A stretch of DNA of 64,000 bases from contig JANPJY010000002.1 in assembly GCA_031425735.1 (NCBI GenBank), forward strand, positions 5,692-69,691, written 5' to 3'. Both the position numbers and the translations under genes were made by a program. Below are positions 1 to 64,000 of the stretch, piece after piece. The notes beneath the pieces were generated by a model. It was not told where the DNA came from, ran no database searches, and was given only the letters and a program-made list of their open reading frames with translations. Positions within the stretch are counted from its first letter, which is position 1; each line of letters starts with the position of its first letter. Source of the stretch: Akkermansiaceae bacterium (lineage in GTDB: Bacteria > Verrucomicrobiota > Verrucomicrobiia > Verrucomicrobiales > Akkermansiaceae).

Positions 1-821
1 GCGCGCTGCAGGTTTCGCCGATTTCCTACTGCGTTCCCTTCATGGCGCTCACGCCTGTTTTCCTGCTGCCCGCAGGGGTGATTTTCCTGGGTGAATCCGT
101 CTCCGGTGGAATGATCGTTGGCGTGGCACTCGTGGTCATTGGCTCGCTTGTGGTTAATCGCCAATTGTTTGCCAAAGGTCCGCTCGAACCGCTCCGCGCC
201 ATGATCCGCGAGCCCGGCAGCCGCTACATGGTCATCGTCGCCGCGCTGCTCACCGTCACCAACCTGCTCGCCAAGTGGTTCCTCGTTTCTGACGGTGGTG
301 CCGTTACCTTTGCCGACAAGATGCAACTCGCGCTCACCCTGGCGGTCGGCAAGTGCGTGATGCTCGCCATCTTTTTCATCCTGCTTGTCATCGTCAATCA
401 AGGCGTCCGCCGGGCCCGCTCGGTCGCCGCGATCCCATGGACCGGCGTGTTGCGCCAGTCGCCAATGTGGCTGATCATGGCAGGGGTGCTCGAGGCACTG
501 GTACTCGTTCTGATGCTCGTCGCGATGCAGTTTGCCGTGGCGGCTGTGGTCGTCAGCATCAAGCGCTCGGCGGTGATTTGGTCGGTCTTGTTAGGATGGC
601 TGATGTTTAAGGAACGCAACATCGGCGACCGTCTGATCGCCGCGGCCGTGATGGCTGCCGGGGTGTTAGTCTTTTTTCTCAACAGACCGGACGCCGCTGG
701 AAATGCGATCATCGAAACCCAAGGTGCCTTGGTCTTCGGAGCCGTGGCTCTGGTATTGATGGCCATCGCCCTGCGTTTCACCAGCGACACAAAGGAAGAA
801 ACGATCAAATCCGACGATTAA
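1..821 (+). CDS. DMT/EamA-family transporter, 5' end outside the window
   Basis: The frame of ORF 42..821 stays open back to base 3. The protein is polytopic and hydrophobic, with an EamA-like helix motif (PAGVIFLGE). Confidence 0.7.
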   Translation, partial: ALQVSPISYCVPFMALTPVFLLPAGVIFLGESVSGGMIVGVALVVIGSLVVNRQLFAKGPLEPLRAMIREPGSRYMVIVAALLTVTNLLAKWFLVSDGGAVTFADKMQLALTLAVGKCVMLAIFFILLVIVNQGVRRARSVAAIPWTGVLRQSPMWLIMAGVLEALVLVLMLVAMQFAVAAVVVSIKRSAVIWSVLLGWLMFKERNIGDRLIAAAVMAAGVLVFFLNRPDAAGNAIIETQGALVFGAVALVLMAIALRFTSDTKEETIKSDD

Positions 822-854
822 ATTCCCTCCCAAACAATCTCACTAACCAATTAT

Positions 855-1658
855 ATGACAAATTCCACAAAATCATTATTCCGCCTTACTAGCCTCGTGC
901 TCGCCCTCGTTGCGTGTCCCAATCTTACCTTCGCGGAGGAAGCCGTCGCGCCACCAACACCCCCGCCCAAGGTTGCCAAAGTGCGCTGGAATCCCGCCGA
1001 GCCGCTCAAGTATGAGGGCTGCAAGAGCTACGATTATCCGGGTCGCCATGCCTCCATCCTTGCACTTAAAAAAGAAATCAACCCCGAAGTGGTATTCATC
1101 GGCGACTCGATCACTCATCATTGGGGCGGCCAGCCTGGCAGTCGCCTTCGGGATGGCGAGAAGGTCCTGAAATCGGACCTCGGCGCCTACCGCACTCTGA
1201 ATCTTGGCTTCGGCCATGATCGCACCCAGCACGTCATCTGGCGGCTGCAAAATGGCGAAATCGATGATATCAACCCCAATTGGGTGGTCATCAATATCGG
1301 CACGAACAATCTCAACGATGGCAACACTGCCGTTGAGATCATGTCCGGCATCCGTGTTATTTGCGCCGAGGTGCAGAAGCGCACCCCCAAAGCCCGCGTC
1401 GTGCTGATGTCAGTCTTCCCGCGCGAGCGCAACCCAACTCATGGTCGGCGCAAGATTATTGCGGATCTTAGTAAACTCATCGGCACCTATTCGGAGGAAC
1501 AAAAATTCATCAACATTGATCTCGCACCGCAATTTGTTCCTGAGGATGGCATCATTCCGCCCGCGCTGATGCCGGACGCACTGCATCTCAGCGCGGAAGG
1601 TTATAAGATCTGGGCCAAGGCCCTGTTAGAGGTCTTCCAGAGCAAGCCCGAGCGATGA
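855..1658 (+). CDS. Secreted SGNH/GDSL-family hydrolase (esterase)
   Basis: Has a signal peptide. SGNH blocks are present: FIGDSITHHWGG, GFGHDRT, INIGTNNL and DALHLSAEGY. Confidence 0.85.
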   Translation: MTNSTKSLFRLTSLVLALVACPNLTFAEEAVAPPTPPPKVAKVRWNPAEPLKYEGCKSYDYPGRHASILALKKEINPEVVFIGDSITHHWGGQPGSRLRDGEKVLKSDLGAYRTLNLGFGHDRTQHVIWRLQNGEIDDINPNWVVINIGTNNLNDGNTAVEIMSGIRVICAEVQKRTPKARVVLMSVFPRERNPTHGRRKIIADLSKLIGTYSEEQKFINIDLAPQFVPEDGIIPPALMPDALHLSAEGYKIWAKALLEVFQSKPER

Positions 1659-1933
1659 CCGGCGCGGCGTGGCGATGTGGCTGGGTGTAAATCTCGGTTT
1701 CATCGCCTAGAGCGTGACCGATCACATGCAGAGAACTGGATTGGCATGGTCGCAAAATTTGAACTGCGTCCGCGTGCTGCGCATCGAGAAAGCAAGGATC
1801 GAGCCAGCGGTCCTTGAGTGTTTCCTGCTAGTGGAAGCTGCTAGCGCGGCGTCAGCGCCGCAAGAAGGACAGCCATCAGCGAAAAGAAGAGAGGTCACGC
1901 GATGGTGAAGTTTTTCATGAGGTCCGCTTCTAA

Positions 1934-2158
1934 TTGTTTTACGGGGTGGAAACACGGATACGGAGGAAGCGACGCGGCGGGTCGGCGTCGGCAATTTTGA
2001 CTGGGTCGGCGACGGTGACGGTCTGGCCGACGACACCAGGGTTGGTGGCGATAATTACCCAACTGTCGGGATTCGAATTTGTAGATTATGCGAGGGCTAT
2101 CGTGGGCGAGTCAGATGGATTGCCCGGAGGAAACCGGTGTTGGGCTTTGCCAGATTAG
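1934..2158 (+). pseudogene. Possible decayed fragment of an SGNH-hydrolase paralog
   Basis: The ORF tail FEFVDYARAI matches EFVDYASAI in the remnant at 6989..7138. The nucleotide string gaatttgtagattatgc is shared (2075 vs 7001). No catalytic blocks remain. Confidence 0.25.
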
Positions 2159-2627
2159 CGTGGCGAGTATCGACCGGCTGCTCCGCAGGTTCAAAATTAC
2201 GGCCGGGAAATGATCCGTACATCCAAGCCAGCCATTGCGGCCAAGGCGCTGGTTGAACTTCGTGCCCAAAGTTGGAACACCAGCGAGGTGGGTGAACCGA
2301 GGTAAACACGGTGGCCTATTGCGGCGGCGGCATGGGCAGGGATTTCATTTGGACACTCACCAGCGTGGAAACCGTAAGTATGCACTGCTGTGGTCATTTC
2401 CACCCCCGTCCAACTTTTCAACCCCCCACCCGCAAATCCCCGCATACTCCACAACACTGCTTTTGCAGGGGCACCGCTGCCCCGCATCGTTCTCGCACCA
2501 TCCGCCCTCTTCTCAGTGAACCTTTCCCGCGCCCCCTCCAACGCCTCATTCACGAAACACTTGCCTCCAAACTCTTTAAAAGTAAAGCGATCCAACCTGG
2601 CCGAAGTGTGGATGCCGTTGAGGTGCC

Positions 2628-5600
2628 TCAAGGAGCAAAGACTCGCACACGATAGAATAAACTTCCGCTTTCTGGAGGATCGAGATCCTCCAGAGTGATC
2701 ATTTGGTCGCCTGGCAAGGTTGCAGTTTGTGTGATGTTCATCCATGTGGTCGGCGCTAACAAGTTGAATGTGCGCTCAAGATGATAGACACGGCCCGCAC
2801 GGGCGGAGACTGTGACCCGATTGAGGTTGGGCAGCACGAATGGCTCAAAGCTTGAGATTGAGAAGAAATCGGAGACGTCCAGTGGATTGGTGCCCGCCTC
2901 ATACTCCCATGAGTTGATCCTGCCATCACCGTCGGGGTCCTTGTCATTGCCGATAATGTTGGGATCTGTAATACCTTCCAGATAGGCTGTCTGCCATGCC
3001 AGGCGAGCATTGATATTGACCGAAACTGACTTGACCATCACCTGGCCATTCGCATCGACAATATAGACGGTGATAAGAGCAGATCCCTGTATTCCGGCAT
3101 TCGGAGTGAAGGTAAGGATGCGGTTTGTTCCGCTTCCCGTCACAATCAAATTCTGGTTCGGGATGAGCATATTGTTCGACGAAACGGCATAGATGCCGGA
3201 GTTCGAGGAGGACAGCGTGAGTGCCAAGGCCATCGGCACACCAGGCACCGCGACATCGGCTGCCGCGACCGTGACGGAGGGTGCCCCGGCCTGTCGGAAG
3301 CGAAAAGTTCGGGTAATGGCATTGTCGCGTAGAGCCGGGATATCCTGATAAGCTGCGCTGTCGAGTCGCACGTTAATTGTCAACTGCCAAGTGCCGCTTT
3401 CAGGTTCGTAATCGGCCTGCCAGGCATTGCCGCCGCCGGTTGTCGAGTCGAGGGCGACCCAGGCAGATCCTTTGTATTCCTCCAATAATGGGCTGCGATA
3501 ATCGGAAATCCCAGTCAGGGTGATGGGCACATAACCGATTCCACCGGTAATGCTGAATTCAGCGGTATTGTTCGATGCCTGAATTTGAACCGGATAGCTT
3601 TTTTCCAGTGAGCCGGTGGACACGTTCACCGACAGATCGTTTCCGAGAGCTTCGCGCATGACCATGCTGTGCTGGTTGCCATAATTCTGCATCGCGGTGC
3701 GAAAATGTTCGTCCTCTCCATAGTAGGCACTTGCAGCCTGCCCGAAGTAAACGCGCTCAATCTCGGCTTCGATGTAGTCACCCGCCTTAAGAGCGGTCAC
3801 ACCCGGAGGCGGAACCAGATCGACGCGAGAACCACTGGCCTTAAAATAGGGGCTCACATTGTCTATCCCATTGATACGCGCCTTCCAAGAGCGAATAATG
3901 AACCCCCGTTGAGCTCCGGTTTGGCTTTTGACATATGGGTCAACACGACAATTCAGGGTGGAAAACCAGGGGAGCTTGCCCGTCAGTTGAACCGGAGTGG
4001 AGGGCCCGCCGGTGGTCCATTGAGTGGTCGGGGTCAAATTCCCAGCGTAGCCGTATGCATGCTCCGAGCCGCCATTATAGTTGTAACTATCTGCAGCCAT
4101 CTGAAAGAAAACCATCCTGGTAAAAGAAGCGTCGCCTTTCACGTCATAGCGGATTTTGTGACGGCCCCGGACGTAGTCGTTCGAGCGATAGATACTGGTG
4201 CTGTATTTGAAATCGATGAGGGAGTTGTCGGTTTCCCCCGCATAGGTGACATCCGTCAGATTGGGGCCATAACGCTGATAGTGGCTGCGGATCCGTTTAT
4301 GGTAACGTCTTACATTCCCCGCATCTTGGTAACGCAAGAAATCGCAACCGCCGTAATTCCCCGTCCATTGTTTCTGGGCTCCGGTATCACTTAAAAGGAG
4401 AATTGGGCGTGAATCGGTACCGATGGCACCGGCCAGTGCCGAATCCGGATCGTAAACCAGATTTTCTCCCCAGGCGCCGATGGCGGATTCATCCCACTGG
4501 TGGTCGCCGCCCGTGCCGCCCCAACCAACCAAACAGAGCTGGGCATGAGTGACCGCCGGTACCCCAGCATAATTTGTCCGACAATGTATGCTTCGAATTG
4601 CAGTGTGGCGTTGGGCGGCACGATCAGCATGGTCAATGCGTTGAACCACCCACCTATCCAGCGGTCGGTGGTACTTGTGTGCCAGTTCTTCGAATGCTGA
4701 ACGGGAATACCCAGTGGATTCCCATCCATATCTCTCAGAAAACAGGAATTGCCGGCTCCGTTAGGAAAGTCTCCTTTGGTGAACGCAAGCCGTGCGATTT
4801 GAGGGGAATTCGTGGTGTTTGCCAGCGTCACCCGGGTGCGCTCAATTCGGTTCGAGTCAGTGCCACTCACATTGGTGCGTAGCGGAATTTCGAAATAGCC
4901 ATAATCTAATTTGTAACTCGGAGTGAGCGTGGCGGAGGTCGGAGCCGTCTGGGACGCCGTAACGGTCAGGCTGCGGCTTTCGATTTGGTCGGCCTCGGGA
5001 AGGGTTTGCGCCACCTTGTTGGATGGATAGATGACCAAACCAACAGAACGGTCCTGATCGGCATTCCATGTGCCCGCATCGGTTTCGATAGTGACACTGG
5101 AATTGGATGGATCGACGCTAATCGAACCACTTGCGGAACTCTTGAAGACCACATAGCCACTGCCATCGTCCGCAGAGAGAGCCTGCGCCACTCCGCGGCT
5201 CGAAAGTTCGTCGAAAATACTGTTCAGATTCAAGGTCATTTTCAACTTGCCCCCAGTGACAGATGCGGTGGGGACCACCCGACAAATGATGGAGATCCGG
5301 TCGGGCCAGGCAATGATCTCGTAGCCACTTCTAAGGGTATTAAGGGCGGGAGCTGAGTTGGTTTTAATTTTCACCCAGCGCCGTTGGTAAAATTTTCCGT
5401 TATTCAGCACTTGAGTGTTTTTCGTGTTGGTCGCATTCGGCTGAATCGAGACGGTTGAACCCGATGCGGTCAAGGTGGTCGTGAGACTGGACGACGGTGC
5501 AGAAGCTGGAAAACTTTCGCTCTGCGGCTGAACCAATGCCGTAGTTTCCGGAAGCCTTTCCTCCAGCGGGAATATCGAGGTGAGACTGAGTGAACCACTA

Positions 5601-6838
5601 TTAAAGGTCATGGCGTAACGACTCGTTTGCACGTGCCACACCGCTTGTCCACGTGCGCCACCGGTCCACCAAGTGGTGCCGTAGTCACGGACCGCAGCAA
5701 AAGCGGCGGGGAGCAAGGTATTTACCTTGGAAGTAAATGTGGCCTGAACCACCGAGGAGGAGGCTGACGCCACGGAAGAGAAAGAAGTTATCCTGTAACT
5801 GTAAGTGGTGTTCGGCTCGACGAAGATGTCCCGATAGCGATTCGTCCCGGTTGGGAGGGTGGATAACAGGGTCCAGTTACCTCCAGCCTTTAACCGCTCC
5901 ACTCGATAACCGTTAGGAAGATTACTGGGTTCATTCCAAAAAAGATCAATGCCCGAGGGTCCCAGAGGGATCGCCGTCAAACCTGTCGCCACGGCAATGG
6001 ATGTCGAGTATCCCAATGTGAACGTGAGGCTGTCATTCATATTGATCCAAGAACCCGTGCTGGTGAAATTTGCATGTCGCTTGAAGCCCCAGACCAGTTG
6101 ATCTTCCTGCGAGAGACTCAAGGGAACCAGCGCCTGTGCTCCTGAGTAATCGCGGATATTTCCGGGTGTAGTCCCCCCATTGGGCACAAAAACAGCGGAG
6201 TCCAGGATCTGCCAACTGCTGTCCGCTGCCCGCCGCAAGGCCAGAACATAATCCACTGCGGCGGTATTGACTCCGCCACCACCTCGCCAAGCAACCGTTC
6301 CACCGATCTCAATGACGGCGTTATCCAGCGGACATGTCCAGACCGCGAGCGGTGCATTGGCAATGTCGTTGTTGTAGAGTTGGGCGGCTGTTTGACTAAA
6401 GTAGGGCAGCTTCGAGCCACTTAGAAACACAGGATTGCCAAACCAATCCCCCGCCGTCATCTGCGTGCGTGCATTGATCCACCATTTGTTCGTGACTGCG
6501 TCATTGATGAGACTCCCCCCGGATACATACGTATAATTCCAGACGGAGGCTCCTTGATCATCCAGTTTGCTCGAGACGGCTGGAGAGGATCCGTTTAATG
6601 TCCAATTTGTGGCCCGCGCCCACACATAGCCATTGTTATAGCCGGGTGCGTGCTGCGCAATCGCGGAAGTCACTCCGCACCACCACAAAGTCGCCCAGAG
6701 TGCGCACAGGTAACAGTGCTGGAGGAAGGAGCGGGACGGGCAGAAGCGAGCGCGAATGCAACAACTGATAAAAGCTGAGGGGAGAACTAGGTGAAACATG
6801 GCGAAGAAAGCGCCCGCTGGATTAATGTGGTTTTTCAT
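2628..6838 (-). pseudogene. Giant secreted FN3-containing protein gene, one reading frame split by a frameshift near 4571-4576
   Basis: ORFs 4391..6838 and 2628..4649 overlap by 259 nt in different frames. The upstream frame turns into junk after ...LQFEAYIVGQ. The downstream frame becomes protein-like from NYAGVPAVTHAQL at the same place. The total span of 4211 nt is not a multiple of 3. It has an FN3 domain (GIDLFWNEPS...YSYRITSF) and a C-terminal DKDPDGDG calcium-binding-like motif. Confidence 0.55.
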
Positions 6839-6988
6839 TTGGATTTTTAATAATGGAGGGGGAAGTTGGCGGACCGGAAGTCGACTAAGGTTAGGAGACG
6901 TAAGCTCCAGTTAAGCCTCGGTTGCCGATATAAATGGTTTTTTGCCGAACCTTGTAACTATTAGAGATAAGCTGGGTCACGTATACCG

Positions 6989-7138
6989 ATGAATCGATTT
7001 GAATTTGTAGATTATGCATCGGCTATCCGCCGCTATTTGCCAGCGGGTGTTATCGACGCACTGCACCTTAGCGCGGAAGGTTATAAGCTCTGGGCTAAGG
7101 CTTTGTTAGAGGTCTTCCAGAGCAAGCCCGAGCGATGA
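6989..7138 (+). pseudogene. 49-codon 3' remnant of an SGNH-hydrolase paralog
   Basis: Translates to MNRFEFVDYASAIRRYLPAGVIDALHLSAEGYKLWAKALLEVFQSKPER. The last 84 nt (7055..7138) match 1575..1658 at 78/84 by hand count, including the stop codon. Confidence 0.7.
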
Positions 7139-7169
7139 ATTTCAAGATCGGGAACTTTGGATGTTAGAT

Positions 7170-9047
7170 CTAACGGTTTCGTTCGGTAACGGACCAGCGC
7201 TCGAAATCGTAGGTGCGGACGCTTCGCCCGTCGGTGACAGTTAGGGTGGATTCGTTTTTCTGCGAGGTCCACGGGCTCTCGGAAATCGGCCAAGTCGCGT
7301 AGTTGATGGCATCGCCGTTGACTGTATCCTCGCCGTCGAAGACGCAGGTGAGCACATCGCCGTGGCGGTTGCGGTAGGTGCCGGAGGCGGGCTTCGGTTG
7401 TGCAAGACTGATAGAGGACTTGGCCAGGATTTTCTTGCGGAACTCGTTGAGTGTTTCCTGCGCGGTGGCGGCTGGAAACTCCGAGGGCCGCGCGGTTTCG
7501 ATGGCGATGGCGAGTGCCGGGGCTTTGACGCGGAATTCGGAATCGCCCTCGCGTGGAGTTGATGCTGGGGCGAGGATGCCGGCGGCGGGATTCCAATCGA
7601 AGCGCTCGCTAGAGGAAACGGCGATGAGCACGCTGCCGTAGTGGAGGAAGATCCGACCGGACTCGCTGCTGTCGTTGATCATCGCTCGGTGGCCGCCGGG
7701 CACGTATCCGAGCGCGTAGGGGAAGCGGTTGTCTTCTTCGATCTGGAAGACGAACAGCAGGGCGTCGCGGCCGAGGACCTCCTGTTCGAACGTGCGCACG
7801 CCGTGGGTGTGGATGCCCATTTCGTCCGGTTTGTCGGCGGATGGATTGGTGATCCAAAGATGACTGCCTTTCGCGGTGGCATCGGGTTCCTCCCACATGA
7901 CGCCGCAGGGATAGCTCTGCCCCTGCCAAGGGCGGCCACCGATCTTTGCTGAGCGGGAGAACAGGGCGTAGTCGCGATTCACATAATGATTGAGGGCGAA
8001 GCCATTGATGCGGGCACGGTAGAAGTAGGGCTCGCTGCGGTCGGCCGCTGCGTGCGTGATGACGGGTGGAATTCTGAAGTCGCTGACCGCCGCGGAGGCG
8101 GCTGCCTGGGCTTTCTGGAGATCAGGGGAAACGCCGCCGAAGTAGAGCCACGGCAAGGTCGCAAAACCCCAGGGTTTTTGCGACTCGATGTCCGGATACG
8201 AGCGCGGCGCGAAGGTGGCGAGGTGGCCGCGCAGCCACGCTGGCGCGATCTGCACGAGGCAAACCTCGTAGGCGATACGGGCGCGGTTGGCTAAATCCTT
8301 GTCCTTCGCACAGTCGGCGAGGCTGAGCAGCGGCAGCACGTTCTGCGCTCCATAGGGCCGGGAGGCAAATTCGCCCGGCCCGCCGCGCACGGTTGAGTCG
8401 ATGATCTGGCGAAGATATAACTCGCCGGATTCATCGCCGCCGGTAAACCGTGTACCCCAGACTTGGCCAGGCATCGGTTTTTTGATTTTGCCGGTCATTT
8501 CCTGGATGTAAGGATCCTTCTCCATGAAATACGGATCCGCTTTGAAGGAGTCTGGTCCCCAGACCTGCGTGGCGAGATAGCGGGTGAGCGCAGCCATGAT
8601 CTTGTGGTTGCTGGTGGAGAGCTTCGCATAGAACACGCCGCCAGTGTAAATCCGGCGGTAGCGCTCGCGGGTCGGCGCATCGATAAAACGCTCGTACCGG
8701 ATATAACAATCGATGCCCGGCCATGCGATGAAGCCGGTATTGCCGCCGTGCATCCAGCGATTGATCTTGTTGCCGGGTTCGAGGGCGTCGAGGCCCTTGT
8801 TGAGCATTTCGTTGCCTTCTCGCTCGCGGCCGAGTGCAAAGAGGCAGGCCGCGCGCATGAACTTCTCGCTGCCCTCGTTGGCAAAGGTTTCCAGCAGCGC
8901 CTTCCTCCTGCCCTCGAAGGAGGAAAGGTCGGAGGCATGCGCGGCCGGGATCGGCAAAGCTGCGGACACGCCGCCGGCGCTCGATGGTGGCTCAGCCGCT
9001 AAAGCTGTGGCCGCGAGGCCGGCGAGTTTGAGTAGGATAGCCCTCAT
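7170..9047 (-). CDS. Secreted protein of unknown family, paralog of 9116..11788
   Basis: 625-aa ORF with a signal peptide (MRAILLKLAGLAATALAA). It shares long conserved blocks with the neighbouring gene, e.g. RPYGAQNVLPLLSLADCAKDKDLA. Confidence 0.8.
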   Translation of the reverse strand: MRAILLKLAGLAATALAAEPPSSAGGVSAALPIPAAHASDLSSFEGRRKALLETFANEGSEKFMRAACLFALGREREGNEMLNKGLDALEPGNKINRWMHGGNTGFIAWPGIDCYIRYERFIDAPTRERYRRIYTGGVFYAKLSTSNHKIMAALTRYLATQVWGPDSFKADPYFMEKDPYIQEMTGKIKKPMPGQVWGTRFTGGDESGELYLRQIIDSTVRGGPGEFASRPYGAQNVLPLLSLADCAKDKDLANRARIAYEVCLVQIAPAWLRGHLATFAPRSYPDIESQKPWGFATLPWLYFGGVSPDLQKAQAAASAAVSDFRIPPVITHAAADRSEPYFYRARINGFALNHYVNRDYALFSRSAKIGGRPWQGQSYPCGVMWEEPDATAKGSHLWITNPSADKPDEMGIHTHGVRTFEQEVLGRDALLFVFQIEEDNRFPYALGYVPGGHRAMINDSSESGRIFLHYGSVLIAVSSSERFDWNPAAGILAPASTPREGDSEFRVKAPALAIAIETARPSEFPAATAQETLNEFRKKILAKSSISLAQPKPASGTYRNRHGDVLTCVFDGEDTVNGDAINYATWPISESPWTSQKNESTLTVTDGRSVRTYDFERWSVTERNR

Positions 9048-9115
9048 CTTATGGCTTGGATTCGACTTTGAGGATGGGCAGGAGTCGGGTGATCATGTGG
9101 TTGATGGATGATCTA

Positions 9116-11788
9116 TCAGTTAGGCTTCTGCACGGGTTCGACCGGCATCAAGGCGGATTCGGTAGGCTCCCCTTCGCCCGCGGCGTTGACCGCTGAAACG
9201 CGGATCCATGCGACTCCGCGCGCCAGTTCATCGGTGAGGAACCATGTCGGATCGTCGCGCACGGCTCCGCGGTTGATGTAAAGGCCGCGCTTGATGTTGG
9301 CCACACGCACGTTGTAGCGCACGGCACCGGTAACCGGTTTCCAGCGGATGGAAACACCTGGTTTCGCCACACCGTCGATGATCTTTTCCCCACGCTCCCA
9401 AGTGAGTCCCTGAGGGGCGGCCAACAGCGGCGGACGAGCCATCGCACGCACCGACTTGCTGCGCCCGCCGGTGCCTGCGGCGGAGACGGCTTCGACGGCA
9501 TACCACCACGAGGTGCCGATTTTCAGGTTTTCATCGCGGTGTGCGGGTTTCTCCACGGTGGCCAGTAGAACTGGTTCCTGGTCGGGGCCGGAAGCACGCC
9601 AGATGCGGTATCCGGTCGCGCCCTCGACCGGCTTCCAAGTGAGGTCGATGCGGGATTCCGCCTCAGCGGTTGTTAGATCGGCGGGCGTCGCGGGCATGTC
9701 CGGCCCGGGCGTCGCGGAGACGGGTAGGCACGGCGGGCTTTCGCCGCCGCGGTTGCGTGCGGTCACCTGCCAGCGGTAGCGTTTTCCGTCGGTGACCTTG
9801 GTGTCCTGCCATTGGGTGGCGGTGGTGTTTTCGATTAACTCAAATGATCCGTCGCCCTCGGCGCGGTATATGGCGTGGGACTCCGGCTCGCCGGGACCTG
9901 CGGACCATTCCAACGTCACGCGGCCTTTGGCGGGCTTAGCTGTTAGGCCGACCGGCCGGGCCGGGCCGTCGTGGTGGGTGATGGTGAAGTCCTTCAAGTC
10001 GTAAAGGTGGGTGCGGCCATCGATGCTGACAGTGAGTGTGCAGGGCTGCTCCGGATCCTGCTGATAGGGCTGGGACATCCACGGGTTGGAGAGAAACGGT
10101 TTTTCCTCCACTTTCACCGGGCTGCCATTGACGACGGCTGAGCTGCCGATCGTCCGTTGTAGCACGCCGCCGCCGAGGCTGCGGTATTCGGCGGAGCCGT
10201 CAGTGGCTGTTAGACGGGTTTTGGCACGGACCTTTTCGCGGAACCAGGCGAGGCGCTCGGCGGGAGTGGAGCCCTTGGCATCGGCGGGAGGCATGGTGTC
10301 GATGGCCACGGCGAGCGGGCCCGAGGTAATGCGGTAAAAACCATCCACCGGCGTGGTGTCGCCGGGCTTGCGCACTTTGGGTTTAGTCACATGATCGAGC
10401 TGGATCGGATCGTCCGGATTCCAGTTGAAGGGTGAGGGAGTCGTGATGGCGATCAGCACGCCGTGGTATGCGAGATAGAGCCGGCCGTCCTTGGCGCTGT
10501 CATCAATCATCGCCAACCGGTTGGCTGGCACGTTGCCCTTGATCCACGGAAACGCCTCGCCTTCTTCGAGCTTGGCCACAAAGAGCAGCGAACGTTCATG
10601 ATGCACATACTCCGCACCAATTTCTGGGCTGCCGTGGGTGTGGCCGGTTCCTCCTGTCGGCACTGTGACCCACAAGCAACTGGTGACCTTTGGCTCGGGG
10701 TCAACCCACATGACTCCGTTGCCATAAATCTGCAACTCCTGAAGGCGGGTGCGGGGCGCTGTCATTTGGGCGTAAACCGCATACGTCGGCTCCATCCAGG
10801 TGGTTTGGAGAAAGCCGGTTGGTTCAATGCGGATATCTGGATCATCATCCTTGTTCCACGAGGCGCGGGTAACTGCTTCATAGGGGCGGTTCCTGCGATT
10901 GGCGATTTCCGTGAGATAGCCAGGCGGGCGGTAGGCCATGGCGGCTCCGGCCATGCCGTTGGTACTGCCGTCATCGGGTAGTCCGCCGAAATAAGTCCAT
11001 AGGAAGTTGATGCCGCCGCGGGTGCTTTGGTTCATCGTGTCGGTATAGCTCCGCTGCGTGGCCGTCGCCCAGTGGCCTTGCAGCCATGTGGGGGAAACGG
11101 TGGCGAGATAGGCCTCGTAAACGACCGCCGCTCTGCGAGCCAGGTCCTTGTCCGCCGTTTGATCGGCGAGGCACAAGAGCGGTAGCGCATTCAGGCCGCC
11201 GTACGGACGGGAGCCGAACTCTGGCATGCCGGTTCGTGCGATGCGGTGAATTGAGCGGCGCAGATACTTCGACCGGTCCGGATCATCGGCGGGCGCGTAT
11301 CCCTGCGGGAGTTCATCTGGTTTCAGGCCGAGGTTGCTGAGATACCAGGTGACTGATCCGGTCATCCGCAGGTTGGTGGTGGCGTAGTTGTTAGGAAAGG
11401 GGTCGAGATTGTAGGAATAAGTCGAACGCGCGCGGACAAGATCCTTCCATTTCTGCTGGTGGGCTTCGTCGTAGAGATGTCCGTAATGGAGCCAGAGATG
11501 AGCGAGACCGTAGGACAGGAAGGGGTGCCCTTGGTTCGCGGGCGGAGTGCAGTCGAGTAACTCGTAGACGAGGCGCAGGCCTTCTTCATTCTCGCCGCGC
11601 CGCAGATGCCAAAGCGCCAGCCATGGAAACGCGATGTTCTGGGTTTTCGGCCGCGCTTGAGCCAGCGCCGCCGCATAGGTCTTCTGTGCGCGATCCTCCA
11701 TCGCGGCACGGTGGTCCTGGGCGGAAACCGGAAGCAATCCAGCGAGAAGCACCACCATCGCAGCTGGCTTGATGCATCGACTGATCAT
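9116..11788 (-). CDS. Secreted protein of unknown family with three C-terminal FN3 domains, paralog of 7170..9047
   Basis: Start chosen at the internal ATG (MISRCIKPAAMVVLLAGLLPVSAQ), which gives a signal peptide. Conserved block RPYGGLNALPLLCLADQTADKDLA. Three FN3-like repeats sit in the last ~290 aa (VTLEWSAGPG.., IDLTWKPVEGATGYRIW.., VSIRWKPVTGAVRYNV..). Confidence 0.8.
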   Translation of the reverse strand: MISRCIKPAAMVVLLAGLLPVSAQDHRAAMEDRAQKTYAAALAQARPKTQNIAFPWLALWHLRRGENEEGLRLVYELLDCTPPANQGHPFLSYGLAHLWLHYGHLYDEAHQQKWKDLVRARSTYSYNLDPFPNNYATTNLRMTGSVTWYLSNLGLKPDELPQGYAPADDPDRSKYLRRSIHRIARTGMPEFGSRPYGGLNALPLLCLADQTADKDLARRAAVVYEAYLATVSPTWLQGHWATATQRSYTDTMNQSTRGGINFLWTYFGGLPDDGSTNGMAGAAMAYRPPGYLTEIANRRNRPYEAVTRASWNKDDDPDIRIEPTGFLQTTWMEPTYAVYAQMTAPRTRLQELQIYGNGVMWVDPEPKVTSCLWVTVPTGGTGHTHGSPEIGAEYVHHERSLLFVAKLEEGEAFPWIKGNVPANRLAMIDDSAKDGRLYLAYHGVLIAITTPSPFNWNPDDPIQLDHVTKPKVRKPGDTTPVDGFYRITSGPLAVAIDTMPPADAKGSTPAERLAWFREKVRAKTRLTATDGSAEYRSLGGGVLQRTIGSSAVVNGSPVKVEEKPFLSNPWMSQPYQQDPEQPCTLTVSIDGRTHLYDLKDFTITHHDGPARPVGLTAKPAKGRVTLEWSAGPGEPESHAIYRAEGDGSFELIENTTATQWQDTKVTDGKRYRWQVTARNRGGESPPCLPVSATPGPDMPATPADLTTAEAESRIDLTWKPVEGATGYRIWRASGPDQEPVLLATVEKPAHRDENLKIGTSWWYAVEAVSAAGTGGRSKSVRAMARPPLLAAPQGLTWERGEKIIDGVAKPGVSIRWKPVTGAVRYNVRVANIKRGLYINRGAVRDDPTWFLTDELARGVAWIRVSAVNAAGEGEPTESALMPVEPVQKPN

Positions 11789-12258
11789 GAAAGCGAAGGG
11801 GGGGTGATGGGCGGGTTTCAGGTTATCGGTTGATTTCGGAACAGGTGGTATCATTTTTTTATATAGTAAAGGTGCATCATAAATCTCTCATCATAGTCAC
11901 TTCGCTGAAATCTGTTAGGAATGGCTCTCAGCTTTCATGCTTCAATTCCAGTATAATGATCGTGTTGCCTCAGGCAGGGTGGGGTTGATTTGACTAAAGC
12001 GATGTGGCTTGGTTGCATTTTATCAATACCGGCAAGCGTTACAGCTTCATGCATGGGGTTTTTAGGTTTTTGATATTAGATTGTAGATTTTGCTATTTTG
12101 CTTTGATATTAAACGGTTTCGATGTTGTTTAACTTGATGAAAGTCGCTGACTTCCATCCTTTGGAAAAAATCTGAACCCACAGGTGGCGACATTTAGTAA
12201 GCTTGTGAAGAACAGTGAGCTGTATATTTTCACCAAAACCCTAAGCCCCCAAAACCCA

Positions 12259-15200
12259 ATGAAATTTTTAATCGCTTCATGCGTCAAGTTAGAGCGCAGA
12301 GTCGAGCGGGGTTTCGCCCTGATCGTGACGCTTTCTCTAATGATGCTGCTGTGCGTGATTATATTAAGTTTTCTCAGCTTGAGCTCGGGCTCATTGCGTG
12401 AGTCCTCCTCCTCGATGGCGACGAACAACGCGCGTGCAAACGCGCGGCTCTCGCTGCAACTAGCCATCGGCCAGTTGCAATCGCTGGCTGGCCCGGACAC
12501 GCGCATCACCGCGCCGCGTGTGCCGGAAAATCTAACAGATCCGCTAGATTCCGTGACTCCGGCCATGGGCGTGTGGCGCAGTTGGGAGGGATCGGACCAC
12601 GATAGTAACGGCAGGCCGAAAGCGCCGGACTATAATGCGAAGAGGCAAGTTGGCGACCCCGCCGCTTCGGCAGATGCCGCGGGCAGTGGACGTTTTCTCG
12701 GCTGGCTGACATCTACTGGAGCGGGGACGACACCGGATCCTCGGTCCGTTCCCGGCCTTTTCAGCGAACCAGCGAGCGGACTCATACCACTCGTCTCATC
12801 CCATAGCGTGAAAGAGCCCAAACGCCGGGTATTCGTAGAACCCACGTTAGTCAACGACTCGGCTGGAGCCATCGCGTGGTGGACCAGTGGTGAAAACACC
12901 AAGGCCAATGTCGCCCCAGATCCTAAGCCGTCCGATTCCTCGATGACCGATTGGCAGCAGTATGCACGCGCCCACGCTGTGCCCTCGCCGAAGGACTTCG
13001 GGTTTACGGCATCGCTAAAATCCCAGGCGGTTTCCACAGATACACTCGAACTTATGGCTGATGACAGCGTGGCTGCGGCTGGCAATTTTCATGATCTAAC
13101 AGTGTGGTCGTCCGGTTTGCTGACCAATGCCGCCAATGGTGGATGGAAGCGCGATCTTTCATTAATGACTGAAAAATGGGACGAACTACCCTCCACCAAT
13201 CTCCCGTTTTTCACTCTCAAGCCTGGCTCGAATCTCCGCTACTCCAAAGCCGCGCCACCGCAGACAACCCCATCCACTCATCCAGTTAACCCGCTGCTTT
13301 ACTGGTGGTCCCAATACGCGGGGCAACCGAACTTTGATACCAATCGGCAAATCCCGCCCATTGTCAGTTGGGATTATCTGCGCAATGCCTGCGTCCAATA
13401 CCGCTCACTCATAAATATCAACCCCTCCCAAGGGCAGGTGGGCATGCCGTGGGCGAAGGAAAGCTTCTGGAAAGATCCCGGTGGCGCTCAAAGGGCGTAT
13501 CGCTACGAGTTTCTTGATCAGCCACGCCGCTGGCCAGCATTCAGCCGCGTCCATTTCACGTTCTCTTACGCTTCCGTGCGAGATCCTCTGGATCCCGGCA
13601 AACTCATACCAGGCCTTGTCCTAACCCCGGTAGTTGTCCTGTGGAATCCCTACAACGTCCGAATCACCATTGCTAGCCCGAATTATTATAGGATTCATTA
13701 TGGCAATAGAATCTCACCTATCCAATTCCAATTCACTGTTGGCGCGGAAACACCCTATCCAGTCCGCGATCTCCAGACAATTAATAGTCAACAGACAAGT
13801 ACCATCGACAACTCGATGCAATTGCACGGAAGCACAGGCGCATCGCCCATACCCATAACCTTGAATCCCGGTGAAACCCGTGTCTTTAGCCTGAGTCACA
13901 ATGATATTCGTCGTCCAAGTGGTGCCATGATGCTCTATCCGGGCTACCGGCTGGAGAGCGGTTTATTGTTCACCCGGCTCAAAACGGCGGGAGCCGAGGA
14001 ATCCTTCCCACCGAACACAGAATTCAAAGTGGATCTGACCTTTTTGCAGAATGCCAATACGGGGGACGGACTTGGTTCGTGGTGGTCCCAAGGCCGCGAC
14101 AATACCCAACATGGCCAACGCGCCAGCCGCCAATACATCACATTTAGTCCAACAATCGCAAGGGCATTATGGCAACCCATTTCCGCGGAGGACCTGGGGG
14201 GGCCTGTGACACTATCCCAAGTCGAGGGAAATAGTCAACATCGCAAGTTTATAACCTGCGTGATAGGCCACCGCACAGCCAACGATACCATGATGCCCGG
14301 CAAGGGCTATTTGCAGGCCAATCCGCTCAACTACTACAATGATCTCAGGAGCGTAAACGATCTGGGCGTCACGGGGCGCGAACTAGGAGCCGGCATTAGG
14401 CACCCCGTGAACTCCAGCCTCGACATACAGTTCATTCACGGTGCGCAAAACAGTGAAGATCTGGCCATTGATATATCCACCAACCGCGGCTACGTCGTCG
14501 GCGGCATCGATGGCGCGTCCGGACTAACCAACTGCGTATCGGCCGAAATCCCCACGCGCCCCATCCAGAGCCTTGTCGATCTTCAGCACTTCGATCTGCG
14601 CAACTGCAATCCCGTGCCGCCATTCCAATTTAATATTTTCGGCAATAGCCATGCACTCCCCTTGCTGCCGCCCAATGCGGTAGTGCGGCCCGATTTTCCC
14701 GATGCAACGCGCCTGCAGTACGACGACTCCTACTGCCTGAACCACACATTTTTTGATGATTGGTTCGTCTCTTCCATTGCCCCAGACATCAGGGACTGGA
14801 CCAATCAAAACGAGCGCAGTTTGGAGAGCGTTTATAAGGATTTCCTGGCCAATTCCAAAGATTCGACTAGCGGCACACCTTTGCCAAATTCCATGTACCG
14901 GCCAACATTGGAAGCCCCTGGTCCGGACATTGCCACGGCATACGACCGTGACGTGAGGCCCGCCGATTCCTACCGTCACATTGCCGCAAAACTTACCGTC
15001 GATGGGATGTTCAACGTCAACAGCGTCTCGGTAAAGGCATGGAAAGCGTTGTTAGGCCATGCACTTGGCCAGCGCCAACCCTACCTTGCTGATGACGGCG
15101 CAAGTTGGCAAGCCAAGCTGGCTCCCGAGCGGGATCATGTTGTAAGCCGCATGAGTGTCGCTGGTGCCGGTGCCGTCGGTCTCGATGCGCCGCCCCAAGG

Positions 15201-15876
15201 AGTCTCCAGCATTGCGATGGGATTCTCAGGGCACCGTGTGCTCACTGATCAGCAAATCGAGGCGTTGGCAGGTGAAATCGTAACCCAGATCCGCCGCCGC
15301 GGTCCCTTTCTCTCGCTTTCTGAATTCATCAACCGGCGGCTTACCGATTCTGCTAGCGAAAAAGACCTCGCGCTTGGCGGCGCGGTGGAGGCAGCCCTCG
15401 CTGCGCTTGCCGCCCGCGGCCCGACTGATCCGGAAAATCCATACGGTACTCTTCAATTAAACTCTAAACGCATCACGGAGGCAGTCGTTAATGCTATTCC
15501 TGAAATAGCTGAGGCCAAGTACCTTTTCCCTGAAGCCGCCTTGGGCTGGACTGCTTATGGCTTGCCGGGCTGGATCCGCCAAGCCGACATCCTCCGGCCG
15601 CTTGCCCCGGTCCTATCCGTCCGCGACGATACTTTCGTCATCCGTGCTTACGGTGATGCGCGCGACAAGAATGGCAGGGTTACCGCCCGCGCATGGTGCG
15701 AAGCCACCGTGCAGCGCGTCGCTGGTTACGTAGATTCGCGCGATGCTGACACGGACATTCCCGTTGTCGGAACCGACTCGGCCAATGATCAGTTTCTTCA
15801 GGCTCAGATCAACGCCCGTTTCGGCCGTGAGTTCCGTCTCATCTCCTTCCGTTGGCTAAATCCCCGTGAAATCTAA
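12259..15876 (+). CDS. Giant GspK/PilX-like minor pseudopilin (possibly Verru_Chthon cassette protein A family)
   Basis: Start chosen at the internal ATG (MKFLIAS..). The N-terminus RRVERGFALIVTLSLMMLL is a prepilin-like hydrophobic helix lacking Glu+5, as in GspK. The C-terminal part has a GspK-like segment LTDQQIEALAGEIVTQIRRRGPFLSLSEFINRRL and ends DDTFVIRAYGDARD. Confidence 0.6.
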   Translation: MKFLIASCVKLERRVERGFALIVTLSLMMLLCVIILSFLSLSSGSLRESSSSMATNNARANARLSLQLAIGQLQSLAGPDTRITAPRVPENLTDPLDSVTPAMGVWRSWEGSDHDSNGRPKAPDYNAKRQVGDPAASADAAGSGRFLGWLTSTGAGTTPDPRSVPGLFSEPASGLIPLVSSHSVKEPKRRVFVEPTLVNDSAGAIAWWTSGENTKANVAPDPKPSDSSMTDWQQYARAHAVPSPKDFGFTASLKSQAVSTDTLELMADDSVAAAGNFHDLTVWSSGLLTNAANGGWKRDLSLMTEKWDELPSTNLPFFTLKPGSNLRYSKAAPPQTTPSTHPVNPLLYWWSQYAGQPNFDTNRQIPPIVSWDYLRNACVQYRSLININPSQGQVGMPWAKESFWKDPGGAQRAYRYEFLDQPRRWPAFSRVHFTFSYASVRDPLDPGKLIPGLVLTPVVVLWNPYNVRITIASPNYYRIHYGNRISPIQFQFTVGAETPYPVRDLQTINSQQTSTIDNSMQLHGSTGASPIPITLNPGETRVFSLSHNDIRRPSGAMMLYPGYRLESGLLFTRLKTAGAEESFPPNTEFKVDLTFLQNANTGDGLGSWWSQGRDNTQHGQRASRQYITFSPTIARALWQPISAEDLGGPVTLSQVEGNSQHRKFITCVIGHRTANDTMMPGKGYLQANPLNYYNDLRSVNDLGVTGRELGAGIRHPVNSSLDIQFIHGAQNSEDLAIDISTNRGYVVGGIDGASGLTNCVSAEIPTRPIQSLVDLQHFDLRNCNPVPPFQFNIFGNSHALPLLPPNAVVRPDFPDATRLQYDDSYCLNHTFFDDWFVSSIAPDIRDWTNQNERSLESVYKDFLANSKDSTSGTPLPNSMYRPTLEAPGPDIATAYDRDVRPADSYRHIAAKLTVDGMFNVNSVSVKAWKALLGHALGQRQPYLADDGASWQAKLAPERDHVVSRMSVAGAGAVGLDAPPQGVSSIAMGFSGHRVLTDQQIEALAGEIVTQIRRRGPFLSLSEFINRRLTDSASEKDLALGGAVEAALAALAARGPTDPENPYGTLQLNSKRITEAVVNAIPEIAEAKYLFPEAALGWTAYGLPGWIRQADILRPLAPVLSVRDDTFVIRAYGDARDKNGRVTARAWCEATVQRVAGYVDSRDADTDIPVVGTDSANDQFLQAQINARFGREFRLISFRWLNPREI

Positions 15877-15893
15877 CACACCCACTGCACTTT

Positions 15894-16586
15894 ATGACCC
15901 ATCTCCGGAAAACCCTAGTCCTTCTTTGGACCATTGCCGCCCTCGCGCCGATCACCGCTTATTCTCAAAAGGCGTCTGACCGCAGCGTCCGCTGCGTTTT
16001 TTTTAAGCGCCCTGTGGAGATCTCAAAGACCGCAGTGCTGGTCCATGCCGGCGGCAGCACCCCGATTTCTCTTCCCCCTATGAATTTATCGGATCCAGCT
16101 GCGCTACCCGCCGGTGACCTTGTTATGGCGGTGCTGCCAAATCCCCCTGCCGTAGGTAGCCCGATCCCGCCCGGCGCACCCACAGTGAAAATTCCCGCAG
16201 CTTGGTCACGGGTTTTGCTCCTGTTCTTTCCCGATCCCGCAAACAAGGTTTTTCCCGTAAAAGTGTTACCTTATGATGGATCGATAGACTCTTTCAAACC
16301 CGGGGAGATGTTTTGCCTGAACCTTTCCAATGCGACAGTTGGAGGCACCCTGGGTGAGGTGAAATTCAAGGTCAGCCCCGGCAAAACCGCTGTCCTGCAG
16401 GCACCTCTCCGCCAAGCTGGAGCTTACCCCGTGGCGATCGATTGCCTGCTCGAAGGGGAAACCAGCCTGCGTCCGCTCTGCCGCACCGTCTGGCGGAATG
16501 ACATGAAAATCCGCAAGATCCTCTTCATTGTGAATGCCGACGACCGACCGGCGCCGCGAATCTGGTCGGTCATAGAATACCTGTAA
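15894..16586 (+). CDS. Secreted protein of unknown function, co-oriented 17 nt downstream of the giant pseudopilin gene
   Basis: 230-aa ORF with a signal peptide (LVLLWTIAALAPITAYSQ). No motif was recognised. Confidence 0.55.
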   Translation: MTHLRKTLVLLWTIAALAPITAYSQKASDRSVRCVFFKRPVEISKTAVLVHAGGSTPISLPPMNLSDPAALPAGDLVMAVLPNPPAVGSPIPPGAPTVKIPAAWSRVLLLFFPDPANKVFPVKVLPYDGSIDSFKPGEMFCLNLSNATVGGTLGEVKFKVSPGKTAVLQAPLRQAGAYPVAIDCLLEGETSLRPLCRTVWRNDMKIRKILFIVNADDRPAPRIWSVIEYL

Positions 16587-16840
16587 CCGCCGCCGACTGA
16601 TCACCAATAAAACGAATTATGCTCCATTCGAAGAAATGTTCCCTGTTTTCCCGTGATGTTGGCTCCTCGAGAAGGGTAAATGAATGATGGGAAGGCTTTT
16701 CGGAACAGATGGGGAGACACACGTCCCATGCATCTCGCTCGGATAACAAGTATCACCCCGTCTCTCCGCTGGGAGCGCCGACGCCCTCGTCGGCATTTAA
16801 TGATTATTGGCCCTCCCTTTTTGCTACTTTTAAAAAATGT

Positions 16841-16877
16841 TTGACGATATTCGTATGTGGACATAATTTGTCCACAT
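16841..16877 (+). promoter_or_regulatory. Putative promoter plus palindromic operator of the TA operon
   Basis: TTGACG lies at 16841-16846 and CATAAT at 16862-16867. The perfect 9-bp inverted repeat atgtggaca-taatt-tgtccacat (16855..16877) ends 1 nt before the antitoxin ATG. Confidence 0.45.
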
Positions 16878-16878
16878 C

Positions 16879-17136
16879 ATGAAAACCGTCACAGTGCGAG
16901 ATTTGCGTAACTCTTTTCCAAAGCTTGAGGCGTGGCTTACGGAAGGTGAAACCATTTGTATAGAAAGGCGCGGGCAGCCGATTGGATTGCTTAGTGCATG
17001 GCAACCCCAAGCCACCGAACAAGCCGCGAAACCGGATTTCCAAGCGCGTCGACGGGCGATCTGGGGAGGGCGTGTGTTTTCAGAGGCAGAAGTAGCTGCC
17101 ATGCGCGCGTATGAACTTGAAGGAGAAGAAGGATGA
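16879..17136 (+). CDS. vapB: Type II antitoxin (Phd/YefM-like, VapB role)
   Basis: 85 aa. N-terminus is MKTVTVRDLRNSFPKLEAWL..GETICIERRGQP. It has a 4-nt ATGA overlap with the PIN gene. Confidence 0.7.
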   Translation: MKTVTVRDLRNSFPKLEAWLTEGETICIERRGQPIGLLSAWQPQATEQAAKPDFQARRRAIWGGRVFSEAEVAAMRAYELEGEEG

Positions 17137-17585
17137 TCTGTTTTCCTGACACTTCGTTCTTGTGCGCTCTGTATCGCACTCAAGTGAATTCATCATTGGC
17201 GGATCGCTACATACATAAGCTTCGTGGAAGTCTTACGGTTTCGTCTCTGCTTTTGCTAGAATTTCGTCAATCCGTGCGACTTCAAACGCGGCTACATTTA
17301 AACGACAAGAGCAAAGGTTTCACGCAGGAGGAAGGACAGCACATGCTCAATGACATACAGATCGATCTCAATGCGGGTCTTCTCACGGTCACTCCAGCCG
17401 ATTGGGCGGCAGTGCATCAACGGTCTGAGGTGTTGAGTCACGCATACACCGTCACGGAAGGTCATCGTTTGGCGGATATCCTTCATGTCGCAACAGCACT
17501 TCAACTAGGCGCAAATGAATTTCTAACGTTCGATGCCAATCAGAAAAAATTGGCCCAAGCCGAGGGGCTGGTTGTGCCTTTGTGA
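17133..17585 (+). CDS. vapC: PIN-domain toxin VapC
   Basis: 150 aa. The acidic PIN residues are in the usual order (FPDTSFL, LLLEFRQS, LADILHVA, LTFDANQ). Confidence 0.75.
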   Translation: MICFPDTSFLCALYRTQVNSSLADRYIHKLRGSLTVSSLLLLEFRQSVRLQTRLHLNDKSKGFTQEEGQHMLNDIQIDLNAGLLTVTPADWAAVHQRSEVLSHAYTVTEGHRLADILHVATALQLGANEFLTFDANQKKLAQAEGLVVPL

Positions 17586-17596
17586 TGGAGCGGTTC

Positions 17597-18958
17597 TCAA
17601 ATATCAAACTCCACACCCGGCTCGGGAATAATCACTTCGGTGCCAGGTAAGCGGGTTTCTAGTTCTTGTTTGAACCACGCCATCGCTCCTTCATCGCCGT
17701 GGACGAGGAAAATTTTCTTTGGCTTCACGCGGACTGCGAAGTCGGCAATCGCGTCGCGGGTGGAGTGGCCTGAGAAATCGAAAATGCGCACTTCGCAGTT
17801 GAGTTTCACGGGTGGGTAAGCGGAATCGAGCTCGACCATATCGCCGGGTTTCGCGGCGCGGATTTTTCCACCGGGAGTTTCTGAATCTGCGTAACCCACA
17901 AAGAACAATCCGTGCTTTTTATTCTCCAGCACACCTTGGCGGGCGAAATTGTTAGAAACGGTTTTTTCACTCATCATTCCGCTGGAGAGCGCGTAGATGC
18001 AGCCGTTGTTGAAAGGGATGGGGCCGACCCGCTTCTTATTGCCGCCGGCTAATTCCATGTCGTTGAGGAATTTGAAGCCACGGCGATGGCGACGCGAGAC
18101 GTCGGAAAATTTATCGTAAATCGTGGTCATCTTGGTGCTGAGTCCGCCGATGTAAACCGGTACTTTCTCATCGATGAGTCCTTCTTCTTTAAAGCGCTGG
18201 AGCATCGCTAAAACCTCTTGGGTTTTTCCCATAGCGAACACGGGAATCAACGCCGATCCGCCACGTTTCAACACCCGCTTGATCGCCTCAGCGAATTCGT
18301 TTTCCTCCTCGCGGCGGGAGTAATCCGCGCGTCGTGCTTGTTCGCCACGGGTCGTTTCCACGATCAGTACATCGACTTGCTCTTCCGGAAATACCGCGCC
18401 TTTTTGCAGGGTGCTGTCTTCGAAATTTACGTCTCCCGTGTAGAAAACTTTTTTCCCTTCCGCCTCAAACATCACGCCCACTGAGCCCATGATATGGCCG
18501 GCGTCGTAAAATTCCGCTTTGAGTTTTCCCTTATCATCGACATCGAATTTCCGCCCGACATTGCGGCGCTCAAAAATACCTTTCATGCGATCCAGTTGAC
18601 CGTGCACGAAAAAGGGATATTCGGTAATCCCTAGCTCGGTGCGTTTGCTTTCCATCACGTTGACGGAATTGTGCAGCATCGCGCAGGCAAGCTCTGCGGT
18701 TTCTGGGGAGAGAAACACTTTCGCACGTCTCTGGCGCTCCACGCAAACCGGCAGGGTGCCGACGTGATCCAAGTGCGAATGGGTAACGAAAATTGCGTCT
18801 GCGGTATCGTCTTCGACAAGGTCGTAGCGCGGTTGTGCGGTCATGCCTTCTTCTTTCGGATGCATTCCGGCATCGAGAATCACTCTTACCCCGTCCGCAT
18901 CCAGCAAATAGGAATTTGCCCCGATCCCGACGTCTCTACAGATACTTTTGAAAATCAT
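17597..18958 (-). CDS. MBL-fold beta-CASP ribonuclease-like hydrolase
   Basis: Motif THSHLDHVGTLP, with beta-CASP-like middle and C-terminal regions. Start moved to MIFKSICRDVG. Confidence 0.75.
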   Translation of the reverse strand: MIFKSICRDVGIGANSYLLDADGVRVILDAGMHPKEEGMTAQPRYDLVEDDTADAIFVTHSHLDHVGTLPVCVERQRRAKVFLSPETAELACAMLHNSVNVMESKRTELGITEYPFFVHGQLDRMKGIFERRNVGRKFDVDDKGKLKAEFYDAGHIMGSVGVMFEAEGKKVFYTGDVNFEDSTLQKGAVFPEEQVDVLIVETTRGEQARRADYSRREEENEFAEAIKRVLKRGGSALIPVFAMGKTQEVLAMLQRFKEEGLIDEKVPVYIGGLSTKMTTIYDKFSDVSRRHRRGFKFLNDMELAGGNKKRVGPIPFNNGCIYALSSGMMSEKTVSNNFARQGVLENKKHGLFFVGYADSETPGGKIRAAKPGDMVELDSAYPPVKLNCEVRIFDFSGHSTRDAIADFAVRVKPKKIFLVHGDEGAMAWFKQELETRLPGTEVIIPEPGVEFDI

Positions 18959-19032
18959 TACTGCCCGCACCCTCCGCAATCCACCGAGCCCTGTCAATCC
19001 AGTCTCACAAGCCTTCTGGTTTCAATTTTTCA

Positions 19033-19137
19033 ACGCAAAGCCGCAGAGATCGCAAAGGGGCGCAAAGCTATGGATGATATGTTGAATAGGGAGGTGGATA
19101 TTACTCCTCTTTCTTCGCGTCTTAGCGGCTTTGCGCG
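19033..19137. repeat. Imperfect inverted-repeat element
   Basis: The arms are acgcaaagccgcagagatcgc (19033-19053) and gcgtcttagcggctttgcgcg (19117-19137), roughly reverse complements of each other. Confidence 0.5.
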
Positions 19138-19155
19138 AGTTCTATTCGCGATGCA

Positions 19156-19177
19156 GCCGGTCGCAGACCGGCTCTCC
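19156..19177. repeat. REP-like hairpin related to the repeats flanking the RAYT gene
   Basis: The sequence gccggtcgcagaccggctctcc contains the palindrome gccggtc-gca-gaccggc. It resembles gccggccagagaccgactctcc (59517) and gccggccggaggcacggctctcc (60188). Confidence 0.55.
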
Positions 19178-19181
19178 AGCA

Positions 19182-20279
19182 TTAGACGATCCCCTCAGCC
19201 GTCTCTTGTTTTAGGCGGAGTTGGCCGCAGGCGGCGTCGATGTCGTGGCCTTTTTCGATACGCAGGGTGGCGGTGACTCCGGCTTGTTTTAAAACGTCTT
19301 GGAAAGCTCGACAGTGTGAGAGGGCGGGGCGTTCCCACTCGAGTCCTTCGACAGTGTTGTACGGGATCAAGTTCACTTTGGCTGAAATGTTGCGTGCGTG
19401 GCGGGCGAGGATGGCGGCTTGTTCGAGATCGTCGTTGACTCCTTTGATCAAAATATACTCTAGAGTGAGCTTTTGTTTTTTGGTCGCGTTCCAATGGGCG
19501 AGTGCATCCAACAATTCCGCAACCGGGTATTTTTTGTTCACCGGCATGATGCGATTCCGGACTTCATCGGTTGCGCCGTGGAAGGAGATGGCGAGTCGGA
19601 TTTGCTGGGGATGATCGGCGAGCTGGCGGATTTGCGGAGCGAGGCCGGAGGTGGAAATGGTTAGATGGCGCGCGCCGAGGTGCAGGGTTTCGGGTCCGGT
19701 GATCAAAGCGATCGCGGCCATCAAGTTGTTGAAATTCGCCATGGGTTCGCCCATGCCCATGAACACGAGGTTGTCCACGCGCTCGCCGGAAATTTGTTCC
19801 GCGGCAAGGACTTGGCCGGCGATTTCTGCGGCGTCGAGGTTGCGGGTGTAACCGGCGAGACCTGATGCGCAGAATTTGCAACCGTAGGCGCAGCCGACCT
19901 GTGATGAAACGCACAGCGTGCGTCGATCCGATTTTTCACCGTAGAGTGCGGGGTTCGCAGGAATGAGAACGGATTCGATGTAACGGCCGTCGTGGAGTTT
20001 GAAAAGGAACTTGCGGGTGGTGTCTTCGCTTCCCTGGGTTTGTGCGTGGGTGAGGGCGGTGATCCGAAATGCAGCGGCGATTTTTTCACGCAACGCGGCT
20101 GAGAGGTTGGTCATTTGATCAAACGAGGTGACCTTTTTTTTCCAGACCCAATCGAGGATTTGTTTGGCTCTGAATGCCGGTTCGTGATTGGTAGCGAGCC
20201 ACTCCGAGAGTTCTTGCGATGAAAGCCCTGGCAAGGCAGGCAACGCGGGTTGTTTGGGGATCGGTAAAGCCTCGGACAT
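19182..20279 (-). CDS. rlmN: 23S rRNA/tRNA (adenine-C2)-methyltransferase RlmN (radical SAM)
   Basis: CxxxCxxC motif GCAYGCKFCASG, with RlmN-like N- and C-terminal regions (AACGQL). Confidence 0.9.
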   Translation of the reverse strand: MSEALPIPKQPALPALPGLSSQELSEWLATNHEPAFRAKQILDWVWKKKVTSFDQMTNLSAALREKIAAAFRITALTHAQTQGSEDTTRKFLFKLHDGRYIESVLIPANPALYGEKSDRRTLCVSSQVGCAYGCKFCASGLAGYTRNLDAAEIAGQVLAAEQISGERVDNLVFMGMGEPMANFNNLMAAIALITGPETLHLGARHLTISTSGLAPQIRQLADHPQQIRLAISFHGATDEVRNRIMPVNKKYPVAELLDALAHWNATKKQKLTLEYILIKGVNDDLEQAAILARHARNISAKVNLIPYNTVEGLEWERPALSHCRAFQDVLKQAGVTATLRIEKGHDIDAACGQLRLKQETAEGIV

Positions 20280-20285
20280 CGTGAT

Positions 20286-21470
20286 CTATTCCGAGAAGGT
20301 GAATTTAACCCCTTTGCCCGAGTAGGCCTTGGCGATGTCTTTTTCCAGCTCTGCCCATGTTTGTCCGTCTAACAGAACTGTAAGCAAATCTTCTCCTTGT
20401 TTTCCCTCTCTCAAAGCGACGAGGAATTTTTTGATTCGCGCAGCGTCTTCTTCTCGATCCAAGTGAAAGAAGTAGTTTGTGATCAACATACCGCAGCCGT
20501 AGTTAATCTGCGCGTTGCCAACGAAATTTGAGTAGGACTGAAGCATGAAGCTTTTGAGCGAACCCAGTTTAATTTCTTTGCCTAATGCTCGGCCACCTGT
20601 GCCGTCTTTTCCGTAGCCGGTGGCGTATTCGATGATGGCCTTTGAGTTGCCTTTTACGTTAAATAATCCACCCGCATAATAAGGTGTGGTTGCCACGTAT
20701 TCCGCGAGTCCTTCGGTGAACCAACCCATTGAACCCTGCGCGTAGTATTCACGTGGGGTCAACTGGTGAACGAGTTCGTGGGGAAGGGTTTTAGAGGATT
20801 TATCGCGATCCAACATGTATCCACTGCCCATTTTTTTCACTCCAAGACTCGTGAGTGGAACCATGACGATATTTTTCCCCCCAATATAAACTCCAGCGCT
20901 TCCTGGAGGGCCGCCGGCGCTGTAGTAATCAGCCTCGGATTCAAAAAGTATAATCTGATATTTTCCGTCTTTTTTAGCACCACCATTAACTCCTAGAGGT
21001 AATTCTCGGACAAATTCATGGGTAGCTTCAAACATGACGGCGAAACCTTTAACGACGGAGTTGCCGAGCCGGACATCGCAATTGTAGCGATAGTTAGCCG
21101 ACTCGTAGACGAACTCTTTGGCATCTTTATCTTCTTTGACCGTGACGATCTGGGGGTCTTCGTCAAATTTGATTCGCTCTGGCCAAGGGGCATCGAAATT
21201 CAGTTTTTCTTCACCTGGTTTCTCAGTTGCGACCTGTTCTTTTTCCGCGCTGAATTTTTCGATCCATAACTGGTCGTCCTTGGATAGTTTCGCAATGGGG
21301 AATGGGGTCTCCTTACCACTTGGTAGTTGTAAGATCGCATTACCGTTTTCCACGCGCAGGAGAAGCGCTTTAATATTTCGACCCTGATCGTCGGTCCAAA
21401 TGCGCTCAATTTGACGCCCCATGCTGAGCATGGAACCTGCAATTAGGAAAATGATGATGGGAAATTTCAC
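20286..21470 (-). CDS. Secreted HExxH metallopeptidase-like protein (DUF1570-like) with an N-terminal SHD1 domain
   Basis: Has a signal peptide. The SHD1-like segment is RIWTDDQGRNIKALLLRVENGNAILQLPSGKETPFPIAKLSKDDQLWI. HELVHQL and EGLAEY motifs are present. Confidence 0.65.
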   Translation of the reverse strand: MKFPIIIFLIAGSMLSMGRQIERIWTDDQGRNIKALLLRVENGNAILQLPSGKETPFPIAKLSKDDQLWIEKFSAEKEQVATEKPGEEKLNFDAPWPERIKFDEDPQIVTVKEDKDAKEFVYESANYRYNCDVRLGNSVVKGFAVMFEATHEFVRELPLGVNGGAKKDGKYQIILFESEADYYSAGGPPGSAGVYIGGKNIVMVPLTSLGVKKMGSGYMLDRDKSSKTLPHELVHQLTPREYYAQGSMGWFTEGLAEYVATTPYYAGGLFNVKGNSKAIIEYATGYGKDGTGGRALGKEIKLGSLKSFMLQSYSNFVGNAQINYGCGMLITNYFFHLDREEDAARIKKFLVALREGKQGEDLLTVLLDGQTWAELEKDIAKAYSGKGVKFTFSE

Positions 21471-21548
21471 GGCTTCGCCAAAGAAGCTGCCATCAATTAT
21501 TTTGTAAGTCGAACTCTGAATCGATCCCGATTAGCCCACATTGAGCTT

Positions 21549-22520
21549 TTATTTTCCGAGGCGGAGAGAGAAGTCCTTACCCTTTTGGATATTCAGTTTC
21601 TCGATTCGCTCGCGGATATCATCGGGTGCGGCGGCTTTGTCTTGCTCCGTATCCCAGGGGCCTGACCAAATGATCTTGTTGGATAAGTCGTGGACGGTGA
21701 CTTCGGTGTTATCTCCAGTGGATTTGATTTCGACCGATCCTTGGTTATCCATCATGCGGATAGTTGATTGACGCTGGAGCTGGAAGTTCTGAGCCTGATC
21801 GGGATTGATTTTTGGCTCTTCTTCCATGGCGCGTTTCATGCGCTCGCGAAGCATGCGGAATCTTTCGTCGATGGGTGCATCTGGCACGAGTAATTCCTCA
21901 AATCCATTTTCGCCGAGTGCTCCGAGATTTTGTTCGATTAAATCACGCAAGCGCAGTGCTTGGCCATCTGGTACGCCGTCGAGTAGCGGGGCTCGATTTT
22001 GAGGGTCTGCCAATTGACCAGCCGGACGCTCGGCGAGTGTGACTTCGAGAGTGGAGGGCTTACCTTTTTGGATAGCTTTTAATTTAAGTTTATCGCCAAT
22101 TTTCAAACTGCGGATTTTCGCGCTGAATGCTTCCGGATCGTTAATGGCAGTCTCATTGATGTGGAGAATAATGTCGTTGGTTTTGATACCTGAGAGATCT
22201 GCTGGGCTGTTCGGCATCACGGTGCGGATGATGACGCCAGTGCCATGTGCGAGATTGAGATGATCCGCAACCATTTCGGGGAGCGATGCGGTGACTACGC
22301 CGATGAATGGCAATTTCATCTGAACCTCGTCGATTTTGTCAACGCCATCTAACAGAGCCGCGGGTGGCTTCGCGTTATCTGGCTGCGGGTCGATAGCTAA
22401 TGCGGTGTTGATGGCGAACAATGAAAACACGCCGATGACACCAGCGGTAAGGATGGGTGATGGGGTTTGTGAGTTCATGACGAATGATTGGTTTGATGAA
22501 TGTGTGAAAAGATCAGTCAA
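21549..22520 (-). CDS. Periplasmic PDZ-domain protein
   Basis: Has a signal/TM segment. The PDZ-like block is GVIIRTVMPNSPADLSGIKTNDIILHINETAIND. It overlaps the anti-sigma gene by 8 nt. Confidence 0.7.
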   Translation of the reverse strand: MTDLFTHSSNQSFVMNSQTPSPILTAGVIGVFSLFAINTALAIDPQPDNAKPPAALLDGVDKIDEVQMKLPFIGVVTASLPEMVADHLNLAHGTGVIIRTVMPNSPADLSGIKTNDIILHINETAINDPEAFSAKIRSLKIGDKLKLKAIQKGKPSTLEVTLAERPAGQLADPQNRAPLLDGVPDGQALRLRDLIEQNLGALGENGFEELLVPDAPIDERFRMLRERMKRAMEEEPKINPDQAQNFQLQRQSTIRMMDNQGSVEIKSTGDNTEVTVHDLSNKIIWSGPWDTEQDKAAAPDDIRERIEKLNIQKGKDFSLRLGK

Positions 22521-23157
22521 TTTTTTCAGGAATGATCACATACTCTTCGCGAGGTCGCTCGACTTGAAAGGATTCACCTTTTTCGTTTTTGAGGGTGACG
22601 CGATCCATGTAAGTGAAGCGCATGACACGGTGTGGGCGGTTGGATTGATTCCAAATCACACCTTCATCGCGAGTATCGCTTAGATTTCTGTGAAAACCTG
22701 CGGGTGCAAAAGAGCTAGGAGCGGGGGTGGTGATTGTTGAGGGTTGTTGGACGAAGCGCTGAGGCGTAACTGCGACCGTTTCGTGGGTTTGGTTTGGAGT
22801 GATCCAAGCGGCGAGTGAACCAAGTAGCGCCACAGCGGCAGCGGCGGCGATGTTGAAACGGCGGAACTTCGAGGTGGTTTCACTGGCACGAGATGTAGAC
22901 TTGTGGAAGAGCACGATTTTTTCGTCAACGTGGAAGGGAGTGTTGTTGAGGATGTCGATCAGTGTGGTGTCGAAGGAAGAGGAAAGCTTGGGTGGCGAAA
23001 ATTTGCGCAGGCTGTTTTCAAATTGCAGTTCTGCGTCGGAGAGTTCGGTGAGAGAGCCATCGGCGGAGGCGAGCAGCCGTGACATGAAATCGTCATCGAG
23101 TTTGTTCGGCTGGAGATCCGCTAGTTTTTGTTCGGCGATGGTTGGAATTTTCGACAT
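22513..23157 (-). CDS. Putative anti-sigma factor (single-pass membrane protein)
   Basis: Lies directly downstream of the ECF sigma gene and has one TM helix (FNIAAAAAVALLGSLAAWI). The call rests on position and topology only. Confidence 0.5.
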   Translation of the reverse strand: MSKIPTIAEQKLADLQPNKLDDDFMSRLLASADGSLTELSDAELQFENSLRKFSPPKLSSSFDTTLIDILNNTPFHVDEKIVLFHKSTSRASETTSKFRRFNIAAAAAVALLGSLAAWITPNQTHETVAVTPQRFVQQPSTITTPAPSSFAPAGFHRNLSDTRDEGVIWNQSNRPHRVMRFTYMDRVTLKNEKGESFQVERPREEYVIIPEKID

Positions 23158-23173
23158 ATTGGGAAATTAGATT

Positions 23174-23752
23174 TCAGATAGAGAGATCGCCACGTTTGCG
23201 GGCGGAGGCGAGTTCACGTTTCAAAGCTTCAAGTCCATAGCGATACCGAGAGGCCGCTGTGTTTTGGGAAATTTCAAGAGCGTCACCAATTTCAGCGAAG
23301 GTGCGGTCACCCCAGATTTTCATGATGATCACGGATGAGAATTTTTCGGGCAGAGTTTTCAGAGCTGCTTCAAGCTGTTCGCGGGTCTCGTCATCGCTAT
23401 CTGCGGAATAAAACCATGGGTGAAAGACCTCGAATTGATCGGTTTTGATGTCCTCTGAAACGTGATCTTCGCGGCGTTTTCTGCGGTCGTCTTTTCTGGA
23501 AAGGTCGATCGCTAGTCGACGAATCGTTGCGTAAAGGTAAGGTTGCCAAGCATCCTGTCCGCCGACGAATTCACCAGCGCGGATTTTATCAACCAGTTTA
23601 ACGATGGCGTCTTGAAGGACGTCTTGGGCGTCTTCGTGGGAGCGCGTTTGGTTTCTCGCGAAGAGGAAAAGTCGAGGTCCGTGCTCGTCCAGCCACGCGC
23701 GCCAAGCGGCGGTTGCAGGTGAGGACTGTTGTGGAGCTTCGATGGCTGACAT
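23174..23752 (-). CDS. ECF-type RNA polymerase sigma factor
   Basis: Region 2 (DVLQDAIVKL..YLYATIRRLAIDLSRK) and the region 4 helix-turn-helix (TFAEIGDALEISQNTAASRYRYGLEALK) are both present. Confidence 0.85.
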   Translation of the reverse strand: MSAIEAPQQSSPATAAWRAWLDEHGPRLFLFARNQTRSHEDAQDVLQDAIVKLVDKIRAGEFVGGQDAWQPYLYATIRRLAIDLSRKDDRRKRREDHVSEDIKTDQFEVFHPWFYSADSDDETREQLEAALKTLPEKFSSVIIMKIWGDRTFAEIGDALEISQNTAASRYRYGLEALKRELASARKRGDLSI

Positions 23753-23817
23753 GATGAAAAGTCAAATTCACAGCGCAGCTATATGGGGAATTTGTCTAAA
23801 TTTCCCGCCACCCATAG

Positions 23818-24324
23818 CTAATGCGGCCAGAGAGTGAAGCGCTGGTGGTGGTAATGGTCTTTTGGACTGAATAACCAACCGGGCTGGCGGCTTACGACTT
23901 GGTAGTCGGAAAGTGCGAAAACTGGCAGGACTTGGTTGCTGTTGGGATCGTAAGCTTTTTCGCCAGTATAGTTGCCATAAATGCGGTATTCGTAGTTGTT
24001 ATCAAAGCCGTAGCGCGCACCCTGAGGACCGTCTTCCGAGAGGCGATCTGGATTTTTCCTGCGGTTTTCTTTGAAAATGACCAATTTAGACTTTTCAGCC
24101 GATTGACGGGGCTCGCGCAGATATCCCCAAAAACGGGTTTTTTCCACGTAGTAGCGTCGGCCGTAATAGAAATTTCCTGTCGGTTCGCTAGCGATGGCGG
24201 CTTGGCGTTCTTCTAGAGTTGGGCCGCCCATGTTGGGAGATCCGGAGCCGTTGCCGCCGGATCCAGCGCATTGGCAGAGAACTAAGCAAGCGGCTGCGAT
24301 GGATGCCAATTTTAGATGTAACAT
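23818..24324 (-). CDS. Secreted or lipoprotein-like hypothetical protein
   Basis: 168-aa ORF with an N-terminal hydrophobic segment ending in Cys residues (ACLVLCQCAGSGG). Confidence 0.5.
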   Translation of the reverse strand: MLHLKLASIAAACLVLCQCAGSGGNGSGSPNMGGPTLEERQAAIASEPTGNFYYGRRYYVEKTRFWGYLREPRQSAEKSKLVIFKENRRKNPDRLSEDGPQGARYGFDNNYEYRIYGNYTGEKAYDPNSNQVLPVFALSDYQVVSRQPGWLFSPKDHYHHQRFTLWPH

Positions 24325-24366
24325 AGGATGAGGATAGTTTGCTTAGCGGCCGGATGAAAGACCCGA

Positions 24367-25599
24367 TTACGACATTTGTGCTTTAAGGCGGCGGCAGACT
24401 TCCTCGACGTTTTCGCGGGTGTTGAAGGCGGAAATGCGGAAATAGCCTTCGCCAGCAGAGCCGAAACCTGAGCCCGGGGTGATGACGACTTGGGCTTCTT
24501 GGAGCATTTTATCAAACATCTGCCACGAGCTAATGCCTTGTGGGCAACCCACCCAAACGTATGGAGCGTTGACGCCGCCGAACACTTTCAAGCCGAGAGC
24601 TAGGCTTGCCTCGCGAAGGAGTTTCGCATTTCCCATGTAATGACTGATGAGCGCGGAAACTTGTTTTTTGCCATCTTCAGAAAAGACCGCTGCCGCACCT
24701 TTTTGCACGGGGTAGGATGCGCCGTTGAATTTGGTGGAGTGGCGGCGTGACCAGAGTTGGTGAATTGGGATCGGCGTGCCGTCCTCAGTGCGACCGGAAA
24801 CGGATTTCGGAATCACCACGTAAGCGCAGCGCACGCCGGTGAAGCCACCGTTTTTCGAGAACGAGCGGAACTCGATGGCGCAGTCTTTCGCACCTTCGAT
24901 TTCGTAGATGGAATGCGGGATTTCTGGATCCTGAATGAAAGCTTCGTAGGCGGCATCGAAGAGGATGATCGCATCGTTTTTCTTGGCGTAGTTGACCCAC
25001 TCGGTGAGCTGCGCACGGGTGGCGACGGCACCCGTTGGGTTGTTGGGAAAGCAGAGATAAATGAGATCGGCTTTCTCGGATGGGACACCGGCGACGAATT
25101 CGTTTTCTGCGTTGCAAGGCAGGTAAAGCAGGCCGGCGTAGGAGCCATTTTCATCGGCTTCTCCGGTGTTACCAGCCATGACGTTGGTATCGACGTATAC
25201 GGGGTAAACCGGATCGGTAATGGCGATGACGTTACCTTTTCCGAAGATGTCCAAAATGTTTCCCGTGTCGCACTTCGAACCATCGGAAATGAAAACTTCA
25301 TCGGCGGAGATTCCGAGATTGGCGAATTGATTGTCGACGATCGCCTGGCGGAGAAACTCGTAACCTTGCTCCGGGCCGTAACCTTTGAACGTGGCGCGAT
25401 CGCCTTGCTCATCGACCGCAACATGCATCGCCTCGCGCACGGCGGCGGGCAGAGGCTCGGTAACATCGCCGATCCCGCAACGGATGATGCGCGCGGCTTT
25501 GTCGGGGTTCGCTTCCGTGTAAGCTTTCACGCGACGTGCGATTTCAGGAAAGAGGTAGCCCGCTTTGAGTTTGAGAAAATTGGAATTGATCGTTGCCAT
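24367..25599 (-). CDS. dapL: LL-diaminopimelate aminotransferase
   Basis: N-terminus [21 protein letters not shown], a PLP aminotransferase fold and [15 protein letters not shown] (the PLP lysine region). Confidence 0.85.
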
Positions 25600-25671
25600 G
25601 CGGGGAGGATGTAGGCGCGAGAGGGGATTTGGGCAAGTGCGGGATTTAAGAAAAGGGGGACTTTTCCTAGC

Positions 25672-26619
25672 CTACGCCACTGGCGTGAGATGAGGCTTGC
25701 GCTTCCACTGCATCAAAAGATTTGCGAGTAAGATCAATCCACCACCCATGCCCAGTGACAGTGTGAATGATTCGTTAGGATAAACGGCTCCGATAAATGC
25801 GCCGAGCATCGCTGGCATAAAGAGCACATACGCTGCGGTGAAAACGGGCTCGGAAGTATAGATCAAACCCGCCTCGGTGGCCGATACCTTGCGCTGCCAA
25901 ATGTTCATTAGTAAATACGCGCCGACAGAACATGGCAGTGCGAGCGCCAGAACGATCATCATGCTTTGCAAGGATGCACCCGCTTCGATGCAGGCATCAA
26001 AACTTGGCGCAACCAACCATGTGATAGGTATAAATAGAAGCGCTATCCCCGCAAACATCATCACGGTCACAGGCATTCCGCGGTTGTTCTGATATTTAGG
26101 ATTTTCCAAAGTGAGAATTTGGAAGGTGAACAAGAAGGCGGCTAGTAACGTTTCGATCTCTCCACGTCCCATCTGCATCTTGCCCCAACGGAAACCGGAT
26201 AAAATAGCACAGCCAAAGATCACAAAACTCGTCGCAACAACCACACGCCAGCCAGGCGCTTGGCGGTGACGCAAGCAGGCCCACAAGGGGAGAATCACGC
26301 AATAGGCTTGAGTCAAAAATGCCGATGTCGATGCATCCGTGTAAGCCAAAGCATCTGCCTGAAGCCACATCGCTAACCCGCCCCAGAACGCTAACTGCAA
26401 GCCTTGGGACAATTCTATTTTGGAAATCGCATTACGTCGCAGCACGAAAGGTAGCAGCAAAATCGATGCGCAAAGAAATCGCACACACTGCAACCATGAC
26501 GAAAGAAAGACGCTCGAAGCCTCAGGCATGCGGGTTGCCTGTTCGAGATTGAGTGCCTTCATCAAAGGAAAACTCAGACCCCACAGGGAGCACGCTAAGA
26601 TGAGAAATAGTAATGCCAT
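25672..26619 (-). CDS. DMT/EamA-family transporter
   Basis: 315 aa with about 10 hydrophobic helices in two EamA-like halves. Confidence 0.7.
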   Translation of the reverse strand: MALLFLILACSLWGLSFPLMKALNLEQATRMPEASSVFLSSWLQCVRFLCASILLLPFVLRRNAISKIELSQGLQLAFWGGLAMWLQADALAYTDASTSAFLTQAYCVILPLWACLRHRQAPGWRVVVATSFVIFGCAILSGFRWGKMQMGRGEIETLLAAFLFTFQILTLENPKYQNNRGMPVTVMMFAGIALLFIPITWLVAPSFDACIEAGASLQSMMIVLALALPCSVGAYLLMNIWQRKVSATEAGLIYTSEPVFTAAYVLFMPAMLGAFIGAVYPNESFTLSLGMGGGLILLANLLMQWKRKPHLTPVA

Positions 26620-26715
26620 TGAATGATTCGTATCAGAGGTGCTTTGATTGAATGTTCATCTATGCGCTCTAACCTACTCAACCAAATTCTAAAATCAAAA
26701 GTTAAGCGCGCAGCT

Positions 26716-26783
26716 CCTCCGTTTCCTCTGTTACCTTCTGTGAAGAAAATATTTTTCACAGGAGCAAACGGAGATAACGGAGG
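26716..26783. repeat. Intergenic long hairpin
   Basis: cctccgtt..ttctgtgaa / ttcacag..aacggagg. The arms pair around an AT-rich loop (gaaaatattttt). Confidence 0.5.
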
Positions 26784-26843
26784 ATGTTTCATCACCACTT
26801 CCAAACGCCTTGCACCTTGGGTTGGTTGGGTTAGCCTGCGGGC

Positions 26844-27653
26844 GTGAGAACGTTAGATGCCTGTGCGAAACCTGATTTGTTGTTGTCGTTTGATTTCGAT
26901 GGGACGCTTCATTATCCCGCAGAGGCTGAGCCAGTGCCCGTGGCGTTTTTTGAAACGATACGAAATCTTCGCGAAACCCGCAGCGCGGTTTGGGGAATTA
27001 ACACCGGGCGTTCGATGCCGCATGTGATCGAGGGTTTGGTGGAGAGCAAATTTCCGTTTCTCCCAGATTGGGTGATCGCACGTGAGCGGGAGATTTTTTT
27101 CCCGAATACTTTTGGTCGGTTTCAACCGCATCAGGAATGGAATGCTCGTTGTGAAAAGGACATTCACCAGCTTTTCAAAAAAGCAGGTAAGACGCTCAAA
27201 CAAATCCGCAAACTCGTCGAAGAACACACCGGCGCTCAATACATCGAGCTAGATGGCGATCCCGCTGGGCTAATCTCACGCACCGAAGAAGAAATGGAGT
27301 GGATCGTGTATCGCATCGCTCCCTTGGTGAACGAAGTGCCGGAGCTGAGCTGGCAGAGGAATTCGATTTATCTCCGATTCGGTCACAAGAATTATCAGAA
27401 AGGCACCACGCTATCCGAGATCACGCGACTGTATGAGTTAGACGTCGCCCGCACCTTCGCGATGGGCGACAGCCACAACGATGTCGAAATGCTTTCCGCA
27501 GAACATTCCGGCCAAGCCGCCTGTCCCGCGAACGCCGTCGATGAAATCCACAAAATCATCGAATCCAGAAATGGCTACGTCGCAAAAGCCGCGCATGGAA
27601 ACGGCGTGGTGGAGGCGTTGAGTGCGATCTATGGGCAAACGGATCTAGAATAA
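26844..27653 (+). CDS. HAD-IIB family hydrolase (Cof/sucrose-phosphatase-like)
   Basis: HAD motifs FDFDGTL, GINTGR and GDSHNDVEM. GTG start as listed in the ORF track. Confidence 0.75.
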   Translation: MRTLDACAKPDLLLSFDFDGTLHYPAEAEPVPVAFFETIRNLRETRSAVWGINTGRSMPHVIEGLVESKFPFLPDWVIAREREIFFPNTFGRFQPHQEWNARCEKDIHQLFKKAGKTLKQIRKLVEEHTGAQYIELDGDPAGLISRTEEEMEWIVYRIAPLVNEVPELSWQRNSIYLRFGHKNYQKGTTLSEITRLYELDVARTFAMGDSHNDVEMLSAEHSGQAACPANAVDEIHKIIESRNGYVAKAAHGNGVVEALSAIYGQTDLE

Positions 27654-27657
27654 GACT

Positions 27658-27777
27658 AACCACGAATTTCGCGAATAACTCGAATTTTTAAGACCAAGAA
27701 TTAAACCCTTTTCTCTTATTCGTGCCCACCTTGTCCGTCGTAGCCTAGGCGAAGTCGGATTCGTGAAATTCGTGGTT
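27658..27777. repeat. Palindromic AACCACG-type intergenic element
   Basis: The arms aaccacgaatttcgcgaat (27658-27676) and attcgtgaaattcgtggtt (27759-27777) are 18/19 complementary. The element starts 5 nt after the HAD gene stop. Confidence 0.65.
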
Positions 27778-27829
27778 AAAAAACTCTGCTATTAAAAATC
27801 GCAAGGCGAACCTTGCAAGTTCCGCCAGA

Positions 27830-29371
27830 ATGCTGCGTAAGATCGGTCCTATGAAATCAACCTCTCCAGCTTACTGGCACCAAATCCAATGTGCGATTAT
27901 CGCGGTCTTTATAGCTAGTGCCATTTTCGCTCAAGCTGGAGATCTCGCTTTGGTTCCCTATCCCCAAAAGGTTGAACTCAAGGAGGGAACCTTCACTCCG
28001 TCGGCGGCGCTCAATTTGGTTTATACTCAAGATGGAGGAATCAAAGAAATTGCGGACGTGCTTCTCAGCGACCTCACAGAGAGTGGCTATAAAGTATCTC
28101 CCGAGGGAGCGCAATCCGACCCGAGCAGCCAAAGTATTGAGCTGACACTAAGCAAGGAACCAAACCTCGGCGAAGAAGGCTACGAGCTACGAATCGATAA
28201 GAATGTATCGATCACGGCCTCCAGTCCCCAAGGGCTCTTTTGGGGGACGCGAACGCTGTTGCAGCTGCTGCACGCTGGCCCGGGTAAATCCATCCCTCAA
28301 TGTATGATTAGCGACAGCCCCGCGTTTGCTTATCGCGGGATGATGATCGATAACGCCAGGAATTTTCACTCGATCGACTTTCATATCAAAATGGTCAAAC
28401 GCCTGGCATCGTTTAAAATCAACCGCTATCAGATTCATTTTAGCGACCACGAGAGCTACACCCTTCCCAGCGAACTCTTCCCCAACCTGCCGACCGAAGG
28501 CCGCCACTATACGAAAGCTGAAATTGTTAGATTGGTGGAGGTCGCCAAGCGCTACCACGTGGCGATTGTTCCCGAGATTGATGTCCCCGGGCATGCCGTT
28601 GCCCTGCTCAAAGGGATAGCGGGTCTCGGCTGCGATGTTGGCACAGGAAAAATCTGCATAGGTCAGGAGACTAGTTACCAATCGCTCGAAAAACTTTTTT
28701 CCGAAGTGATGGAGATGATACCCGGCGACTACTGGCATCTTGGCGCCGACGAGGTCAGTTACTCGGGCACCCGTTGCAAGGGTTGTTTGGCACGAATGGA
28801 ATCCGAGCACTTCAAGGAGGAAGATCAACTCTTTCACTATTTCATCAACCGGATGAGTCGGTTTCTTAAATCGAAAGGCAGGCAGGTTCTGGTATGGGAA
28901 GGGTTTTCACCGACCGTCGAGCCGCTAGTTGAACGCGATATCCTAGTATGCCCGTTCGATGTGAAAAAGGCGGGGAAAATGCCCGTGGATTATTTGAAGG
29001 CCGGTTACACGCTTCTCAACACATCGTGGAGTCCCCTTTATGTGGCAGACAAGACCTCGATGACAACACCGGAGGATCTTGCCCGCTGGTCCCCGTATAT
29101 GTTTGGGGCAGGCCGCAGTCCTCACCCATTCCAATACTGGAAGAAGTTTGCTCCATCCGACTATCCACAAAAAATCATAGGTGCGCAGGTTTGCTCGTGG
29201 GACATCGAGGAAAAGGCCCAGGAGGGGCTGCTGTTCGGGACAGGTCCCGGCTTTCCTGATTATGGTCGACCCGCCCCAAGAGTCCCCATCGTTGCGGAAC
29301 GAACATGGACCGGCTCCGCCACCTCACCTCAAGATCTTATGGAACGGGTCGGCTCGAGTTATTGGGAATGA
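27830..29371 (+). CDS. GH20 beta-N-acetylhexosaminidase
   Basis: Has a signal peptide. GH20 blocks: SPAFAYRGMMIDNARNF, PEIDVPGHA and HLGADE. The start could instead be the ATG at 27848. Confidence 0.85.
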   Translation: MLRKIGPMKSTSPAYWHQIQCAIIAVFIASAIFAQAGDLALVPYPQKVELKEGTFTPSAALNLVYTQDGGIKEIADVLLSDLTESGYKVSPEGAQSDPSSQSIELTLSKEPNLGEEGYELRIDKNVSITASSPQGLFWGTRTLLQLLHAGPGKSIPQCMISDSPAFAYRGMMIDNARNFHSIDFHIKMVKRLASFKINRYQIHFSDHESYTLPSELFPNLPTEGRHYTKAEIVRLVEVAKRYHVAIVPEIDVPGHAVALLKGIAGLGCDVGTGKICIGQETSYQSLEKLFSEVMEMIPGDYWHLGADEVSYSGTRCKGCLARMESEHFKEEDQLFHYFINRMSRFLKSKGRQVLVWEGFSPTVEPLVERDILVCPFDVKKAGKMPVDYLKAGYTLLNTSWSPLYVADKTSMTTPEDLARWSPYMFGAGRSPHPFQYWKKFAPSDYPQKIIGAQVCSWDIEEKAQEGLLFGTGPGFPDYGRPAPRVPIVAERTWTGSATSPQDLMERVGSSYWE

Positions 29372-29376
29372 CTAAC

Positions 29377-29598
29377 TTAAGGTTCGTTAAGTTGCTTCCA
29401 CGTTATTCTGTTTGCGTGGATTTTTGAGGGATGCGGAGAATGATTTTTTGAACGTCGTCTTTCCAAAGAATCAGATCCTGTCCGTTGAATTTTTTGTTGA
29501 TTTGCATCCTGTGCGATAGCGAGCGAAGTGAAATTCAAAAAAGCCGCTACGCATAGCAGTGAGCGAAAATAAAGTTGAGAGAATTGGTTATGTTTCAT
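29377..29598 (-). CDS. Small hypothetical secreted protein (weak call)
   Basis: 73-aa ORF with a signal-like N-terminus. No other support. Confidence 0.25.
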   Translation of the reverse strand: MKHNQFSQLYFRSLLCVAAFLNFTSLAIAQDANQQKIQRTGSDSLERRRSKNHSPHPSKIHANRITWKQLNEP

Positions 29599-29694
29599 AT
29601 TGGGCAGTTAAAATGGGAGGCGAAGCAAACTTATCGACTATGATAAAAAGGGATAGTCCTTTTATATGCGGTGCATTGGCATATGAGGCGGGTT

Positions 29695-29776
29695 GCGCCC
29701 CTTCAGGGCTGGGGATTATTTACGTCACATCACCTAGGGCGTTGCCCTAGGCTATCGAATGTCGCCCCGTTGGGGC
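29695..29776. repeat. REP-like cluster of three short hairpins
   Basis: The hairpins are gcgcccc-ttca-gggctggg, cctagggc-gtt-gccctagg (a perfect 8-bp stem at 29733-29751) and gcccc-gtt-ggggc (29764-29776). Confidence 0.6.
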
Positions 29777-29794
29777 TGAAGAGATTGAGGAAGA

Positions 29795-31270
29795 TCAATC
29801 CTTCTTCTTCAACAGCGGGAAAAGCACGACGTCACGAATCGTCGGTGCGCCGGTGAGCATCATGACCAAGCGGTCAATCCCGATGCCGATGCCGCCTGCG
29901 GGCGGCATGCCGTGTTCGAGGGTTTCGATGAAATCGTAATCGACTTTCTGTTCTTCTTCGCCACCGGCTTGGTGTTCGAGGCGTTGTTTTTGAACGTCGG
30001 GATCGTTGAGTTCGGAGTAGCCGGGTGAAATTTCCTGGCCGTTGATGATGAGTTCGTAAACCTCGACGGTTCTGCCGCCGGGAGTGACTTTGGCGAGAGG
30101 CACCAGTTCGCTTGCGACGCGGGTGACGAAGCATGGATCAAAGGTGTGTTCCTCGACTTTTTTCTCAAAAACTTGTTGGATGACTTCGTAGTCCTCCATG
30201 TTCTCAGAAAGCTGCACGCCGATGGCTTCGCATTTCGCGCGGCGTTCGGCGGGGGTGATGTCGAAGAAATCATTGCCTGCGACTTCTTTGATGAGGTCGT
30301 GATAGCTTGCGCGTTTCCATGGACGTGTTAGATCGATGGTGCGGATTACGTTGTCCTCTTCGTCTTTGTGCTCGATCTTCAATCCACCGCAGAATTTCTC
30401 GGCGAGGTGGCAGGTCATTTCCTCGACCATGTTGGCCATTTCCTCGAAGTCGGAAAACGCCCAGTAAGCTTCGAGCATGGTGAACTCTGGGTTGTGGCGG
30501 CGGGAGATGCCTTCGTTGCGGAAGTTGCGATTCAGTTCGAACACTTTCGTGAAACCGCCGACAAGTAGCCGTTTGAGGAAAAGCTCCGGTGCGATGCGCA
30601 GAGTGAGCGGCATACCGAGCGCGTTGTGATGCGTCTCGAAAGGACGTGCAGCGGCGCCACCGGCGACGGATTGCAGCATCGGCGTTTCAACTTCGAGGAA
30701 GTCTCGTGCGTGCAGGAAATTGCGGATTTCCGCGATCATTTTCGAGCGAGTGATGAACAACGCGGCGCTGGCCGGGTTGCCGATGAGATCGAGGTGGCGC
30801 TTGCGGTATTTGGTTTCACGATCCGTGAGGCCGTGGAATTTATCCGGCATCGGGCGCAGGGATTTGGAAAGCACGGTGAAGGAGGAAACTTTAATGGTCG
30901 GCTCGCCGGTGCGGGTGAGGAAGGTTTCGCCGGAGACCCCGATCCAATCGCCGCGGTCGAGGCATTTCCAAATCGCTGCTTGGGTTTCATCGAGTTCCTT
31001 GATGCTGAGGTAGCCTTGGATGGAACCGTGCGCGTCGCCGATGCTGAAGAAAACCGATTTTCCCATGTCGCGCAGTGCAACGATGCGGCCCGCGCAGGTG
31101 ACTTGTTTTCCCTCAGAGAAATCTGCTTTAAGATCGGCAGGGGAGATCGTGGTCTCAAATCGGGCACCGTAGGGATCAACTTCCAGTTCACGGAGCTTGG
31201 CGAGTTTTTCACGGCGGACCGCAATAAGTTCTGCTTCGGTGGATTGGGGTGCTTGGGAAACTTCGCTCAT
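29795..31270 (-). CDS. lysS: Lysine--tRNA ligase (class II)
   Basis: Class II motifs (FRNEGIS.RHNPEFT, GGIGIGIDRLVM). Start moved to MSEVSQAPQ. Confidence 0.9.
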   Translation of the reverse strand: MSEVSQAPQSTEAELIAVRREKLAKLRELEVDPYGARFETTISPADLKADFSEGKQVTCAGRIVALRDMGKSVFFSIGDAHGSIQGYLSIKELDETQAAIWKCLDRGDWIGVSGETFLTRTGEPTIKVSSFTVLSKSLRPMPDKFHGLTDRETKYRKRHLDLIGNPASAALFITRSKMIAEIRNFLHARDFLEVETPMLQSVAGGAAARPFETHHNALGMPLTLRIAPELFLKRLLVGGFTKVFELNRNFRNEGISRRHNPEFTMLEAYWAFSDFEEMANMVEEMTCHLAEKFCGGLKIEHKDEEDNVIRTIDLTRPWKRASYHDLIKEVAGNDFFDITPAERRAKCEAIGVQLSENMEDYEVIQQVFEKKVEEHTFDPCFVTRVASELVPLAKVTPGGRTVEVYELIINGQEISPGYSELNDPDVQKQRLEHQAGGEEEQKVDYDFIETLEHGMPPAGGIGIGIDRLVMMLTGAPTIRDVVLFPLLKKKD

Positions 31271-31328
31271 GTGAGCGCTTGGAGTAGCGGACAGAGGCGA
31301 GCGGGGCAAGCAAAGAGACAGCTATTAC

Positions 31329-31476
31329 GCCGCAGGCTTTGGACTGCTGTGGTTATCCACAGCTTTCAGGGCAGATGTTCTAAATCGGGGTTGCGCCGTA
31401 TTCAATTTTCCACCCGATAAAACATCCCAACATTAAGAGCTGAGAAGAATCTCAGCAGTCCAAAGCCTCCGGCGGT
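31329..31476. repeat. MITE-like element with ~21-bp terminal inverted repeats
   Basis: The ends are gccgcaggctttggactgctg (31329-31349) and cagcagtccaaagcctccggcgg (31454-31476). A second copy lies at 56223..56406. Confidence 0.65.
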
Positions 31477-31506
31477 TCGCATTCTTGACAAGTGGGGTGG
31501 GGTGAT

Positions 31507-33676
<2,170 letters not shown>

Positions 33677-33680
33677 AGAA

Positions 33681-33709
33681 ATAGGTCTTATAGGACATAT
33701 ACGACCTAT
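33681..33709. repeat. 29-bp quasi-palindromic repeat, left flank of the four-helix-bundle gene
   Basis: Sequence ataggtcttataggacatatacgacctat with 7-bp terminal stems ataggtc/gacctat. It overlaps the start codon. Confidence 0.7.
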
Positions 33710-34289
33710 GTCATCTTCCTCCCCCGATGAGCCATCAGGCTTCCTTCCAAAAGGCGGCAACTACGAAGAACTCCGTTCTTACCAGAAATCTGAAATCATC
33801 TACGACCTCACCTTTCGATTTTGCGAGCGTGTCTTGAAGCGTAGTGATCGCACCATTGATCAAATGGTGCAGGCTGCGCGCTCGGGAAAACAGAACATCG
33901 TGGAAGGCAGTAAAGCCTCCAAGACATCCTCCGAGATGGAAATTAAGCTCACTAATGTGGCACGAGCCAGCCTCGAAGAACTCCTCAAAGACTATCAGGA
34001 TTTTTTAAGAGTCCGTGATATGGAAATGTGGGATAAGGACTCCAAAGAAGCTCTGTATGTTCGCAAACTCGGGAAAAAGACAAATGAGTCCTATGAGACC
34101 TATAGGACGTATATGGAAACGCGCCCTCCAGAAATTCTCGCGAACATCGCAATATGTCTTATCCACCAAGCTAACTACCTGTTAGATCAGCAGATCCGTC
34201 GTTTGGAGAATGATTTTCTAAAAAAAGGCGGACTTCGGGAAAATATGACTCGCGCAAGATTGAACTATCGAAAAAACCATAAAGAATAG
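33708..34289 (+). CDS. Four-helix-bundle protein (23S rRNA IVS / Avd family) with a C-terminal suffix domain
   Basis: YQKSEIIYDLTFRFCERVL, DQMVQAARSGKQNIVEG and LTNVARASLEEL are typical of the family as recalled. The C-terminal extension ends LENDFLKKGGLRE. Confidence 0.7.
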   Translation: MSSSSPDEPSGFLPKGGNYEELRSYQKSEIIYDLTFRFCERVLKRSDRTIDQMVQAARSGKQNIVEGSKASKTSSEMEIKLTNVARASLEELLKDYQDFLRVRDMEMWDKDSKEALYVRKLGKKTNESYETYRTYMETRPPEILANIAICLIHQANYLLDQQIRRLENDFLKKGGLRENMTRARLNYRKNHKE

Positions 34290-34314
34290 GTCATATAAGT
34301 CCTATACGACCTAT
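34286..34314. repeat. 29-bp quasi-palindromic repeat, right flank of the four-helix-bundle gene
   Basis: Sequence ataggtcatataagtcctatacgacctat. It matches the left copy at 25/29 in direct orientation and 26/29 in inverted orientation (hand count). It overlaps the stop codon. Confidence 0.7.
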
Positions 34315-34319
34315 TCCTG

Positions 34320-35561
34320 ATGAGCCCTAAAACCCACACTCCCCGCAAGATCGTTGTGATAGGCGGCGGCGCGGCTGGATTCTTCGCAGCGATCACTGCT
34401 GCCGAAGCCGATCCCTCGGCGGAGGTTACGGTTTATGAAAAGGGCAACGCGTTTCTCACCAAGGTGAAAATTTCCGGCGGCGGGCGCTGCAATGTCACGC
34501 ATGCTTGCTTCGATCCTGCGATGCTTTCGAAAAACTACCCTCGCGGTTCGCGCGAGCTGCGCGGAGCCTTTCATGAATGGCAGCCACAGGACACAGTTGC
34601 GTGGTTCGAAGCGCGCGGGGTGGAATTGAAAGCCGAAGCAGATGGCAGGATGTTTCCGGTGACCGATAGCTCGCAGACTATCATCGATTGTTTTATGAAA
34701 TCCGCCCGCGATGCGGGAGTGATTTTGAAAACCGGTATCGCGCTCCATGAACTGCAAGCCGATCCCGACGGAAAGTTTTCCCTGCATTTCAGCAATGGTG
34801 AAACGGTTAGATCTGACAAAGTATGCATCACCTCGGGATCGCTCAAAGCCTCTCCGCTCACTCGCGCCATCGAATCGCTCGGGCACAGCATCGAGCCGCT
34901 TGTTCCCTCGCTATTTGCTTTCAACATTCCGGATCAACGCCTCGATGAGCTCGCCGGACTTTCGGTGCAGGATGCGAGAGTGAAAATCGTTCCGAAAAGT
35001 CCGGTGCAGAGCGGTCCGGTGCTGATCACTCATCGCGGTCTCAGTGGTCCGGCGATCCTGCGTTTATCTGCATGGGAGGCGCGGCGCTTTGCCGAGCAGG
35101 ATTATGCGGTGGAAATTTCAATCAACTGGCTGGGAAAAACTTCAGCCGAAGAACTTCGCGAAACATTTTCTAACAACCGCGCGGAATCCGGAAAATCCCT
35201 AGTCAAAAACAAAGTGCCTGTGGGCTTGCCGCGTCGACTTTGGGAGCGTTTGCTCGAAAGCACCGCCATCGCGCCGGAAACCCAATGGTCGCAACTCACC
35301 AAAGATCGTGAAAACGTTTTGGTGAATCAGCTCACGGATTGCCGATTTCAGGTCAAAGGAAAGACCACCAACAAGGACGAATTCGTCACCTGTGGCGGTG
35401 TGAGGCTTAAAGAAATCGATTTCCGCAGAATGGAAAGTCGCATCGTCCCCGGCTTGCACTTCGCGGGCGAGTGCCTCGATATCGATGGCATCACCGGCGG
35501 TTTTAATTTCCAAGCCGCATGGACTGGCGGACACATCGCGGGATTGGCGATGGTGAGTTGA
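34320..35561 (+). CDS. HI0933/BaiN-family FAD-dependent oxidoreductase
   Basis: Dinucleotide-binding motif VVIGGGAAGFFAA, then GGGRCNVTH. The C-terminus is GGFNFQAAWTGG. Confidence 0.8.
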   Translation: MSPKTHTPRKIVVIGGGAAGFFAAITAAEADPSAEVTVYEKGNAFLTKVKISGGGRCNVTHACFDPAMLSKNYPRGSRELRGAFHEWQPQDTVAWFEARGVELKAEADGRMFPVTDSSQTIIDCFMKSARDAGVILKTGIALHELQADPDGKFSLHFSNGETVRSDKVCITSGSLKASPLTRAIESLGHSIEPLVPSLFAFNIPDQRLDELAGLSVQDARVKIVPKSPVQSGPVLITHRGLSGPAILRLSAWEARRFAEQDYAVEISINWLGKTSAEELRETFSNNRAESGKSLVKNKVPVGLPRRLWERLLESTAIAPETQWSQLTKDRENVLVNQLTDCRFQVKGKTTNKDEFVTCGGVRLKEIDFRRMESRIVPGLHFAGECLDIDGITGGFNFQAAWTGGHIAGLAMVS

Positions 35562-35575
35562 TGCTGGTGATTTTT

Positions 35576-35674
35576 AACCACGGATTGCACGGAATACACG
35601 GAGTGAAGATTACAATTAAAGTAGTTGGTCAGTTTTATGTCATCCATTCTGTGTACTCCGTGCATTCCGTGGTT
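35576..35674. repeat. Palindromic AACCACG-type intergenic element
   Basis: The arms aaccacggattgcacgga (35576-35593) and tccgtgcattccgtggtt (35657-35674) are 17/18 complementary. The element starts 15 nt after the upstream gene's stop. Confidence 0.65.
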
Positions 35675-35743
35675 TAATTTAGCTACTTCCGCCCATTCTT
35701 ATCCCTTGTGCCTGACCGCGAGTTGGACGCAGGATGAGTTCGC

Positions 35744-36937
35744 ATGAATTCCTATTTTGAAAAGCTTGGCCAGACGGTTTTGGAACGGTGGCGGGAGCAG
35801 AATTTCTCGCTCGAAGTTTTCCCTGAACTGACCCGCATCGCGATCGACGAGGCTCCGCCATCGGAAAACGTCGATATCGAGGAAATGATCCATGAGTTCC
35901 TTTTCAATGACGAACAACCTTTTCAAGGCGAATCCGGCTTCGGTCAGCCTGAGTTAATCGCATTCAACGATCCGCGGTTTTACATTCAGATCCTGTTCTG
36001 GCTGGAGGGGACGACGGAAATCCATCAGCACGAATTTTCCGGGGCATTCCATGTGATGCAAGGTTCCAGCGTGCATTCGGAATTCGATTTCGTGGGTGCC
36101 CGTTCCATCACTCCACACATTCGCATCGGCGATCTCCGCGTGAAGCGGATCGAATTGTTAGAAACCGGACGCACGGTTCCCATCACCTCCGGACGGGAAT
36201 GCATTCACTCGCTTTTTCACCTCGATACTCCATCCATCACCGTGGTGATCCGCACCCATCATGATCCCGGCACGGGACCGCAATACAATTACCTGCCGCC
36301 GCACATTGCGATCAATCCGCTAAACGCGGATTCTCTAACAGCTCGTCGTAAACAACTGCTCGACGTGCTGGAAACCATCGACGATTCGAATTACGCACCT
36401 TATGTGAATGAAATGATTGGTAGTTTGGATTTCGAGCGCGGATTCAACATGCTTCGCCACGCCATGCCGCGCCTGAAAGACCTTGATGAATGGGATGAGG
36501 CTTTGGCGACGTTTCAAAACAAACACGGTGAACTCGCTTTGGGTGTGCCCGACACTCTGGCGGAATGTCTCCGTCGCGAAACGATCTCCCAGATGCGTCA
36601 TTTCATCGTCAATCCAGAGCATCGCTTTTTCCTCGCGCTACTCATGAACGTGCAGAATCGGACCGATATTCTGGCGCTCGTCACTCAGCGGTTTCCTGGT
36701 TCATCACCCATCGACACCATCCTCGGCTGGGCGGAAGAGCTGTTGGAGCCTAACGATTTCGGGGTCACTCTTTTGGATGCCGCTTTTCCTGAAACTCTCG
36801 ATGTCGAGATTGATGAGCAGTACCAGTTGTTCATCATCGCGCTGAAATATGCTCTGGAAGAGAATACGGATGATGAAGAGTTCTTGGAGATACAAGCCGC
36901 ACTGAAGGCTTCCTGCTTACGGCCTTTGTTTTCGTAG
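35744..36937 (+). CDS. Hypothetical protein with a cupin-like His motif
   Basis: 397-aa ORF. EIHQHEFSGAFHVMQGSSVH resembles a cupin metal-binding motif. The C-terminal half is helical and acidic. Confidence 0.55.
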   Translation: MNSYFEKLGQTVLERWREQNFSLEVFPELTRIAIDEAPPSENVDIEEMIHEFLFNDEQPFQGESGFGQPELIAFNDPRFYIQILFWLEGTTEIHQHEFSGAFHVMQGSSVHSEFDFVGARSITPHIRIGDLRVKRIELLETGRTVPITSGRECIHSLFHLDTPSITVVIRTHHDPGTGPQYNYLPPHIAINPLNADSLTARRKQLLDVLETIDDSNYAPYVNEMIGSLDFERGFNMLRHAMPRLKDLDEWDEALATFQNKHGELALGVPDTLAECLRRETISQMRHFIVNPEHRFFLALLMNVQNRTDILALVTQRFPGSSPIDTILGWAEELLEPNDFGVTLLDAAFPETLDVEIDEQYQLFIIALKYALEENTDDEEFLEIQAALKASCLRPLFS

Positions 36938-36950
36938 AATAGAGAAATTA

Positions 36951-37343
36951 GTGGCTATGCTAGAAGTCGTCTGCGGAATCATCAAAAACAGCTCAGGGCA
37001 AATCCTCGCCTGCCGCCGTGGTTTGGAGCGGCATCTGGGTGGGTTATGGGAATTTCCAGGAGGGAAAGTCGATGCTGAGGAAACTCCCGAAGTAGCTCTA
37101 GCTAGGGAACTTCATGAGGAGTTAGGGATCACTGTGCGGGTTGGCGAACCTCTGTCTGCCATCGTTGAATGGACCGATGGCGCGGTCTCCATTCGGCTAC
37201 GCGGCTTTTTCTGTGAGGTTACCGAAGGAACGCCTCACGCCCATGAACACGAGGAAATCCGCTGGTGCGAACCCTCCGAGCTCTCAGATTTAGATTGGGC
37301 GGAGGCGGATGTTCCGCTGGTTGAAGAATTGTTGAATGGCTAA
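36951..37343 (+). CDS. mutT: NUDIX hydrolase, MutT-like
   Basis: Nudix box GGKVDAEETPEVALARELHEELGI, preceded by GLWEFPGG. Confidence 0.8.
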   Translation: MAMLEVVCGIIKNSSGQILACRRGLERHLGGLWEFPGGKVDAEETPEVALARELHEELGITVRVGEPLSAIVEWTDGAVSIRLRGFFCEVTEGTPHAHEHEEIRWCEPSELSDLDWAEADVPLVEELLNG

Positions 37344-37426
37344 AATTAACCTCAACTAACTTTATTGCTTGCGATTAAGCGCGGAGAATGGCGTGCTAGT
37401 CATTATATCTAACCCATTTAAATCCC

Positions 37427-38134
37427 GTGAGTACAGAACGCCTACCCTTCGACGAAATATATTTAAAAGAAAAACTGACGCACAATCCTGCAGATTGGGA
37501 TACGCGTTTGTTCCTCGCAGATGGGCTTTATGAGAAAGAGGCTTACGCGGACGCGGCTGAGGTTATTTGGAATGCCAAATATATCCCGTGCAACGATCTC
37601 GATATCGCTTTATCCATCCGTATTTTAGCAAAAGCTCAGCCACGCAAAGCGATACGACTTCTAACAGCTATTCTTGAGCTTAATCAAGGCAAGCCTGTCC
37701 ATAATATGGCAATGGCTAGTGCTATGATGCACTATGGCATGGTTTTGGAAGCTGTCCGATTCTATGGCGCTGCTTTGGAGGTTGATCCAACTCTCGTTAG
37801 CCCAGACCTCGAATACTTCCTTTTGTGTTTCGACGATAAAAACTCCATGCGTGGACTGCTCGAAAAGAAACTCCCAAAACTCGGACAAGTCCCTCGGGCG
37901 CTTCGCGATCCAAAGGAGACGCTCACATTGAATTCACGCCTCTGCCTGCACGAAATGCCGATCTGCCTGCCGGAGCTAGCCATCGCTCCTGGCGAGGAAT
38001 TCAAGCGCGAATTTTCTCCACAAGAGACGGCTCATGAAGTCGCCCCAATTTTTCCTCCTGTCAGTAAGTCTTCAGTTCCTACCAGTGTCCTGCATCTTAA
38101 ATGGGGTGCACCTCCGACAAAACCGGGAGAATAA
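37427..38134 (+). CDS. Helical-repeat (TPR-like) protein, short paralog
   Basis: GTG start. About 150 aa align well with the N-terminus of the next gene. It ends with VLHLKWGAPPTKPGE. Confidence 0.65.
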   Translation: MSTERLPFDEIYLKEKLTHNPADWDTRLFLADGLYEKEAYADAAEVIWNAKYIPCNDLDIALSIRILAKAQPRKAIRLLTAILELNQGKPVHNMAMASAMMHYGMVLEAVRFYGAALEVDPTLVSPDLEYFLLCFDDKNSMRGLLEKKLPKLGQVPRALRDPKETLTLNSRLCLHEMPICLPELAIAPGEEFKREFSPQETAHEVAPIFPPVSKSSVPTSVLHLKWGAPPTKPGE

Positions 38135-38331
38135 AAATCTTAGTAACCGATCTTGTCCCCAGTCTACATCGATTCTACATTACCAGCCAAATAAGGGGCT
38201 TCTAGCTAGCTGGATTAAGGAGGATGGGTTCAAATGGGAACCCACAAATCGAACGTTCATCAACTTTCTTACTTGCCGAAAATGGAGGGAGATGGCGTTT
38301 TAGTAGTTCAACCAAATTTACACATAAAACC

Positions 38332-40020
38332 GTGAGTACTGACCGCATACCCTACGACGAAATATTTCTCAAAGAGAAACTCAAAAGCGATCCAACATCC
38401 TGGGAGACGCGTCGTCAGCTCGCTCATGGGCTTTACGAAAAACAGGCTTACGAAGAGGCCGCAGAAATGATTTGGTCGACCGAAGAAATTCCCAGCACCA
38501 ATCTCGATCTCGCCTTTGCGATTCACATTCTTGCAAAAGCGCAGCCGCGCCGTGCGATCCGTCTTCTAACAGCGGTGCTTGAGCTTAATCAAGGGAAGGC
38601 TATTCAAAATATAGCGATGGCTAACGCGTTGCTTCATCACGGGTTGGTTTTACAAGCTGCTCGCTTCTATGGTGCCGCCTTGGATTCCGATCCCACTCTC
38701 GTTAATCCTGATCTTGAGCACTTCATTTTATGGTCTGATGATGAGTACACCATGTGGGGCCTATTTGAGAAAAATCGTCCGAATCTTGGACAACTGCCTT
38801 GGATGGTACGGGATGCGAGTGAGGCTCTCGATCCGACTTCGCAGGTCCGCTTTCATAACTTACCGATTTATGTGCCGGACATCCCTGTCGTCGCGGGCGA
38901 GGAGCTGAAGCACGATCTCTATAAGCAAGAAGCCGCTCATAACGCGCAAATCACCCAGCCGCCGGCCATCACCATTCCGATCGAGCAGGCAGATCCCGAA
39001 GACCGCCTTTTGGATGCCGACTACGGTGCCCCCGTCATCATCAGCGAAGATGCTCCGTTACCCTCACTTCCTGAAGCTGAAGAGCCAGTAGCACCTGTGA
39101 ATCTCCCGACACCTATCGCGCCTCCAGCGCCTTCAAGTTTCCCGTCATCAGTCGTATTCCCAGAGTCTGCCCCGCGTGCCGTTCCTGTTGCGCCAGTGCT
39201 ACCAGTTTTCACTCCGTTTCCTGAAGCCGAACCCGCTGCAACTTTTACACCTAGCACTACTTCCGGTTTAGGTACCCCGCCTGAGCCCGCCGAAGATTCA
39301 TTCTTTGCAGATCCAGTGCCACCCGCAGCAACTCCATTAACGGCCACCATTCCCGCCTTCATCGATCCGACACCACCTGTTGCGACACCACTGACTGCGG
39401 CAGTGCCGTTCTTCGCAGATCCAGAGCCAACTGCTCCGACACCCTTGACCGCTGCAGTCCCGTTTTTTGTTGAACCTGAGCCACCCGTAGCGGCTCCAGT
39501 CTTGCCCGCCTTTACAGATCCGGAGCCATTTGCCGCGACTCCAGTCATTGCTGCTGTTCCATTCTTTGATGCTCCGGCCCCAGCTTTACTTCCGCCGATA
39601 GTCACCGAAAACACCGTATTTAATGTTCCAAAGCCTGACGAAGATGACGCTCATCGTGTTAGTCAGTCTGCTCTCCCGACTACCGTTCTCCGCGTTAAAT
39701 GGAGCACTCCTCCCGTAAAGCCAGGGGACAGCGAAATGGCTCCACCTGTCTCTCGTCCCATCGCACCACCGATGCCGCCGACCTTTCAACAGGCAGGGTC
39801 AAATACATCCCAAGTTACTGATGAAAATTCGCAACCTGCAGGACTTCCCTTTATTGCCAGTGGACCTCCAGCTCCTGCGCCTTTCCCTTCCGCTGAAGCC
39901 CCAAGCCGCCCCCCTATTCCGAGCAATACACCACCTCCTAAGCCGCCTGCATCTCTCCTTCGGCGCCTCTTCTCCTCAGCTCCCACAGCTCAGCCTCCGG
40001 CGAGTGATGATGAGCAGTGA
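38332..40020 (+). CDS. Helical-repeat (TPR-like) protein with a long proline-rich repeat tail, long paralog
   Basis: Start set at GTG 38332 (VSTDRIPYDE, parallel to MSTERLPFDE in the first copy). The ORF is open from 38224. Confidence 0.65.
   Translation: MSTDRIPYDEIFLKEKLKSDPTSWETRRQLAHGLYEKQAYEEAAEMIWSTEEIPSTNLDLAFAIHILAKAQPRRAIRLLTAVLELNQGKAIQNIAMANALLHHGLVLQAARFYGAALDSDPTLVNPDLEHFILWSDDEYTMWGLFEKNRPNLGQLPWMVRDASEALDPTSQVRFHNLPIYVPDIPVVAGEELKHDLYKQEAAHNAQITQPPAITIPIEQADPEDRLLDADYGAPVIISEDAPLPSLPEAEEPVAPVNLPTPIAPPAPSSFPSSVVFPESAPRAVPVAPVLPVFTPFPEAEPAATFTPSTTSGLGTPPEPAEDSFFADPVPPAATPLTATIPAFIDPTPPVATPLTAAVPFFADPEPTAPTPLTAAVPFFVEPEPPVAAPVLPAFTDPEPFAATPVIAAVPFFDAPAPALLPPIVTENTVFNVPKPDEDDAHRVSQSALPTTVLRVKWSTPPVKPGDSEMAPPVSRPIAPPMPPTFQQAGSNTSQVTDENSQPAGLPFIASGPPAPAPFPSAEAPSRPPIPSNTPPPKPPASLLRRLFSSAPTAQPPASDDEQ
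39301..39584 (+). repeat. Degenerate in-frame tandem repeats (FFADP..PP.ATPLTAAVP) inside the CDS
   Basis: Units start at 39301, 39358, 39409, 39463, 39511 and 39562. Spacings are 57, 51, 54, 48 and 51 nt, all multiples of 3. Confidence 0.7.
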
Positions 40021-40206
40021 TTTTATCTAAAAGAATTTCAGCTCATGACCATGGGTCTGGAGATTTTGGGTGAGGATGATATATGGAGAGTCATTCGGCA
40101 GATAATCGTTTTTGCCAATAACTAGCCATCCTCCCGCTGTTTTTTTTGACAACGAGGTGGGGGAGCGGCTATGTCCCTGCCGAGTCATTTTTTAAACCAT
40201 TCATTT

Positions 40207-42051
40207 ATGAGCACAGCAACGACAGAAAAGCATGTATTCCAAGCAGAGATCCAACAACTGCTGGATTTGGTAGTGCATTCGCTCTACACCGATAAGGACA
40301 TTTTCCTGCGGGAGTTGATCTCGAATGCATCGGATTCGATGGAAAAGGTTCGGCATCTTGAGGGCACAGAAAAGCATTTCAAAGATGCAGGCGAGGAGCT
40401 TCAAATCACCTTGGAGGCTGACAAAGATGCCGGCACGGTGACATTGGTCGACCGCGGGATCGGTATGACGCGTGAGGAGCTGATCGGTAACCTCGGCACG
40501 ATCGCGCATTCGGGAACGAAAGCATTTCTTGAGCAACTCAAAGCGAGCGGCGGTGGTCCGTCGGGGTTGATCGGTCAGTTCGGCGTGGGGTTTTATTCGG
40601 CGTTTATGGTCGCCGACAAAGTGGAGGTTTTCAGTCGCTCATGGAAAGAAGATGCGGAGAGCCTGCGCTGGGAAAGCGATGGCAAGACGGGTTACGAGAT
40701 CGAGAACGTAGACGAACTTCCCCGCGGCGTGAAAATCGTGCTGCACCTCAACGAAGCGAGCAAAGAGTTCGCGGATGATTTCCGCATCAAAGGTTTGATT
40801 CAGCGCTACAGCAATTTCGTGGGTTTCCCGATCTTGATCGATGGCAAACGCGTCAACGAGGTCGAGGCACTTTGGTTGAAAAGTAAATCCGAGATCACGG
40901 ATGAGGAATACAAAGCGTTCTACCAGTTTGCTTGTAAAGGCTTCGATGAACCGACGTATCGCCTGCATTTCAGTGCGGATGCGCCAATCACAATCAACGC
41001 GTTGATTTTCACACCGGGTGAAAATCCGGAGAAGATGGGCTTCGGGAAAGTTGATGGAGGCGTGGCGCTTTATTGCAAAAAAGTGCTGATCGATCCAGAG
41101 CCGAAAGGCTTGTTGCCAGATTGGTTGCGCTTCGTGAAAGGTGTGGTCGATAGCGCAGATCTACCGCTAAATATTTCCCGTGAAACCATGCAGGACAGCG
41201 CGTTGGTGCGGAAGTTGAACGGTGTGATCACCAAGCGCATCATCAAGATGTTCGAAAAAGAAGCAGCTGCGGATCCGGCGAAATACCGCGAGTTCTACAA
41301 GAAATTCGAGCGCTTCTTTAAAGAGGGAATCGCAACTGATTTCTCTAACAAAGACGCGTTGGCGAAACTGCTGCGTTTCGAAACTTCGATGACCGATGCC
41401 GGCGACGTTTGTAGTCTGACAGATTATGTCGGTCGCATGAAAGACGGTCAGGAAAAAATTTATTATCTGGTCGGCCAGAACCGCGATCAAATCGAAAGCG
41501 GCCCCTACATCGAGGCATTCAAAGCGCGCGGCTTGGAAGTGATCTATTTCACAGATGCGGTCGACGAATATGTGGTCGATTCTCTTGGCGAATTCGATGG
41601 TAAGAAATTGGCATCCGTGCGTCATGCCGGAGTGGATCTGGAAGACGTCGATTCCGATGCCGACAGCCTCAGCGAAGAACAGATCAATGGTTTGTGTGAT
41701 TTTTTGAAAACAGAACTGGGCGATAAGGTCACCCAAGTTTCCAGCGGCAAGCGCTTGGTCGAAAGTCCAGTGATCGCCTTGGTGCCGGAGGATGGAATGA
41801 GCCCGCAAGTTCGCCAGATGATGAAGGCGATGGATGAGAATTTCAAAGACGAGGTAAAAGTCGAACTCGAGATCAATCCGCGTCATGTGTTGATCAAGAA
41901 ACTTTCGGAAACCCGTGAATCGCATCCCGAGGTCGCGAAATTGGTGGCCGCGCAAATGCTCGACAATGCGCTCATTTCCGCTGGGCTTCTCGATGATGCC
42001 CGCGAGATGATCCGCCGAATGAACGCCCTCATGGAAAAGGCGATGCAATAA
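40207..42051 (+). CDS. htpG: Molecular chaperone HtpG (Hsp90)
   Basis: FQAEIQQLLDLVVHSLYTDKDIFLRELISNASDS and GQFGVGFYSAFMVA. Start moved to MSTATTEK. Confidence 0.92.
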   Translation: MSTATTEKHVFQAEIQQLLDLVVHSLYTDKDIFLRELISNASDSMEKVRHLEGTEKHFKDAGEELQITLEADKDAGTVTLVDRGIGMTREELIGNLGTIAHSGTKAFLEQLKASGGGPSGLIGQFGVGFYSAFMVADKVEVFSRSWKEDAESLRWESDGKTGYEIENVDELPRGVKIVLHLNEASKEFADDFRIKGLIQRYSNFVGFPILIDGKRVNEVEALWLKSKSEITDEEYKAFYQFACKGFDEPTYRLHFSADAPITINALIFTPGENPEKMGFGKVDGGVALYCKKVLIDPEPKGLLPDWLRFVKGVVDSADLPLNISRETMQDSALVRKLNGVITKRIIKMFEKEAAADPAKYREFYKKFERFFKEGIATDFSNKDALAKLLRFETSMTDAGDVCSLTDYVGRMKDGQEKIYYLVGQNRDQIESGPYIEAFKARGLEVIYFTDAVDEYVVDSLGEFDGKKLASVRHAGVDLEDVDSDADSLSEEQINGLCDFLKTELGDKVTQVSSGKRLVESPVIALVPEDGMSPQVRQMMKAMDENFKDEVKVELEINPRHVLIKKLSETRESHPEVAKLVAAQMLDNALISAGLLDDAREMIRRMNALMEKAMQ

Positions 42052-42062
42052 TCAAAACCGCG

Positions 42063-42175
42063 TTGTGAATAACTTGTGAAGAGTCTGAGGGCATGTCTCA
42101 AACCCTAGGTTTTTGCTTACATTTAAACGATTGCTTGTGAATTTCAGGGTGTGAATTCTTCACAGTTATTCACAA
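42063..42175. repeat. Palindromic GTGAAT-type intergenic element
   Basis: ttgtgaataacttgtgaag (42063-42081) is complementary to cttcacagttattcacaa (42158-42175) apart from a 1-nt indel. Confidence 0.6.
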
Positions 42176-42362
42176 TCATTCTTCAGGCATGGATGCCTAT
42201 CCCTAGGCGTCCATATCTCACGGTCGTAGTTCGGTGAGAAGCCGCATGGCTCATATAAGCCTATAAATATGGACGTTTGAGGATAAACATCCCTGCCTGT
42301 TCGTCATTCACGGGATTGACTCAACAAGAGAAGAAGGTAATTTGGGAGTGCTCTAAAACTCC

Positions 42363-44267
42363 ATGTTAAGAATTTTCAGTCGCGTCGTGCTGTTCAGTCT
42401 CACTCTAGGGATGGCTGCGCATGCGTTCGATGAGGTTAAACCGAAGGACGATGCGGAATACTTGAAAAAATCAGCTGCAAAAATTGATGGGTTGATCGCG
42501 AATTTTTATCGGAACCAGAAATTATCAGTTCCGGAGATTACGGATGATGCGACGTTTTTGCGGCGGGCGTTTTTGGTGACGATAGGCCGTATTCCAACAG
42601 CTGAAGAGGCATGGGCGTTTATCGAGACTGAAGATTCCAATAAGCGGGCTGAACTGGTTGCTTACTTGATGAAATCGCCGGGTTATTCGAGTCACATGAC
42701 GAACTGGGCGTTCGATTTGTTGCGGCTTCGAGATTACCGGCAGGGAGGTCAGGGAAATAGTGAACCCTATCGCAACTGGATTCGTCAGGCAATGGATCAA
42801 AATATGCCGTGGAATGATTTTGTCGAAAAGTTGATCAGCAGCAGCGGAAATGGCTGGGATCCGAAGACGGCAGCAGTGGGTTATTACACCAGTGATCGAG
42901 GAATGCCGTTGGATAATTTATCTAACACCATGCGTGTGTTTCTTGGAACTCGAATGGAATGCGCACAATGCCATGACGATCCATTTGGTGAGACGGAGCG
43001 GAAAGATTTTTATCACTTAGCTGCCTTCACGCATGGTCAGGATCAATTAAATCAGCACTTGATGAGTAATCTTTGGGAAGAACTTCAAGAGAGTGAGGCG
43101 AGAGGGATCGATTATCAGGTGGGACAATTGTTTTGGGATAGAATTTATGGCATGTCTCTTGGGGGTGGCGGGGATGGGCGGATCCAGTTGCCATCGGACT
43201 ATCAGTACCGCGACGGCCAGCCAGGCGAGATGTTGGGCGGCAAGACACCGTTTGGGAAATCTGTTAGAACATCAGATCGTAAAGATGATGATGATGGTCG
43301 CGAAAAATTTTCTGATTGGATTACAGTGAGGACAGAGCCGCAGTTTTCATCTGTGATCGCGAACCGGCTGTGGAAGCGCGTGATGGGAAAAGGAATTCAC
43401 GAGCCGGTGGATGATTATATCGATGCTTCGAAGACGGTTTATCCTGATTTAATGACCTATCTTGCTACGCTGATACATGAGTTAGATTACGATCTTAAAG
43501 CGTTCCAGAATGTGCTGTTGCTAACGAAAACCTTTCAATTTGCGACCAATCCGAATCCATCCACGTTGGATGGCGGAGATGATTTTCATGGGCGTAAAAT
43601 TGATCGACTATCGGCGGAGCAGATTTGGGATTCTCTGATCACGCTATCGAGTGGCGATCCAGATCGTTTGCCGAAGCGAAGCGTGGATAATCGGATTTTT
43701 GTCGGGGGTCGGCCAGTTTTGGTTGGTGAGATGGATATGGTGCAGCTTTCGAATGAAGTGCTCGCGTTGAAGACAGAAGCGCAGGTGAGAAAGTATTTTA
43801 ATGAGTTTTTAGAACGCGTGAAAAAGAAAGGGGACGGTAAGAATGGTAGCGCGTCGATGATGATGGAGAACGTGCAGAAGTATGGAGCGGACTCCGTGGT
43901 GAGGGCATCTGAGTTGCCATCTCCAGCACCGCGCGAACATTTTCTCTACTTGTTTGGGGCATCAGATCGTGAGGTAGTGGAAGCGGCGAGTAAGGATCCG
44001 AATGTGGGTCAGATGCTTTCGTTGATGAATGGTTACGTGCAGCGTAATCTGGTGAATAAGCCAGAGGCGCATGTCTACAAGAGCTTGCAAGGAGTGACAT
44101 CTTCACATGAAAAAATCCGGCGATTGTATATCGCGATTTTAAGCAGGCCCCCCACCGCCCAAGAAATGGAATGGATGTTGGCAGAGGTCAATTCTGCGGG
44201 TGATCAAGCGTATCGAAACATCGTCGCGGCTTTGGTAATGTCTTCCGAGTTTGTTTTCCTACAATAA
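42363..44267 (+). CDS. DUF1549/DUF1553 domain protein (PVC-typical)
   Basis: Has a signal peptide. FLRRAFLVTIGRIPT and the GTRMECAQCHDDPF motif are present, and it is paired with a DUF1501 gene. Confidence 0.75.
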   Translation: MLRIFSRVVLFSLTLGMAAHAFDEVKPKDDAEYLKKSAAKIDGLIANFYRNQKLSVPEITDDATFLRRAFLVTIGRIPTAEEAWAFIETEDSNKRAELVAYLMKSPGYSSHMTNWAFDLLRLRDYRQGGQGNSEPYRNWIRQAMDQNMPWNDFVEKLISSSGNGWDPKTAAVGYYTSDRGMPLDNLSNTMRVFLGTRMECAQCHDDPFGETERKDFYHLAAFTHGQDQLNQHLMSNLWEELQESEARGIDYQVGQLFWDRIYGMSLGGGGDGRIQLPSDYQYRDGQPGEMLGGKTPFGKSVRTSDRKDDDDGREKFSDWITVRTEPQFSSVIANRLWKRVMGKGIHEPVDDYIDASKTVYPDLMTYLATLIHELDYDLKAFQNVLLLTKTFQFATNPNPSTLDGGDDFHGRKIDRLSAEQIWDSLITLSSGDPDRLPKRSVDNRIFVGGRPVLVGEMDMVQLSNEVLALKTEAQVRKYFNEFLERVKKKGDGKNGSASMMMENVQKYGADSVVRASELPSPAPREHFLYLFGASDREVVEAASKDPNVGQMLSLMNGYVQRNLVNKPEAHVYKSLQGVTSSHEKIRRLYIAILSRPPTAQEMEWMLAEVNSAGDQAYRNIVAALVMSSEFVFLQ

Positions 44268-44293
44268 TTTCCAATCCTTAACTCCATCCAGAA

Positions 44294-45595
44294 ATGAATA
44301 TCCATGATCTGAATCGCACCGACGAGCTGACGCGTCGGCAATTCATGTTGAATGCGGCACGGACTTATCTTGGCGTGCATCTTTTTCCAATGTTGGGTGC
44401 TTCGGTGGCGAGTGCGGCGCCGGCTGCGGTGGGTGCGGGAGGGAAAGCGAAGTATGTGATCTATCTGTATATGTCGGGTGGGATGAGCCACTTGGATACG
44501 TTTGATCCGAAGCCAAAGAAAAAAGCGGTGATGGGACCGACGGAAACCATCATGGGCAAGGCTGACGTTCCGCTTAGTGGGTATTTACCAAAAACGGCAC
44601 AGGTCACAGATAAGATGTGTATCATTAACTCGCTGAGTTCGACGCAGGGAGCGCATGAGCAGGGGACGTATGTGATGCATCACAGCTACGCACCGCGAGG
44701 AACGATACGCCATCCGGCGTTTGGTTCGTGGGTTTTGAAACTTGCTGGGCCGCTGCATCCGCAGTTGCCGGGATTTGTTGCAATCAACACGCCTCCGGCA
44801 GTGACTTCCGGTGGATTCTTCGGATCGAAATATTCTGCGGCGCCCATTGGTAAGCCCGATGAAGGTTTGTTAGATTCGAAGCGTCCTGAGGAAGTTTCGG
44901 AAGTTAATTTCGATCGTCGTTTGTCGTTGGCTGATAAGTTGAATCAGCAGTTTCACACACGCTACCCGAACCCGGATGTGAAGGCGTATGAGGAGTTATA
45001 TCGGGATGCGATTGCGTTGATGAAATCATCGGATCTTGCGGCGTTTGATTTAAACAAAGAATCTGAATCGACGCGTAATTTGTATGGATCTGGAAATTTC
45101 GCGCAGGGCTGTTTGTTGGCACGTAGATTGATCGAGCATGATGTGCGTTTTGTGGAGGTGCAATTAGGAGGATGGGACACGCATTACGATAATTTCACGG
45201 GAGTGGAAGGGCGCTGCAAAGAGTTTGATCAAGCATATGCGGCGTTGCTTACCGATTTGGAAGCACGTGGTAAGCTCAAAGATACATTGGTTGTGGTGGC
45301 AACGGAGTTTGGTAGAACTCCTGAAATTAAAGCTGAGCACAAGGAAGGTCGTGATCATCATCCGAGTGCTTTCAGTTGTGTCCTCGCAGGCGGCGGGATC
45401 AAGGGCGGGGTGAAATATGGCTTAACCGATTCTTCAGGAAATAAAGTGAAGCAGGACTTGGTGAGTGTCCAAGATTTCAATGCAACGATTGCCTATGGTT
45501 TAGGTTTGCCGCACGATTTGGTGTTGATGTCACCAACCAAGCGACCGTTCAAGATCGCTGATCAAGGAAAACCCGTCACTTCAATTTTCGGTTAG
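44294..45595 (+). CDS. DUF1501 domain protein (sulfatase-like fold) with a Tat-type signal
   Basis: Twin-arginine motif TRRQFML, then YLYMSGGMSHLDTFDPKP and GRDHHP. Confidence 0.75.
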   Translation: MNIHDLNRTDELTRRQFMLNAARTYLGVHLFPMLGASVASAAPAAVGAGGKAKYVIYLYMSGGMSHLDTFDPKPKKKAVMGPTETIMGKADVPLSGYLPKTAQVTDKMCIINSLSSTQGAHEQGTYVMHHSYAPRGTIRHPAFGSWVLKLAGPLHPQLPGFVAINTPPAVTSGGFFGSKYSAAPIGKPDEGLLDSKRPEEVSEVNFDRRLSLADKLNQQFHTRYPNPDVKAYEELYRDAIALMKSSDLAAFDLNKESESTRNLYGSGNFAQGCLLARRLIEHDVRFVEVQLGGWDTHYDNFTGVEGRCKEFDQAYAALLTDLEARGKLKDTLVVVATEFGRTPEIKAEHKEGRDHHPSAFSCVLAGGGIKGGVKYGLTDSSGNKVKQDLVSVQDFNATIAYGLGLPHDLVLMSPTKRPFKIADQGKPVTSIFG

Positions 45596-46007
45596 AAATT
45601 TGTATTTCTCGGCTGTCGTCAGGCGCATGCGTGAATTTTAACCATTGAGTGTGATCGGGAAAAAGCTCGGGAAATAAATCCGCCCACTCGCAGATGACAA
45701 TAGCTTTGTCATCAAGGTATTCATCCCAACCGAGATCAATGAGTTCGTTGGCGGATTTCAGACGATAGAAATCAAAATGATGGATGGGTGAATCTCCATC
45801 TGTGTAGGAATTGACGATGCTGAATGTGGGGCTAGTGACTTGGGTTTCTGGCTGGAAATGACGTAGGAAGCCTTTAGTCCAATGAGTTTTTCCACTACCT
45901 AAATTTCCGACCAATGCGAACACGTTACCAGGTTTCGATTGTGCGGCAAATTCTGCACCAAGATCCATCATTGCCTCTGGTGTAGACGCAGAGAGATTCG
46001 AGTTCAT
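45576..46007 (-). CDS. tsaE: tRNA t6A biosynthesis ATPase TsaE
   Basis: P-loop GNLGSGKTHWTKGF and HFDFYRL. It has an ATGA overlap with the upstream gene. Confidence 0.85.
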   Translation of the reverse strand: MNSNLSASTPEAMMDLGAEFAAQSKPGNVFALVGNLGSGKTHWTKGFLRHFQPETQVTSPTFSIVNSYTDGDSPIHHFDFYRLKSANELIDLGWDEYLDDKAIVICEWADLFPELFPDHTQWLKFTHAPDDSREIQISNRKLK

Positions 46008-46801
46008 GGATTTTTTGTATGTTTCGTGAGCACAGCTCGCACGTCACCGATGTAGACAGATGCACGTACCTCCAGAGGAATTCGATCGGCATCATCCGAA
46101 AGCCAGAAAGTAACCGGCTTTTTGAGCTTTTTGTATGCGACTAACTCGTTGGTATTCTTATTAATTTTCTGCATTGCGAAGCTAAGGCGAATGGCGTTTT
46201 TGCCTTCGTGTTTTTCTTTGGCTTCGACGCGGACTTTCAACAAGTAAGGACTTTTGAAAGGAAGGATGACCATAGTGTGTGTCTCGCCGACATCGAGTTT
46301 TTGGCTTCGGATGAAGAGGATGGCAGAGAATAAATCGCGGGTGTTTGGCTGGCTGAATATTTCTGATAAAGTCGTTTTCTTCGAACTACTTAGTTCAGTT
46401 GTGACCTCGTTGACATCGACTTTCGTTGGACTGTAATAGTTGGTCGTGATGATTTTTTCTTTGGAGTCTGCTTCCGTAGATTGAAAGTATCTAGATCTCA
46501 GAGTGTCGTATTTGATTTCCGACCAATAGCTATGATTGTAAGCAAAAAGTTTTTTCGCAACTCCTTGGCTGTAACCTGAAGATTTGATGATGAGATGCCC
46601 AGGTTTGGTGATCTTTTTTGGGGCGAACTCAATATCGAGATAACCGGCTTCAACGATGCCTTTCCAACTCAGCGAAAATTCTAACTTTGAACTTTCAATC
46701 GCTGGGTGTGTTCCCGGCGTTGAAGAAGTGATTTCCTTCATCCATGCTGGGTTTGCGTGTAGCGTGACTGAAGCGAAGATGAGCAAGAAAAGAATGCGCA
46801 T
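46004..46801 (-). CDS. Secreted protein, DUF3108-like
   Basis: Has a signal peptide. LEFSLSWKGIVEAGYLDIEF resembles DUF3108 as recalled. This is a weak family call. Confidence 0.5.
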   Translation of the reverse strand: MRILFLLIFASVTLHANPAWMKEITSSTPGTHPAIESSKLEFSLSWKGIVEAGYLDIEFAPKKITKPGHLIIKSSGYSQGVAKKLFAYNHSYWSEIKYDTLRSRYFQSTEADSKEKIITTNYYSPTKVDVNEVTTELSSSKKTTLSEIFSQPNTRDLFSAILFIRSQKLDVGETHTMVILPFKSPYLLKVRVEAKEKHEGKNAIRLSFAMQKINKNTNELVAYKKLKKPVTFWLSDDADRIPLEVRASVYIGDVRAVLTKHTKNP

Positions 46802-46816
46802 AAGAAGGATTCACTC

Positions 46817-47299
46817 TTATTCTCCGGCTGTCTGGACAGGAGTGGCGCGAGGTGGCAAGACGCCTGGTAGAGGATCTTCCGCAAAATGGAACGATTTGAC
46901 TTGGTGTTCTTCAGAAGTTGGAAGCGGCCTGAACGACTCCGAGTGGGTATCCACTCGGAAAGCGAGTTTCATCACATCACGATTGGTTTCACCCATCAAA
47001 TCACGAAGATCACGATTTTCGTTTTTGAGGTGTTTGAGTTCAGTGAGCAATTCATTGAAGAACTCTTCTTGAGTGTGAGCTTTCGCGATAGTTGCCGGCG
47101 ATCTATCTGCGTTTGCGATAGGTGCGGAAATTTTTTTATCCGGTTTTTTAATGGATGGCAAAGTTGGCTGGATACGAACTGAATTCTGAGCAAGTGGAAC
47201 CATTGCCACCAGTGACTGAACTGACCAGTAGTGGCTAAACCCAGCGCCAACCATAGCGGTTAGCAGAGTTCCACAGATAATGGGTAGGGTGGAGTTCAT
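46817..47299 (-). CDS. Single-pass membrane protein with a coiled-coil region, unknown function (operon gene E)
   Basis: N-terminal TM helix (LPIICGTLLTAMVGAGF). The heptad-like stretch is FFNELLTELKHLKNENRDLRDLM. It has an ATGA overlap with gene D. Confidence 0.6.
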   Translation of the reverse strand: MNSTLPIICGTLLTAMVGAGFSHYWSVQSLVAMVPLAQNSVRIQPTLPSIKKPDKKISAPIANADRSPATIAKAHTQEEFFNELLTELKHLKNENRDLRDLMGETNRDVMKLAFRVDTHSESFRPLPTSEEHQVKSFHFAEDPLPGVLPPRATPVQTAGE

Positions 47300-48129
47300 G
47301 GTTTTTTTGGTGGAGGAGTATTTGAAACAGGAGTTTCGGGTTTTGGCAAGGACGCAAGAAGTCTATGTAATTCGGAAAGTGCATTTCCCATTTTCAGGGA
47401 GTCTTGATCAAGTTGAGTAATAGATGATTCGAGGATATTCGCTACGGTTTGCTCCTGCTGGTAGCCTTTCTGGTCATCATATCCGGGCTCAGTAACGGCA
47501 AAGACCTCTGCGCCATCTGCGACGGGGGATAAAATGTGTGGGGTGATTTGAAGCGCGATGAAAGTTCCGGGTTTGATTTCGACTTGGCGCGAGAATGCCG
47601 GAGCTTTATCGGTGGTTTCGAGCTTCCAGCCAGTAGGTGCTTCAGTCAGTGCTTTCGTTGGGAAACTGGATTTGATCTCAATATTTTTAGGATCAATTTT
47701 GCCGGTGCCGGTTCGGATGGATTCAACTCTGACCGTAAGCGGTTCAGGTGTTTTTTCTTCGACGACAACTTCTTTGACCGTATCCTCAACCTTTATTTCT
47801 TCGGGTTTTTTTGTTTCGATTTCTTTTGGCTCAGTCGGTGTTACGACTGGCGGCTTGCCGCTGACGAGAATAGGTTTTTTGTTGTTAGATTCCTCAGGTT
47901 TTGGTTCCTCTTCAATAGCTATGGCTCGCGGCACGCTCGGTTCTGCTGGCTCACCAGGGGGAGGTAAAACCACTGTTACTTCATTAGCTTTGTTCTTTTT
48001 GGAGCGATTGAATTCATCGATGGCTTTCTGAATCTGTTCAGCATCCGGTATGGATTCTGGATTTGAATCTTGAGCAGGAACCGAGGAAATCAGTCCAAAC
48101 GCTAGGCTTAGGATATAGAATGATTTCAT
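47296..48129 (-). CDS. Secreted protein with a Pro/Glu/Lys-rich linker, unknown function (operon gene D)
   Basis: Signal peptide MKSFYILSLAFGLISSVPAQ. It has ATGA overlaps at both ends. Confidence 0.6.
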   Translation of the reverse strand: MKSFYILSLAFGLISSVPAQDSNPESIPDAEQIQKAIDEFNRSKKNKANEVTVVLPPPGEPAEPSVPRAIAIEEEPKPEESNNKKPILVSGKPPVVTPTEPKEIETKKPEEIKVEDTVKEVVVEEKTPEPLTVRVESIRTGTGKIDPKNIEIKSSFPTKALTEAPTGWKLETTDKAPAFSRQVEIKPGTFIALQITPHILSPVADGAEVFAVTEPGYDDQKGYQQEQTVANILESSITQLDQDSLKMGNALSELHRLLASLPKPETPVSNTPPPKKP

Positions 48130-48872
48130 GGTGATTCTTCGTTGCGTTGAATTTTAACCGCTTCCGAGTCAGATGCATGAGCCATGCGAGATGATTTCAG
48201 AAGGTTAGAGGAAATAGATGGACTGTCCGCACGGAGAACGTGATTTGGCACAGATGTGTCCATGAGTTTATTCCAATCTTCCAAGATAAGTTGACCCTCG
48301 TCACGAAGAGTGCGGGATTTTTCTTGGTACGCTTCGAGGCGTTGGAGCAACACTCGTGCTTGAGCAGCATTGTCTTGGGACCAACGAAGATTACGGCTTT
48401 TGTAGAGAACCGGGACATCGATGACGATGCGGTGAATATCTCCGCTCGTGCTTTCCGCATCGAGAATGTGCTGCATGCGGATATTGGTTTCTTCGAAGCC
48501 AGATGCAAGCGGTGCGGGAGGGAGTTGATGCTTAGGTGCAGCTGAATGGCTGTTAGTTTTTACACCGGGTGTTTTATTCGTGGGAGCACTTTGTTTGGTG
48601 ACCAAATTTTCTGGAGAGGAGATGGGTTGACTTGAAGCAACCGAATTTTTCGAGTCAGTAGAGTTGTTGTAGACAACGGGCTTGGTGATATAAGCAAAAC
48701 AAAACACTGCTGCTACTGCCGTGCTGGCGCAGAGCAGCCATGGGTAAAGCCGTTGCGTTTTCGTGCTGCGCCGGTTCGAATAAGAAAAAGAATCCACTCT
48801 TGGAGTCAGATCCAGAGTGATATCGAGAGGCCGTCCTTCCCTACGGGGCTCTTGGCTTGAGCTAGGTTTCAT
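48126..48872 (-). CDS. Single-pass membrane protein, unknown function (operon gene C)
   Basis: Basic N-terminus, one TM helix (WLLCASTAVAAVFCFAYI) and a C-terminal domain of about 170 aa. It has ATGA overlaps at both ends. Confidence 0.6.
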   Translation of the reverse strand: MKPSSSQEPRREGRPLDITLDLTPRVDSFSYSNRRSTKTQRLYPWLLCASTAVAAVFCFAYITKPVVYNNSTDSKNSVASSQPISSPENLVTKQSAPTNKTPGVKTNSHSAAPKHQLPPAPLASGFEETNIRMQHILDAESTSGDIHRIVIDVPVLYKSRNLRWSQDNAAQARVLLQRLEAYQEKSRTLRDEGQLILEDWNKLMDTSVPNHVLRADSPSISSNLLKSSRMAHASDSEAVKIQRNEESP

Positions 48873-49318
48873 GGTTTCTTGGAGGATTCTGAATCTTTCG
48901 GAACTGCTATGACCGCGTGGCTCACGATGGTTTGATCGGATACGCCCGGGAAAGTGGTGAGTGTGAAGGATTCTTGGGATAGCCTTAAGTGGCGAAGGGT
49001 GCCCCCTGAGTTGCTAGATGCTTGGATTCCAGGGATGACTTCAATGGCTCCGGATTCCGCACGCTGGCGGCTTATTCCATCAGAACGATAGATGTCGAAG
49101 GAGGTGTAGGCTTCTTTTTCATCTTCCATGAGATTGATACGAATCGTTACTCCATCGGTGTATACTTTGAAAGCGACCGATTTCATGGGAATGGGCGTGA
49201 TTCCAGATTCCGTAACCTTGAAATGTGACTGTAAAAGAAAATCGCCAATATGACGAAACTCAGTTGAGTGAGCTGCAACTGAAAGAAAGCACAGAAGAGT
49301 GAGGATCAGCGCTTTCAT
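48869..49318 (-). CDS. Small secreted protein, unknown function (operon gene B)
   Basis: Start placed at MKALILTLLCFLSVAAHS, which forms an ATGA overlap with the pseudopilin stop. The listed ORF extends to 49333. Confidence 0.55.
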   Translation of the reverse strand: MKALILTLLCFLSVAAHSTEFRHIGDFLLQSHFKVTESGITPIPMKSVAFKVYTDGVTIRINLMEDEKEAYTSFDIYRSDGISRQRAESGAIEVIPGIQASSNSGGTLRHLRLSQESFTLTTFPGVSDQTIVSHAVIAVPKDSESSKKP

Positions 49319-49713
49319 TGGCCTACGTCCCATAAAGAATCGAGTGGTTGTCCTGAAGGATCATAGACTCCGCCTGCGCCATCGTCGATGACGGGAGGAT
49401 TGACGTTTACTTTGATCGTCAGGGTTTCGCCTTCAAGTGATTCGACGGTCGGAAGGGCCGTTGCACGGTTTGTGAGATAAGGAATGATATTTGCTGCCGT
49501 GATGTCGGCGACCGCAACCGTTGGGTTATCTGCTAAGTATAAGCGCTGTGCTGAGTAAACGTTACGTAGATGCTCTGATGCGGTGCGTCCTGCCTGCCAA
49601 ATACCGTATTGTTTGGTTACAAATAGTCCGGTGCCCATAAGTGTTAAGAGCACCAAAATCACCACCGTCATTTCAAGAAGGGTGAAGCCAGATTTTGGAT
49701 TTCCTTTTGTCAT
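49315..49713 (-). CDS. Prepilin-type N-terminal cleavage/methylation domain protein (pseudopilin, operon gene A)
   Basis: The N-terminus MTKGNPKSGFTLLEMTVVILVLL has the canonical G/FTLLE motif with Glu+5. Confidence 0.8.
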   Translation of the reverse strand: MTKGNPKSGFTLLEMTVVILVLLTLMGTGLFVTKQYGIWQAGRTASEHLRNVYSAQRLYLADNPTVAVADITAANIIPYLTNRATALPTVESLEGETLTIKVNVNPPVIDDGAGGVYDPSGQPLDSLWDVGQ

Positions 49714-49758
49714 AAAATTTATTTAACGCGCATTGATCATCTTGAAAAGCGTAAAATT

Positions 49759-50763
49759 TTAAAAATTTATAGATGAGGGGGATAATTTTTTAAGAAAAAT
49801 CACTTTTCCGTGCCGATTTGGCTGATTCAACCTAGCTAGCGCTGATGAAAAATCACTGAGTTCGAAGGTGCTGTCGACAGTTTGGGTGAGTTTACCGGAG
49901 CTGACGAATTCGGCGAGTTCGGCGTAGGTTTGGTTTAAAGTCAGCGGGTCACTTTCGCGGATCCATTGGGTGACCCAAAGGCCGCGGAGGCGGATATCGT
50001 TGAAAATCAGGGGGCCATTCGGGACGGTTAGAGGCTTTTTCGCCATCGCGCCGTAGGTGATTAGGGTGCCGCTGGGGCCGAGCAATTTCATCATGCGGAG
50101 GGCGCTTTCACCACCGACTGCGTTGAAAGCGAGCTTGGCTGTGTCTTGTCCCAGCGCCGCAACCGCTGACGCATATCCAGCGGGTGAGTCCTCGAAAACC
50201 TCCGTGGCACCGATGTTTTTCAGCTCGGAGATGAGAGAAATATTTCTCAAAAAGCAAAGCGTCCGGATGCCTAAATGCTTAGCGAGTTGGATGGTGCATT
50301 GGCCTACCCCGGAATTCGCGGCGTTTAGGGCGACCCAATCGCCAGCCTGTAATGTTTCGAAGCGCGTCAGCAAAAGGAAGGCCGTGGCTGGATTGACTTT
50401 CAACATGGCGGCTTGGAGGGGATCGATTCCACTCGGCAGTCGTATCAGGTTTTGCTCATGGGTGATGGCGTGTTCCGCCCAGCCGCCGATTCTGGAAATG
50501 GGCATCACGGTGTCGCCGGGGGAAAAGAGTTCCGACTGGCTTTCGATAACTGTTGCAACGCACTCGATACCAGCGGTGGCGGGCAGTTCGGGTTTCACTC
50601 CGTAGGTTCCCTCGATCAAATTGAGATCGGCGGGATTGATAGGGCTGGCTATGATTTCAAGCAGGACTTCACCGTTTTTCAATGGCGGCAGGGTGAATGC
50701 CTCCAGATTCAATACGGAGCTGGGGTTTCCGAATTGGCTGAAGACTAGATGCCGACTTTTCAT
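49759..50763 (-). CDS. MDR-family NAD(P)H oxidoreductase (2-enoyl thioester reductase / quinone oxidoreductase-like)
   Basis: ASPINPADLNLIEGTYG and LPATAGIECVA, with the nucleotide-binding motif ANSGVGQ. Confidence 0.75.
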   Translation of the reverse strand: MKSRHLVFSQFGNPSSVLNLEAFTLPPLKNGEVLLEIIASPINPADLNLIEGTYGVKPELPATAGIECVATVIESQSELFSPGDTVMPISRIGGWAEHAITHEQNLIRLPSGIDPLQAAMLKVNPATAFLLLTRFETLQAGDWVALNAANSGVGQCTIQLAKHLGIRTLCFLRNISLISELKNIGATEVFEDSPAGYASAVAALGQDTAKLAFNAVGGESALRMMKLLGPSGTLITYGAMAKKPLTVPNGPLIFNDIRLRGLWVTQWIRESDPLTLNQTYAELAEFVSSGKLTQTVDSTFELSDFSSALARLNQPNRHGKVIFLKKLSPSSINF

Positions 50764-50794
50764 AATTCGTTGATGGATTGTTCTTGGCTGAGCG

Positions 50795-50923
50795 ATGAAG
50801 AAGCGTTACCTCGGCGGCGTCATGACACGTTCCTCCATTGAGCTTGCGATCAAAATTTTCCTCTTCTGCTTGGTTGTAGTGTTTATTTACACCGTTTCGA
50901 AGGTGTTGAACATGATTGCTTGA
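50795..50923 (+). CDS. Possible 42-aa membrane peptide (weak call)
   Basis: Hand-translated as MKKRYLGGVMTRSSIELAIKIFLFCLVVVFIYTVSKVLNMIA. It has one hydrophobic helix and is below the ORF-track size cutoff. Confidence 0.2.
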   Translation: MKKRYLGGVMTRSSIELAIKIFLFCLVVVFIYTVSKVLNMIA

Positions 50924-50938
50924 AATCGTATCTGTCTA

Positions 50939-52021
50939 CTAAAGCAGGTTCTGCGGTAACAAATCAGATAATTTCTTGATTGCATCCGCCTGATGACGAT
51001 TTGCGATTAAGAGCGCGTCCTGCGTTTTCACGACGATCAAATCATCGACTCCTAGCAAGGCGATGTGGGTGCCATCGGTCGCATTGAAAATGATGTTATT
51101 TTCGGAATCGATCTGAGAAACCAATTGATTGGTGCGGTTGTTATTTCCGCCGTCGGAAAGGTATTTCGCAATCGAAACCCAGGAGCCGACATCGTCCCAA
51201 TCGAAAGTGGCCTCGATGTTTAGTACTCGATCGGCGGTTTCCATCAATGCGTAGTCGATCGAAACCGCAGTGAGTTTCGGGAACTGGGCTTCGATGGTTG
51301 CGAGGACGTCTTTGGATTTCCTAAGTTCGGAAATAAAGTCCCCAAGCTGTGGGGCATGAGAGGCGAGTTGTTGGATGACGGTTGGCAGAGACCAAACAAA
51401 CATGCCGGCATTCCATGAAAAACCACCGGCGTTGAGAAATTCCTCGGCGAGTTCGGGATTGGGTTTTTCGCGGAATCGTTTCACTTCAACTGGCGGATGC
51501 TGAAGCTCCACGCCTGAGATCGTTGCGCGATCGCCGCGTTCGATGTAGCCATAAGACGGGCAGGGCCAAGTGGGACGTATGCCGATTGTGACCAATCCAT
51601 CTGAATGTTCTGCGCAGCTGAGTGCGTCTTTCATGACCGCTTGGTACGCATGATGATCTTTAATGAGTTGGTCAGAAGGCAAAACCATCATCACTGCATC
51701 GGGATTGCGAGCGGCGATCAAACCAATGCCGAGAGCGACGGCCGGTGCGGTATCGCGCTTCGCTGGCTCGGCGAAAATATTTTCTGCTGGGAGCATGGAA
51801 GCGATTTCACGCACGGCATCGACCTGCAGTGAGTTGGTTAAGATCAAAATATTTTCGACAGGAACCAGACCAGCGAGGCGGTTGATGGTTTGTTCGAGGA
51901 GGGTTCCAGTTCCGAAAAGATCGAGAAGTTGTTTGGGTTTGTCGTTGCGGCTGAGAGGCCAGAACCGTGTTCCAGAGCCGCCGGCAAGGATGAGAGCGTA
52001 AGTATTTTCAGGAGTTGGCAT
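50939..52021 (-). CDS. manC: Mannose-1-phosphate guanylyltransferase
   Basis: LILAGGSGTRFWPLSR and a nucleotidyltransferase fold. There is no cupin/isomerase extension. Confidence 0.8.
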   Translation of the reverse strand: MPTPENTYALILAGGSGTRFWPLSRNDKPKQLLDLFGTGTLLEQTINRLAGLVPVENILILTNSLQVDAVREIASMLPAENIFAEPAKRDTAPAVALGIGLIAARNPDAVMMVLPSDQLIKDHHAYQAVMKDALSCAEHSDGLVTIGIRPTWPCPSYGYIERGDRATISGVELQHPPVEVKRFREKPNPELAEEFLNAGGFSWNAGMFVWSLPTVIQQLASHAPQLGDFISELRKSKDVLATIEAQFPKLTAVSIDYALMETADRVLNIEATFDWDDVGSWVSIAKYLSDGGNNNRTNQLVSQIDSENNIIFNATDGTHIALLGVDDLIVVKTQDALLIANRHQADAIKKLSDLLPQNLL

Positions 52022-52130
52022 GCGGGTGGGATGTTAGTGGTTATTGGGTTTTCGGGAAGCCACAATATCTTTTCTGGTAGAATGATTTTCTTGGGTTGTC
52101 GGAACGGATTTGTATAGGTAGTTTCATCGC

Positions 52131-52454
52131 ATGTCAGATCAGCATGTAGACACGACGCCGGTATGGGTGGAAGGTAGCGCTTTAGCAGCTCCAGTTATTC
52201 TTGGGGCAGCAGCGGGTTTATTAGTAGGCGATATGATGCATAGCAATGCCAGACGTGGCGTTGGTCTTGGCTTAGGAATTCTTGGCGTTGTCGCCCTATT
52301 GCCATTTGTTGTCGATGGCGTGGCGGGTCTGATCACAGGTCCTCGCAGTAAGTTTGGAGTGAATCGAAAAATCCAAAAAATCCGCGACATCGGGATTGGT
52401 TCGCCTTCACACGACGATGTGGATGACGTTTTGCGTGAACAAGGAGTAATCTAG
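52131..52454 (+). CDS. Small two-TM membrane protein, hypothetical
   Basis: 107-aa ORF with two Gly/Ala-rich hydrophobic helices. Confidence 0.4.
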   Translation: MSDQHVDTTPVWVEGSALAAPVILGAAAGLLVGDMMHSNARRGVGLGLGILGVVALLPFVVDGVAGLITGPRSKFGVNRKIQKIRDIGIGSPSHDDVDDVLREQGVI

Positions 52455-52553
52455 TAGGGAATCTAGGTAGATTTTTTTCAAAGATATTCCGGAATATTCG
52501 GAATAAAAGGGTCAGTTCTGACGCTTAAAGGGTAGAATTACAAAACTATCCTT

Positions 52554-53405
52554 ATGTCCTACGAATCCGACTCCAGTTTAAAAATTTATCTTCGCGAGAT
52601 TTCAAAGACTCCTCTGCTCACGGTAGAAGAAGAAATCCAACTAGCTGACCGCATCAGCAAAGGCGACCCAGAAGCCCGTGCGCACATGATTCGTGCGAAC
52701 TTACGTTTGGTTGTCAAAATCGCGCAGGATTATTCCAATTACGGACTTCCAGTGACCGATCTTATCTCTGAAGGAAACATCGGACTTATGAAGGCCGTCG
52801 AGCGTTTCGATCCTGAAAAAGGCGGCAAGCTCTCCACCTACGCCGCATGGTGGATCAAACAATCCATCAAACGCGCTCTGGCCAATCAGTCGAAAACGAT
52901 TCGCCTGCCTGTTCACATGGTAGACAAAATCGCCAAGATGCGCCGCATTTCATCGCTTCTTGCAGAGGCATTGGGTCGCGAGCCGACCGATGAAGAGTTG
53001 GCCGATGAAGTCGGTCTCCCACGCCGTAAACTTGCGATGCTGAAACAAGCATCTCAGCGCCCTACCTCACTTGATGCTCCGATCAACGAAGGCGAAGCCA
53101 CTGAGTATGGCGAAGTTATCAGTGATGACCGTGCCGAAAATCCACTCGACATGCTTTCCGACAAAAATATGCATGGCGAAATCGACGGACTGCTCTCGCT
53201 CCTCGACGAACGTGAGCGCCGCATCATCGATGAGCGTTTCGGTTTGAATGGTAAAAAACCACTCACTTTGGAAGAAGTCGGACGCGAATTCGGTGTGACT
53301 CGTGAACGTATCCGCCAACTGCAAAACTCAGCCCTAACAAAAATGCGCCGTGCTTTGAGCAAGAAAGAGAAACCGCTGCCAAAGCCGTTAGCCGGCCTCG
53401 CATAA
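52554..53405 (+). CDS. Sigma-70 family RNA polymerase sigma factor (RpoD/RpoS-like group, 283 aa)
   Basis: Region 1.2 (YLREISKTPLLT), region 2 (LRLVVKIAQDY.., EGNIGLMKAVERFD, YAAWWIKQSI) and the region 4 helix-turn-helix (LEEVGREFGVTRERIRQLQ). Confidence 0.88.
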   Translation: MSYESDSSLKIYLREISKTPLLTVEEEIQLADRISKGDPEARAHMIRANLRLVVKIAQDYSNYGLPVTDLISEGNIGLMKAVERFDPEKGGKLSTYAAWWIKQSIKRALANQSKTIRLPVHMVDKIAKMRRISSLLAEALGREPTDEELADEVGLPRRKLAMLKQASQRPTSLDAPINEGEATEYGEVISDDRAENPLDMLSDKNMHGEIDGLLSLLDERERRIIDERFGLNGKKPLTLEEVGREFGVTRERIRQLQNSALTKMRRALSKKEKPLPKPLAGLA

Positions 53406-53430
53406 GAGTTTAATCATCTAACAATATTTA

Positions 53431-53467
53431 AAACCGCTGGGCTAATCGCTCAGCGGTTTTTGTTTTT
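53431..53467. terminator. Bidirectional rho-independent terminator between convergent genes
   Basis: The stem aaaccgctg/cagcggttt has an 11-nt loop. It is followed by tttgttttt and preceded by an A-run. Confidence 0.7.
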
Positions 53468-53910
53468 CAGAGCCCTGATTTTTCAATCAACGCACGCAGC
53501 TGTTGTTGAAACTCCATGATGTCTTCGCGTGAGGGCTGGTATCCCACGGTATCGAAATCCAAGGTCGGGCGACCCGTTTGATCCAACGTCCACACACCGG
53601 ACTCACCATCGCTGAATGTAACTTTTCCACTGACCAAGCTTCCAGGCAATGGAACCGCATCCATCGTCGCATGCGTCATCCCGTCAGCGGGAATTGGCGA
53701 TTCAGTTGCTTCAGGAGTGGGCTCCGGTTCTTTCTCTACATGCAGTTCGATGCCGAGATCGAGAATCAGAAAACGCGTGTCCATGTAAGTCACTGCATGA
53801 TCCATCTCTTCGCGGATTCGTCCTTGGATTTCAGGAAGTTGCGCGCCCTCTGAGGCCCATCCTTTGATCGCTGAGATTTGCTCTGCCGTGAGCTGCTTGG
53901 AACTAAACAT
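53467..53910 (-). CDS. Hypothetical protein
   Basis: The ORF runs to 54015. The start was moved to MFSSKQLTAEQ to avoid overlapping the divergent SDR gene. No motif was recognised. Confidence 0.45.
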   Translation of the reverse strand: MFSSKQLTAEQISAIKGWASEGAQLPEIQGRIREEMDHAVTYMDTRFLILDLGIELHVEKEPEPTPEATESPIPADGMTHATMDAVPLPGSLVSGKVTFSDGESGVWTLDQTGRPTLDFDTVGYQPSREDIMEFQQQLRALIEKSGL

Positions 53911-54013
53911 GTCTGGACTTTGAAGATTCCTCAAAACTTTCCCAGTACAATAGCGCGAACCTTGATGTGAGATTCCACTTGGCAAATCTGCGACCACGGC
54001 AAACCATTCAGAC

Positions 54014-54802
54014 ATGTCAACGACCGCTTATCTCAAGGAAATGTTCGATCTCACTGGAAAAACCGCCGTCGTGATCGGTGGAACCGGGGAACTTTGCGGA
54101 ACTATGGCCGTCGGCCTCGCTCGCGCTGGCGCAACCGTCGTTCTGGGTGGACGCATCAAAGAAAAAGCCGAGAAGCGCTTGTCTGAAATCGAGTCCCACG
54201 GTGGTAAAGGATACTTCGTTCCTGTCGACGTCACATCACGTCAATCGCTTCATGATATGTTAGATACAGTGTTGGAAAAATCTGGCGGAGTGGACATCTT
54301 GGTCAACGGTGCCGGCACCAACTCGCCAACACCGTTTTTGGAAATTTCCGAGGAAGAATATTCCCGCATCATCGACACCAACCTCACCGCCATCTTCCGC
54401 GCCTGCCAAGTGTTCGGTCAGTATTTCGTCGATGAAATGAGACCCGCCTCCATCATCAACCTCGGCTCGATTTCCGGACTCAATCCACTTTCGCGAGTGT
54501 TTACCTATTCAGCTTCGAAAGCCGCAGTTCACAACCTGACCCGCAACCTAGCACGCGAGTGGGCCGATAAAGACATCCGCGTCAACACCCTCGTCCCCGG
54601 ATTCTTCCCAGCCGAGCAAAACCGAAAAGTGTTAGATGAATCCCGTGTGTTAGACATTCTCCGCCACACCCCATCCTCCCGCTTCGGCAACGCCGAAGAA
54701 CTCATTGGCGCAACCCTCCTTCTTGCCTCACCTAAAGCATCATCCTTCATCACCGGCATGGAAATGATCGTAGACGGCGGCTTCCAAGCGATGAGCATTT
54801 AA
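54014..54802 (+). CDS. SDR-family oxidoreductase
   Basis: Gly-rich dinucleotide-binding motif [14 protein letters not shown], and the catalytic YSASKAAV. Confidence 0.85.
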
Positions 54803-54875
54803 CCGGAGAGCCGCCTTGCATGCGGCTTAGTCTCAAAAACATACGCCGCTCACATCCATATAAGCATAAAAATCG

Positions 54876-55256
54876 ATGTCCCGAATTATCGAGAAAACCT
54901 GGATAGACGTCTTGAATGAATTGGGATCCGGAGCGCACCTCGCTATAGCTGTCTTTGTCCTGCTTGTAATATTCGCTGTAGTTATATTTTACAGGCGATT
55001 ACCGCTAAGATTTAGGTTTGCATATTGTCCTCTTAGCATCATTCCGTTTTTTCTGTGTCTCTATGAAACGACATCAGCATTTAGAAAGGTTTTAATTGCT
55101 TCAATGAGCTCAGGAATATCTGAATTTTCACTTGAATCAAATTTATCTGAAGTGATTAGGATTCTTACTTTTGGTTGCTTACTTACTGTTCCACTTCTGT
55201 GCATATGTGCCGCCCTATTTTTATTTAGAGTCCATTGCAATCCGACCAATGAGTGA
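54876..55256 (+). CDS. Small polytopic membrane protein, hypothetical, AT-rich
   Basis: 126-aa ORF with 3-4 hydrophobic helices. It is visibly more AT-rich than its neighbours. Confidence 0.45.
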   Translation: MSRIIEKTWIDVLNELGSGAHLAIAVFVLLVIFAVVIFYRRLPLRFRFAYCPLSIIPFFLCLYETTSAFRKVLIASMSSGISEFSLESNLSEVIRILTFGCLLTVPLLCICAALFLFRVHCNPTNE

Positions 55257-55342
55257 TGCCTAGTTGAACTCTTAGCGATTTACACAGACGTCAGCATGCA
55301 TCATCGGCGACCGAAAATCGCGGTTCCTTTCGGGAACACACC

Positions 55343-56158
55343 TCACGGCACCCTCGGAAACTTCGAGAAATCTGGCTGGCGTTTTTCAAGGAAGGCTTCT
55401 TTGCCTTCTCTGCCTTCTTCGGACATGTAGTAGAGCAGGGTCGCGTTACCCGCTAAATCTAACAGACCCATCTGACCGTCACAGTCGGCGTTGAGAGCGG
55501 ATTTCAAACAGCGTAACGCGAGAGGCGAATGGGCGAGCATCTCGCGGCACCATTTCACGGTCTCGGTTTCGAGTTCGGCGAGTGGGACGACGGTGTTAAC
55601 TAAACCCATTTCGAGGGCTTGTTGGGCGTCGTATTGGCGGCAGAGATACCAAATTTCGCGTGCCTTTTTCTGGCCTACAATGCGGGCAAGGTAACTTGAG
55701 CCGAGTCCGCCATCAAAGCTTCCAACCTTCGGGCCGGTCTGGCCGAAGCGGGCGTTGTCTGCAGCGATGGTGAGATCGCAAACGATATGCAAGACATGTC
55801 CGCCACCGATCGCGTAACCGGCAACCATAGCGACCACTGGCTTGGGTAATGAGCGGATTTTTTTCTGAAGATCCAACACATTCAGACGCGGAATACCATC
55901 GTTGCCGACGTAGCCTGCGTGACCGCGCACGCGTTGATCGCCGCCAGAGCAGAACGCGAGATCGCCTTCACCGGTGAGAATGACCACGCCGACCTGTGGG
56001 TCTTCGTGCGCCATATCGAAGGCACGTAGCATTTCGGTGACGGTTTTGGGTCGAAAAGCATTACGCACTTCCGGGCGGTTGATCGTGATCTTGGCGATCG
56101 CACCGTCTTCGGTGGTCTCGTAACGGATGTCTTCGAAATCAAATTTGGAAATCCACAT
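55343..56158 (-). CDS. menB: 1,4-dihydroxy-2-naphthoyl-CoA synthase
   Basis: [29 protein letters not shown] and a crotonase fold. The start was trimmed to MWISKF, because the upstream 43 codons of the listed ORF run into the repeat element. Confidence 0.88.
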
Positions 56159-56222
56159 GGCGGGGGAAAATGAAGCAGCAAAGGCCTCGCCGCAATCAAA
56201 ACAAGGAGTGAATTTTCGCTGC

Positions 56223-56406
56223 GCCGCAGGCTTTGACTGCTGGGATTCTTTATTCCCAGCTTTTGTGGATAGGTGCCTTTTTCCCAAGAGCCATATGACG
56301 ACCTGTTGTTGGATAACGGAGATGTCAGTGTTTAGGATACACTGCGATAATCGGCCCTTCGCGTGAAAGCTGGAAAGAATTCCAGCAGTCCAGAGCCTCC
56401 GGCGGC
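56223..56406. repeat. MITE-like element, second copy of the 31329..31476 family
   Basis: The ends are gccgcaggctttgactgctgg (56223-56243) and ccagcagtccagagcctccggcggc (56382-56406). Short sub-terminal hairpins are also present. Confidence 0.65.
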
Positions 56407-56408
56407 AA

Positions 56409-58313
56409 TCAAAACAAGCTCTCTGCGAAAATCTCTACCTCGGTGAAAGGCAGGCCGGAGAGGACGCCGTAGGCATCGTTTCGGTATAGCCGCGCGCGCA
56501 TGCTGGCGGGGCTAGACATTCCGCAGAGGAAACGAGCGAGCTGGCGGGGCGTGCCCAGTGCTGCATGCTTTTCCTCTAGCAACGCCTGGATTTGCGTGTG
56601 TTCGGCTTGGGTGATCTTGCGTGGCTTGGTGCGTTTGAGTTTCACCGATGCGATCCCGCGGCAGCGATCGCAGTGGCCGCATGGGCTGGTCATTTTTTCG
56701 CCAAAATGAGCGAGTAGCGTTTGGGTAAGGCAGCGGTTTCCCTGCGCGAGCGCGAGCACTTGATCGAGTCGGCCGAGCTCGCGGGTCTCGCGCATCTGGA
56801 GCCTTTCGGCCATCGCTATGGAAATCGATTTCGGATCGGCGTCCGCTTTTTTGAGTCGGTATGCCTGTCTCCAACCTGATTTTTTCAGAGCGATATCACC
56901 ACCCGCTTCCAGTTCGGAAATGAGTTCGCGCAGGGAATTAGAGGAGATCCCAAGCTCGGGCGCGACATCAGGAATTTTTACTGAAAGCCATTTCCACTCG
57001 GCGTCCAGAGGCGCGAAGAGCTGTTCAAGGTGTTTGCGTTCTTTCGGTTTCCGACCCGCCAGCAAAGCCTTCAATGGACGCAGCAATTTCACGCGATAGG
57101 TATCAAAACTTTTTCCTCCAACCTCTAAAATCCCGTCCATTTCCAGATACGTAAAAATCGTTTCGATCACGGTTTGGCGGATATCACAGGTGGTTGCGAG
57201 TTCGTAGATCGAGACATCGAATGATTCGCCCAAACGCAGCACGCGCTCTAACAGATTCCGAACCGAGCGCTCACTGGGGATATCCGAGAAGATAAAATTT
57301 TCGAGAACCGTTTGATCTTCAGCGCAGGCGAGGAGATCGCAGATCGCGGGTTGGCCATCGCGACCCGCGCGGCCGATTTCCTGAGTATAGCCTTCGAGGC
57401 TTTTTGGGAGATTGTAATGAAACACCGCGCGGATATCGGATTTATCCACTCCCATCCCGAAGGCGATCGTCGCAACCACTATCTCGATTTCTCCACCCAT
57501 GAACTCTTCTTGGATTTCCCTGCGCAGATCGGATCGGAGTCCGGCATGATAGGCGCGTGCGTTGAGTTGGTTTTTGGTGAGGAATGTCGCGATTTCTTCT
57601 GCGGTTTCCTGACGTGTGACGTAGATGATCGCGGGCCTGTCGCAGTTTGAAACTTTTTCTAACAATAACGCTTTCCGCTGGTCAGGCGTGCAGGGACTGA
57701 TGCGTAGGTCGAGGTTGCTGCGGTGAAAGCTCAGCTTCACCCCATCTTTTTTGGCGATCCGAAATTGGCGGCGGATATCGGTCTCAACTTTCGGGGTCGC
57801 GGTGGCGGTGAGTGCGAGAATTCTGCTAACGCGGAGTTTGCGAAATATCGTGGCGAGCTTGAGGTAATCGGGGCGGAAGTTATGGCCCCATTCAGAAATG
57901 CAATGTGCTTCATCGACGGCGATCAGGGAAATTTTCAGGCCTTTGAGGGATTTTTGAAATTCGGCGTTCGCGAGTTTTTCAGGCGAAACATACAGCAGCT
58001 TCAACTGGCCTTGTTTGAGTTGAGAGACGGTTTCAGTGTAATGATCGGCGCTGAGGGTGGAGTCCAAACGCGCGGCAGCGACGCCTTTTGCGATCAAGCC
58101 ATCGACCTGATCTTTCATCAACGCAAGCAGGGGAGAGACGATCAGCGCGGTTCCATCTAACAATACGGCGGGCAATTGGTAGCAGAGCGATTTTCCTCCA
58201 CCGGTCGGGAAAATCGCTAAAGCGGAACGCCCTTCCATCAAAGACGCAACGACCTCCGCCTGCCCTGCCCGCAGTTCTCCAAAGCCGAAAATATCTCGTA
58301 ACGCATCGTTCAC
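56409..58313 (-). CDS. recQ: RecQ-family ATP-dependent DNA helicase
   Basis: FRAGQ-type motif 0 (LRAGQAEVV), Walker A (PTGGGKS), DEAH, and a zinc-binding cluster CGHCDRC in the C-terminal region. Confidence 0.88.
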
Positions 58314-58416
58314 TCCCGTCTTGATACGCGGATTTATCAGCCGCGTCCACGGTCAACCTTTCGGTGGAAAATTTCTTCCCGTCACGTCGTTGCAAGTCCA
58401 GGATCTTATTCAACGT

Positions 58417-59457
58417 ATGACACACCTTATGAAATATTTTTTCCTCCTAGGACTCTTTGCCTGTTCTTCACTGCATGCGGAAACCGCGCTGAAAACCGCG
58501 CCGACGGAACTAGAAAAAGTGACCACGGAAATGGAGGATGCCGCCAAAGCTTTACTCGCGGCACTCAATAAAGAACAAGCGGAGAAAGCGCGTTTTCCTT
58601 TTGATTCCGAGCAACGCGAGGCTTGGGGTTTCGTGCCGCGCGAGCGCAAAGGGATTTCCTTGGAAGCGCTCGATGAAAAGCAGGTCGGCCTTGTGCGTGA
58701 TTTGTTGAAAACCGCGTTGAGCGATCCCGGTTTGAAAAAGGTCGATACGATCATAGCCTTGGAAGCGTTTCTGGCGGAGATCGAAAAACGTCCGGACTTC
58801 CGCAATCCGAAAGCATATTTCACATCGATCTTTGGCGAGCCGTCCGCGACTGGGACATGGGCATGGCGATTTGAAGGTCATCACCTGTCGCTGAACTACA
58901 CGATCGTCGATGGCAAAGCGGTGAGCGTGACTCCTTCGTTTTTCGCGGCAAATCCGGGTGAGGTGAAAATCAAGCACAAGATGAAAGGCACGCGTCCTTT
59001 CCATGAAGAAGAAGATCTCGCGCGTGCACTCGTCACCACTTTAAAAGAAAGCGGCAAGGAAGTGATCTTTTCCGATAAAGCTCCGGCGGATATTCTCACG
59101 TCAGAGGATCGCGCGGTGAAGCAGCTTGAACCCGTTGGAATCAAGGCCACGGAAATGACGGAGACTCAGCAAAAAGCCTTGATGGAACTGATCGCGGTGT
59201 ATGCGAACCGCCACCGCAAAGAACTCGCGGAAAATGATCTCAAAACCATTCAGGCAGATCTGAAAAATCTACGCTTCGGTTGGGCCGGTGGGATCAAACG
59301 GGACGAGCCTTATTACTACCGCATTCAAGGAACGACGTTTCTAGTAGAAGTCGCGAACGTGCAAAACAACGGTAACCATTTTCACGGTGTCTGGCGGGAT
59401 GCGAAGAATGATTTTGGAAGAGATCTGTTAGGCGGGCATGTGAAGCATGAGCATTAA
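58417..59457 (+). CDS. Secreted DUF3500-domain protein
   Basis: Signal peptide after MTHLMKYFFLLGLFACSS. WAWRFEGHHLSLNYT, YYYRIQGTTFLVE and HFHGVWRD match DUF3500 as recalled. Confidence 0.7.
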   Translation: MTHLMKYFFLLGLFACSSLHAETALKTAPTELEKVTTEMEDAAKALLAALNKEQAEKARFPFDSEQREAWGFVPRERKGISLEALDEKQVGLVRDLLKTALSDPGLKKVDTIIALEAFLAEIEKRPDFRNPKAYFTSIFGEPSATGTWAWRFEGHHLSLNYTIVDGKAVSVTPSFFAANPGEVKIKHKMKGTRPFHEEEDLARALVTTLKESGKEVIFSDKAPADILTSEDRAVKQLEPVGIKATEMTETQQKALMELIAVYANRHRKELAENDLKTIQADLKNLRFGWAGGIKRDEPYYYRIQGTTFLVEVANVQNNGNHFHGVWRDAKNDFGRDLLGGHVKHEH

Positions 59458-59472
59458 TTGTTAGCGCCTACT

Positions 59473-59541
59473 GGAGAGCCGCGCCTCCGGCCGGCTTCTT
59501 CCGTGATAGCAAAAATGCCGGCCAGAGACCGACTCTCCAAT
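59473..59541. repeat. Two REP-like copies upstream of the RAYT gene
   Basis: ggagagccgcgcctccggccggctt (59473-59497) is the reverse complement, at 24/25, of the downstream copy. gccggccagagaccgactctccaat (59517-59541) is in direct orientation. Confidence 0.65.
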
Positions 59542-59550
59542 CCCCCCCTT

Positions 59551-60156
59551 ATGCCCGAATTCTTTCATCCTGATCTACCCACAAATGTAAAAGTTCATAA
59601 TCTGCCTCACTGGCAACAAGGTGATGCATGGCTTTTTCTCACATGGCGGCTAGCTGACTCGTTACCGCTAATTAAAATTAGAGAATGGCAGCACCAAAGA
59701 GAGATTTTTTTCAAATTTTATCCCGAACCGTGGACCGATTATGTTTTTAAAGAGTATCGAAAACAGTTCACTGATGAGATTGAAGAGTGGTTGGATCGCG
59801 GTATTGGCGAGTGTCATTTGAAGTATCGTGAGGTTCGAGAAATCGTTTCTTCGGCTTTGTTGCATTTCGATGGTGAGCGCTATGACCTGAATTGTTTTGT
59901 GATCATGCCAAATCATGTTCATCTGCTGCTTCGTCCCTTGGAGCCTCATAAACTTTCCGACATCGTTAAAACCATGAAGAGCTTCAGTGCTCGTGAGGTG
60001 AACAAAATTTTAAAACGGGAAGGCTCATTGTGGCAGAGAGACTATTATGATCGGTTGATCCGATCAGCTAAGCAATTTTCGTGGGTGAGAAATTATATTG
60101 AGAAGAACCCTAAGAATTTTCATCCGGATACATTCACGCTTTATATGAAGCCATGA
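59551..60156 (+). mobile_element. REP-associated tyrosine transposase (RAYT, IS200/IS605 Y1 family)
   Basis: The HUH motif region is FVIMPNHVHLLLRP and the catalytic Tyr region is LWQRDYYDRLIR. The gene is flanked by REP hairpins. Confidence 0.8.
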
Positions 60157-60185
60157 TGAGACTATTCGTTGGCTGCCCGAATGCA

Positions 60186-60213
60186 AAGCCGGCCGGAGGC
60201 ACGGCTCTCCAAT
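60186..60213. repeat. REP-like copy downstream of the RAYT gene
   Basis: aagccggccggaggcacggctctccaat, ending 1 nt before the rhomboid ATG. Confidence 0.65.
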
Positions 60214-61083
60214 ATGAAACCAGAATTACAAGAAGACGAATGGATCGACGTCGGGACTTATCCCACTCTGGATGAGGCTCAGGAACGTGCATTGGTGGCA
60301 CTTTCGATGGGGGAGGCGATACGGGTGGAGCATGGCGACCAACCGGGTGAGTTCGATCTCCAGGTGGAACCAGATGCGGCGGTGAAAATTTCTGAAGAGA
60401 TTCGCCAATACGAGGCGGAGTCGGAAGTTTTTAGATATCCGGCCATTGTCCCGTCGAACTGGGCGAAGTATCCTGCGGGCTGGAGTTATTATCTGATTTG
60501 GGCGTTGGTGCTGATAGCGGTTTTTTACCTTCAACAAAGCAATCTCTCTCTGGCGGACCGCGCGGCATCATCCAGCATCGGTTTGATGAAAAACGGCGAA
60601 AAATGGTGGCGTCCCTTCACGGCTCTCTTTCTGCACGCGGATCTCGGACATATTTTGGGTAATCTCTCCAGCGGTGCGTTGTTCGGCATGCTAGTCTCGA
60701 AATCGATCGGTCCGTTGAAAGCTTGGGCGATGATTCTCCTTTCAGGAACGGTGGGTAACGCGATCACCTCCGTGCTCACATATCCGGAGTTGTTTACGTC
60801 TATCGGCGCATCCACAGCCGTTTTCGGGGCACTTGGGATTTTGTCTGGAATCGGGTTGGTGGAGAATCTGCGCGAAAAAGTTAGCTTGCCATGGGTGCGA
60901 GTGCTGGCACCACTTTTGGCGGGATTCGTTTTACTTGGTTGGCTGGGTGGCGCGGCGCCGGGTTCCCAAACAGATGTCCTCGGCCACGTTTTCGGTTTCT
61001 CTACTGGGGTAATAGCTGGAATCGTTTGCCGGTATTTTGTAACAAGCGAGACGTTGCAAGAGTCCCCGAAAAAGTCTAGCTAG
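60214..61083 (+). CDS. Rhomboid-family intramembrane serine protease
   Basis: FLHADLGHILGN and the catalytic GASTAVFG. The start was trimmed to MKPELQ, because the listed ORF begins inside the REP. Confidence 0.8.
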   Translation: MKPELQEDEWIDVGTYPTLDEAQERALVALSMGEAIRVEHGDQPGEFDLQVEPDAAVKISEEIRQYEAESEVFRYPAIVPSNWAKYPAGWSYYLIWALVLIAVFYLQQSNLSLADRAASSSIGLMKNGEKWWRPFTALFLHADLGHILGNLSSGALFGMLVSKSIGPLKAWAMILLSGTVGNAITSVLTYPELFTSIGASTAVFGALGILSGIGLVENLREKVSLPWVRVLAPLLAGFVLLGWLGGAAPGSQTDVLGHVFGFSTGVIAGIVCRYFVTSETLQESPKKSS

Positions 61084-61087
61084 GGCT

Positions 61088-62236
61088 GTGACTTCCAAGG
61101 GAACACGACAAAATGGAGACGAGGCTCGCCTATGGTTGGTGGCCCTTTTGATATCCGTTGTACTGAATGTGGGATTGTTGGGGTGGGTGAGTTACAAGGC
61201 TGTTCTTTCAGAAATCTCTAGGAAAATCATACCCTCGAAGCCTCAGCCAGAATCTGTCGTAAGCCTCTTTCCAGATATGTTTGTGAAAGAAGATGCTAAG
61301 GTGAAAGCAGTCGTCGCCGAGCAAGAAGCGGTGCGCACATCTGAAGATCAAACCAGTCCAGTAGCACCATCGAGCCGCCGCTACATTGGCGAGCGCAACA
61401 CTCAAGCCACGAGTGATCGCGCCCCCACAAATGACGATGCAACCATGCCATCACAGGTCGGCCGCGAAGCAGCGCCCGAAGAGCAACCTGAAACGACAGA
61501 AAGCGTTTATCAAGATGGTAGGCTCGATACTCCACTCCAATCTGCAGTTCCCAATCAGCCAGCTACATTGCCTGGAGAAGTGGCCAATCCGCTTACTCCT
61601 TCAGCAGAAAAAATAAATGGCGAGAAGCAGACCGATCCTGCCGATGCAGACGTTGCCCAAACGGCTGTGAGAGAAAAACTATTAGAGGGCCCGAATAGTG
61701 TTGAGAGAGAAGTGCCGAAAGCCGAGGTCATTGAAAATATTAAACCACGTGAGGAAAAAAAAACTCGTGATGGGGATACTCAGGATGTGGCACAGAAAAA
61801 AGCTGATGAGCAGTCGAAGCTGAAAACCACCCCGTCTAGTGCTAAGATGCGCGATCCGGCGTTTAGCGGCAACCAGACTAAGACAGCGATCCGTGGCAGC
61901 ATTTCACGTACGGGTCGCAGCGCCCTGGATGTGGTGGATACGCCCATGGGACGCTACCAAGCACAGATCAGCCGTGCAGTTGAGTTGGCATGGCAGAGGA
62001 ATTGCGTAAAGCGTCGCGATTTCATCGTGCCGGGTTACCTCACTGCTAGGTTTTTTCTTGATGAAAAGGGGAGGGTCACGAGTCTCAGTTTGGTTGGGGA
62101 AATCGAAGGTGGAGAAATTCAAAAAGGATTTACGATCGATTCTATTCGCGAAGCTTCGATTCCAGCTATGCCGCCAGAGGTCAAAAAAGAAATGGCCGGA
62201 GATTCTCTTGAACTGATTTACAACTTTTACTTTTAA
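61088..62236 (+). CDS. tonB: TonB-like energy transducer
   Basis: N-terminal TM helix, an acidic/Pro-containing linker and a TonB-C-like C-terminal domain. It lies directly upstream of exbB-exbD. GTG start. Confidence 0.6.
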   Translation: MTSKGTRQNGDEARLWLVALLISVVLNVGLLGWVSYKAVLSEISRKIIPSKPQPESVVSLFPDMFVKEDAKVKAVVAEQEAVRTSEDQTSPVAPSSRRYIGERNTQATSDRAPTNDDATMPSQVGREAAPEEQPETTESVYQDGRLDTPLQSAVPNQPATLPGEVANPLTPSAEKINGEKQTDPADADVAQTAVREKLLEGPNSVEREVPKAEVIENIKPREEKKTRDGDTQDVAQKKADEQSKLKTTPSSAKMRDPAFSGNQTKTAIRGSISRTGRSALDVVDTPMGRYQAQISRAVELAWQRNCVKRRDFIVPGYLTARFFLDEKGRVTSLSLVGEIEGGEIQKGFTIDSIREASIPAMPPEVKKEMAGDSLELIYNFYF

Positions 62237-62250
62237 CTAACAACATACCA

Positions 62251-62877
62251 ATGGATAACCTCGCAATCTCTGTCACTGATACCGCATTCAAATTTATGGA
62301 TAAAGGCGGCATTTTCATGTATCCACTGCTGCTTTGTTCCATCACCGGATTGACCGCCATTGGATTCAAATTTCTTGCGCTTTCCCGTAAGCGGATTGTT
62401 CCGGCGCAACTCGCGGAGATCCTTGAAAATAACAGCGGAGATATACAGGCAGTCGGCCGAGAACTTGCAAATTATGAAAGCGCGCTTTCTCGACTCGCTT
62501 CAGTCAGCCTCAAGCATCAGCACAAAGATATCCAACATATTACCCATGCGGTCGAAGTTGTTGCTCGTGAGGAAGTCGTAAAAATGCACTCCGGAATGGG
62601 CGTGCTCGATGTTGTCATCACCGTTGCTCCACTGCTCGGGTTGCTGGGAACAGCCTCCGGACTCGTCACCATTTTCGATGGACTCGGAGAAACAACTGAC
62701 TATCTCGTCATCGCACGAGGTATTGCAGAAGCCCTTATTACAACCATTTCAGGTCTTGTCATCGCCGTCCCATGCGTCGTGGCACATAGTTATTTCATGC
62801 GTCGTATCGAACTCCTCACTGCTCGCATGGAAGCAGTCTTATCCGACTTTGTCGCCGCTTGTTCGAATTCCAAATAG
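62251..62877 (+). CDS. exbB: MotA/TolQ/ExbB proton-channel protein
   Basis: Three TM helices, with APLLGLLGTASGL and EALITTISGLVIAVP. Confidence 0.85.
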   Translation: MDNLAISVTDTAFKFMDKGGIFMYPLLLCSITGLTAIGFKFLALSRKRIVPAQLAEILENNSGDIQAVGRELANYESALSRLASVSLKHQHKDIQHITHAVEVVAREEVVKMHSGMGVLDVVITVAPLLGLLGTASGLVTIFDGLGETTDYLVIARGIAEALITTISGLVIAVPCVVAHSYFMRRIELLTARMEAVLSDFVAACSNSK

Positions 62878-62884
62878 CCTCCCG

Positions 62885-63304
62885 ATGAATTTTTATCGAA
62901 GCCAACGCAAACGTCCGGAAGTGCCGATCGTTTCAATGATCGACATCCTCTTCATCTTGCTGATCTTTTTCATTGTCTCGATGTCCTTCAAAAAACCACG
63001 TGATGTATTACACATCGAGTTACCGACAGTGAAAGAAATCACTTCTAGCGAAGTCACGGACGCGCGTTCGGTGATCGCGGTCGATTCACTGGGAAACATC
63101 AAGCTCGATGGACTTGCGGTTCCAGAGGGATTACTCGGAACCTATCTGACTGCGTTTCAAAAGCAAAACCCCGGGCGTAAACTCGAACTGGAAGCAGATC
63201 GGCGGTTGCCATTGGAACGCCTGCTTCAGATCTGGGATGCGTTAAGCAAAGCTGGGATACGCATCAACGAAGTCCCGGCGAGGATTCAGATTAGTGGGGA
63301 GTAG
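62885..63304 (+). CDS. exbD: ExbD/TolR biopolymer transport protein
   Basis: MNFYRSQRKRPEVPIVSMIDILFILLIFFIV. The start is internal to listed ORF 62609..63304. Confidence 0.85.
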   Translation: MNFYRSQRKRPEVPIVSMIDILFILLIFFIVSMSFKKPRDVLHIELPTVKEITSSEVTDARSVIAVDSLGNIKLDGLAVPEGLLGTYLTAFQKQNPGRKLELEADRRLPLERLLQIWDALSKAGIRINEVPARIQISGE

Positions 63305-63316
63305 AGTTAAAATTCC

Positions 63317-64000
63317 TTAAAGTGCTAACGACAGTTCAGCAATTTTTTTGCAGAGCTCTGGGAAAGGCAGGCCATCAGCGGCGGCGGATTTCGGAAGCAG
63401 AGAAGTTTCGGTCATGCCTGGGATGGTGTTGGCTTCGAGGACGTAGGGATTATTGTTAGAATCCAACATGACATCGACGCGGGAATAGACTTCGAGGCCT
63501 AGGGCTTTGTGGGCGGCGACAGCTGCGGCTTGCACGGCAATCGTGGTTTCGAGATCGAGATCTGCTGGACAGATGTATTGCGAGCCTTTGCTCAGGCCGT
63601 TGAGCCATGGATATTTGGCTGCCATGTCATAAACGCCTTCGGGCGGAATGATGTGGATGACGGGGTAGGGAATGCCATCGATGACCGGAACAGTTAGCTC
63701 GTAGCCAGAAATATATTCCTCAATCAATAAATCTTTGGAATGCTGCGAGGCTTTAGCGATGGCTGCTGCTGCGTCCTCTTGTTTTTTGACGATTTCAATT
63801 CCGACCGATGAGCCTTCGCGTGGGGGTTTAACGACGAAGGGTGCGGGAAAGGAGGGAAGAACAGGGCCGTTGGTGCAATCGATGATTTCCGATTTCGGGG
63901 TCGGCACGCCTCCTGCGACAAAGGCTTGTTTCGCGAGGCTTTTATCGAATGCGATGCGGGAAGAGTTTGCTCGGGCTCCGGTGTAGGGAATGCCTTTTTG
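63317..64000 (-). CDS. ddl: D-alanine--D-alanine ligase, 5' end outside the window
   Basis: PFVVKPPREGSSVGI and VLEANTIPGMTETSLLP. The frame remains open upstream of the listed start to base 64000 (GIPYTGARANSSRIAFDKSLAKQ). Confidence 0.85.
   Translation of the reverse strand, partial: QKGIPYTGARANSSRIAFDKSLAKQAFVAGGVPTPKSEIIDCTNGPVLPSFPAPFVVKPPREGSSVGIEIVKKQEDAAAAIAKASQHSKDLLIEEYISGYELTVPVIDGIPYPVIHIIPPEGVYDMAAKYPWLNGLSKGSQYICPADLDLETTIAVQAAAVAAHKALGLEVYSRVDVMLDSNNNPYVLEANTIPGMTETSLLPKSAAADGLPFPELCKKIAELSLAL

Follow-up and report, generated by a model that had tools for sequence, protein, structure and literature searches.

Between thiC and the gene for an HI0933-like flavoprotein, an Akkermansiaceae bacterium carries a reading frame whose start and stop codons are written into two nearly matching palindromic repeats. 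The original prediction read this arrangement as a gene of the Avd/23S-IVS family inserted as a cassette, and as a hint of mobility. The locus raises the question of what the repeats are to the gene, and whether the two form a unit that can take up residence in unrelated operons.

Genomic context

In the window, by which we mean the whole 64,000-nucleotide stretch that was analyzed, thiC (positions 31619 to 33676, plus strand; Pfam ThiC_Rad_SAM, E 1.8e-183) and the HI0933-like flavoprotein gene (34320 to 35561, plus strand; Pfam HI0933_like, E 5.5e-71) are separated by a spacer that is almost filled, as first described, by a 582-nt open reading frame (33708 to 34289, plus strand). A TPP riboswitch on the plus strand at 31515 to 31628 (Rfam RF00059, 68.8 bits against a gathering score of 54.3) lies 5' of thiC; the true thiC start is probably downstream of the riboswitch, which probably controls the transcript carrying the spacer gene. 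Neither a sigma-70-like promoter nor a plus-strand terminator was found between thiC and the spacer gene, and no rRNA match was found from 31000 to 36000; the element lies between thiC and the flavoprotein gene and not in a 23S rRNA helix. A transcriptome search for the locus returned only DNA metagenomes and low-share metatranscriptome contigs.

The lack of a nearby reverse transcriptase or recombinase, remarked in the original prediction, was borne out among the open reading frames scanned from about 19 to 48 kb (within about 14 kb of the gene), and no reverse transcriptase was present among the approximately 44 larger open reading frames scanned across the window. The sole transposase-like gene among the scanned frames of the window was a Y1_Tnp homologue at 59458 to 60156, and the hairpins flanking it differ from the repeats at the spacer gene.

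Protein family and predicted fold

The 193-aa product is a four-helix-bundle suffix protein of the S23p/Avd family, which upholds the assignment made initially. It matched TIGR04258 ("four helix bundle suffix") with 85.3 bits against a cutoff of 40, residues 141-189 covering profile positions 1-49 of 49, and TIGR02436 with 26.6 bits against an NCBIfam cutoff of 24. Its score for Pfam PF05635 was 25, below that profile's own cutoff of 33.8, and many close homologues have a precomputed PF05635 hit. An AF2 model (pLDDT 78.7) has long helices at residues 23-42, 48-70, 75-102 and 141-173. The highest-probability Foldseek matches were 2gsc_B (probability 1.0, TM by target 0.71), 2rld and 8ub7_B, with weak E-values of 0.08-0.8; 2gsc and 2rld are S23p structures, and we take chain B of 8ub7 (122 residues of a DGR ribonucleoprotein) to be Avd.

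A PDB sequence search gave nothing below E = 0.6, PADLOC and PHROGs yielded no meaningful match, and profile searches recognized no nuclease or transposase motif or domain in the protein; a Y1_Tnp match was likewise absent. In one paralogue the protein is joined to a DNA-binding zinc ribbon of the topoisomerase type. The four-helix-bundle suffix branch is large and highly conserved: members from different phyla are 65-77% identical in amino-acid sequence. Avd works as an oligomer in complex with nucleic acid and reverse transcriptase. It is, to our knowledge, the only S23p/PF05635 member with a known role; for the rest of the family, and for the rRNA intervening sequences encoding such proteins, we know of no function or origin established in more than 30 years. 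PF05635 has been linked to Avd (PMC10053308), and a Xanthomonas S23p structure is cited as a homopentameric toroid of four-helix bundles (PMC4990558).

Nonamer arrays at the gene boundaries

The left repeat, ATAGGTCTTATAGGACATATACGACCTAT (33681 to 33709), begins 4 nt past the thiC stop codon and contains the ATG of the four-helix-bundle gene; the right repeat, ATAGGTCATATAAGTCCTATACGACCTAT (34286 to 34314), contains its TAG, supplied by the first unit of that repeat, and stops 5 nt short of the flavoprotein gene's ATG. The embedding of both codons was thus correctly predicted, and recomputation reproduced the agreement between the two 29-mers (25/29 direct, 26/29 inverted). Each is quasi-palindromic (self-complementarity 24/29), so this part of the earlier description stands; the picture of simple terminal hairpins does not, as each 29-mer consists of three tandem 9-bp units (ATAGGNCNT) that co-vary with protein clade. 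The units of the left repeat read ATAGGTCTT/ATAGGACAT/ATACGACCT+AT. No other copy with 3 or fewer mismatches was found in the 64 kb window (0 expected from 100 shuffles). The window holds five period-9 arrays, three of them at the four-helix-bundle gene, and 0-1 arrays at each of periods 6-8 and 10-12.

Both 29-mers are predicted to fold locally, the left into a hairpin of -13.3 kcal/mol (z -3.7) and the right into one of -14 kcal/mol (z -5.0), and these hairpins have no plus-strand U-tracts. The inverted repeat extends to 33 nt with 88% complementarity (33677-33709 / 34286-34318), and the MFE and centroid structures of 33665-34330 were both closed by a long terminal stem formed by the two flanks (-201.5 kcal/mol, z -4.3). 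The sense strand folded no more stably than the antisense strand, so that a role at the RNA level is not favored over one at the DNA level. No compensatory changes were seen at the variable 29-mer positions (unit positions 4, 6 and 8), in either the local hairpins or the left-right duplex, in a by-eye comparison of left and right 29-mers among the closest relatives that was not a formal pair count.

A further related string within the gene had also been reported. It is real (34084 to 34113, plus strand; hairpin -12.3 kcal/mol) and encodes ESYETYRTYM, an instance of the family-conserved motif (S/T)YETYR(T/E)(Y/F); because a conserved peptide motif is encoded there, we rejected it as an independent third repeat in this clade. 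In another clade of the family, a perfect array of 3-5 units lies in frame at the same position (5 units in locus L122). No Rfam family matched the arrays, and a literature search on the family names and the repeat sequence found nothing about nonamer repeats.

Distribution of gene and arrays

Nonamer arrays, scored as at least 3 unit motifs no more than 200 bp from a gene end, were present at one or both ends of the gene in 68 of 79 homologue genome loci from more than 10 phyla, where some of the metagenome-assembled genomes may be mislabeled as to taxon. They occurred at both ends in 30 loci, upstream only in 29, downstream only in 9 and at neither end in 11. In most loci the background of unit motifs was 0-0.3 hits per 420 bp, and arrays are many times more frequent at the gene than in the DNA around it. 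The association is kept down to a 43%-identical Prevotella homologue with TAGGAAnnC units, and a 37% paralogue also has arrays, built from ATTGAC units.

The type of array unit changes with protein clade. Proteins with an N-terminal G[NH]Y were accompanied by ATAGGAC-type units in 43/51 loci, and GDY proteins by ATGGGAA-type units in 16/21 loci and by the other type in none, a co-variation that could equally reflect shared descent of the gene and its flanks. An array unit provides the TAG in 17/82 loci, and the ATG is fused to the end of an array in 14/82.

The genes next to these copies include thiC upstream (10/73), hsdM (9/73) and hsdS downstream (8/74), the rest being diverse housekeeping genes; cas4 lies downstream in another clade. 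Where the gene is linked to hsdM/hsdS, its end overlaps the hsdS start and the 3' arm of the repeats is absent. Each of 86 loci holds one copy of the gene, except for one distant paralogue. The arrays are confined to the gene in most genomes, including this window and a Prevotella replicon, and several extra arrays lie nearby at a few loci (L006, L025, L061). Gene and arrays are inherited together and occur in many unrelated neighborhoods across many phyla, and this recurrence suggests a portable, self-contained module. The cassette idea therefore holds at the level of the family; no recombinase travels with the module, and no mobility enzyme or mechanism came to light.

Of 80 metagenome loci, 68 hold near-perfect solo 29-mers and lack the four-helix-bundle gene; most of these repeats lie where a stop codon adjoins a start codon, and in eight loci they lie in frame within NRPS adenylation domains. 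These solo copies on metagenome contigs indicate that arrays can exist apart from the gene. Possible vehicles were scarce: the search of 72,556 plasmid records gave one distant match, in a single record, and no close relative of the module was found in the phage collection or in viral_contigs.

Age and selection at the thiC 3' end

The same site holds orthologous copies with both 29-mers in relatives at dS values from 0.4 to more than 1, and the thiC-linked copies group in a single verrucomicrobial clade, so the copy described here is not a recent insertion. In L002, L004, L007, L008 and L011, the five closest relatives, identity is 86-97% for the left 29-mer and 83-100% for the right; in L010 and L012 it is 72-86% for both. 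At the dS of 0.4-0.8 seen among the closest relatives, identity is 83-100% for the 29-mers and 82-91% for the flanking coding DNA; although mostly non-coding, the 29-mers are conserved as well as the flanking coding sequence or better. With dN/dS of approximately 0.05-0.07 for the gene, this copy is under purifying selection, and within Verrucomicrobiota it has passed down vertically at this site.

A search based on thiC showed that some relatives have an empty site at the thiC 3' end, or other occupants there. The intact module is present there in 12 verrucomicrobial loci (this window, L002, L004, L006-L008, L010-L012, L017, L026 and L027), and truncated copies are present in Luteolibacter sp. 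LG18 (L213) and in L112. Both gene and arrays are absent from Roseimicrobium (L214), Phragmitibacter (L215), L216 and L217. The ThiC protein of L217, which lacks the module, is 94.5% identical to that of the cassette-bearing L006, and the two loci have upstream synteny in common. The module is thus present or absent at the thiC 3' end with gene and arrays together, and other mobile or defense genes occupy the site in some other thiC relatives. A parallel search based on the flavoprotein found relatives at 74-81% identity that do not adjoin thiC and so are uninformative about an empty site.

A proposed module with its own repeats

The reading we favor, to which we give an even chance of being right, is that this locus has long housed one copy of a widespread, self-contained module, which consists of a four-helix-bundle suffix gene and its own 9-bp-repeat arrays, with the arrays as predicted cis sites. 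Such a module would have neither a promoter nor a Shine-Dalgarno sequence and would ride on a host operon, here on the TPP-riboswitch-controlled thiC transcript. The arrays may be binding or structural cis sites for the encoded protein, which by homology to S23p and Avd is likely a ring-forming, nucleic-acid-binding oligomer and might engage one 9-bp unit per subunit. The array hairpins are predicted to bury the ATG of the module and to abut that of the next gene, and translation of both would then depend on ribosomes arriving from upstream. Hairpins so placed would lead to translational coupling, autoregulation and limited polar damage to the host operon. Against this explanation, 11/79 loci have no arrays and 38/79 have them on one side only, solo 29-mers occur apart from the gene, plasmids almost never carry the module, and the phage and viral collections searched did not contain it. 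The lack of compensatory changes by eye and of a sense-strand bias also counts against it, as does a match of unit type to clade that shared descent could produce.

One bolder and clearly more doubtful proposal, which we put forward tentatively, is that four-helix-bundle suffix proteins are sequence-specific partners of nonamer-array palindromes, each clade recognizing, and perhaps generating or spreading, its own type of 9-bp unit, with the repeats marking the gene ends, sitting in frame inside the gene and seeding solo copies in intergenic regions and in other genes such as those for NRPS. If this were true, S23p/Avd-like bundles would gain a general function as tandem-repeat readers, and the ORF-bearing rRNA intervening sequences would be one special landing site of such modules.

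Two rival explanations carry some weight. One, partly compatible with the favored module and in our judgment unlikely, is RNA processing in the manner of an intervening sequence: the left and right flanks of the thiC polycistron would pair into a terminal duplex of about 40 bp, RNase III would cut it and so excise or activate the RNA of the reading frame, and the repeats would serve chiefly as the stem for RNase III. The long terminal stem in both predicted folds and the 33-nt inverted repeat fit this scheme, as does the Coxiella intervening sequence, which has an S23p reading frame, tandem heptamers ahead of its ATG and a 28-bp terminal stem that RNase III cleaves (PMC4990558). The one-sided arrays (upstream only in 29 and downstream only in 9 of the 79 loci) and the hsdM/hsdS-linked copies that lack a 3' arm do not fit, nor do arms that show neither covariation by eye nor greater stability on the sense strand; conservation tracks the 9-bp unit and not the pairing, and solo 29-mers could not form a long stem at all. 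Somewhat less probable still is a dispersed repeat family of the REP/RAYT kind, in which the protein would be the cognate trans factor that maintains or spreads the palindromes, in-frame insertions included. The solo 29-mers, including the eight loci with NRPS insertions, the variable number of units in the in-frame internal array, the fit of unit type to protein clade and the extra arrays near L006, L025 and L061 all speak for it, but the protein has no recognizable nuclease or transposase motif or domain, and in most genomes the arrays stand at the gene only.

Two further explanations fare far worse. That this is an ordinary conserved accessory gene of the thiC operon, with hairpins as generic intergenic stabilizers or terminators, nothing portable and no specific link between gene and repeat, would suit the thiC synteny in the 12 verrucomicrobial loci, the purifying selection and the lack of a mobility gene. 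It is largely refuted by the same gene and kind of array in dozens of unrelated contexts and phyla, by array enrichment at the gene, start and stop codons recurrently built into units and unit types that track clade, by the empty or alternative occupancies of the thiC 3' end, and by plus-strand hairpins without U-tracts, and we consider it very improbable. We hold an equally low opinion of the locus as a DGR remnant or satellite, in which an Avd gene stands with no partner reverse transcriptase, or as an integron-type cassette whose repeats resemble attC. Avd is indeed a structural and sequence relative (PMC10053308), and imperfect palindromes do flank a promoterless reading frame; yet reverse transcriptase was missing from the approximately 44 larger frames scanned in the window and from the 25 commonest families among immediate neighbors at 80 homologous loci, no template/variable repeat pair of more than 33 nt was listed when 33400-34600 was scanned for repeats, the scanned frames included no integrase, and the 86 loci, single-copy but for one distant paralogue, showed no tandem cassette arrays.

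Relation to known systems and significance

The closest parallel to the favored module is the ORF-bearing 23S rRNA intervening sequence of Coxiella burnetii and Leptospira (PMC4990558). In both, terminal inverted repeats predicted to form a long stem enclose a reading frame for a protein of this four-helix-bundle superfamily; the frame has short tandem repeats directly before its ATG and lacks its own promoter or a good Shine-Dalgarno sequence; both are patchy in distribution, suggesting selfish behavior. The thiC element differs in lying between protein-coding genes and not in 23S rRNA, in a protein with an extra 49-aa suffix domain and a Tyr-rich insert, and in repeats made of 9-bp units that form quasi-palindromic arrays on both sides and inside the reading frame. 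Its gene is under strong purifying selection, whereas the Coxiella frame is decaying. With Avd of DGRs the protein shares a homologous four-helix bundle (Foldseek, 8ub7 chain B), but reverse transcriptase, template/variable repeats and target gene were not found here or beside the homologues examined.

The REP/RAYT systems also have a low-copy gene flanked by palindromic repeats that resemble dispersed solo copies, and they too match repeat type to protein lineage; here, in contrast, the protein is not an HUH/Y1 enzyme, the repeats are 9-bp tandem units, and no dispersed copies lie near the gene in most genomes sampled. Rickettsia palindromic elements are likewise small palindromic repeats tolerated in frame in protein-coding genes, as the nonamer arrays are in NRPS adenylation domains and in the four-helix-bundle gene itself, but they measure approximately 100-150 bp, whereas these arrays span 27-45 bp, have a 9-bp periodicity and are tied to a specific gene family. 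The resemblance to TRAP would be a functional analogy only, in that translation would be controlled by a proposed ring-shaped oligomer that reads tandem repeats set at even intervals close to a start codon; there is no homology, and in place of tandem triplets in RNA the period here is 9 nt, the arrays are palindromic and binding is proposed.

The arrays provide a concrete ligand hypothesis for the four-helix-bundle suffix branch and reveal very small palindromic repeats able to sit in frame in coding sequences, and the module offers a defined mobility unit with natural presence and absence sites. Cultured carriers are available in Prevotella nigrescens, which has an intact distant homologue, and in Luteolibacter sp. 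LG18 with its truncated thiC-linked copy. The gene often lies within operons for type I R-M or CRISPR-cas, a hint that it may be tied to the regulation of defense systems.

Structure of the module and its protein

The spacer between thiC (end at 33676; Pfam ThiC_Rad_SAM, E 1.8e-183) and an HI0933-like flavoprotein gene (start at 34320) is occupied by an ORF of 193 aa (33708-34289) that encodes a four-helix-bundle (4HB) suffix protein. As the original prediction had it, the ATG of this gene lies within a left 29-mer, ATAGGTCTTATAGGACATATACGACCTAT (33681-33709), and the TAG within a right 29-mer, ATAGGTCATATAAGTCCTATACGACCTAT (34286-34314), which match each other at 25/29 positions in direct and 26/29 in inverted orientation. 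Each is self-complementary at 24/29 positions, and the inverted repeat around the gene reaches 33 nt with 88% complementarity. No further copy with three or fewer mismatches was found in the window, 0 being expected from shuffles. The 29-mers are composed of three tandem 9-bp units, ATAGGNCNT. A period scan of the whole window gave zero or one array at each of the other periods tried (6-8 and 10-12) but five at period 9, of which the 4HB gene accounts for three: its left site, its right site and an internal one (34084-34113).

Predicted membership in the family of Avd and 23S rRNA intervening sequence (IVS) proteins was borne out by NCBIfam, where the protein scored 85.3 bits for TIGR04258, "four helix bundle suffix domain", against a cutoff of 40, and 26.6 bits for TIGR02436, "four helix bundle protein", against one of 24, and by structural matches; the score for Pfam PF05635, 23S rRNA-intervening sequence protein, was 25, below its cutoff of 33.8. 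An AlphaFold2 model (pLDDT 78.7) has four long helices, a helical insert (113-138) and a C-terminal helix. The highest-probability Foldseek matches, with weak E-values of 0.08-0.8, were the S23p-family structures 2gsc and 2rld and chain B of 8ub7, a diversity-generating retroelement (DGR) ribonucleoprotein; this chain we take to be Avd, the DGR accessory protein. PADLOC and PHROGs gave no match for the protein.

A TPP riboswitch (31515-31628) lies upstream of thiC and is overlapped by the mechanical thiC ORF start at 31619, so the real start is probably further downstream. Directly 3' of the flavoprotein gene is a 93-nt hairpin (35578-35670; -48.5 kcal/mol, z -9.1), with 28-nt arms built from three 9-bp units in tandem, CACGGATTG/CACGGAATA/CACGGAGTG, and from the inverse of these. 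It is missing at the equivalent site in the close relatives L004 and L007 (L-numbers denote loci in other genomes or in metagenomes), and in L002 and L008 its place is taken by other tandem-repeat hairpins, whose units are 10 bp long (for example CGCAGATGAA). These post-flavoprotein hairpins are a fast-turnover, tandem-repeat-armed class that shares its architecture with the long arrays beside 4HB genes.

Distribution and gene neighborhoods

The 4HB family is very large and unusually conserved. A word-indexed search returned at least 8000 matches, the best 120 of which were 76-96% identical to the 4HB protein; an exhaustive search gave 396 clusters (50% identity) at E <= 1e-30. When one genome was scanned per species, more than 560 relatives came up, of which the top 80 (L007-L086) are 63-96% identical. 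Bin labels, which may be partly wrong, assign these 80 to Verrucomicrobiota, Planctomycetota, Kiritimatiellota, Desulfuromonadales/Geobacter, Nitrospirota, Thermodesulfovibrionales, Acidobacteriota, Chloroflexota, Bacteroidota, Chlorobiales, Zetaproteobacteria, Gammaproteobacteria and Paceibacterota. The immediate neighbors are mostly unrelated: upstream are thiC (10/73 loci) and hsdM (9/73), downstream hsdS (8/74) and the HI0933 flavoprotein (five), and the remainder are singletons, for example AcrB, GroEL, DNA ligase, PGI and alanine racemase. Transposases, integrases and reverse transcriptases were absent from the 25 commonest neighbor families listed.

Type I restriction-modification operons with the order hsdM-4HB-hsdS were seen in L022, L023, L028, L032, L051, L059, L073 and L075, with the gene at ~5000-5600 of each locus. 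In these copies the array overlaps the hsdM stop, the 4HB stop overlaps the hsdS start (ATGA), and the proteins have a common C-terminal tail, ...ARDQQRxxxGK. In a separate clade cas4 is immediately downstream (metagenome loci L104, L131 and L166; Cas_Cas4 in Pfam, E 1.6e-25, for L166, the one tested). The gene in L062 (26-1020) is apparently interrupted or chimeric, with an hsdS-like start (MKRGW) joined to the latter half of a 4HB gene, and may be a product of recombination between copies or of mis-assembly.

Nonamer arrays accompany the gene family

Arrays of 9-bp units adjoin the 4HB gene in nearly every lineage, judging from the flanks of all loci inspected. A simple motif count found at least three units within 200 bp of a gene end at 68 of 79 loci, with arrays at both ends in 30, upstream only in 29 and downstream only in nine. 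Elsewhere in the 4HB loci the background was at chance level (~0-0.3 motif matches per 420 bp), the exceptions being L006, L018 and L061, which have extra arrays (0.7-1.2 per 420 bp). At least four unit types occur, and unit type follows protein clade: proteins with a G[NH]Y N-terminus have ATAGGAC-type units, like the window copy, at 43 of 51 loci, and GDY proteins have ATGGGAA-type units at 16 of 21 and ATAGGAC-type units never. TAGGAAnnC units are found at a Prevotella nigrescens homologue (43% identical), and ATTGAC units, forming a 9-bp-unit hairpin, precede a 37%-identical paralogue, a second 4HB-suffix gene in L030 (7014-7800) that is fused to a topoisomerase-type C4 zinc ribbon (Zn_ribbon_Top1, E 7e-13). 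Longer arrays are hairpins in which both arms are tandem units in opposite orientation, the 29-mer being the shortest such form. Embedding of start and stop codons in the repeats recurs across contexts, with the TAG supplied by an array unit at 17 and the ATG fused to the last unit at 14 of 82 loci.

A related string inside the gene had also been predicted, and is present. In the window's clade it is explained at the protein level, since it encodes ESYETYRTYM, within the family-wide motif (S/T)YETYR(T/E)(Y/F). In the PPHGGYRELQSY...GGFTEKLYR clade, the sequence at this position fits the 29-mer pattern perfectly and is an array of variable copy number (five units in L122), read in frame as RSYxTYxTY, so at the family level the resemblance is not accidental.

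A metagenome scan with ATAGGTCNTATANGNCNTATANGACCTAT found at least 120 stretches, and 80 loci were looked at. In 68 of these a near-perfect 29-mer was present with no 4HB gene anywhere in the locus; in ten the pattern was inside the 4HB gene (in L113 also directly downstream of it), in L112 it preceded a truncated copy, and in L124 it stood where a gene fragment begins. Most solo 29-mers sit precisely between one gene's stop codon and the start of the following gene, and at eight loci they are in frame inside NRPS adenylation domains; no gene family besides NRPS recurs beside them in the 80 loci. The NRPS copies, near-perfect ATAGGTCC/ATAGGACC between ...ELTAEKF and YKTGDLARW, encode YRSYKTYRTY-like loops and are conserved far better than the codons around them (L094 2757-2785; L109 540-568; L117 8513-8541; L120 1740-1768; two each in L129, 3219 and 6324, and L164, 2727 and 12117). 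No arrays away from the 4HB gene were found in the window or in the Prevotella replicon.

Age of the thiC-linked copy

Synteny of thiC, the 4HB gene and the flavoprotein gene, with both 29-mers, is shared by L002, L004, L007, L008 and L011, and thiC-4HB pairs with other downstream genes occur in L006, L010, L012, L017, L026 and L027. In a neighbor-joining tree, calculated without support values, thiC-linked copies form one verrucomicrobial clade, members of which are now beside a sulfatase (L013), a DUF3686 ATPase (L014) and a BNR protein (L019). The dN/dS of the gene, 0.05-0.07, is similar to that of its neighbors, and the gene is somewhat mosaic, being more diverged than its flanks in L004 and L011. 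The 29-mers are 83-100% identical in the five closest relatives, whereas flanking coding DNA is 82-91% identical, and are therefore under selection. Together, the synteny, single clade, low dN/dS and conserved 29-mers show the window copy to be an old, vertically inherited resident. Recent insertion of the window copy was rejected, given the syntenic copies with both 29-mers and dS values to relatives of 0.4 to >1.

Among thiC relatives (85-91% ThiC identity) the 3' flanks differ, which marks the region after thiC as a variable hotspot in Verrucomicrobiales. The empty sites sought were found in Roseimicrobium gellanilyticum (L214), with DUF4238 there, and Phragmitibacter flavus (L215), with a poly(A)-polymerase-family gene and NACHT; both are without gene or arrays. 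Luteolibacter sp. LG18 (L213, region 5498-7732) carries two arrays, of seven and three units, and a 4HB copy truncated after ~118 codons, followed by TIR-domain genes, and L112 has another truncated copy. Intact, truncated and empty sites show that gene and repeats are gained or lost together. Other occupants are a Y1 transposase with REP-like hairpins (L216, 5083-5823) and STM3845 with a reverse transcriptase (L217, 5135-7264), which looks retron-like; L217 and the cassette-bearing L006 share 94.5% ThiC identity and upstream synteny, and their homology ends ~10 nt before the thiC stop codon.

Possible functions and known systems

We favor a reading in which the arrays are cognate sites of the encoded protein, which would bind nucleic acid and probably form a ring, and in which array hairpins would couple translation of the module, and of the gene that follows it, to translation further upstream. 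No sigma-70-like promoter or terminator was found on the plus strand between thiC and the 4HB gene, and sequence inspection found no Shine-Dalgarno before the ATG of either the 4HB or the flavoprotein gene. Each 29-mer is predicted to form a 12-bp hairpin (-13 to -14 kcal/mol, z -3.7 to -5.0). When the whole unit is folded, MFE and centroid structures both pair the left with the right flank in a stem of ~40 bp (z -4.3), the same arrangement as described for the Coxiella IVS (PMC4990558), in which RNase III cleaves a 28-bp terminal stem and tandem heptamers precede the ATG of an S23p ORF; RNase III processing of this kind is a live rival. A purely RNA-structural role, however, is at odds with the many homologues that have arrays on one side only, with conservation that tracks the 9-bp unit rather than base pairing, with hairpin stability that has no sense-strand bias, and with the lack of compensatory changes in a by-eye comparison of the closest relatives' 29-mers, and these points favor the cognate-site reading.

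Also live is a REP/RAYT-like role, in which the 4HB protein would spread solo arrays. The module has no HUH enzyme such as characterizes RAYT, is all but missing from the plasmid and phage sequences searched and, as originally noted, has no recombinase or reverse transcriptase nearby (none within ~14 kb). At family level the hint of mobility survives in the varied contexts and empty sites, but the window copy is old and lacks such enzymes in its vicinity.

Among known entities, the ORF-bearing 23S rRNA intervening sequence comes closest, but the module is not inserted in 23S rRNA. Neither the reverse transcriptase and TR/VR of a DGR nor the integrase and cassette arrays of an integron were found at the module. 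The gene family is already named in NCBIfam; in a literature search by family names and repeat sequence, neither the nonamer arrays nor their association with the gene turned up. We file the module as S23p-based and IVS-like, located outside rRNA and accompanied by co-varying nonamer arrays.

The sole transposase-like gene among ~44 larger window ORFs scanned is Y1_Tnp (IS200/RAYT-like; 59458-60156, plus strand), which fits tightly between DUF3500 and rhomboid genes and has GCCGGC-type hairpins, unrelated to the nonamer arrays, at both ends.

Follow-up and report, generated by a model that had tools for sequence, protein, structure and literature searches.

How a prepilin-type gene comes to be translationally coupled to four genes for envelope proteins of no recognisable family, in a genomic region that encodes none of the machinery with which a filament would be assembled, is the question raised by a 64-kb stretch of DNA (hereafter the window) from an Akkermansiaceae bacterium. 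The machines that build type IV filaments rank among the most widespread nanomachines of bacteria, and what they do is determined by their accessory parts. The order Verrucomicrobiales comprises abundant polysaccharide degraders in freshwater, soil and sea. The original prediction, made from the window, was that a lone pseudopilin and its four partners form an undescribed envelope complex that is part of a seven-gene operon ending in tsaE. The analysis described here leads to a different explanation, which as a whole we consider likely: genes A-E are the pilin end of a 13-gene machine which is conserved in Luteolibacter-, Haloferula- and Rubritalea-type Verrucomicrobiales and belongs to the type IV filament superfamily, that of type II secretion systems (T2SS) and type IV pili.

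Organization of the Locus

Seven minus-strand open reading frames (ORFs) lie where they had been predicted (Table 1), and the five ATGA overlaps (A/B, B/C, C/D, D/E and F/G) and the 15-nt gap between E and F are all present in the sequence. Among the first 81 related loci, the ATGA is retained at the A/B junction, and with it the start of B, in 63 of the 74 loci that could be scored, at B/C in 67 of 75, at C/D in 65 of 70 and at D/E in 67 of 69. Since the four internal junctions are kept in 63-67 relatives, the overlaps within A-E are not a product of chance. A quinone-oxidoreductase-like gene ends 45 nt upstream of A, an adjacency that is kept within the window's clade and which suggests that the transcription unit may be longer than seven genes.

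Table 1. Genes of the prepilin locus and its upstream neighbour (positions in the window).
Gene	Product	Position	Strand	Length	Remarks
A	Prepilin-type (type IV pilin-like) subunit	49315..49713	minus	132 aa	Pfam N_methyl, TIGR02532
B	Periplasmic protein with signal peptide, orphan family	48869..49318	minus	149 aa	Length from ATGA start
C	Bitopic inner-membrane protein, orphan family	48126..48872	minus	248 aa	
D	Secreted or periplasmic protein, orphan family	47296..48129	minus	277 aa	
E	N-terminally anchored inner-membrane protein, orphan family	46817..47299	minus	160 aa	
F	DUF3108 protein	46004..46801	minus	265 aa	
G	TsaE	45576..46007	minus	143 aa	
	Quinone-oxidoreductase-like protein (zinc-ADH family)	49759..50763	minus		Pfam ADH_zinc_N and ADH_N

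The Pfam and NCBIfam matches agree with the identities proposed for A (prepilin type), F (DUF3108) and G (TsaE). The N-terminus of A, MTKGNPKSG/FTLLEMTVVILVLL, contains the motif KSG/FTLLEM, which is the class III (prepilin) signal of the type IV filament superfamily; A passes the Pfam N_methyl cutoff (E 8.2e-5), matches TIGR02532 (E 4.7e-4) and has a glutamate (E+5) that is invariant across 26 orthologues. In the PDB, its family profile matches type IV pilins, i.e., PilE1 (8pfb, E 2.4e-6), geopilin and PilA. A motif scan found it to be the sole prepilin-motif ORF of the window. F covers the full PF11306 (DUF3108) model (E 9.8e-20, 71.7 bits against a cutoff of 26), and G, which contains the P-loop GNLGSGKT, matches both PF02367 (TsaE; E 1.2e-34, 119.5 bits against 26.6) and TIGR00150 (E 8.4e-32, 109.8 bits against 60.1).

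The window contains no T2SSE (ATPase), T2SSF (platform) or secretin homologue (tblastn, E 1e-5), in line with what had been claimed. A prepilin peptidase (Peptidase A24) was found neither among the ten scanned window ORFs of 230-315 aa nor in the Pfam-annotated flanks of five related loci (L082, L084, L087, L088 and L169). In known systems the gene for this peptidase is often unlinked.

Genes A-E in Related Genomes

Joint conservation of A-E in related genomes had been set in advance as one of the tests that could refute the prediction, and A-B-C-D-E are indeed fully colinear in 103 of 148 related loci, with 42 others truncated by contig ends and three without D. A complex standing apart from ATPase, platform and secretin is a different matter, and this part of the prediction does not survive the comparison: in 117 of the 125 loci that have complete T2SSF and p137 genes, A-E are the 3' end of a longer operon in which A directly follows a block of eight genes in the order u590, GspM-like, u241, secretin, u204, GspE/PilB-type ATPase, GspF/PilC-type platform and p137. 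The ATPase and platform genes that are absent from the window are thus found directly upstream of A in these relatives. Rubritalea marina, which is in culture, has the identical order from block to A, as do a distant JGI contig and most of 80 metagenome loci, and A follows secretin, T2SSE, T2SSF and p137 in L084 and in about 57 of 80 loci from species-representative genomes.

Within the block, Pfam matches identify the secretin (PF00263), the ATPase (T2SSE, PF00437, E 4e-82) and the platform (T2SSF, PF00482, E 3.6e-36). The GspM-like protein (u178) aligns with GspM (NF040576) over its full length (E 7.3e-6), scoring 25.8 bits against a curated cutoff of 60. Upstream of the secretin, u590 is a 590-aa bitopic protein and u241, encoded directly before the secretin, a signal-peptide protein, neither of which has detectable similarity to GspL, PilM/N or PilP. 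Family models recognise only five of the 13 proteins, leaving eight, B-E included, without a known family.

The Split in the Window's Clade

In a tree of B+C+D+E, the split arrangement forms one clade nested among linked lineages, and the arrangement of the window is, as read from this tree, a single derived split. In this clade, A-E and the DUF3108 gene are located between the quinone-oxidoreductase-like gene and tsaE, and no ATPase, platform, secretin or peptidase gene occurs within 10 kb of A-E in any locus. The quinone-oxidoreductase-like gene is found upstream of A in split-clade loci only, marking the 5' junction that the relocation created. At the other end, linkage to tsaE is confined to the approximately 20 loci of the split clade, in which F and G are joined by the ATGA overlap. 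TsaE is a housekeeping ATPase subunit involved in t6A tRNA modification, and its linkage in the window is explained by the rearrangement junction. F itself adjoins A-E in about 50 of 80 genome loci, being frequent yet dispensable in Luteolibacter-type genomes; it is missing after E in Rubritalea marina, in L088 and in many metagenome loci, and in another clade it is followed by a YkuD-type gene. The idea of seven genes as one conserved unit thus has to be given up.

The counterpart of the split is seen in seven metagenome contigs in which the block is present and A-E are missing, although the contig runs on. These orphan-block contigs form one clade in the T2SSF+p137 tree, and six of the seven have common new downstream genes. 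Split-clade loci, the window among them, make up nine of the ten tetranucleotide neighbours of the orphan blocks L113 and L115 (hypergeometric p ~1e-6), seven of ten for L123 and six of ten for L169. One metagenome assembly (ERZ25039505, an accession at metagenome level) contains one orphan block and two split-type contigs, and the best 120 ATPase matches include no large split-clade contig. Because the tetranucleotide signature of the orphan blocks is closest to that of the window's clade, the machine is probably encoded elsewhere in the window's genome, with the eight-gene block at a second locus.

These observations bear on two other readings of the locus. In the first, A-E would be an autonomous, undescribed pseudopilus-associated complex with no dedicated ATPase, platform or secretin, as an intact A-E set with conserved coupling and no machine gene within 10 kb or more, in the window and some 22 related loci, might suggest. 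However, physical linkage to the machine genes is the ancestral and majority state, the reciprocal clade of orphan blocks carries the compositional signature of the window's clade, and prepilins of known type IV filaments require a peptidase, an ATPase and a platform for assembly, all of which makes such autonomy very unlikely. In the second, the separation from the machine genes would mark the detached module as a decaying, functionless remnant. This is barely credible, since every locus of the split clade has all five ORFs intact, GFTLLEM and the ATGA junctions persist, and sequence identity within the clade ranges from about 45% to 97%, as purifying selection predicts.

The Orphan Envelope Proteins B-E

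B-E had been described as free of recognisable domains, and no family in Pfam, NCBIfam or the PDB profiles was matched by any of them. Their predicted topologies were likewise confirmed, with signal-peptide-like segments in B and D, transmembrane segments in C and E and a short coiled coil in E. The N-terminal segments of B and D are of the ordinary Sec type, and no class III signal (G/A-F-T-L-x-E) was found in B-E by motif scan or in the alignments. B is the most conserved of the four, with 61% mean column identity and 28 invariant columns in the family alignment, and the mature protein is probably beta-rich and about 130 aa long. Profile searches revealed no sequence similarity of B, or of D, to PilP or GspC HR-domain proteins, whose small periplasmic beta-sandwich binds to the N0 domain of the secretin.

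C has a conserved basic cytoplasmic N-terminus (SYSxANRR) followed by a nearly invariant transmembrane helix (42-62). The AlphaFold2 model of the protein (m2b9b0acfcf80), in which overall confidence is low (pLDDT 64), predicts a disordered linker (63-133), a beta-hairpin (134-152) and a long helix (166-207); its best Foldseek match in the PDB has an E of 1.1, and the C profile retrieved nothing from that database. All 268 homologues of C are from Akkermansiaceae/Luteolibacter and all are annotated as hypothetical. In D, the signal peptide is followed by a helix (30-46), a disordered spacer rich in Pro, Glu and Lys (47-130), and a C-terminal part predicted to consist of a five-strand beta element (133-202) and a long helix (229-259). 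The D model (AlphaFold2, m14c05dc4eeac) has a mean pLDDT of 77, above 90 in the C-terminal part, and is without a PDB match (best Foldseek E 1.2); no consistent Pfam match exists across 106 members of the family. This family has 142 representatives among 1.84 billion proteins, and among the members sampled the only reliable source name is that of Rubritalea marina (Verrucomicrobiota). One further member of the D cluster is labelled as a 'Crocinitomicaceae' MAG. In E, a conserved N-terminal transmembrane segment is followed by a linker of variable sequence, a short coiled coil (ETNRDVMKLxFRVDTHSESFRPLP) and, at the C-terminus, the motif GVLPPRAxPV; the sequence has space for no more than a short helix. 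Against the PDB, E produced only coiled-coil noise, and its profile shows no similarity to that of the pilin family (probability 0.2%).

The topologies of these proteins had been said to recall PilN/PilO/PilP or GspL/M, and B-E might accordingly be seen as an inner-membrane/periplasmic alignment subcomplex functionally equivalent to PilN/O/P or GspC/L/M. Two bitopic proteins with coiled coils and two periplasmic proteins would fit, C and E have strongly conserved transmembrane helices, and the roles of GspL, PilM/N and PilP are not firmly filled by u590 and u241, given their lack of detectable similarity to those proteins. The models nevertheless argue against the likeness, because the ferredoxin-like periplasmic domain that, together with a bitopic topology and a coiled coil, characterises PilN, PilO, GspL and GspM is seen in neither C, where a hairpin and a 42-residue helix follow the linker, nor D, with its five-strand element and 31-residue helix; no such structure was matched, and searches of the PDB, which contains those proteins, with the B-E profiles came back empty. 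Moreover, a GspM-like gene is already present in the upstream block, and the 590-aa bitopic protein and the signal-peptide protein before the secretin already occupy the usual position of alignment genes. We therefore regard an alignment role for B-E as distinctly unlikely. Profile and structure searches had also been proposed as a way to expose an ordinary set of T2SS or type IV pilus assembly genes, and the profile searches with B-E and the Foldseek searches with C and D uncovered no such relative.

Comparison With Known Filament Machines

Scores for the ATPase, platform and secretin fall far short of all equivalog cutoffs, so that these proteins can be assigned to the superfamily only and to no single type (T2SS, T4aP or MSHA-like). 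With the T2SS (Gsp/Eps/Xcp) the system shares a secretin, a GspE-type ATPase, a GspF-type platform, a GspM-like bitopic protein and a GspG-sized prepilin-type subunit (about 130 aa), all in one operon, as well as four coupled genes after that of the major subunit, like gspH-K. It differs from a canonical Gsp system in its equivalog scores (292 bits against a cutoff of 630 for GspE, 127 against 424 for GspF and 128 against 351 for GspD), in having no recognisable GspC, GspL or minor pseudopilins (GspH, GspI, GspJ and GspK), in the lack of prepilin signals in the products of the four genes after the subunit, and in a peptidase gene that is not in the locus. With type IVa and MSHA pili (pilMNOPQ/pilBC; mshIJKL-MN-EGF-BACD) it has in common that PilB is the top model for its ATPase (E 6e-94) and PilQ for its secretin (E 1.4e-38), and the Rubritalea ATPase has a weak MshEN match. 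A large bitopic, a small bitopic and a periplasmic protein encoded before the secretin in a single locus recall the mshI-J-K-L arrangement. However, all scores are under the curated cutoffs, there is a single pilin gene, and PilM, PilN, PilP, PilT, MshM and MshN are not recognisable.

A recognisable core with unrecognisable partners is also found in the 'generic' T2SS of Chlamydiae, members of the same PVC superphylum, a likeness of pattern. Closer in taxonomy, the Amuc_1098-1102 cluster of Akkermansia muciniphila, from the same GTDB family, combines a type IV pilus-like secretin with hypothetical partners (PMC4960237). Its secretin Amuc_1098 has 907 aa with an N-terminal TPR region (PMC4960237), whereas the secretin studied here has about 600 aa and matches the Amuc_1098 model over the last 74 residues (51 bits against 750). 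None of the B-E profiles matched a chain of the PDB, which probably includes Amuc_1100. In Pseudomonas aeruginosa, tfpW/X/Y/Z downstream of pilA encode small allele-specific envelope proteins that are needed for efficient pilin assembly. These may offer an analogy, as small envelope proteins encoded directly after a pilin gene, but here the proteins are four, all translationally coupled and conserved across an order-level group, and homology is not expected. Taken as a whole, the system is best described as a divergent member of the type IV filament superfamily in which four envelope proteins of orphan families are coupled to the pilin.

The position of B-E, exactly four translationally coupled genes after a single pilin gene, is that of gspH-I-J-K, and they could thus replace the minor (pseudo)pilin initiation complex as a complex of non-pilin proteins that primes the A fibre or forms its tip. 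There is no second prepilin-motif ORF within 10 kb on either side of the matched gene in six loci examined, or in the window. The type IV filaments studied require a PilI/J/K-type initiation complex (PMC13533445), to which non-pilin proteins are able to donate strands; the T2SS of Chlamydiae is also without recognisable minor pilins (PMC6668835). Against such a role, B-E have no class III signal, with ordinary Sec-type signal peptides in B and D, the E profile is unlike that of pilins, neither the C nor the D model resembles a pilin, and minor pilins could be encoded elsewhere. In addition, D and the C-terminal domain of C have been lost jointly in separate parts of the T2SSF+p137 tree (L120 and L156/L157), and since these lineages retain the remaining genes, that pair, at least, is argued to be non-essential for priming. 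A replacement of the initiation complex is on balance unlikely, and the broader claim, that in a machine of the PVC lineage a non-pilin initiation or tip complex stands in for the near-universal GspH-K/PilI-J-K priming complex, is decidedly improbable. If true, it would mean that proteins which lack class III signals, being Sec-exported or anchored in the membrane, can nucleate a fibre.

Proposed Model

In the explanation that we favour, an ancestral operon would have comprised u590, the GspM-like gene, u241, secretin, u204, ATPase, platform, p137 and A-E, and a single rearrangement in the ancestor of the window's clade would have relocated A-E together with the DUF3108 gene, leaving the other eight genes at a second locus. 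A would be the subunit of a fibre (pseudopilus or pilus), processed by a prepilin peptidase encoded elsewhere and polymerised by the ATPase and platform beneath the secretin. Translational coupling would allow B-E to be produced in fixed proportion to A, with C and E in the inner membrane and B and D in the periplasm. The unusually conserved transmembrane helices of C and E suggest that they pack specifically against the platform or the stem of the pilin, and C, through its hairpin and helix, may act as a pair with the beta-plus-helix domain of D. Judging from position, topology, conservation and co-loss, B-E most likely form an accessory complex at the base or the tip of the fibre that starts, docks or guides the filament, and secretion and adhesion are candidate functions of the machine.

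Implications

A 13-gene system is now defined across more than 100 Verrucomicrobiales species, and for eight of the 13 proteins, among them the four coupled to the pilin, no family or fold is known. The absence of machine genes from a genomic window can mean a lineage-specific operon split and not a novel type of system. What appeared to be an orphan pseudopilin cluster thereby becomes a tractable question, namely the role of four pilin-coupled proteins in a system without recognisable minor pilins, and Rubritalea marina is a cultured organism that offers an intact operon for its study.

The Gene Cluster and Its Conservation

The seven minus-strand reading frames predicted for this region are present in the window sequence; A/B, B/C, C/D, D/E and F/G overlap by ATGA, and E and F lie 15 nt apart. 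Profile matches agree with the proposed identities of A (prepilin-type), F (DUF3108) and G (TsaE), while B, C, D and E, for which no domain had been recognized, are without any Pfam or NCBIfam match even when the threshold is relaxed to E 1 (see the table). A phmmer search of F against the PDB returned noise only. Because only 45 nt (49714-49758) lie between A and the end of a quinone-oxidoreductase-like gene upstream, the transcription unit may exceed seven genes, and the promoter may lie within or upstream of this gene. A consensus scan of the cluster region for promoters and terminators gave no excess over shuffled controls.

Features of the window and of related loci (L-numbers)
Feature	Position	Strand	Remarks
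PSCyt2/PSD1 (DUF1549/DUF1553-type) and DUF1501 gene pair	42363-45595		just downstream of tsaE
G, TsaE	45576-46007	-	E 1.2e-34
F, DUF3108	46004-46801	-	E 9.8e-20
E	46817-47299	-	no Pfam/NCBIfam match
D	47296-48129	-	no Pfam/NCBIfam match
C	48126-48872	-	no Pfam/NCBIfam match
B	48869-49318	-	no Pfam/NCBIfam match
A, prepilin-type	49315-49713	-	Pfam N_methyl E 8.2e-5 (above cutoff); TIGR02532
Quinone-oxidoreductase-like gene	49759-50763	-	
IS200-like Y1 transposase	59458-60156		
Rhomboid protease	60169-61083		
MotA/ExbB protein	62251-62877		
L120	11562-13223		D missing
L157	11521-13191		D missing
L156			D missing
L097	11595-13620		orphan block, shared downstream genes
L113, L115, L123, L135, L161			orphan blocks, shared downstream genes
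L169, second T2SSE-family ATPase	2135-3334		399 aa
L087 (Rubritalea marina), operon ATPase	5044-6741		weak MshEN match

Protein C has 268 homologues; every named one is annotated as hypothetical and belongs to Akkermansiaceae, Luteolibacter or unclassified Verrucomicrobiota. When relatives of C were sought in one genome per species, 141 stretches were obtained and 80 loci were taken for comparison by tblastn with all window proteins; the order A-B-C-D-E is identical in all 80 as far as their contigs extend. The five genes are thus conserved together in relatives: among 148 loci overall, 103 show all five genes in colinear order, 42 are truncated by a contig end and three deviate by the absence of D. 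Each of the four internal ATGA overlaps is retained in 63-67 of the approximately 70-75 loci that can be scored, and the alignments of B, C, D and E contain long invariant stretches that include the transmembrane helices of C and E. B-E are genuine genes under selection, and A-E form one unit. The only record matching the C and D proteins of the window is a 5.8-kb Logan contig; of two genes from the window's edges, one had no record and the other maps to a 3-kb contig. In Logan contig L085, which matches the ExbB part of the window, an ExbD gene follows the ExbB gene.

A Thirteen-Gene Type IV Filament Operon

The impression of a lone pseudopilin does not survive comparison with relatives, in most of which A-E directly follow a block encoding a secretin, an ATPase and a platform protein. 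On a 381-kb JGI contig that carries a distant homologue of C, A-E end a longer array of co-directional genes, in the order u590 (590 aa), u178, u241, secretin (with Secretin_N and Secretin domains), u204, T2SSE, T2SSF, p137 and A-E, followed by a DUF3108 gene and a YkuD-type gene. According to tblastn, this eight-gene block lies immediately 5' of A in approximately 57 of the 80 genome loci. In Pfam and NCBIfam searches, the block is recognized through its secretin (E 1e-32), its ATPase (T2SSE E 4e-82; best models PilB, 6e-94, and GspE, 8e-87) and its platform protein (GspF, 1e-36), all three far under the equivalog cutoffs, and u178 aligns over its full length with GspM (E 7.3e-6, under the cutoff). 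The same searches gave no family match for u590, u241, u204 or p137, and PDB profile searches with u590 and u241 were negative; by their position, these two could be labeled GspL/PilMN-like or PilP/GspC-like. Remote homologues of D led to a cultured species, Rubritalea marina, and to a further distant contig, in both of which the 13-gene order is kept and no DUF3108 gene follows E. What is conserved is therefore an operon of 13 genes for a type IV filament system, with the DUF3108 gene as an optional neighbor. The ATPase of the Rubritalea operon also has a weak match to MshEN, the N-terminal, c-di-GMP-binding domain of MshE, which hints at control by c-di-GMP.

Matches between the A-family profile and type IV pilins of solved structure (PilE1 8pfb, E 2.4e-6; geopilin; PilA) extend past the N-terminal helix, and A is the only prepilin-motif reading frame in the window, as is the matched gene in each of six loci examined. 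Residues 63-126 of A (window 49336-49527) also have a weak Pfam match to Levi_coat (E 0.068), and a PDB profile search with its C-terminal half likewise gave weak matches to Qbeta/Levivirus coat proteins (8feh_D, E 4.6e-5; 1qbe, E 0.09). Phages of this type use pili as receptors; the likeness is probably a chance similarity between beta-sheets.

Structure and Possible Function of B-E

With profiles of B, C and D, searches of the PDB up to E 10 found no chain, and the profile of protein E gave coiled-coil noise only; a Pfam scan of all B-family and D-family members produced no consistent match. Profile-profile comparison of the A, C, D and E families revealed no hidden paralogy: E is unrelated to the pilin family, and C and E share a 23-residue coiled-coil resemblance and nothing more. 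The AlphaFold2 model of C, built with 120 homologues and of low overall confidence, predicts a transmembrane helix (42-62), a disordered stretch (63-133), a beta-hairpin (134-152), a 42-residue helix (166-207, pLDDT ~90) and a short helix (222-229). That of D, built with 106 diverse homologues, predicts a signal peptide, a helix (30-46), the disordered Pro/Glu/Lys spacer, a five-strand element (133-202) and a 31-residue C-terminal helix (pLDDT >95). As modeled, neither protein is pilin-like, and Foldseek searches of the PDB with both found nothing significant (best E 1.1 and 1.2), so that the ferredoxin-like fold of PilN, PilO, GspL and GspM is not shown for them. The suggested resemblance of B-E to PilN/PilO/PilP or GspL/M therefore holds for topology and not for the modeled folds of C and D. 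That B-E form an alignment or docking subcomplex, as their topology would suit, is quite unlikely given this mismatch of fold and the GspM-like gene that the operon already holds.

L120, L156 and L157, the three loci without D, also lack the hairpin-helix domain of C while they retain A, B, E and the N-terminus, transmembrane helix and linker of C. Since L120 falls in a separate part of the T2SSF+p137 tree from L156 and L157, this co-loss probably occurred twice, and the joint loss is an argument that D and the C-terminal part of C function together as a pair. In addition, P0121, a protein from a single 3.9-kb ENA contig, is a 426-aa in-frame fusion of B and C, for which an awkward topology would be expected. 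It may be a Rosetta-stone hint of their interaction or, where the ATGA overlap was read, a 1-nt assembly or sequencing artefact.

On the most parsimonious model, B-E would make up an accessory complex associated with the pilin, located at the fiber base or tip. In this model, A would be the building block of the fiber, the machine would be a divergent member of the type IV filament class, and B-E would be produced by co-translation with A. C and E would be anchored in the inner membrane through their unusually conserved helices, B and D would be placed in the periplasm, and C, D and E would each present a long amphipathic helix, terminal or internal, behind a flexible linker. C alone has a conserved cytoplasmic tail (SYSxANRR). 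A function as a non-pilin substitute for the minor-pilin initiation complex would account for the location of B-E in the gspH-K slot and for the lack of a second pilin gene near A; however, B-E have no class III signals and some lineages dispense with D and half of C, which makes this function unlikely.

Separation of the Operon in One Clade

The original prediction was correct that the window holds no ATPase, platform protein or secretin, over 46 kb on one side of A-E and 14 kb on the other. Approximately 22 loci, the window included, share an arrangement of oxidoreductase-like gene, A-E-F and tsaE with no machine genes within 10 kb, and the oxidoreductase-like gene is next to A throughout. 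In a neighbor-joining tree of B+C+D+E, these split loci form one clade nested among lineages in which block and A-E are linked. Scanning metagenome contigs with an alignment of the platform protein identified seven contigs in which the u590-to-p137 block is present and A-E are absent although the contig runs on for 4-10 kb, and an eighth that stops too soon to show whether A-E are present. These eight block contigs likewise group as one clade, nested within the 117 linked loci of a neighbor-joining tree of T2SSF+p137 (both trees are based on short concatenates and carry no support values). Such a reciprocal pattern is expected from one separating event after which both halves were kept. Six of the seven orphan blocks share the same new genes downstream of p137: a putative low-molecular-weight phosphatase/ArsC-like protein of 160 aa that carries a VLFVCTGNTCRSPMAE motif, a conserved 195-aa protein on the opposite strand and a 279-aa membrane protein that presumably resembles CdaA. 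Together these three genes are the second scar that the rearrangement left.

Tetranucleotide composition ties the orphan blocks to the split clade: nine of the ten nearest neighbors of L113 and of L115 are split-clade loci, among them the window itself (p ~1e-6), as are seven of ten for L123 and six of ten for L169. GC content by itself does not separate the classes of loci, blastn found zero shared flanks between orphan-block and split-clade loci, and the best 120 matches to the L084 ATPase, all at least 87% identical, include none on large split-clade contigs. One ENA assembly contains an orphan block and two split-type contigs; this was rejected as proof of a common genome because a control showed the accession to be metagenome-wide. 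We infer that the organism of the window has its secretin, ATPase and platform protein at another locus. On this reading, the linkage of tsaE to A-F, originally left unexplained, is the new junction created by relocation of the module in the split clade. The PSCyt2/PSD1 and DUF1501 pair has the same placement beside tsaE in Luteolibacter sp. AS25.

Relation to Known Systems

The 13-gene system is a member of the type IV filament superfamily and, as every equivalog cutoff is missed, belongs to none of its curated types. The closest parallel is offered by the 'generic' T2SS of Chlamydiae, with which it has the PVC superphylum in common and in which recognizable minor pilins and GspL/M are reported to be missing (PMC6668835). 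The Amuc_1098-1102 cluster of Akkermansia is a different system: its 907-aa secretin has a TPR region (PMC4960237), and the family model of that secretin covers no more than the final 74 residues of the operon secretin. Searches of full-text literature turned up no account of the operon for Verrucomicrobia, Luteolibacter or Rubritalea.

On the 160-kb contig of L169, the second T2SSE-family ATPase lies approximately 1.1 kb upstream of the orphan block and matches a PilT-type retraction ATPase in size. The fiber could be retractile if this ATPase is part of the system. In all, the system is not categorically new and is less strange than a lone pseudopilin would have been; its specialist interest lies in the fact that eight of its 13 components are orphans, among them four invariant pilin-coupled proteins.
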